From Pelomyxa schiedti (taxonomy: Eukaryota > Protista > Evosea): a stretch of 41,563 nt of DNA. Positions 1 to 41,563 of this stretch are shown piece after piece. Position 1 is the first letter of the stretch, and each line of letters starts with the position of its first letter. A model generated the notes under the pieces. It was given only the letters and a program-made list of their open reading frames with translations. It did no database searches and was not told where the DNA came from. The stretch is taken from the NCBI GenBank assembly GCA_020536535.1, contig JAHLWZ010000357.1, positions 1 to 41,563 of the forward strand, written 5' to 3'. The translations under genes and the position numbers were made by a program.

Positions 1-140
1 TGAGCCTGTTGATGGCCCTGCTCGCGGTTAGACTGGCCGAGGGAAACACGCAAAATTGACGAGGGGAAAACATACGCGACGGCACCGGCAACCAGTAAAA
101 CAGCGACAGTAACAACGGAAAAGCTTGAACCAACTATCAT
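1..140 (-). CDS. 5' end of a probable secreted protein (runs off the window)
   Basis: ATG at 140 reads MIVGSSFSVVTVAVLLVAGAVA, a signal-peptide-like hydrophobic stretch. A gtatg...ccag intron follows, then LTASRAINRL to the window edge. Confidence 0.5.
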   Translation of the reverse strand, partial: MIVGSSFSVVTVAVLLVAGAVAYVFPSSILRVSLGQSNREQGHQQA

Positions 141-793
141 TATCGCTTGCAAGGTTCGCTTATGCGGTATAGTAACGGTATGCAAAACTCGAAAAACAAC
201 AAAAAGTGAGTTTGTCTCTTTGAAATTTCACCTTTTAAATCAAAAAAACCAAAACCTCAGTTGCACCACGGGAGAATTTGCATCCTGATATATCACAACC
301 ACCTCCACCTCAAAACAACCTCCGCATCATGGAAAGCGTTATGCCTTTGCACGGAGCCCCCAATTGTCCAGTCCAGGTAATTCGGACCTACCAACCACAG
401 CTAATCACTTACCAGAAATCTAAGCTACTCGAAGTAACTAGTTTGATGCAAAGATGTTGGGTGACAACTGTGACTCGGCAGGCAAATTGACTTGAGTTCC
501 CCACGCCAATTGCGTCCACCACCGAATAGCAACAATTTCCACCCTGCTTATGACCCCAACATAGTGTTGGTGACCACAACCAACACACTTAACACCAAAG
601 GGATAATTTAGTTTTCGATTATTCATGCAACTACAAAAAGTACAGTAAGTGTCTTTTGTTAAGGCACTCAAGTTAAAAATCAGGAATTCTTTCACTTGAT
701 CCCATTCTCAAAGCACAAACAGCTTCTGGACAAAAGAAGCTTCATTGTTATTGTTTATCTACAAAATGATGAAATGGTGGGTGGGTTGGTTCA

Positions 794-1266
794 TCAGGAA
801 GTGAATGAAGGGGTTCCATTCACGAAGGCTGTGACACTAGCCTGGTCAATTGGGTCCCTTTCAAACCTGCTCACACGCTCCACAAGATCTGTGACATTGA
901 GACCCTCAGCGGTCCCGGCGTGGTGGTGGAACCCATGCTGATTGTGGCCTGTTGATTCGCAAGTTAGTTGAAAATGAAAACTATTGATTTACTATTGGGT
1001 TTGTATGAAAAAGGTAAAAGGGATATACCGGCACAAGTGAGCCTGAGGCTTGAGAGCACCATTGGAGTCATGAATTTAACACTTACTCTCTTCACATTGT
1101 CATCACTGGATGATGACACTCGGAATATGACGCCCAGTGTGTTTGGTGTCTTGAATGCGTCGATGCACTCGTCACTGACTGTTGGCTGTTGTTTGTTGGT
1201 TTTTGTTGTTAGGAATGAGAATAGAATAAGGAAATTAATTAATGAGGGGGTCATTACCACTTGCAT
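794..1266 (-). CDS. ADF/cofilin-like small protein (~105 aa, 3 exons), apparently lacking the central part of the fold
   Basis: Spliced reading is MQV|PTVSDECIDAFKTPNTLGVIFRVSSSSDDNVKRVSVKFMTPMVLSSLRLTCAG|HNQHGFHHHAGTAEGLNVTDLVERVSRFERD...TS*. VSDECIDAF and VIFRV resemble the cofilin N-terminus and LVERVSR the C-terminal helix. Both introns are GT-AG and keep the frame. Confidence 0.45.
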
Positions 1267-1636
1267 TTGTGCTGTCTTTGTTGTGGTTTTGAGTTATGTT
1301 GTTGTGCTTTATTTGCTTTGTTGTTGTCTTTGATTCAAATCCAGCAGGCCATTGGGTTTAAAACATAAAAAGCGATACGAAAAGAGACCGAAATTAGTGC
1401 CACAACACCCCATCACTTCCCGTTTGTTTTTTTGCCCTTGTTTGTGGTTTCAAGTTGATTGCTCCAAGAACGGAGCGCGAAATCAGAGCCAAAAAAAGAC
1501 CAACCAAGTTGGGAGGGTGAGTTGTGAACCTCCTCCTGTGCCCTTTGGGCGTCCTTCAGCTCACGTGCGACGTTCGATTTCCCACGCGGAATCCATAAGA
1601 GGAAACAGGACTCATCAGATTGAATTAGAGGGGGCG

Positions 1637-2567
1637 ATGAGCGGAGGCGACAGCTACACACAGGGAGGCTCGGCGGAGGAGGCAGACGACGCGGCGAACA
1701 GCACTACCGACGCCACGTCGCAGGGGGGCTACGACGGCGGCGGGGCGGCGGACGGCGAGACCGACGAGCAGGGGATTATGGGAGCGGGTGGGGGCGCAGC
1801 TGGGGGATCGGGGGGTGGGGTGGGCGGCGGCGGCGGGAGCGACGACTACGCGTGGCAGCCCGACATGTCGCCTGCTGAGCTGATCGAGCGGTACCTGCCC
1901 TCGTCGACTGACCCGCGGCAGCTCAGGGCTTGCTTGAATTGCCAGTTGGTGTGCGCGCGTCCGACTGACTGAGTGTCACGCCCTTGCTATTATGGGATGA
2001 ACCGCTTGTGTTTGTGTTTGTGTTTGTGTTTGTGTTTGTGTTTGTGTTTGTGTTTGTGTTTGTGTTTGTGTTTGTGTTTGTGTTTGTGTTTGTGTTTGTG
2101 TTTGTGTTTGTGTTTGTGTTTTGGGGATTACACGTGTATTGAGTTGAGAATTCATGCTAATCCTACCTCAAGGTGTTGTCGCAAAGGCAGTTTTTCACTT
2201 ATGGGTGCCCAAACTGCACTGTAGGCCTAACTTTGTTATTGTTGCCATATAACTCAACGTTCTCGCACAGCACTTGGAGATGAAGGGACGGAATGAAAGA
2301 GTCAACGAGTGCACTAGCATTAGTTTCAAGGGGTATGGTGAAATGTGAACATTGGCTTCTCACACAATACCAGTTTTGTGGCAATCATGAGACCAACGAG
2401 AAGTTGGGTGGCTAAATGGCAGAAACTTCAGCGTATTTTTCTTTTTCCTGTCCTTTTTTTTTTTCATCCCACATTTTTTTTTAGGTGTACACCCTGGTTG
2501 TTATGCTATTTCTGTGTCCGGTGCTCTTCCGGATACATTCAAAGGAAAAGACAGAGGGAAATCCTGA
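1637..2567 (+). CDS. SPT4: Transcription elongation factor Spt4 (DSIF small subunit), 5 exons, with a long acidic/Gly-rich N-terminal extension
   Basis: LRACLNCQL|VLSQRQFFTYGCPNCT|HLEMKGRNERVNECTSISFKG|FVAIMRPTRSWVAKWQKLQR|VHPGCYAISVSGALP contains the four Zn-binding Cys and the SWVAKWQ and PGxYA motifs. The stop TGA is at 2565-2567. Confidence 0.95.
2006..2118. repeat. (TTTGTG)n hexanucleotide microsatellite, ~19 units, in Spt4 intron 1
   Basis: There are 18 perfect units at 2011-2118 plus a partial unit. This repeat produces the spurious poly-LC ORF. Confidence 0.97.
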
Positions 2568-2897
2568 TTTGTACTCTTCTATTTCCCTTATTCTTAAAAT
2601 GAATATTGACCGCAATAAAAAATCTCACACAATGCAAAAGGTTCTCTTCCTGTTTGTAATTTCTGGCTCCACAAATCATTAAGTACCTGCAACAGTACAT
2701 TGAATACCCAGAATCCACAAGTTTCTATGTAAAAAAAAAACAGAGAAAGCTTCACTACCAAAGCACAGGGCAAATGAAAAACCCTGCCCAAACAATCATT
2801 CTCTATTCTTTTTGCTTTTCGTTCTTTTTCCATCACAGTTGCACTTCGGCACCGAAATTAAAGTCAAAAGGTAAATTAATCTTTCGGCGCCCGCGCG

Positions 2898-7616
<4,719 letters not shown>

Positions 7617-7816
7617 AAAAAACCAAAAAAAAAAAAAAAAAGAAAAAAAGTGCAGTCTAAAGGTGTATACATGTTGTATTTATTTTCGTCAACATTGGAA
7701 AAAGAGGCAGACAAAGGCAGCTGTGATGTTTGTCATGCACACACATACCCACCCCACCCCTTCCTCCTCTCTCACTCGCTCGCTCGTTGCTGTGTCTCTG
7801 TGTCTGAATCCCCCCT

Positions 7817-10800
7817 CTAGTGCTTGCTAGAGTGGTGTGCTGAGCTGTGGTGAGACGAGCTGTGGTGCGTGGAAGCGGACCCTGACACCTTGACGTCTCC
7901 CTTCACGTCCACCTTGGCGTCGACCTTGGCGTCGCCGTGGGCGTGCGACGACCCGTGGTGCGACGTCGACGGCGTGTGGTGCGATGACTTGTGGTCTCCG
8001 TGCCCGCCGTGCCCGGACGACTTGTGGTGCGAGCTTCCCTTGGCGTCCGCCTTGGCGTCCACCTTCACGTCTGCCTTGACGCCCACGCCGGCCCCGACGC
8101 CGACGCCGACGTCGGCCTTGACTCCTGCGTCGGCCTTCACTCCCAGGTCAGCCTTTACGCCGAGGTCGGCCTTGACTGCGCCGTCGGCCTTGGCCTTGCC
8201 CTTCTTGCTGCTGCTGCTCGAGGACGACGAGGACTTTGACTTGGACTTCTTGGCGTCGGCCTTGGCGTCCACGGTGAGCGACGCGTTGACCGAGTTGACG
8301 GCGGTCGTGGTGGCGTCGGCGACGACGTCGACGGCTCCCTCCAGGGCCTTGGTTGCGCCCGAGATGGCTCCCTTCAGGCTGAACTTGTGCCCCTTCTTGG
8401 AGGATGAGGACGATGACGACTTGGATTTCTTTCCGGATGCCTTGCCGCTTACTTTGAGGTCGGCCTTGGCTCCTGCACCAGCACCAGCACCGGCGTCGAC
8501 CTTCACGTCTGCCTTGACAGATGCGTCGGCCTTGACGTCCACCTTGGCGTCGGCCTTGACGTCTGCTTTTACGTCGGGCTTGGCCTTGCCGCCCAGGCCG
8601 AGGCTGAGCTTGAGCCCTCCCTTCTTGGATGAAGAGGATGATGACGACTTGGAACCCTTGGAACCTTTGCTCTTTCCGAACCCGAGATGGAGTCCGCCGG
8701 TCTTCACTGAGGCTTCTGCCTTGCCGTCAGCCTTGGCGTCCACCTTGACGTCAGCCTTGGCATCAACCTTCACGTCTGCCTTTGCGTCTACCTTCACGTC
8801 TGCCTTGACATCAGCTTTGCCCTTTCCTCCAAGGCCGAGCTTGAGTCCAAGACCACCTTTGCCACTTCCAGACTTCGACTTTGAAGAGGAGGAAGACGAT
8901 TTAGAGCCCTTCTTACCGAAGCCAAGCTTGAGTCCGAGGCCGCCCTTGCCTCCTGCATCGGTCTTCACATCTGCCTTCACATCAGCCTTTGCATCGACCT
9001 TCACGTCTGCCTTCACATCAGCCTTGGCGTCGACTTTCACGTCTGCCTTGACATCGGCCTTGCCCTTGCCACCAAATCCGAGTTTGAGTCCGAGTCCACC
9101 TTTGCCGCTTCCGGACTTGGATTTAGAGGATGATGAAGATGACTTTGATCCACTCTTCTTTCCACCGAGTCCGAGCTTGAGGCCCAATCCACCTTTGCCC
9201 TTTGCGTCTGCCTTGGCATCCACCTTCACGTCTGCCTTCACATCAGCCTTAACGTCAGCCTTGGCATCCACCTTCACGTCAGCTTTTACATCAGCCTTTC
9301 CCTTGCCACCAAGTCCAAGTTTGAGGCCGAGTCCTCCCTTTCCGCTTCCTGATTTGGATTTAGAGGATGATGAAGATGACTTTGATCCGCTCTTCTTTCC
9401 ACCAAATCCAAGCTTGAGTCCGAGTCCACCCTTGCCTCCTGCGTCTGCCTTCACATCGGCCTTGGCATCCACCTTGACGTCTGCCTTCACATCAGCTTTC
9501 ACGTCAGCCTTGACATCAGCCTTGCCCTTTCCTCCAAGGCCAAAACCGATCTTGAGTCCTCCCTTGCCGCTTCCTGACTTGGACTTAGATTTAGATTTAG
9601 ACGATGATGAGGACTTGGATCCACTCTTCTTTCCACCGAGCCCAAGCTTCAGTCCCAGTCCTCCCTTGGCACCTGCATCAGCCTTGGCATCAACCTTCAC
9701 ATCAGCTTTGGCATCGACCTTCACATCGGCCTTGACATCAGCCTTGGCGTCAGCTTTGCCCTTTCCGCCAAGTCCGAATCCAATCTTGAGTCCTCCCTTT
9801 CCGCTTCCTGACTTGGATTTGGAAGATGATGAAGATGACTTTGATCCGCTCTTCTTTCCACCAAGTCCGAGCTTGAGTCCCAATCCTCCCTTTCCGCCTG
9901 CGTCTGCCTTCACATCAGCCTTGGCATCGACCTTCACGTCAGCCTTTACGTCAGCCTTGACATCAACCTTGGCGTCAGCCTTGCCCTTTCCGCCCAGACC
10001 AAGACCAATCTTGAGTCCTCCCTTTCCACTTCCTGACTTGGATTTGGATTTAGAGGATGATGAGGACTTGGAACCAGAGCCACTCTTCTTTCCACCCAGT
10101 CCGAGTTTGAGGCCAAGTCCACCTTTGCCCTTCACGTCAGCCTTGGCATCAACCTTCACATCTGCCTTGACGTCGGCCTTGGCATCGACCTTCACGTCTG
10201 CCTTTACATCTGCCTTGCCCTTTCCTCCAAGGCCAAGACCAATCTTGAGTCCTCCCTTTCCACTTCCGGACTTGGATTTGGATTTGGAAGAAGACGATGA
10301 CTTCGACCCACTCTTCTTGCCACCCAATCCAACCTTCAGTCCGCCCTTGGCTCCAGCATCAACCTTTACATCAGCCTTGGCATCGACCTTCACATCAGCC
10401 TTGCCCTTTCCACCAAGTCCAAGCCCAACCTTGAGTCCTCCCTTTCCGCTTCCTGACTTGGAAGAGGATGACTTCGAGCCTTTGCTTCCATGAAGTCCTA
10501 CCTTCAATCCTCCTTTGGCACCAGCATCAACCTTGATATCAGCCTTCACACCTCCCTTGACCTTGCCAGAAGCTGAGGATGAGGACTTGGAACCAGATTT
10601 CTTCTTGCCACCAACTTCAAGATGGGGGAGGTCTACGCCAGCTTTAACCTTCACACCTCCTTTAACTTTGCCACTGCCGCTTGCACTTCCAGATTTGCTG
10701 CCCTTGACCTTCGCAGAAGCCTTTACTCCGCCTTTAAGTTCGGGGAGGTCAACACCAGCTTTCACCTTGCCACTCCCCTTGACGGCCTTACCACTGCCGC

Positions 10801-13800
10801 TCTTGCTCTTGCTGGAAGATTCCTTGCTCTTGCTTCCTTTCACCTTGCCCTTGATCTTCAAGTCGGCCTTGGCATCAACCTTTCCGCCAGCCTTCACATC
10901 CACCTTGGCATCAGCCTTTACGTCGGCTTTAGCATCGACTTTGCCTGCTCCCTTTACATCAACCTTACCGGATCCCTTGGCATCGACCTTCGCGTCGGCT
11001 TTGATATCAGCCTTTCCATCAACCTTCACGTCGGCCTTGACATCAACTTTCTTCTTGCCGCCGAAGAGTCCAGCAAAGAATCCCTTCTTCTCGGGCTTGG
11101 CAGGTGTTGTTACTTTGACTTTGGCATCAACTTTAACGTCGGCCTTTGCGTCTACCTTGGGTCCCTTGACGTCGACCTTGGCATCAACCTTTGCATCGGC
11201 CTTAACGTCAGCCTTGGCATCAACCTTGGCAGCTCCTTTCACATCAACCTTAGCATCAGCCTTGACATCAGCTTTGACATCGGCCTTGCCACCGACTTTG
11301 ACTGAAGCATCAACTTTGAGTCCACCCTTGGCCTTTCCGCTTCCTGACTTCGATGAGGAAGACTTGGAGCTGGATTTGCTGCCACTCTTCTTGCCTCCGG
11401 GTAGTTTGATATCAGCCTTGACATCGGCCTTTCCACCGGCTTTGACTGAAGCGTCTAATTTGAGTCCGCCCTTGGCCTTTCCGCTTCCTGACTTCGACGA
11501 TGAAGACTTGCTTCCTTTCCCTACCTTGACCCCCTTCACATCTGCCTTGACTGCGAGTTTTGCATCAGCCTTGACGTCCGCTTTTACGTCTGCTTTTACA
11601 TCAGCTTTTACGTCTGCTTTCACGTCGGCCTTCACATCAGCCTTGACGTCTGCCTTGGCGTCGACCTTGACTTTAGCATCAGCCTTAACATCAACCTTGC
11701 CCTTGCCTCCGAACTTTCCAAAGAAGCCACCACCTCCAGAGGCAGATTTCTTCCCATCAACCTTAACAGTGGCGTCAACCTTGGGCAACTTGGTTTTTCC
11801 ACTGGAAGACGATTTGCTTCCCTTGCTGCCCTTGCCTCCTTTGACCTTGATGTCAGCCTTTACTCCACCCTTGACATCAACTTTAGCATCGGCCTTCACG
11901 TCGCCCTTGACTCCAACAGCGATCTTCGCCTTGCCGCTTCCCGACTTGGATTTGGAGCTGGAAGACTTGGAGCCAGACTTGCTTCCTTTCTTGCCCAGGC
12001 CAAGTTTAAGACCACCCTTAGCATCAACCTTCACGTCTGCCTTGACATCAGCCTTGACGTCGGCTTTCACGTCGGCCTTGGCATCGACTTTTACGTCTGC
12101 TTTTGCTTTGCCTCCGAGTCCCAACTTGAGTCCTCCCTTTCCGCTGCCGGACTTGGATGACTTTGAGGAGGAAGACTTTGAACCAGAGCCGCTCTTCTTT
12201 CCACCGAGTCCGAGTTTGAGGCCGAGTCCACCTTTGCCCTTGGCATCAACCTTCACGTCTGCCTTGGCATCAACCTTTACATCAGCCTTGGCGTCGACCT
12301 TCACGTCAGCCTTGCCCTTTCCGCCAAGTCCGAGTCCAACCTTGAGTCCTCCCTTGCCGCTTCCTGACTTGGAGGATTTGGATGACTTGGAACCAGAAGA
12401 GGAAGACTTTGATCCGCTCTTCTTTCCACCGAGTCCGAGCTTGAGTCCAAGGCCGCCCTTGGCTCCGGCGTCAGCCTTGGCATCAACCTTCACGTCTGCT
12501 TTCACGTCAGCCTTGGCATCGACTTTGACGTCGGCTTTAGCCTTTCCGCCAAGTCCGAGCTTGAGTCCTCCCTTCCCGCTTCCTGACTTGGATGACTTAG
12601 AACCAGAAGAGGACGACTTTGATCCACTCTTCTTTCCACCAAGTCCGAGCTTGAGTCCGAAACCGCCCTTGCCGCCTGCATCAGCCTTGGCGTCGACCTT
12701 GACATCAGCTTTCACATCAGCCTTGGCATCAACCTTCACGTCGGCCTTGACATCAGCCTTGCCCTTTCCGCCGAGACCAAAACCAATCTTGAGTCCTCCC
12801 TTGCCGCTACCAGATTTGGATTTGGATTTAGAGGATGATGAGGACTTGGAACCAGAACCACTCTTCTTTCCACCCAGTCCGAGTTTGAGGCCAAGTCCAC
12901 CTTTGCCCTTCACGTCAGCCTTGGCATCAACCTTCACGTCGGCCTTGGCGTCGACCTTGGCATCGACCTTCACGTCAGCCTTGACATCAGCCTTGGCGTC
13001 AGCTTTGCCCTTTCCGCCAAGTCCGAATCCAATCTTGAGTCCTCCCTTGCCGCTTCCTGACTTGGATTTGGATTTGGAAGATGATGAAGATGACTTTGAT
13101 CCACTCTTCTTTCCACCGAGTCCGAGCTTGAGGCCCAATCCTCCCTTTCCGCCTGCGTCTGCCTTCACATCGGCCTTGACGTCAGCCTTAGCGTCCACCT
13201 TAGCATCAGCCTTGACATCAACCTTGGCGTCTGCTTTGCCCTTTCCACCAAGGCCCAGACCCAGTTTAAGTCCTCCTTTGCCGCTCCCAGACTTTGACTT
13301 GGAGCTTGATCCAGATGATGAAGACCCAGAACCACTCTTCTTTCCTCCCAAACCGAGCTTGATGCCGAATCCGCCCTTCGCTTTGCCGTCAGCCTTGACG
13401 TCTGCTTTTACGTCAGCCTTGGCATCAACCTTCACGTCTGCCTTAACATCGGCCTTGACGTCAGCCTTGACATCAGCTTTGCCCTTGCCTCCAAGACCGA
13501 ATCCGATCTTGAGTCCTCCCTTGCCGCTTCCTGACTTGGAGGATTTGGATGACGAAGAAGAACCAGACTTGCTCTTCTTCTTGCCACCGAGTCCCAGTCC
13601 GAGTTTGATTCCACTGCCACTCTTAGCATCGACTTTCACGTCGGCCTTAACGTCGGCTTTTGCGTCGGCCTTGACATCTGCTTTTACATCAACCTTGGCG
13701 TCAGCCTTGCCCTTTCCGCCGAAGCCAAGTCCGAGTTTGAGTCCTCCCTTTCCACTTCCTGACTTGGAGGACGATGAAGATGACTTTGAGCCAGAGCCGC

Positions 13801-15413
13801 TCTTCTTTCCACCGAACCCGAGCTTGATTCCGAGTCCCCCTTTGCCCTTTGCGTCAGCCTTGGCATCGACCTTCACGTCTGCCTTGACGTCTGCCTTGGC
13901 ATCGACTTTAACATCTGCCTTGACATCAGCCTTGCCCTTTCCGCCCAAACCGAGACCCAGCTTGAGTCCTCCCTTTGCTTTGCCGCTCCCTGACTTGGAT
14001 GACGAAGATGAGGAGGATTTGGATCCGCCCTTGCCACTGAAGCCAAGCTTGATGCCCAAACCGCCCTTTGCGCCGGCGTCTGCCTTAGCATCAACTTTCA
14101 CGTCTGCCTTGGGTTTAATGCCCATGTCAACATTCACGGCCGCCTTCGCCTTTGCGCTTCCAGACGAGGATGACGACTTCGAACTGCTCTTTTTGCCGCT
14201 GAGGCCTACTTTAATTCCGAGTCCGCCCTTGGCGCCGGCGTCAGCCTTAACATCAGCCTTGGCGTCAACCTTCACGTCTGCCTTTACGTCAGCCTTGACA
14301 TCAGCCTTGCCCTTTCCGCCAAGTCCGAATCCAATCTTGAGTCCTCCCTTGCCGCTGCCGGACTTCGACGACGAAGAGGAAGAGGATTTGGACCCAGATT
14401 TCTTTCCTCCCAAGCCGAGTTTGATTCCCATTCCGCCCTTTGCTCCAGCATCCGCCTTGACGTCTGCCTTCACGTCGGCCTTGACATCAGCTTTCACATC
14501 TGCTTTAACATCAGCTTTGACGTCTGCTTTAGCCTTTCCACCAAAACCAAGTCCGAGCTTGAGTCCTCCCTTGGCCTTCCCGCTTCCTGATTTGGAGGAA
14601 GAGCTTGATTTGGAAGATGACGATGATTTTGATCCTTTTTTGCCAAGCCCAAGACCAACTTTAAGTCCGAGTCCACCCTTGGCGCCGGTATCAGCCTTAA
14701 CATCAGCCTTGACTTCGGCTTTGGCGTCGGCCTTCACGTCTGCTTTTCCCTTAGCACCGAGGCCGAGTCCAAGCTTGAGGCCTCCCTTTCCGCTTCCTGA
14801 CTTTGACGACGATGAAGAACCTGAGCTAGAAGCTGACTTCTTTCCACCGAATCCAATCTTGAGACCAAGGCCTCCTTTGGCACCTGCATCGACCTTCACA
14901 TCTGGCTTCTTGGCGTCAACTTTCACATCCGCTTTTACGGCTACTTTCGCAGCTCCCTTTCCGCTTCCGGAGGAAGAGCTAGTGAGGCTCGAAGACGAGG
15001 ATTTTTTTGCAACATTGAGCTTCACTCCTACGTTTCGGTTAGAGAAAGCGAAAAGTTTTTCATCACGATACACTACGAAACACGAAAAATAATGATAACA
15101 AAAATACTACGAGAAAACAATTCGTTCAAACAACGAAACAGAACACAGAATACGAACCTGAACCTACGCCGACTTTAGCACCAGACCCCGCTCCAATTCC
15201 CACCTTGATTCCAAGACCGGCCTTGGCCTTTCCTTGCCCCGAACTGGAACTTGATCCAGAAGAGCTCTTCTTGGCAGCGACCTTTACGGCCGCACCTGCC
15301 TTGGCTCCGGCACCAACGGAAATCGATGCTTTCACTGCGGGTTTTGCCTTCCCCGAAGACGAGCTCGACGAGGATGACTTCGAGCTCGATGATGAAGAAG
15401 ACTTCGAACTCAT
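7817..15413 (-). CDS. Giant Lys/Gly/Ser/Ala/Asp/Val-rich repeat protein (~2,488 aa), 2 exons, His-rich C-terminus; function unknown
   Basis: Exon 1 is 15413-15158 (256 nt) and exon 2 is 15027-7817 (7211 nt), giving 7467 nt, an intact frame. The intron 15157-15028 has a gttcgt donor, a ctaac branch site and a tag acceptor. About 20 modules of ~75 aa show much synonymous variation between repeats. Confidence 0.88.
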
Positions 15414-15931
15414 TTTTTACACTGTAGGTGTGGCCATACGAGGAGGGGAAAAAAAAAAAAGAGAAAAAGAAACGGAAGGATGCGTTAGACAATGGCACGG
15501 AAATACGGAGAAAAAAAAAAAACGCGTATGTACGAGTAAAGTGTACAACTCAGATGAGTGAAAATGGAAAAAAAAGAAAGCTACTACGGCACGTACCGTT
15601 TGGTGCGTGATGTTCGGTTGCTATTTTTTTTCTTTTTTGTGGTGTTCCTGCCTTTTTTTGTTTTGTCTGTTAAAAAAAACAACAAAATTCATTCCCGGAA
15701 CTCCCGGTTTTTTCCTTCTTCGTCTAAAAAACGTCACCGAGAACACAGTTGCCCTACTCTATGCGGATATCGAAGACCTTAGAAATAGAAAAAAATGTGC
15801 TTTCGTGCCCCCTTCCTATCTTTAGTCACAGACGTTTTCATATGAAAATGCCGCCTCCTTTCACGTGATTGTGTTGTTGCGGCCGCTCCCTATCGGCGAT
15901 GTTTGTTTTGTTGTATCCAGGTGCTGCTGGT

Positions 15932-18743
15932 TTAGTGACCACCAGAGGACGATGTCGACGTTGAAGAGGTAGTGTGAGAGCTGGATGTTGAGGGAGAAGG
16001 TGGTGCGGGGGTGGGTGTAGTTGTTGCTGCTGCCGATGTGGTTGTGGATGATGCTCCGGGAGTGCCGCCTGGGGTCCGGAGTGCGGGGTCATTGGCTTTG
16101 GTCAGTAGAACCTCGCCGGGGGATGCCCCTTTCTTGAGTTGGCTGGATGTGACACCCAAGCGGACCCGCAGCATGTCCTCCCAGGTGTAGCCCTGCATTT
16201 TGTAAGTCACTGGAAAGGAAAAGACAGGTCGCATGCATCTATGGAAGACGCTTTCTTTGCCATCTCTATAGCTTGGTCTCTTTGCCCATTGTAGAAATAT
16301 GACTCACAGAGCTCATAGTACGCATATGGGACATACCACTTGTCTACCATTTTATCCCGTGGAAGTGTGAGAATCTCTTTGAATAAGGCGATTGACTCCT
16401 CACAGCTGTGTCAGTTTAGTAAGGTAGTTGTATTTGATAGATTGGCTGGAATACCCAATATTTGTAACATATTTCAGAATGGCACCTTTGATCAACAAAT
16501 ACAAGGCCCTATTATCCACGATGTAACTATTGGCAGTCTTGTCAGGCTTGTCAACAATATTTTCTTTTTTTTGTGTAAGTGAAAGCTTTGAATGGGAAGG
16601 GGACCCACTGAATGTATTGAGTGAGAAGCCAGTCTTTTTAGGAGCAGCAGCCGGGGTTGGCAAGCCCAACGCCCCTGGAACTTTAGCTGCAGTTTCGTCG
16701 AGTAGCGTTGGATGAGCTGCAAGTGGCCGCTGCATTTTCGCTAAATCACGTTTGATGTAAAGTATCTCCCAGAGGCAAAGCTGTGGCCCAGCAATGAGAT
16801 ATCTAAAATTTGTTAATACTCTCCAGTAGCAAGGCGTTTTTTACTTGGTTGCAACGTGATCTACATAGTTATCTGTGCCCGACTTGTGCGGGTAGGCATT
16901 TGTTCTACAAATTGGGTGAGTTATGGGAAGGATGTCGTTTTCCTAACTGATGGAGTAATTGAGTGGCTTTGTCCAGCCTATTCAGCATCATGTAGCAACC
17001 GACAAGCTGAAGAGAGCTGAGGTGTCGCACCTACAAAAAAAAATAAAAATGAGAGGTTACTTCGTGAGCTTATCGCACACCTGGAATTCAGGGCAAGACA
17101 CCAAAGCCTCAAAACCTGTGGCGGCAGTTTCCCATTGCATGTTCATCATATGGCATGATGCCAGTTCAGAAAGAAACATCTGCGGCGGCCTACAGACTTC
17201 AGGAAAAACGTAGAGACTTATAGCCAAGAACTCACTTTGGTATGGACCTGCAGTTCTCCAGAGCTTGGTTCATGTGATAGATTCCTTTCTCAATATCACC
17301 CATCTTTCGAGCACAATGGCTTCCAAAAACATGGAAAAATGGGCCTTCAGGATATTTTGCAAGGCAAACCTAGTGCGAATAAGTTGGAGGGTTTTGCGCA
17401 CGGGTTCCCACCTTCACAAGCTGATCTGCAGAAGCCACAAACTCCGTCACATCCGCAAGGCCACGTGGAAGGAGAAGATTGTTAAAGAGCAAGACAATTG
17501 CAGCAAACGATTTCCTGTTTTTGGTGAGGAAGAGGAAATTTACCAAAGAGAACTATACCTTACAGAACCTCTTTCAAAAGTCTCGCGCATTGACTTGAGA
17601 CCTTCGACTCGATCTGCCTTAAAACCAACAAACTCTGCAAGTTTGAGGTATGTTGAAGGTATGACAGACATGGCAAACAAGAAAATCCCACATCCAAAAC
17701 GAAGGGATATCATTAAATCAGGGTGGTACTGATCCACATTTTTAAAATTCTAAAACAATTAGCGGAGAACTATAGATGAGCACACTCAATACCTCCATGG
17801 TTGCTTCAAAAACTTTCCAGCTCTTTCGTAGCTGCAGTGCTCCTTTTACTCTGCTACCTTTCAAGGCGTTAAGCACGGCATTCATATAAAGAACTTCTCC
17901 TAGAACCTACACGCACTTCAATTTTATGCAGTTACAGAGGGAGTGCATACCACTCGGCAATCAAAGTACGCATTGATGAAAGCACTTTTATTTGCAGCAG
18001 GGAACAAGACGCCAGGGGGAAGGGTATTTTTCTCGTAGAACTATGAAGTGAAGGATTAGAGAAACCGGAATCAAGCTGAGGCCTACCTTGAGGTGGGTAT
18101 CTGTCAGGGCCTTACATTCTTTCAAACGTTGGAAACCTGCTTCCGTATCTCTGTTATCTGCAGTGATGAAGGAGCGTACGAATACTGTCTGCATTTAAAA
18201 AAAAAAGGGGGGAGCGGGGGGGCAGGAGAACAGGTCAGGAACGTGTGCACGAGAAAGTTCATCAAATTCTGAAACGTGATTTACCTCGGCGTAATGGAGA
18301 GCGTGCCTGGGGCTCACGGCCTTGTGCTTAGCAAACACCGCCTCGGCTTCCGCGAACTTCCCGTTCCACAGCAAGTCAATGCCAGCCACGAGTTCGCCGA
18401 AGTCGATGTGTATTGCCGACGCAGACGCCGAAGGAGAAGCCGACGGCACTGACGGCAGCGAAGGCAGCGACAAAATCGCCTCCGTCGTAGCAGCAGACGT
18501 CGCGCTCGCGCTCGCGGTAACGGTAGGAGTTGACGTAGGGGGGCTCGGCAGATCGCTCGCGGCTGCCGAAGTGGAATCTCCCGAAGCCGAAGGCGTAGAA
18601 GTGGGGGGCGATGGCAAGATCTCGGCCGCCGCACCGTCGTCATGGTGGTGGTGATGGCGGTGATGGTGGCCCTCTGACGTAGATGACGACGACAGATCTG
18701 CGGTTTCCGCTGTTGGTGCCGTTGCCGCGTCGTTATCCCCCAT
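15932..18743 (-). CDS. TTC39/Iml2 (DUF3808)-family TPR protein, multi-exon
   Basis: The motifs GIDLLWNGKFAEAEAVF, VKGALQLRKSWKVF, FGCGIFLFAMSVIPSTYLKLAEFVGFKADRVEGL and the C-terminal YTWEDMLRVRL match the TTC39/Iml2 pattern. The N-terminus is Ser/Pro/Ala-rich with a His tract. Confidence 0.78.
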
Positions 18744-19242
18744 TTGTCTTCCTTTTCTTGTTTTTTTTTTTTTTTTTTTTGCGTTCGTTTGGCGAATGTG
18801 TTTGATCCCTTCTGCCTTTAGCCTTTGGCTGTTTCGAGATGGTTTTCCGGTCTCAGCGATGCCACTGGGAACATGGGGGGGAATCCCACAACGCGTAGGA
18901 AATCATGATCAACGGGCCCTTGTCTTCGAAGAGTGACCATTAAAGGGGTAAAGCAAGGAAAAGGAAGGAAACAAAGGCCGCGAAAAAGCGAGCTCGAGAA
19001 AAAACAAAACAAAATAGCAAAGGGAGGGAATCTAACCAGTCTAAGGTGTCACCCTACCCCCTCGACTATAATTATCCCATAATACCCCAAGGGTGTCACA
19101 CCCTCTGCCTTTTCCTCGCTTTTTTGTTTGCCTCGGCGTCCTTTTAAAATTCATAAGCTGTGGATTTGTTTAAAAATGAAGGTGTCTTTTTGAAGTCCAA
19201 ATTAACAGCACACAAACACAAACAAACAGGAGACACAATCCA

Positions 19243-22200
19243 ATGACCTCCCCACACCCTCAGCCACCGCAACCAACACAACAACAACAACAAACAGCAC
19301 GCCCACATGTAAGGACTTTGCCAACTCCTCCTTTACTTCCCCAAACGGCACAGCAACAGCAGCAAATCCAGGCACAGAGACTGAGGGCCCAGTCTCGGTA
19401 CAGGGCTGCCTCGCGTGCCGGGGGGCCCAGGCCACCGCAGGACCCTGCTGCAGCTTCGGCTACTAACCCTAACCCCAACACTGCTGCCATTATGGGTGGG
19501 GGTTCGGGAACCTCGTCGGCCATTGACATTCCGTTGGAATACGACACATCGCCACCATCATCACCTCCCCCGTCGCCCCCTCTCGATGACGCTCCTTTCG
19601 ATGGTGTGTGTGTGTGTCTGATTGTTGTTGTTGTGCTACTTTTTATTATGGTAATACTTTTATGTTAAAATTAAGCACTCTGTTTTGAATATATCTTTTT
19701 GTAACCCTGAAGCTACTGTGCACTGAAAACTAAAGGGATGTGTGTAGATAGCATGTACTTTGACGAGGAATGGGATAAACTACCTCCAGCTCCACCTCCT
19801 CCGACTGAGTCCCTGGAGGGCTCAGGGAACCCAGATAACATCTCGGAGGCTCCACCTCCACCACCAACCCCATACACAGAGAAAAGAGATACAGTGGCAA
19901 CCCGCCTTGAGACGCCACATGACCACACCACCGACATCAAATACACCGGACACCAGGGACCATTGGCCTCACCACCACCTCCACCACCATATTCCTCAAA
20001 AACCCTTCCCATTAAAAAAACCAGAAGAAAGTTACCACCACCACCTCCACCTGATGACTCTACATTATCATCTGAGGGTTCTGAGCAATCACATCTGACA
20101 ACTAAATCATCACTCACCCGCGCACACTCCAGCTCCCTTCTTTCCGCTCACGGTTCTTCTACACCTCCTCGCAATGACCAGAGCTCTGATGCTCACCCAA
20201 AGCAAATCCTCCGAGCAAGATCTGATTCCAGTTTATCTCCACCACGAGAAAGAGCAAGTGGAAAATCTGACGGAGCAACGGATTCCGCCAGTGAACAAGC
20301 ACAACTGAATACTGGGAAAGAGTCCCATTCAACTGAGAGTCAACCCAGTTCCCACAAAGATTCGCCTGCAATTTCCACTTCACTTTCAATTCCAGGTTTG
20401 TTACCTTTTCTCCCGTCTCAATTAATGAACAAACAGAACCCAGCCTTTCCCCCCAAAAATGGGTCTCGTGGGAGTCAGGATCTGTAACCCATCGCGAAAG
20501 AGCTGCAGCAGGGTTCCTCAGAGGAGTTCACCAATCACAGCACAAGCGTCTTGCCAGTGAAATGCCGCAAACTTCATCCTTCACATACTTTCCAGCAGTG
20601 TCTCACCATCAATCTCCACTTGTTCCCTATCGCGATGTATCCCCAACTCTATCAACGACACCATTGCCACCATTAGCCACTACAACCCAACCAACCGAGG
20701 CCCCAGATTCACCGCGCCAATCGGCTGAACTTATGGCATCTAAACTGACAAAACAAGACAAGAAGAAAATGGAAGAAGAGGAATTGCAACAAATACTGAA
20801 TAACAAAGAAAAACTGCACCAGCTCCTGAAGGATGCTGTTGAAGGAAGAAAACTCTTCCATAATGAAATCGAGCAATCTCAGTTGACTGATATGCAGCTA
20901 GTTGCTAGAGGTGCTGCTGCCAAAGTGTTCAAGTATTCACCCCAAGCCATAATCCTCTTTTTTTGCTAAGTCCTAAAAAGAGCCACATACACAAATGCAT
21001 CTGGGGAGGCGCGTATTGTGGCACTGAAGCATTACTCTCGCGAATACATGAATTTCGATCTTATGGAATTTCGTAAGGAAGCAGCTCTTCTCAGGTTTTT
21101 TTTTTTAACACACCATTCTTTATGTAACAATGCTCTAGCATTCTTTCCCATAAAAATTTAATCTCCTGTGTTGGAGCATGTACCAAATTGATAGACAAAC
21201 TATATCTTGTCACCCCGTTCTTTCCTTATACGTAATATACAAAGCGTACCTCCCCTATCTCACCTGATTCAGGTTGAGCAAGTTTGTGGAGCAACTAGGT
21301 GACGATATGCCAAAGATTCTTGGTCTGGCTAACGACATAGCATCCGCAATGCAGTATTTGCACTCTTTCAGCTTGATCCACAGGTTGGCTTTTCCTTTTC
21401 CAACATCACTAACTTCGAGCACAGAGACCTTAAAAGGTGAGTCAAGGACAGCGCCTTCCTTCCAACTAATAGTTAACAGCTCGAATGTGCTTGTTTCAGA
21501 AGATGGTATTGCAAAAGTTATAGATTTTGGCACAGGTATAGCAGTAAATAATGTTTTAAACTCAAGTTGGTGCAGTGCGTGTTGTTGATAGAGCTCTGAT
21601 GACTGGGAATCTGGGGACAGGTACCCACTCCCTTCTAGTTTTTGGCATTAACTATGTTCAGTTCAGTACATGGCACCTGAACTGTTCAGTAGTCATAGTT
21701 ACACTGTCAAGGCTGACGTGTATGCACCCAAAAAAACCTCAAAACACTAATACCCAAATATGACCACTCACTGCGCCTGCAGATACTCTTATGCCATAGG
21801 TATCTCTTTTCCTTCTGACTAGGTCTCATTTTTTCAAGTTGTGTGGGAAATGGTGACACGGAGTGTGCCATATGAAGATAAAGACACTTGGGCAATCCCT
21901 GGTACAATAGCAATTATGTTTCCTCCTGGCATTTACCACGATTAGTTTCGGTTTGCAAAGGTGAGAGACCTTCCATTCCAAAGGAAACCCACCCTGAGCT
22001 CGCGAAAATCATAAAGTACCAAAACTAAGTATGTGCAATTTTAACATGACCCAGGAAGTGTTGGAATCATAATCCGTCAAAGCGGCCCACATTCACCAAT
22101 GCGCTTGCCATGCTTGCTAAGTTGAGATCCCAAATTCGATCACAACAAACAGTTGTTGTAACACCGCCGGCACCCCCACCCCCACCTCCTACTGTCAGTG

Positions 22201-23379
22201 GAACTTGTGAAACGGAGGAGGAGAGTGTAACGGTAGTATCTCAACTGTATTGAAGACATTTACCCTTTTAGATAAACAAAGAGCTACTTGACTTTTCTCT
22301 TGTCAACGATGCATTCCCCCTCAAGACACAACTTGAAGATCATTTCATTATTAGCAACAATACACATCTTAAGCAAAAACTTAAGATTGACAAAATATCA
22401 CATCCGGACTTCCAAATATATTTTACGTTACCATCAACTGTAATAGAACCAGTATGCAACCGATTTCTTTTATTTGAACTAACCTATTCCAGAAATCATA
22501 CAAAAAAATACAAGCAAAACTTATTGTATCAAATAAAATTAATACACTTGTGCCGGTGCCCATTTATGTAGGTAAGTGCTTTTCTCTCCCAAATCTCTCT
22601 TTAACGTGGAGAAGGGGACACCCTCTTCGTAATAGAAGCCATTGTGCGCTGTGAGCCTTCTGTATTTGGCATTGACCCCACCACACTGGAACCATCTTCC
22701 GATTTCCCCGGTGTCCCACGGCTGCTCATTGCTCTGAAGTCATCATGTACTACACTCCTCACAACTGAGGGTGTGTTTCTTGTGCAACCCAGCTCAATGC
22801 GGAGAGCAAAAGAGCTGGTCAATATTGATCAGAGCTACGATACCCTCATTTCTCTTGGTCCGTTCACCGTGGCAGCATTAATTAAGGTACAGTCAGTTTT
22901 TACCCCCTTAACTCCTGGAAGTCTGACCCATTCCAGTTATGGTTCAGCGAGCTTCCTCAAGCTCTTTTTGGGTCCGCACTCCTGCTCCTTGATACTGACA
23001 GCTCAGTAAGCAAGGCTCTTGCGGTGTACCAACAAACCACAACAACACACACACATTCCGGCACCACACCTTATCCCGCACTAGCTACCTGGCTAATCCA
23101 GCTCCTTGCGGAGGTAGCTTCATCACCCCTCACCAAGACCACACCCACTTCCCTAGGTACAATTCCTCTTCTTTTATCTATTCTAACATAACCACAATAC
23201 TAAAACAACATTTCTTTCACCTCTATGCAGCCGGAGTTATGGCACCACACCTTTTCCGGATTGCAGCCACCTCCCTAGAGGAAGGACTGGGACTCACACA
23301 CAAGAGTGCTCATTTTGTTGAACAGCTTATTACTAGGACAATGCATCCACAACCACCAGCTTCAGCATCGTCCCTGTGA
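19243..23379 (+). CDS. Pro-rich TKL-type protein kinase with a C-terminal Ig/MSP-like domain and a degenerate RhoGAP domain, multi-exon
   Basis: Kinase motifs are VARGAAAKVFK, VALK, HRDLKSSN, DFG, GTVQYMAPE, DVYSYAIVVWEM and CWNHNPSKRPTF. In-frame GT-AG splicing continues into INKELLDF...HFIISNN and then VFGIDP..VPRLL..TEGVFL..TVAALIKLWFSELPQALF..LAGVMAPHLFR. The stop TGA is at 23377-23379. The N-terminal exon joins are less certain. Confidence 0.8.
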
Positions 23380-23786
23380 CCAGGTTCTACCAGTTTTTGT
23401 GTTGCTTGTATTTAGTATTTTTGGAAGTAAAAAGAATAAAAGTCTTTTTTCCTCACATTTAACGTGCAAAATCCCGTATTTTTAAGAGAGGAAAGGCTTC
23501 GGTAAGCCAACCTGAACAATGGAGAAGAAACTGGAACAATTTTGAATTGATTTATTAAAACTATCTCCTATCAAAGGAATATTTGAAGGAGACAGCACCA
23601 CGCTTTGCGGGTGAAAACAGTTAAAAACCTGCCTTGACGACAGCTAATGATCTCCATTAGTCTGATAAGTTGAAGACTTCTCTTCTCTGACACCTCGATT
23701 ATAAATGTGACCTCGAAATCCGGTATTATGGGTGGCTTGTTCTTTTCCTCCCTTGTTTAGCTTGTCGACTTCTTTTCTTCTATCAA

Positions 23787-23858
23787 TCCGATGTGGTGTA
23801 GTTGGCAACATCTCTGACTTTCACTCAGTGGCCCCGGGTTCGATTCCCGGCATCGGAA
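23787..23858 (+). tRNA. tRNA-Glu (anticodon TTC)
   Basis: Acceptor stem TCCGATG/CATCGGA, anticodon loop CT-TTC-AC within a CTGA/TCAG stem, and T arm CCGGG-TTCGATT-CCCGG; 72 nt. Confidence 0.95.
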
Positions 23859-23863
23859 TTTTT
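23859..23863 (+). terminator. Pol III oligo-T terminator of the tRNA
   Basis: TTTTT lies immediately after the discriminator base. Confidence 0.7.
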
Positions 23864-23908
23864 GTTTTTGTTCCTCCACTAGGAGCACAGAGGATTCTTG
23901 CACTTAAT

Positions 23909-26900
23909 TCAGGCGAATGTGACCAGGAATGACCGTATTTGCTTGGGGTCGATGGTGATGATTGTAGATGATAGTGTGGTACACGCATTCATTGATAGAG
24001 AGCATTCCTGCAGCTTATCAATTGATATCTGGTGGGAGTCTCCGGAAAGAAGTTGGCTGAGGTCTATTTCAACAGGTTTACTGTACTGAGGGCTCTCTCC
24101 AACGCCGTAAAGGTGCTCAAGTCGTAGCATCAAAGTATTCGCTTGGAATCCTCGATTCGGGTTAGTGCGCGTGAATTCCGGAATTTGTGTGGTTTATAGA
24201 AATAGTGAATGGAGGGGAATGTGTGTTGATGGGGAGGAGTATTTTGGGTTGGGAGATAGAAATATACCTGGCGGAGGAATTGCAGGAAGGCGGGGAGCCA
24301 AAGTGAAGAGGTGGATGTTGGGAGGAAGTGCTTGAATGGGCGAATATGAAGTCTGGTAGTTACCTGTTTGAGTTGAGAAGAAAACCGGTTGTGTTGGTGG
24401 GATTCATTATATGTTGAGAAATGGAATTACTTGTCCACTGTTTCCAGTCAGTAGTTGTGCCGTACAGGAAGTTTATGGGGTTGTTCAGCTGTCGAGCGTA
24501 CTGATGGACCGCATCAGTTGTGTTTGAGGGGTCATCCATCAGTATCCAGAATGTGTCACTTGTGTTTGGTTACAGAGCCGAAAAGGAAAAGAGGAAATTT
24601 TACTTGTGAGAGCAAGTATCATTCAGAGGCTCAACAACTCCTTGAGCTGGGTCATCATCATGGGATAGCCTTCGGTGAAGCACTAAAGTGCGTTAGAAAG
24701 TGAGGAGTACTTGTTTTAAATACTTAGTTCCACTTCCCCGTGAGCAACATTAGATGATCCATGAGAGGAATCGGTGAGGATAGTGAGCTGACTAGTGTAG
24801 TCCGCAACATACACCGTTGTGGAGCTTGGGAAATAGTTGCCTTCAAAGCCGTAAAGCTCGCGCCACTCCCGTTTATGCATGTTGTATGCAACGCTATCGG
24901 CAAAGAACCAGTGCCCTATATCCTCGTCTATAACTGAAGAAAAGCGTGTGATAAGTTCTTCATCAATTTGCTGATTGCCGTTGATTTCAATGAACGCCTG
25001 AGAGGCAATCAGAAAAAAAAATAACAACTCCAAGAAAGATTCACCTCAGCATAGGGAAGACCAGTGAATAGCCTGGTTGTCTGCTTGATGATTTGGGTAT
25101 CGGTATCATCCAGTATGCTCACTTCAATTTGTTGCACAAGCTGCCCATCAGTAAAGTTCACTTGTACTGCGGCAATATTCGCGATTTCGTGTGCGGGTCT
25201 GAAACTCCTAAAGAGATAGGCTCCGTCCTTGTGGCTTGTGTACCTTTTTAACGTGAATAAAGAAAGAAGCTCAGAAGGGTCTCACTGTAAGAATTTTTGG
25301 TCCACAATCATTTTTAGACTCCTTTCGTAGTTTGTGATTGAAGAGAGGAACCCATTACTGAAAACAAAACTTGCGACACCATTGTCTAGTGTGACACTGG
25401 ACCCAGCAGCCCCCGGAACAGTTATTTCTGTGTATCCAGATTGCCCAACAGAAATAAAATATGTACTCCAGCCAAGAGCAGGCACTGAGGCAGTGAACCA
25501 CAGTGTGTAACTACCGTCAGTATTTGGAATTACCTGTTATTTTAAGAGTTGTTCTCTTTATTAGAAGTGTTTACCTGGGCAGGCACAGCAGACCCCGCGT
25601 TGTCCATTACAGTTACATCCGATCTGTAGACAAGTACTGATACAGGTGTAGCCCTATCCCATCCTTTTGCTCAGTTAACTTGACAAAGAGTATGAACGGA
25701 ATTTCACCTAGCGAATTTTCTAGAATAATAACACCGGAATGCGTGCTATCAATTTGTTTAAGTGTATCGGGAGAAGCAGATAAGACGGGGGTAGGAGAGC
25801 TTATTGTTCGAAGTAGTAACTGAAGTAATTTTACGCATTAAGCTGCAATTTCATAACCTGCCTTAGGCATAAAGGTGGTTGCAAATTCCGTGCAGTTCTC
25901 TATGGCACCTTCCAACCTGGCCATGTCATCATCGGTAGGTATTTCTCGGGATGTTCCTGATAAAAAAGATCAGTGAGGAACTTGTAAAAGAAACAGGACC
26001 ACCTGTTACGGAGTCGTGGTGCTGAATAAGGGCTTCGTTTCTGCGCGCTTCTTGTATCATGGACAATTCCTATATCTCATGTAAGGAGTGCGACGAGGAG
26101 AAAGGACCTACCTCATTTGTGGGTGCAACAGAGTCAGTTACGACCCAGGAGAGAAGTTGGTCTCCCCAACGGATAGCACGATCAGCTAACAAAAATTAGC
26201 CAGATCAAAGGAGTTCCATAACGGCATACCTTGTCGGGATCGTATTTTCAGACATGAGTGAGAGGAGTAATATCTGGTCAAATTTAGTGGATAAAATAGG
26301 TTCAGGAGTGAGGAACCCAGAATGGAAACAGTTTGTCGACTGGGAATATGGGAAGAAGTCTGGACCTTCGTATGTGGGGAACTGGAAGTGAAGGTAAATT
26401 NNNNNNNNNNNNNNNNNNNNNNNNNNNNNNNNNNNNNNNNNNNNNNNNNNNNNNNNNNNNNNNNNNNNNNNNNNNNNNNNNNNNNNNNNNNNNNNNNNNN
26501 GTGAGGAGTACTTGTTTTAAATACTTAGTTCCACTTCCCCGTGAGCAACATTAGATGATCCATGAGAGGAATCGGTGAGGATAGTGAGCTGACTAGTGTA
26601 GTCCGCAACATACACCGTTGTCGAGCTTGGGAAATAGTTGCCTTCAAAGCCGTAAAGCTCGCGCCACTCCCGTTTATGCATGTTGTATGCAACGCTATCG
26701 GCAAAGAACCAGTGCCCTATATCCTCGTCTATAACTGCAGAAAAGCGTGTGATAAGTTCTTCATCAATTTGCTGATTGCCGTTGATTTCAATGAATGCCT
26801 GAGAGGCAATCAGAAAAAAATAACTCCAAGAAAGATTGACCTCAGCATAGGGAAGACCAGTGAATAATCTGGTTGTCTGCTTGATGATTTGGGTATCGGT

Positions 26901-29900
26901 ATCATCCAATATGCTCACTTCAATTTGTTGCACAAGCTGCCCATCAGTAAAGTTCACTTGTACTGCGGCAATATTCGCGATTTCGTGTGCAGGTCTGAAA
27001 CTCCTAAAGAGATAGGCGCCGTCCTTGTGGCTTGTGTACCTTTTTAACGTGAATAAAGAAAGAAGCTCAGAAGGGTCTCACTGTAAGAATTTTTGGTCCA
27101 CAATCATTTTTAGACTCCTTTCGTAGTTTGTGATGGAAGATAGGAACCCATTACTGAAAACAAAACTTGCGACACCATTGTCTAGTGTGACACTGGACCC
27201 AGCAGCCCCCGGAACAGTTATTTCTGTGTATCCAGATTGCCCAACAGAAATAAAATATGTACTCCAGCCAAGAGCAGGCACTGAGGCAGTGAACCACAGT
27301 GTGTAACTACCGTCAGTGTTTGGAATTACCTGCTATTTTAAGAGTTGTTCTCTTTATTAGAAGTGTTTACCTGGGCTGGCACAGCAGATCCCGCATTGTC
27401 CAGTACAGTTACATCTGATCTGTAGACAAGTACTGATACAGGTGTAGTCCTATCCCATCCTTTTGCTCAGTTAACTTGACAAAGAGTATGAACGGAATTT
27501 TACCTAGCGAATTTTCTAGAATAATAACACCAGAATGCGTGCTATCAATTTGTTTAAGTGTATCGGGAGAGGCAGATAAGACGGGAGTAGGAGAGCTTAT
27601 TGTTCGAAGTAGTAACTGAAGTATTTTTAGGCATTAAGCTGTAATTTCGTAACCTGCCTGAGGCATAAAGGTGGTTGCAAATTCCGTGCAGTTCTCTATG
27701 GCACCTTCCAACCTAGCCATGTCATCATCGGTAGGTATTTCTCGGGATGTTCCTGATAAAAAAGATCAGTGAGGAACTTGTAAAGAAACAGGACCACCTG
27801 TTACAGAGTCGTGGTGCTGAATAAGGGCTTCATTTCTGCGGGCTTCTTGTATCATGGACAATTCCTATATCTCATGTAAGGAGTACGACGAGGAGAAAGG
27901 ACCTACCTCATTTGTGGGGGCGACAGAGTCAGTTACGACCCAGGAGAGAAGTTGGTCTCCCCAACGGATAGCACGATCAGCTAACAAAAATTAGCCAGAT
28001 CAAAGGAGTTCCATAACAGCATACCTTGTCGGGATCGTATTTTCAGACATGAGTGAGAGGAGTAATATCTGGTAAAATTTAGTGGATAAAATAGGTTCAG
28101 GAGTGAGGAACCCAGAATGGAAACAGTTTGTCGACTGGGAATATGGGAAGAAGTCTGGACCTTCGTATGTGGGGAACTGGAAGTGAAGGTAAATTNNNNN
28201 NNNNNNNNNNNNNNNNNNNNNNNNNNNNNNNNNNNNNNNNNNNNNNNNNNNNNNNNNNNNNNNNNNNNNNNNNNNNNNNNNNNNNNNNNNNNNNNAAATT
28301 TAGTGGATAAAATAGGTTCAGGAGTGAGGAACCCAGAATGGAAACAGTTTGTCGACTGGGAATATGGGAAGAAGTCTGGACCTTCGTATGTGGGGAACTG
28401 GAAGTGAAGGTAAATTAAATGTGTGAGCGCTTGTTGCCAATAACCTCCACTTGGGTGCTGTGTATAGTATTGAAGTAGTCAGAAGGGGTAGAATAGACAA
28501 CAGTCAAATTGTAGTCACTTTCATGCTTGTTGATCCAGTCGACAATCATAGTCATATTACCAAACTCAACTTTAAAATCTAAGTTAGCAGTCTCAGGCGA
28601 CGAAGACTCTTAGAAACCTGCTGCATTTTGAAACGCAAAATCGTGTCCAAAGAGCATCAATAAGTTATTTGTTCGATACATAGCCAACCTGGAAAAGATG
28701 AAACAGTACCAACTAGGGGGGCTTATCACCTCTCTCTGGCAATTGTGATGAAGTCCAGAGCAAATGCTTCAACGTTCAATAATGTGACTGGTTTTGTATC
28801 ATCTTCCCAGTTCATTCCAGGTGGGCCGCTGTACTGATCCTCGAGAATGTGAGTAAACATATCTAATGGGGAGAGTTAAAGAAAAATGAGTAGTTGAGTA
28901 TTTAGTTTGCTTACTTTGCTCAGGAAGGAGGATTGTTCCCATTGTATTCCATATGAACTCTAGGGTCCGTTGTATTTTCATTTCGTCTCTGAGGCGCCAA
29001 TCTATTCTCATATGCACTTCATTTTCCAACCCCATCATCTTAAAAAGAGCAGCAATTGTATCAGAAGCGCCAAAAGGGTCTACCCATGTGAAGGCAAGTT
29101 AGACTTAGAGGACAACAAAAGTATAGACGCACCAATCTGCCACGCCACTTTTGGAACAACACCCAGTTCATCGAATAAGTACAAATGTCCTGAGAGAGTT
29201 TCATATAACAGGAGGGTTACTGAAACATTTACCTTCAGTCATGTCGTTCACAACAGCTTCATGGGTAACAATTCCTTCGTCAGCCATGGACCAGCCACCC
29301 ATGACAAACTCAATTTGCCCATTTTCCTTTAATATATTAGCTGAGACCATGTAAATAGGGAAGAAGAACCAAAAGGCTACGGAATTGGTTTTTCTTGCTA
29401 TCAGATTGTGTTTCCCACCACAATCGGAAGAAACTTGTCTCGGCCCACGTGAATTTGTATGAAGGGTTAGCAGCCAGTTGTTCTACAACTGTGTCAAGGA
29501 TAAATTTCACTTCAGTGTCCTTCAACAAAATTAGCCAGCCAACATAATAAGAAAGTGAAAGTAGGTCCAGTTGCACACNNNNNNNNNNNNNNNNNNNNNN
29601 NNNNNNNNNNNNNNNNNNNNNNNNNNNNNNNNNNNNNNNNNNNNNNNNNNNNNNNNNNNNNNNNNNNNNNNNNNNNNNTATGAAGGGTTAGCAGCCAGTT
29701 GTTCTACAACTGTGTCAAGGATAAATTTCACTTCAGTGTCCTTCAACAAAATTAGCCAGCCAACATAATAAGAAAGTGAAAGTAGGTCCAGTTGCACACA
29801 TAATATCCTTGGTAAGTATCCAGCCACCCGGGGTCACTGCACAAAATAACAAATTTGTTTTTTTCAATTACCATTGCCAAATAGAAACAAAAAAAAAAAA

Positions 29901-30022
29901 CCCATATCAAAATATTCATACCAATGAGTGTGAGGGACCAGGAACACAGTGGCCCTATCTTCAGCCCCCGCAACAACTCCAATTACAAAAGCAACAACAC
30001 ACACTAGTGTGGTACCCCTCAT
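23909..30022 (-). CDS. Glycoside hydrolase family 38 (lysosomal-type) alpha-mannosidase, multi-exon; assembly is interrupted by 3 gaps and a redundant allele copy
   Basis: Signal peptide MRGTTLVCVVAFVIGVVAG is followed by VPHTHCDPGW (metal ligands), FTWAETSFFRLWW, IEFVMGGWSMADE, AWQIDPFG (nucleophile), QHHDSVTGT, VPALGWSTY, LRLEHLY and the C-terminal ITIDPKQIRSFLV. Confidence 0.93.
24700..28195. repeat. Two ~1.7-kb near-identical copies (24700-26400 and 26501-28195) separated by 100 N; allelic assembly bubble
   Basis: The copies are identical for exactly the first 121 and last 121 nt and carry scattered, largely synonymous or intronic differences between. The same 121-nt overlaps flank the gaps at 28196-28295 and 29579-29678. 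Confidence 0.9.
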
Positions 30023-30133
30023 CACTTGCTATTTATTCCTTTTTCAAGACGAAAAGAAAACCGTTGGAACGAAAGAAACACTTCGCGAAAAAAGAAGACG
30101 ATGAAAAACTTGATGGTGTTGATAGTGTATTAA

Positions 30134-32302
30134 TTAGTTGTTGTTGGGTAGAGACTGGCACCACACAGACATTGTTGTGGCTTGTATTGGCTCATGGTAG
30201 TATGTTGCACACTGCATTGATTAGATTGATTTGGTTGCTTTTTTTGGTGGGGGTTTCTTTTTACCTTGTTGTAGCCCAGTTTTTCAAGAAACGAGCTGAT
30301 CAAGGGTTCTGTTTGGGATTGGGTCACAATGTGTGACGGGAGTGGCTTCCCTTGGTCAAATGGTGCTTGTAGTAGCCTCGCGGTAAAGTCCAGAGGATGT
30401 GCTTTGAAGTATTCTGATTCATCTACGTGGTTGTCCTCATGGCTTGCTTCTTGGTTAGTTGAAATAGCAAAAAAAGGTTATAACCTTGGAGAGCAGTCCA
30501 GGAACGTCATATTAACAGGCGTTTCATCCCAACGCCTGTGGATGTGTGTGTGGTAGGGTGTCGAGTGACACCCGGTAAGAAATAATATATCAGTGGCAAT
30601 TGGCTTGTCTGCTTCCCGCAGGAATTTCATCACCTTTATCGGAGTTAGAAATTTTTCAGCTAGGGGATGGAAACCTTTATTGGAGCAGCTTGGTGAAAGA
30701 TAGAAAAATAAAGTGCCGAAGTTATTTGAAGTCCAAAGAGAAAAAGAATCAATACTCTGAGATGTGGTTGTGAACAACAGATAGGAGTGTAACATTGGAC
30801 CTGGAAAGTGATAGTTTAGAGCCGCTGGATGTTCTGGTCCAGACATCATGGACAAAGTACCCGCAGTAACACATGGCCAAAGGCAAAGCTGGAAAAATAA
30901 ATCTGATCAAATGGCGTTTTTTTGGCAGGAAGTCTGGAAAAATGAGAAAGTACCGAAATTCTTTGTGAGGTATTGGAGTGAATTCAAGAAGAACCCCCAA
31001 AATAATCAGCAGCAAAGCATAGGATTTGCTTCTGTAGATACCAAGAACCTTTAACGGAGAAATAAGTGAAAAGAAAAATACTATTTAAACTGCATACCAT
31101 CAATGGAGCAAAGCTCCCGAGGATGGATGGAAAGCCGATTGTGAAATACCAGTGCCAGGGATGTGTGCCGTAAAATTCAGATACAGACTGAAATACCTGT
31201 GCGTGATCAGAAACATCCATGGGACTCCAACTCCATCATACGTTGTGATACAGAAAATTTAGAGGGACCAGAGTCCACACTCCGTAGAACAGTCTGTCAA
31301 TCAGGGTAGACAGAAACAGCAATGACAAACCCACAGGAGCTAATTCAAGTACAATAAACTGCGAACTGCTGAGTCAAGTAGCGCAACAGTAAGAAAAGCA
31401 CCTTCAGTGCCGATTGAAAACTTTTCATTGTACACAGGTGGCAGAGTGACACAATGCCCATAGGATACAACTAGTGGGCCTGAGGATCACTACAAACGAT
31501 GCAATGCTTATGGCGAGTGCTCTAGCGCTAAATAACATTAAAGTGAGAAAAAATGAGAAAATGAATGCATACTGGCGATGAGTCGGTGAAGGCATTCCAG
31601 GAAAATCCCAGAAATAAAGAGATACAACTGTAAGAGAAGTCTCAAGGGAATTTACTAGGGTCCTCACCCCGGCAAAAAATGTAAACCAAGATAGAAGTTG
31701 GCAAATAAACTGCGGTACATGAGTCTTCACGCAGGAACTACCAAAAGTTTTCATACAGCATATTTTCCTACTTGCGGACCCCAGATTCTGGTGGCCAGTT
31801 TCCAGACAAAAATGTCCCCAATTGCACAAAAGACTGCTTGGATAAACCTAGGAGCATAAATCTGTCACAAATAAAAAAAAAAACCTTACTAAATACTTGT
31901 TCCATTTTTAAGAGTAAGAGTAGTAAGTACACTGTGTAAGACTCATACCACCAAGAAAGCAGTGTCACATCCCATAATAAGTAGAACTTTGTACACGCAA
32001 GCGAAAATCAAAGGGTGAACCCACCCCCTTATCATTTCTCTCCATTCCCATGTCATGTGTCCTACCCTGGTTGGCTAGTCAGGCTCGGCAAATCATAATA
32101 AAGGAAAGGGAGGCAAGCACCCAAAAACGAGATTATGGGCGACTTCCATGCTCTGCCAGTACTCGTCAGCATCGAACCACGTGCCCACAACAACTCCGCA
32201 CGCCAAACGGTACACCATCACCCCTCCCATAATTACAAAAAAAGGGACCGCACGTTCCCCACAGTCCCCCGTTTGCCTCGCGCTCACGTGCACGCTCTTC
32301 AT
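30134..32302 (-). CDS. PIGB: GPI mannosyltransferase 3 (PIG-B/Gpi10, GT22), multi-exon
   Basis: Motifs are TWFDADEYWQSMEVAHNLVFG|VGHMTWEW..IRGWVHPLIFA, RTLVNSLET, ILRPTS, FYGTHPWHWYFTIG, PHKEFR, FLTGCHSTPYHTHIH, MTFLDCSP and DESEYF. The start codon is uncertain (32302 or 32230). Confidence 0.9.
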
Positions 32303-32441
32303 CCGGTGGCTTCTTCCGAGAAAATCAAAAGCTTGGATTGGAAAGAAATGATTACTGCGGAGTTGTGTTTGCTCTGCTGTCCTGAACGTTTTGTCACTTG
32401 TACTCCTGTAGGTACAGATTCAGTACCTTGCAGGGTTTTAC

Positions 32442-33995
32442 TCAGAACAGGAAGGAGATCTCAGTGTGGTCTGTGAGCCTGCATTTGTTCTTCTCACCCG
32501 TGATTGTAATGACTGCCACATCTCTGCCAGACTGGAAATCACTGACAGTCACAGTGTCGCCATCACCGTTGACGTGAAACAGGAACCCACAATGCCCAAA
32601 CGCCGCCTGGATCCGGTCAGACTCGAATTCAACAGCCCGGAGCGGGAGCCCAGAGAAGTTGCAGTCCCAGATCTCTACCTTCGTCGTTCGTTTGGCAGGG
32701 GGTCCGTCACGCCGCCTGTGCACATTTTGGTCTTCGTTGCACCATGACACACAGTACAGCCTCTCACTCAACTGCGAAAGCTCCAGCCTCGAAGACCAGT
32801 ACTCTGTTACATTGGCAACCTCCTTGTCCTCATCATCATCACCATCCCCTGGGATCGACTCAGCGTAGTGGAGAACGAAGCTGGGAGACAGATTCACCAC
32901 GGTGGCAATGAATGACCGCCGGCCTGACTCAGTGTGCATGACAAGCCACTTGAACTCGTCGAGGTGAGACGGCGTCAAAGAGAGGAATTTGGGAAACAGG
33001 CACCGCGTCGAACTTATGGGTCTGGACGCGGTGTCGTCCGCGGATGACCAAAGCTGTGGTAGGCTCACTACACTCACTTTTACCACATTCTTCAACTTGC
33101 CAATGCTCCAAACAAACACGGCCTCATCGCAGTGATACTCGTCCATGAAAACCCCGAACAGCTTGTCTGGCGTTCTGATTATCTTTGCTGCCTGTTGTTG
33201 TGATCCGCCACAACCAACATTCTTAGTTCGCTGTTTGGCCACCGTCAGGTTCACGATTACAACTCTCTCCTGATCCCACCGTTCGTTTATAACCACCCAC
33301 TTGTGATTCACACCCATACTGGTGGTAGCACCCCCCAGCAGAATCTTATCAGCACCGCCGCAACCATCACTCAACTCACACACACCGCCACAACCATCAC
33401 CACCCGCGTCCCCATTCTTGCGGCCCCTCAATTTCGCTGGTGGCGGTGGTGTTTGTGATTCCGGTGGCGCCGGCGTCAAGTACAGCTTCCCCTTGCTCTT
33501 GGGCCCCCGTTCGTCCGTGCTCACGAAGGGGCCCTGTATCCTCTCCACCACGTGGCCGCTGCATTCCCCCACGACCTGCAAGAGATTCCACTCCGCGTCT
33601 CGCACCCAGTGGCGGGTGTGGCCACGCACCACCCCCAGGGTCGCGTCCGACACGGCGAATGCCGCCAGGGCCTCGCACTTGTACAGGGCGACCTCCCCGT
33701 AGACGGCGTGCTTCCCCATCCGCATGCAGGCGCGGCGCAGCGGGGGGGCCTCGTGCAGCACCCAGTCCCACACGAGCCTGATGGCTCCGGGGGCCGCCGC
33801 TCCGTCCTCTTGCGGCTGCGGTGCGCCGGGGCACTGCGCGAGGAGGCGGCGGGCACGCCACAGGGGGCCGCAGCGATCGTGGGCGAGCAGGCACAGGGCG
33901 AGGAACTGTGACGAAAGGTCGAGTGCTGGGGTCACGAGGAACACTGGCAAGGGCCTCGGGGCCGCGTGTGTTGAAGCTTTGCCTGTAGTTTGCAT
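32442..33995 (-). CDS. Intronless 517-aa protein of an unrecognised lineage-specific family (paralog A)
   Basis: This is an uninterrupted ORF colinear with 37262-38839. They share TPALDLSxQFLALCxLAHxRC, RLVWDWVL, TLGV, NxKW, FxDEYHCDEAxFV, VSLPQLWS, LExSQLSERLxCVS, WDCN, IQAxFGHCGFLFH, VSDFxSG and SFLF*. Confidence 0.85.
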   Translation of the reverse strand: MQTTGKASTHAAPRPLPVFLVTPALDLSSQFLALCLLAHDRCGPLWRARRLLAQCPGAPQPQEDGAAAPGAIRLVWDWVLHEAPPLRRACMRMGKHAVYGEVALYKCEALAAFAVSDATLGVVRGHTRHWVRDAEWNLLQVVGECSGHVVERIQGPFVSTDERGPKSKGKLYLTPAPPESQTPPPPAKLRGRKNGDAGGDGCGGVCELSDGCGGADKILLGGATTSMGVNHKWVVINERWDQERVVIVNLTVAKQRTKNVGCGGSQQQAAKIIRTPDKLFGVFMDEYHCDEAVFVWSIGKLKNVVKVSVVSLPQLWSSADDTASRPISSTRCLFPKFLSLTPSHLDEFKWLVMHTESGRRSFIATVVNLSPSFVLHYAESIPGDGDDDEDKEVANVTEYWSSRLELSQLSERLYCVSWCNEDQNVHRRRDGPPAKRTTKVEIWDCNFSGLPLRAVEFESDRIQAAFGHCGFLFHVNGDGDTVTVSDFQSGRDVAVITITGEKNKCRLTDHTEISFLF

Positions 33996-34348
33996 CTGGT
34001 TTCACTTGTGATTAACGGTAAAGAAAAATTGAATGGCTGAGGAAAATAATCAAATGAACGGGAGGCCGTCAATGCATCCTTGTCTGCAGCACTTTCACTG
34101 GAGGGTCCTCCTCCTCACTTGGTACTATTCATTCAAATGGGACATAGTGATGATTGCGAAAAAAAACTATTTTTTCCCTCTTCGGTTGTCGTGTTTCCGG
34201 CAACACCGGTCTTGGTGGCAAACAACTCTTTGTGGTCCTGTGGTCACAACGCACCACGTCACAGAGCACAATTCGGTGGTTTTCTGAGCTCCAGTGTCGA
34301 AGGGGAATTAAATTTTTTTACAGATTTCACGAAAACTGTGATTGTCGG

Positions 34349-34409
34349 CCGGCGTCAAGTACAGCTGCCCCTTGCTCTTGGGCCCCCGTTCGTCCGTGCT
34401 CACGAAGGG
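34349..34409 (-). pseudogene. ~60-bp dispersed fragment of paralog A
   Basis: It matches 33470-33530 with one visible mismatch. Confidence 0.85.
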
Positions 34410-34454
34410 ATGGCACAGCCTGGCTCCAAAAACCCTCATTCCGACTCACCATGG

Positions 34455-34560
34455 CCATCCATCCCGCTCCATCCCCCCTGATGCACCGCGGTCCGACTCG
34501 AGCCATCCCGCTCCATCCCCCTATCCCATCCCGATGCATCGCGGTCCACCGCGATCCATC
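34455..34560. repeat. Short degenerate tandem repeat (ccatcccgctccatccccct x2; gatgcaYcgcggtcc x2)
   Basis: The direct repeats are visible and lie just after the 60-bp gene fragment. Confidence 0.65.
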
Positions 34561-35239
34561 TTGGTCGATCCCAGAACATCACACCGGTCACCAGAGATTT
34601 TAGATAAAGGGTTAATAATAATGTGAAGACTGGAAAGAGGCCTGAGAGCTTGCTGGGTGGTTCGCCTTGTCTTTGATTGTATTAGTCTTATTGTTCTGAG
34701 CATGGGAAAAGTAGGTGGTTCGGTGTTGGTCTTGCCCGCCTCGATGTTCCTGGATGTTGAATCTAATCCACCATACTCGATTTGGTAGTTGCACTGGGGC
34801 CGCACAAGTCGTGGGTACGTTTGGTTGGGTAGTGTTGCACTGAGGCCTGCACAAGTCACTGTGTCTGCATCACGTAACCCAGTATTCGGTGGTTTGCCGC
34901 CTTCATCAGCCGCACTCACACGGTGGGAGGTCATTTTCTTCTCTCCCACAAGTACCACCCATAAGAAAATCGGGAGTGTTTCTGTAAACAACACAACCAA
35001 ACAATTGGGGAACACCCCTCAAATAAGGTTTCAATCTACATTGCATTGAAGTGATGTAAGACCACATCTTTGGCTTTCAATCAGTGTCTCAATGACTCTT
35101 GACCATATTTGGCTAAAAAAAAAACATAATCTTCACACTGTTTTTGATGACTTTTGTAAATCAAACCTACAGCTTCAAAGGGGGCTTGCTCCCAATGCCA
35201 AGACCAAGGGTTCCCATTATCATGCCAATGGCGAGCCAC

Positions 35240-35333
35240 ACATCAACAAAGAGCGACGGCCTCACCAAATCGACATCGGCACACATTGACACCCACGAGT
35301 GCCTCACCAAATCGACATCAACAAAGAGCGATG
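35240..35333. repeat. Short interleaved direct repeats (acatcaacaaagagcga x2; gcctcaccaaatcgacatc x2)
   Basis: The direct repeats are visible just upstream of the ATG at 35361. Confidence 0.7.
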
Positions 35334-35360
35334 GGTTGATCCTTCCCTGAAAAAGAAAAA

Positions 35361-36440
35361 ATGTCTCTCGAGGAGTTGTACTTCGGCTCGTGCGAGGTGC
35401 GTATGAAGAGGGTACCCGGGCACTCCTTCGAGTACAAGCCAGGGGTTACCATTTGGGAGGACTTTGGCGACACAGTAACCGATACCACCACTTCGTCATC
35501 AGCCACGCCCGGCGCCTCCTACAACGACGGGCCACTGAAGCACCTGGGGCCCGGGTACGAGTCCGTCATAGCCCCGGGGCGCTGCCCACCCGCCCGCTGG
35601 CCGTCTCCCCCGGCGGCCCCGTGGCGATGTGCCCCACGCTGGCCGCGCCCCTGCTCAAGGCCGAGGACGGCGACGTCGCCGCCAGGCAGTCGGGGCGCCG
35701 AATTGCAAATTTCCGATTGGCTGATGAAGTGGCGGCGCAGGGGAGTGGTGGTGGGAAAATGGAGTGGTTTAGGCTAAAGGGTTGTGGGGACTTGTACCTG
35801 GGGTTCCCTGTAATTGGGGTGGACAACACTGCTTATGTGCAGGTCAGGGGCTGTACTTTTGAGCAGACTTGCATGAGGGAGCAGTATTTGACCTCTTTGG
35901 TGGCTTCTATTGGTGCAAGGACTGGCTTCTCCTCTGTGAATTATCCAATTGGTGTGCCTTCTTTTTTCTGTTTTTGGTTGTTTCTCTCACTGCTCTCTGA
36001 TTTTCCACTCTGTTCTAGAATAGTGCTTAACCGCTCAATAGATTGAGAATTTGAACATAGCTCCATTCAAAGAAATGTTCCCACCTGAGAGAATTAATGG
36101 TGGTGAAGTGGAACCCACAGAAACGCCGACTCTTGCTGCCCAGGATCAGTTGTGTGACTTCACCACAAAGCCACTATCACTTCATGCTGTTCCTTTCCCG
36201 GCGATATGTAGTCTCCAAACCTCAAACAATTAGTAACTCAGATAACAGTAAATACTAAATGGCAGACCTTGTGGGCAGAGTGCAATGCCAAGCTCCCTAC
36301 TGGGCCAACAATGGCCCTCACATACCTGTATTGGAGGTATACAAACTTCTCTTTTTTTCCTCTCTCATTTTGCTACAACCAGGCTTGGGCGAGAAGTAGA
36401 CTTTGACATGGCTTTCACAGGAAAAAGTTGGCTAAAAGGT
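35361..36440 (+). pseudogene. Probable pseudogene of an atypical kinase-like (SelO-reminiscent) protein
   Basis: Protein-like sequence switches frame near 35570-35600 (ORF 35361 to ORF 35390). Motifs are QSGR, WFRLKGCG..GFP..VRGCTFEQTCMREQY and later YLYWRLGREVDFDMAF. The intron after ~35951 appears phase-incompatible with the next exon. Confidence 0.45.
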
Positions 36441-36934
36441 GACCAGTTTTCTATTCACCAACACAATAACGAGAATCAGGGATGCAACATTTCCACACCC
36501 CATTGATGGCTCATTGGATGCACAAGCAGAAGCCTTAGTGATGTTCACAGTTACTTACATTGCATGATTTCCTACTGGTGGAACCCACTCTCATTTCCAA
36601 ATCAGTGGTGTAAGCCATAAGGAAGTTTCTACTGCTTTAATTACAAATCCAGTCCCACTAGTAACATAGTGTTGTGAGTAGGGTGCGTCCCTTACAGACA
36701 TGGTTGTACTGAGAAAAGGAGGAACAAATTCTTTATGTATTGAAATTTACCAAATTGGCGTTGGGGTGGCGGCTGGGGATGCTGTGGGCACCCGGACGGC
36801 AGCATCCATAGCTGCGGCGCCAGTGGTAACCAGCTCCCAACACAAGGTTCCAACGGCAAGCTTGCGCAACTTTCGCAGTCATAAAAATAACGCCAGAGCC
36901 GGCCACGGTCGGCCAGAGGCTGCCGGGGAGCTCT

Positions 36935-37107
36935 GGTGCGCTGGGGCACTGCACGAGGAGGCGGCGGGCACGCCACAGGGGTTGCCGCGATCGTGGGGGA
37001 GCAGGCACAGGGCGAGGAACTGCGAGGAAAGGTCGAGTGCTGGGGTAACGAGGAACACTGGCAAGGGCCTCGGGGCCGCGTGTTGCAGCTTTGCTTGTAG
37101 TTTGCAT
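36935..37107 (-). pseudogene. Frameshifted 5' relic of paralog A
   Basis: It is near-identical to ~33820-33995. It reads MQTTSKA, then shifts frame into AAPRPLPVFLVTPALDLSSQFLALCLLPHDR, and homology ends abruptly at ~36935. Confidence 0.85.
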
Positions 37108-37261
37108 CTTTTTGATTTACAGTAAAAGAAAATCTGCTGGCACGGAAGGCTGTCAATGCATTTTGGTATCATCACCCAGGATCGGCGGTCTGGTGTTTTT
37201 ATTCAGCCAAATGCTTTTCGGTACTTGTATGGCACAAACCAGGCGGCTGTTGTTTGTTTGT

Positions 37262-38839
37262 TCAGAACAAGAAGGAGGTGTCAGTGCAATAGCGGCATTC
37301 CTTCTTGCGTGACTCCCCGTTGCACGTGATCACAGCCACTTTGGTACCAGACTCGAAATCACTGACTACCACGCTGGCGCCGTCGGCAGTGAGGTGGAAC
37401 AGGAACCCACAATGCCCAAACACCGCCTGGATCTGGTCATATCTGAACTCAACAACCCGGAGTGGACGTGTTGGCAGGTTGCAGTCCCACAACTCCCATG
37501 TACAGGGTGGCGGAGGTTCATATGTTGTGCTTTGGTGGCCACAGTACGAAACGCAGAACAGCCTCTCACTCAATTGCGACACTTCCAGCCTCAAAGTGCG
37601 GTACTCTGACACGTGTAACAAGGATTCCTTGCACGCCTCGTTGTTATGGCACAGAGACTTGCACTCCAGCACTGAATGCGAAGACTCGGCATACTGAAAA
37701 ACCAAAGTAGGGAACTGATGGCACAAAGCGGCGACGAATACTCTCCTTTTGGATTCTGTGTTGTGCATAACCAGCCAGTTCGTCGGATCAAAAGTGGGGT
37801 AGCTTTCACTGAAGTACACACGGCACAGCGTCGTACTTATGGCTATTCTCTCCACTGTGCTCCCGTCTGTGTCGACACACGACCAGAGCTGTGGAAGGCT
37901 GACAACATACACTTGCAGGGTCTGATACCGCCGAATGAACGAAACAAACAGGGCCTCATCGCAGTGATACTCGTCCAGGAAAATCCCAGCCCAGTTCGCA
38001 GTTGCGGATAGTACAACTTTGGCTGACTCTTGTTCCGGCTGCTGTTGATTGGGAGTGCCCTCACCAGCGCCGTTATGTTGCCTCTGTTGTTTGGCCAAAA
38101 GCAGGTTCACGATTATCAACCTCTTTGAGCAAAATTCTCGTATTATCAGCCACTTGCGATTGGATAAAATCCTGCTTCGATTACAGCACACAAGAGCCCT
38201 TCCACCCAGTGACAACGCGATACCCCCGTCGTGATTACATCCCACAATGGAGCTTGTTGGCGGCTCCACCACCCTCAGTGTGCTCCCGGAGCCGCAGAAA
38301 CACTCATAAGGTGGTGCAGAAAAGGCTGGCTCCCCAACCCGCTCGATCACATGGCCGCCGTTGGCCCCGACAAACTCCAGCGCGGCGTACCCGCGCAAGA
38401 GGAGCCCGCCGGTGTCCCGCACCCGCTGCCGAGTGTGGCCCGGCCACACCCCCAGGGTGCCCCTCGACACCGTGAGCGCGACCAGGGCCTCGTGCACGGG
38501 CGCCTCCCAGATGGAGTCTTCCCCAAACCTGCTGGCAGATTCCCAGGTGTTTAGCACGCGGCGGTTCGCGAGGCGCAGGGCGACGCGCGCGAGGGGGGCC
38601 TGGCGCAGCACCCAGTCCCACACGAGCCTGACGCCCAGCGCCGCGCCCTCGTCGCCGGTCCCTGCGCCGCGGCCGCGGGGTGTCCAGCGGGGCCAGTGGC
38701 GAGTGACGAAGCTGGCGGTGGGGCCGAGGCTGCAGCGAGGGTGGGCGAGCATGCACAGAGCGAGGAATTGTGCGGAGAGGTCGAGTGCTGGCGTGATGGT
38801 GCACACTGGAAGCGCGGTGTGTGTTGGTTGCCGCAACAT
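37262..38839 (-). CDS. Intronless ~525-aa protein, same family (paralog B)
   Basis: Uninterrupted ORF. The ATG at 38839 (MLRQPTH) aligns with the start of paralog A, although the ORF track extends to 38950. Confidence 0.85.
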   Translation of the reverse strand: MLRQPTHTALPVCTITPALDLSAQFLALCMLAHPRCSLGPTASFVTRHWPRWTPRGRGAGTGDEGAALGVRLVWDWVLRQAPLARVALRLANRRVLNTWESASRFGEDSIWEAPVHEALVALTVSRGTLGVWPGHTRQRVRDTGGLLLRGYAALEFVGANGGHVIERVGEPAFSAPPYECFCGSGSTLRVVEPPTSSIVGCNHDGGIALSLGGRALVCCNRSRILSNRKWLIIREFCSKRLIIVNLLLAKQQRQHNGAGEGTPNQQQPEQESAKVVLSATANWAGIFLDEYHCDEALFVSFIRRYQTLQVYVVSLPQLWSCVDTDGSTVERIAISTTLCRVYFSESYPTFDPTNWLVMHNTESKRRVFVAALCHQFPTLVFQYAESSHSVLECKSLCHNNEACKESLLHVSEYRTLRLEVSQLSERLFCVSYCGHQSTTYEPPPPCTWELWDCNLPTRPLRVVEFRYDQIQAVFGHCGFLFHLTADGASVVVSDFESGTKVAVITCNGESRKKECRYCTDTSFLF

Positions 38840-39016
38840 GTTTGTTTTTGCCACGGCACCACAAGCACACTTTTTGGTGCCGAAAATGATTCTTCGGGAA
38901 GGAAAAATCGCAGAACGAGATTTTTCGTGTATCACGTGCCCCAAAGGCACGGTTACCTTTGGCTCAGCAAAAACTGTACAACTTTTTGGGACAGAAAGGA
39001 ATTTCTTGTTTACAGT

Positions 39017-41563
39017 TTACAGTTTTCGGTCTTCTTGGGCAGGTGGTGTGTTGGTTGTTGTAGATGCAGGAGATGTAGTAGCAGCAGCAGCCCTGAACGG
39101 CGTGAGCCTCTCGCACATAGCCTCCACGGGGCCCACTGCCCCCGAGGCACTCAGCCTCTTTGCCCTGCCACACTCGTGGATCAGCTTCTTCATCGGCACC
39201 TGGCACCCGCCGCCGCAGCCGCCGCAGACGGCGTCGCGCATGTCGGGGGTGAGGTCGGGCCTGAGGGCCAGCAGGGCCGCCGCGAGCTCCCCGGGCCCCG
39301 TCACGCACGGCACGTCGACGACGGCGTCCCAGGCGTCGTGGAGCATGGCCCCCAGGTCGTCCATGACGCCGCCCGACGTCGTGATCGTGCCGACGACGAG
39401 CAGCCGGCGGCCCTGCGGCGGCTGCTTCCTGACGAGCACGAGCAGAAGCTGCAACAGCGTGTTGGAGAACCGCGGCCCAATCGACGTGTACTCTGCATTA
39501 TGGGATTAGTGGATGGCGGAATTAGTGGGGGTGATTTGGGTGGAATTTGTATTTTTAGTTGGCAATTTTGTTTGTAGGAAATGTAATTATATACCTATGA
39601 GACGCTCAAAGTCGTCTATAACAATCACTGAGAAAGGGGTGCGGTAAGAGTCTTCAAAGACTTTGTGGATTCGGGCACACTTGATTGATTCGGGGTAGCC
39701 AGCTTGGTTTTCTGCACTGAGTAATTTGATGTAACTGAAACAAGCGGTTAAGGAGGTGGCAATCAGGAGAAAGGGAGGCTTACGAGAATCCGCTGTTACG
39801 AGCTATTTGAGTAGCGAGGGCAGTTTTCCCGGAGCCAGCAGACCCTCGGAGCAGTAGAGATATGAGTGGAGTTTGTGTGTTCTCCTCTACCAATTGCTCT
39901 ACTAGCAACTTACCAGTCTCAAGCACTAGAGGGAAAACTTAGTTAGAAATAGAGAAAATTGATGTTGTACACAGTACCGGCACGACAAGCGGGCCCGTAA
40001 TCTATGATTCCATTTGGGGCACATCTCTCAAACTCATCTTCAGCAACACCAAATGCAGGCTTGATTTGCTTCATGGAGGCTTCAAAGTGATCTTTTTTTA
40101 CAGCTACCGTTCGAGGGTCCAGGGGCGCAGACAGGTTTTGTGGGTCTACATGCTCATCCATAGCATATGTGCAGGCATTCCTAACTATTCCCTCCAGTTC
40201 AGCACCGCTGTAGTATGGATAGATTTATATTAGTGTCCACACCGAAATACTGGTGGGCAATACCTCCAGTTTTTAGTTCTCTTTGCCAAGTCATTCAGGT
40301 CGACATCAGGAGAAAGGTATCCCTCGGACTTCATCAGCCCAGTGTGAATGCGGAGAATCTGAAGCCTCCCAGGTTCATCAGGCAAGCCTATCTCGATTTT
40401 CACCTCAAGCCGCCCTGGCCTGGTCAGAGCTTCATCGATCAAATCCAGTCTGTTGGTCATGCCGATTAAAAGGATGTTGTTCAGCTGATTCACGCCATCA
40501 AGTTTCGCCAGAAGTTGATTGACAATGCTGTCTCCCACATTTGTACCCCCAGTGGCACCACTGCCTCTAGCCCGGCATATAGAATCTAATTCATCTATGA
40601 CAATGACGTGAAGTTCGGCGTCATCCCCGTTCCGCCTAAAGAAAATCATTGAGGAAGTGAACACACAAGGGGAAAACATACTCGAAGTCCGCTTCAGCTT
40701 CTGCAAAGAGTTCTCTGATATTTTCTTCAGACTTGCCAACATACTTGTTTAACATCTCTAAATATGAGTGAGAGGATATAAGAGCTGCAAGAGTAAAAAA
40801 CCTGGTCCCGATTTTACGATTGGCTCCTTCCCATTGAACATTTTCCCAATTTGTCTTGCGATCAGCGTTTTTCCAGTGCCTGGAGGACCGTAGAGAATGA
40901 TGCCCTTCACATGTTTCTGACCAAGACTCTTAGTCATGAAATGTGACCCAAAAAGGCGCGGCACAAATGCCCGTCGAAATATTTCATTGAATTCTCTCTC
41001 CAGACCACCGATTCCCAAAGCACATGCATCAAGAATGTTCCTCTTGAACTCTATTCGGTTCCCAGGGGTTGTGCTGATCAATGTAAGGATATCACGATTA
41101 AGAAAGGAAGGTAACCTGCTGGAATCGGTGACTTTCATTGTGGAGGTTGCAGCTCGTTTTATCTCTATGATGGTGCAACGAGATAAAATTGCTCTCCCAA
41201 CTTCAACTCCTAAAATCTTAGAGCCGTCAGGGTTAACAGTTTCCACACGAGCAGGTGAAGCGGTTGTTGTGGACGGAGTTAGAAGTTCACTCTTCTTTGG
41301 GGGTGAGGGGCTCATTGGAGACGTGAGAGTGGCCCAATCAACAGCACGAATATTTGCCACTTTGAATTTCACATTCGCTCCAGCAGGTTAGAATGAAGGC
41401 CAATCTTGGTTGCAGGAAGTTACTGAAAAGTGGAAATGAGAGAATATAGAAATACCGTCTGTTCCCTTGATACAAACTGCTTTAAGAGTGAGTTTGTCAC
41501 CAAGTCCTTGAGCTGCGAAGCATCCACTGGTGGGTAGTCCTTTCTGGCTGCCATCCAATCCAC
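39017..41563 (-). CDS. NSF: Vesicle-fusing ATPase NSF/Sec18, 5' end outside the window, multi-exon
   Basis: [92 protein letters not shown] and [16 protein letters not shown] are present. D2 shows [11 protein letters not shown] and IGPRFSN. Confidence 0.93.

Follow-up and report, generated by a model that had tools for sequence, protein, structure and literature searches.

Designed peptides in which a positively charged, a hydrophobic, a negatively charged and a hydrophobic residue follow one another in a fixed register are widely used hydrogel materials, and one of them, EAK16, was derived from yeast zuotin. To our knowledge, the natural precedent usually quoted for this pattern is only a 16-residue stretch of zuotin. 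A natural segment of yeast zuotin has inspired the design of self-assembling peptides (PMC2387071), and (RADA)4 and (KLDL)3, which have the same +/hydrophobic/-/hydrophobic pattern, form β-sheet nanofibres (PMC5629974). Such ionic self-complementary β-sheet formers are a functional class and not a homologous family. Giant repeat proteins of the AHNAK type are predicted to be built of linked antiparallel strands (PMC8833689), and the words "polyionic rod structure" stand in the title of the 1992 AHNAK paper as it is cited in PMC2119538. The segments of dehydrins (group 2 LEA proteins, PF00257) include S-, F-, His-rich and Gly-rich phi-segments, and at least one K-segment of the EKKGIMDKIKEKLPG type is compulsory in their definition (PMC8961592). 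Here we describe a gene for a giant tetrad-repeat protein in a 41,563-nucleotide stretch of the Pelomyxa schiedti genome, which is referred to below as the window.

Gene Structure and Coding Frame

This nuclear gene lies on the minus strand and consists of two exons, with the ATG at 15413, the intron at 15157–15028 and the stop codon at 7817–7819, giving a product of 2,488 amino acids, in line with the length of ~2,490 proposed in a sequence-only reading of this DNA. Exon 1 (15158–15413) runs from the start codon through 85 codons and one base, and its Ser/Lys-rich, K/A/V/G-rich composition matches that of the remainder of the protein; an in-frame TAA is present 6 nt upstream of the ATG. The intron (130 nt, GT..AG, phase 1), placed from sequence and frame, must presumably be spliced out because it contains in-frame stops. 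Exon 2 (7817–15027) is a single unbroken 7.2-kb coding exon carrying 97% of the CDS; the mean for the P. schiedti genome is 7.43 introns per gene (PMC8887013). Of the splice proposed earlier, the intron coordinates agree with sequence and frame, but exon 2 starts at 15027 and not at 15028. The ORFs flanking the gene on both strands match no Pfam family, and so the neighbourhood gives no clue. The exon sequences were the queries for all searches and structure predictions, and the joined two-exon protein was used for composition and coordinates.

Comparisons among 18 modules of the repeat show that codon positions 1, 2 and 3 differ in 0.107, 0.142 and 0.52, respectively, of 10,890 aligned codon pairs, third-position divergence being five times that of positions 1 and 2, with 4,237 synonymous differences against 1,953 non-synonymous ones. 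The median difference between modules is 0.53 at third positions and 0.18 in amino acids. Since third positions vary far more than positions 1 and 2, the protein is under purifying selection in the minus-strand frame. Judged from the DNA, the gene is intact and real, codes in the minus-strand frame and is maintained by selection, and its ~21 modules are near-constant in amino acids and at the same time nearly saturated with synonymous changes. The antisense ORFs at 7869–10493 and 10515–15092 on the plus strand are rejected as coding, since variation among the modules falls at third codon positions when read in the minus-strand frame.

Repeat Architecture and Composition

The protein has a mass of 237 kDa, a pI of 10.2 and a net charge of +332. 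K (22.5%), G (19.7%), S (15.9%), A (12.5%), V (9.8%), D (8.9%) and L (6.1%) together make up 95% of it; there are 560 Lys and only 7 Glu residues, and Cys, Arg, Trp and Tyr are missing altogether. The N-terminus is hydrophilic and no transmembrane segment is detected, the highest 19-residue Kyte–Doolittle mean being 1.1, which bears out the earlier statement that the protein has neither a signal peptide nor a transmembrane segment.

About 21 regular modules of 62–82 residues, close to the 20 counted before and in the order then given, form two arrays around an irregular core. Each module starts with a short strand-like segment with L/I/F at alternate positions, which is followed by a net-neutral K-(A/V)-D-(V/A) block of 24–32 residues, a second L-x-L-x-L segment and a polybasic poly-Ser linker of ~20 residues. 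Array 1 (residues 166–1117; 11933–14788, minus strand, as are all features below) comprises ~13 modules of the form [Gly/Leu strand]-[K-A/V-D-V/A x5-8]-[Gly/Leu strand]-[Ser/Lys spacer], and array 2 (residues 1614–2141; 8861–10444) comprises 7 regular modules. The closest module pairs join array 1 with array 2. In the core between the arrays (residues 1118–1613; 10445–11932) the tetrad runs are long and some turns contain Pro, and two GFF motifs occur, the first of the GGFFGKFGG type (11699–11737) and the second, KKGFFAGLFGGKKK, partly resembling the dehydrin F-segment (11048–11089). The C-terminal region (7820–8860) consists of two degenerate modules, a short non-repetitive stretch, (G/A)VKAD repeats and a His/Ser-rich tail formed by the final ~70 residues (7820–8032).

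Blocks of at least three K-(A/V)-D-(A/V) tetrads occur 29 times and contain 181 tetrads, or 724 residues, with KADV (95), KVDA (42) and KADA (27) as tetrad types. Lys and Asp are equal in number in every block, and the charge of about +10 per module is carried by the flanks and the Ser/Lys linkers. Ala and Val are coupled one-to-one, 133 of 165 tetrads having one of each (chi-square 58, p = 2e-14). The Asp autocorrelation is 0.71 at lag 4, and the DNA shows periods of 12/24/36 and ~225–237/459 nt (TRF). Runs of at least five Ser residues number 24 and are followed by K or G, never by D or E. A back-translated triple-tetrad DNA pattern has 111 matches in the window, where none is expected (100 shuffles), and the whole 52-Mb genome likewise has 111 strict matches, so every strict triple-tetrad match lies within this gene.

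Predicted Structure and Sheet Chemistry

AlphaFold2 models each module as a four-stranded β unit with a strand–hairpin–strand arrangement and disordered Ser/Lys spacers, in the same way in 3-module and 6-module runs, at low confidence (overall pLDDT 39–48, strands 50–62, spacers ~30; pTM 0.50). The predicted strands fall in the tetrad blocks and in both Gly/Leu flanks, in keeping with the β-forming blocks suggested by the sequence-only reading, though only at this pLDDT of 39–48. A homo-oligomer prediction with four copies of a 62-residue module core gives a score of 0.03, which speaks neither for nor against association. A Foldseek search with the 6-module model finds nothing significant, just generic β-meanders with TM scores of at most 0.16.

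The designed peptides RADA16-I, (RADA)4, KLD12, (KLDL)3, and EAK16 have the same register of cation, small hydrophobic residue, anion and small hydrophobic residue as the Pelomyxa blocks, and in both cases an extended chain would have one charged and one hydrophobic face in a net-neutral block. That this alternation is the (RADA)4/(KLDL)3 design, as had been claimed, is as stated in PMC5629974, and the regular alternation and net-neutral blocks by which ionic self-complementary β-sheet formers are recognised are found in the 181 tetrads of the 29 blocks. Unlike the designed peptides, the Pelomyxa blocks are 24–36 residues long with coupled Ala/Val pairs, and 29 of them are carried on one 237-kDa chain with Gly/Leu strand flanks and strongly cationic Ser/Lys linkers.

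Family Searches and Nearest Analogues

Searches of Pfam, a word index, phmmer, the ESM Atlas and the PDB bring up no named family that fits, and none had been recognised in the earlier reading. Pfam assigns no family to exon 1 and no PDZ domain to exon 2, and sub-threshold matches to Omp28, Glyco_hydro_2 and DUF7223 are read as compositional. Bactofilin (PF04519) resembles the protein in its Val/Ala-rich, β-prone repeats of a polymer-forming type and gives a weak profile match to the tetrad runs, but at 17 and 19.7 bits this falls below the Pfam gathering cut-off of 27.9 and is most likely compositional. The word-index matches of exon 2 and three modules, namely an SR-related protein, a bacterial FtsN-like protein and two low-complexity proteins, are low-complexity matches, and of the 86 matches of an exhaustive phmmer search almost every one is to a different repeat with a four-residue unit (TTKA, DPRx, PEVK-like) and reflects periodicity. 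The ESM Atlas has no usable match, the PDB has none by sequence, and the repeat strings are not found in the literature text searched. The protein thus appears to have no relative of known function, and for this reason its role has still to be inferred.

Its nearest known analogues are the "polyionic rod" proteins of the AHNAK type and, as regards Ser tracts, F-like motifs and His tail, the dehydrins. Like the Pelomyxa protein, which is presumably intracellular as well, AHNAK, AHNAK2 and periaxin of vertebrates are giant intracellular proteins almost wholly encoded by one exon. In both cases tandem modules of short strands, in which hydrophobic and charged residues alternate and K, D and V abound, are predicted to form linked antiparallel strands or a "polyionic rod", in a tripartite layout with non-repeat ends. 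AHNAK and periaxin, however, have an N-terminal PDZ domain, which the Pelomyxa protein lacks, and heptad modules of 128–165 residues, whereas the Pelomyxa modules are of 62–82 residues with tetrad periodicity, have no Pro-rich turn motif and carry Ser/Lys linkers. A word search against proteins of 1,321–4,203 residues gives no periaxin-like match and detects no sequence relationship, and with the central repeats of AHNAK, which was compared by description, and periaxin only the general alternating-strand principle is held in common. The dehydrin likeness lies in runs of 5–9 Ser residues, Gly-rich segments, a Lys-flanked F-segment-like motif and a His-rich stretch; the Pelomyxa protein and the dehydrins are also both rich in Lys and put together from low-complexity modules. 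The two GFF motifs share a G-F-F...G-K-K core with the F-segment, EXXDRGXFDFX(G/K), but lack DRG and Asp. A dehydrin S-segment is 4–6 Ser residues followed by acidic residues and occurs once, whereas the ~24 Ser tracts of the Pelomyxa protein have no acidic tail, and its dominant tetrad blocks have no dehydrin counterpart.

Paralogues and Environmental Relatives

Looser paralogues are present on at least six other contigs of the same genome. Tetrads, Ser tracts and GFF motifs are common to those on contigs C761, C183, C807, C1185 and C526, the GFF motif being found again in the first three, and the region 10934–11182 of the irregular core matches the paralogue on C761. Ser-tract-plus-RKRK units that resemble nuclear localisation signals also occur in paralogues, and one paralogue, on contig C1081, is a MORN-repeat protein (Pfam MORN, 2.4e-17) with a single module. 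As far as seen, the family is restricted to this lineage.

The unnamed environmental repeat proteins P0010, P0093 and P0094, from JGI metagenomes and Logan assemblies, have the same unit order as the Pelomyxa protein: an alternating K/G-x-D-x block, a GGKGG(F/L)G(I/L)K strand, a Ser tract and a basic segment. Profile–profile alignment of the Pelomyxa module with this family (hhalign) scores 42.8 (94%). Reversing the columns lowers the score to 26.9, shuffling the columns to 10.6 ± 2.5 and shuffling blocks to 19.6 ± 3.8 (maximum 30.7). The environmental proteins differ in that their Ser tracts end in EDDGTGKR, much as in a dehydrin S-segment, MPKFG is present in the strand and the alternating blocks lack a regular register. 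P0093 and P0094 exceed the Pfam Dehydrin threshold through these S-segments (60.5 and 44 bits), and a search of the Pelomyxa genome with P0093 yields no match at E ≤ 0.001.

Possible Function of the Tetrad-Repeat Protein

We tentatively propose, at somewhat less than even chance, that the protein is an intracellular structural scaffold of a lineage-restricted family, probably sheet-forming and with electrostatically gated association. Since an extended tetrad block would present one K/D face and one Ala/Val face, it is possible that blocks and flanks pair into antiparallel sheets, with in-plane salt bridges and packing of small and large hydrophobic residues between sheets. Pairing within one chain would produce a long AHNAK-like polyionic rod, and pairing between chains a network. 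Gating is proposed because the charge of the linkers and flanks, about +10 per module, would oppose association until screened by Ser phosphorylation or by polyanions. In this reading, some members of the family carry one module attached to MORN or to other domains. A more specific form, which we regard as rather unlikely, is that of a natural, genetically encoded ionic self-complementary block copolymer, whose inter-chain sheets would make up a gel or fibre that is reversible and lies in the cytoplasm or cortex. Its positively charged poly-Ser linkers would then be an off-switch released by phosphorylation or polyanions, and single modules on MORN and other proteins would be docking tags that co-assemble with the giant protein.

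The net charge of +332 and the 36% content of Gly plus Ser are equally compatible with a permanently disordered chain. A protectant of the dehydrin/LEA kind, acting under stress or during encystment as a molecular shield, ion or membrane binder or water-retaining polymer, with the tetrad blocks as solubility-neutral spacers and not strands, would agree with the 24 Ser runs, the Gly-rich segments, the two F-segment-like motifs, the His-rich tail, the low AlphaFold confidence and the Dehydrin scores of P0093 and P0094, which have the same module order. It is nevertheless improbable, since a regular-expression search of the protein finds none of the compulsory K-segments, neither the whole exon-2 product nor three modules match Pfam Dehydrin at E ≤ 1, the Ser tracts lead into Lys/Gly and not acidic residues, and a chain that never folds would hardly account for its strict tetrad register, Ala/Val coupling and alternating L/I/F flanks. 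The high pI and the 560 Lys residues also suit a nuclear or nucleolar polycation that scaffolds a chromatin-, RNA- or polyphosphate-binding condensate through its Lys/Ser linkers, like SR-related or H1-tail-like low-complexity proteins. The sole match of the exon-2 word search is to the Ser/Lys-Arg-rich SR-related protein, the RKRK units of the paralogues point the same way, and AHNAK was first described as mainly nuclear (PMC2119538). This role is distinctly unlikely for a protein with no RNA- or DNA-binding domain and zero Arg, the residue used by RS-type domains, and in which tetrad blocks without net charge and hydrophobic Gly/Leu strands, neither of them needed in a simple polycation, account for half of the mass.

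Extracellular matrix proteins commonly carry Ser-rich repeats and Gly-rich elastomer-like segments, and such features in the Pelomyxa protein could be taken for those of a protein exported to a coat, cyst wall or matrix, its Ser tracts being O-glycosylated. Export would have to be independent of a signal peptide, and with no signal peptide, transmembrane segment or Cys, and an in-frame stop just upstream of the ATG that argues against a missed leader exon, it is very improbable. A non-functional frame, kept open by composition during repeat expansion or created as an assembly artefact, is already disfavoured and hardly credible. The antisense strand is open over 874 and 1,525 codons as well, and the protein is found in neither of the large collections searched by word index and phmmer, but a real gene is what the fivefold third-position excess among the modules, the start codon and splice sites, and an exon 1 of like composition suggest, and modules differing by ~25% in DNA can be assembled unambiguously.

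Significance

The Pelomyxa chain carries the +/hydrophobic/-/hydrophobic pattern 29 times, in blocks twice as long as the zuotin stretch and together with hinges and charged linkers. If the block-copolymer reading is true, the protein would represent a type of cytoskeletal or matrix material not yet described in eukaryotes, and nature's equivalent of the RADA16/KLD12 hydrogels. Assembly, if it occurs, would reveal the way in which cells make and regulate a material of this kind and would offer a ready-made template for recombinant block-copolymer materials; if there is no assembly, the gene still shows clearly that a sequence of very low complexity can be under strong purifying selection. A small protein family is also defined in a poorly known anaerobic amoeba, with a module grammar that is common to an environmental family.

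Gene Structure and Coding Selection

The minus strand carries an open frame without a break from 15073 to 7817, and its translation is a very regular low-complexity protein. The long frame of the giant gene is entered at 15027 after an intron predicted from the sequence (15157–15028, minus strand, 130 nt, GT..AG, phase 1) and is joined to a 5' part of 85 codons, exon 1, which shares its Ser/Lys and K/A/V/G composition and begins at ATG 15413 (minus strand), with an in-frame TAA 6 nt upstream. Since the intron contains stops, splicing is required. The joined two-exon product has 2,488 residues, in agreement with the about 2,490 of the sequence-only reading, with a mass of 237 kDa, a pI of 10.2 and a net charge of +332. 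It contains no Cys, Arg, Trp or Tyr, and seven residue types account for 95% of the sequence. The 19-residue hydropathy mean does not exceed 1.1, and so the protein has no signal peptide or membrane segment, as had been proposed. The published Pelomyxa schiedti assembly (52.4 Mb, 5,337 scaffolds) has 7.43 introns per gene (PMC8887013); against such a high intron density, an exon of 7.2 kb is conspicuous.

Codon-wise alignment of 18 modules of the giant gene (10,890 codon pairs) shows differences at codon positions 1, 2 and 3 of 10.7%, 14.2% and 52%, respectively, with 4,237 synonymous and 1,953 non-synonymous codon differences. The third-position difference is 24% in the closest module pair, with a median of 53%. 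High divergence at the third position with low divergence at positions 1 and 2 shows that the modules are old and that their amino-acid sequence is under selection in the minus-strand frame. The same test excludes the long antisense frames as coding. Since the DNA of the modules is about 25% different, an assembly artefact is unlikely. Judged from the sequence, the giant gene is real.

The sole Rfam or ARAGORN match in the window is a tRNA-Glu (TTC) gene at 23787–23858 (+). On another contig of the genome, the SSU rRNA gene (G000:C59:18787–23349) spans 4.56 kb against a 1.8-kb model; an over-long SSU rRNA gene is a known trait of Pelomyxa.

Modular Architecture

Splitting of the giant protein at the KSGSGK anchor yields about 21 regular modules of 62–82 residues, bearing out both the number (about 20) and the unit order first proposed. 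They lie, also as proposed, in two arrays (residues 166–1117 and 1614–2141) around an irregular core (residues 1118–1613) with two GFF motifs. After the arrays, the C-terminal part contains one short, ordinary-looking stretch and a tail rich in His and Ser. Runs of three or more K-(A/V)-D-(A/V) tetrads form 29 blocks that together cover 724 residues. Lys and Asp are equal in number in the tetrad block of a typical module, whose two Gly/Leu flanks carry +3 each and whose linker carries +4 and 12 Ser residues. Both flanks have Leu, Ile or Phe at every second position and are thus strand-like too. One Ala is combined with one Val in 133 of 165 tetrads (chi-square 58, p = 2e-14), a coupling that is a constraint acting on the hydrophobic face, beyond mere composition.

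Tandem Repeats Finder (TRF) detects nested periods of 12/24/36 and about 225–237/459 nt. A back-translated triple-tetrad pattern matches 111 times in the window, against none in 100 shuffles, and 111 times in the whole genome (52,367,397 bases, 5,337 contigs), against none for a control pattern, and hence every match lies within the giant gene.

Relatives of the Giant Protein

Searches and folds used exon sequences, rather than the joined protein, as input. No credible relative was found in a word-index search with whole exon 2 and three modules, and exhaustive phmmer against 1.84 billion representatives gave 86 matches, nearly all of them unrelated four-residue repeats. Atlas and PDB sequence searches gave no relative, and a literature search for the repeats found nothing. 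In Pfam, Bactofilin scores 17–19.7 bits, below the cut-off of 27.9, and so the protein is not a bactofilin; the other matches are compositional. It is not a dehydrin, since the K-segment is absent, nor an AHNAK/periaxin member, since it has no PDZ domain and a different repeat. Thus no relative of known function emerges from the sequence or structure searches, in line with the earlier failure to recognise a named family. The giant protein itself was not returned from either large protein collection searched; the deposited P. schiedti proteome may therefore lack it or contain it under a different gene model.

An environmental repeat family (P0010, P0091 = L016, P0093 = L020 and P0094 = L021) has units ending in GGKGGFGIKMPKFG, a Ser tract and EDDGTGKRVKKVKG. 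The giant protein, P0010, P0093 and P0094 have a common order of alternating block, GGKGG(F/L)G(I/L)K strand, Ser tract and basic segment. The profile–profile score between the giant and environmental unit alignments is 42.8 (94%). Among the controls, reversing the columns gives 26.9, shuffling the columns gives 10.6 ± 2.5, and shuffling them in six-column blocks gives 19.6 ± 3.8 with a maximum of 30.7. These comparisons indicate a shared grammar, through distant homology or convergence. P0093 has no match in the P. schiedti genome. Ser-acidic, S-segment-like parts bring P0093 and P0094 over the Pfam Dehydrin threshold, which the giant protein does not reach.

Looser paralogues on at least six other P. 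schiedti contigs (C761, C183, C807, C1185, C526 and C1081) have in common K-h-D/E-h strands, a GFF motif, and Ser tracts with basic residues after them. In the large C761 locus (G000:C761:44687–50475), with Ser tracts followed by RKRK and with GFFGFFGG motifs, assembly gaps interrupt the open frames, the longest of which reaches 1,710 residues; the locus is 61% identical over 80 residues to the core of the giant protein (window 10934–11182). The 727-residue C807 frame (L018:662–2845) fuses a non-repetitive N-terminal half, which has no Pfam or PDB match, to C-terminal paralogue-type modules including GFFGFFGG. The C183 (L017:1995–3866), C1185 (L014:1257–2021, minus strand) and C526 (L015:1824–2984) members, rich in KP(E/D)VKV strands and Ser/Lys tracts, are PEVK/AHNAK-like in appearance; in C1185 an ordinary N-terminal domain precedes (KPDVKVDM)n. 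A MORN-repeat protein (G000:C1081:303–1652; Pfam MORN 2.4e-17) has one module embedded between its MORN repeats, in which a Ser tract and GLKLG accompany a brief run of K-A/V-D-V.

Predicted Structure and Possible Assembly

AlphaFold2 runs with three modules (12-row alignment) and six modules (6 rows) alike predict that the tetrad block of each module folds into a two-strand hairpin (about 13 residues per strand) set between two flank strands, and that the linker is disordered. The proposed beta-forming blocks are recovered as hairpins in both runs, although confidence is low (mean pLDDT 39 and 47.8; pTM 0.50), with pLDDT values of 50–62 for the strands and about 30 for the linkers. Foldseek with the six-module model finds no similar solved fold. 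The plus/hydrophobic/minus/hydrophobic pattern is, as had been noted for RADA16-I and KLD12, that of (RADA)4 and (KLDL)3, peptides that form beta-sheet nanofibres and gels (PMC5629974), and a natural zuotin segment inspired such peptide design (PMC2387071). By its sequence the giant protein fits the definition of ionic self-complementary peptides and is a candidate assembler; self-assembly is a reasonable proposal.

A permanently disordered, dehydrin-like protectant is unlikely. A nuclear polycation scaffold would be in keeping with the high positive charge, and seems rather improbable. An exported matrix protein is very improbable for a chain lacking a signal peptide, and a frame without function is hardly credible beside the signs of selection on the amino-acid sequence.

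The most likely of the readings, though a tentative one, is that the giant protein is a gated intracellular scaffold, in which tetrad blocks and flanks would pair as sheets, within one chain or between chains, and the positive charge of the flanks and Ser/Lys linkers would have to be neutralised before the chains could come together. Such a scaffold would resemble AHNAK-type giant repeat proteins, for which linked antiparallel strands have been predicted (PMC8833689); the title of the 1992 AHNAK paper, as cited in PMC2119538, speaks of a 'polyionic rod structure'. The family has no known function and, as far as seen, is confined to the P. schiedti lineage. The MORN-repeat protein may serve the giant protein as a docking partner.
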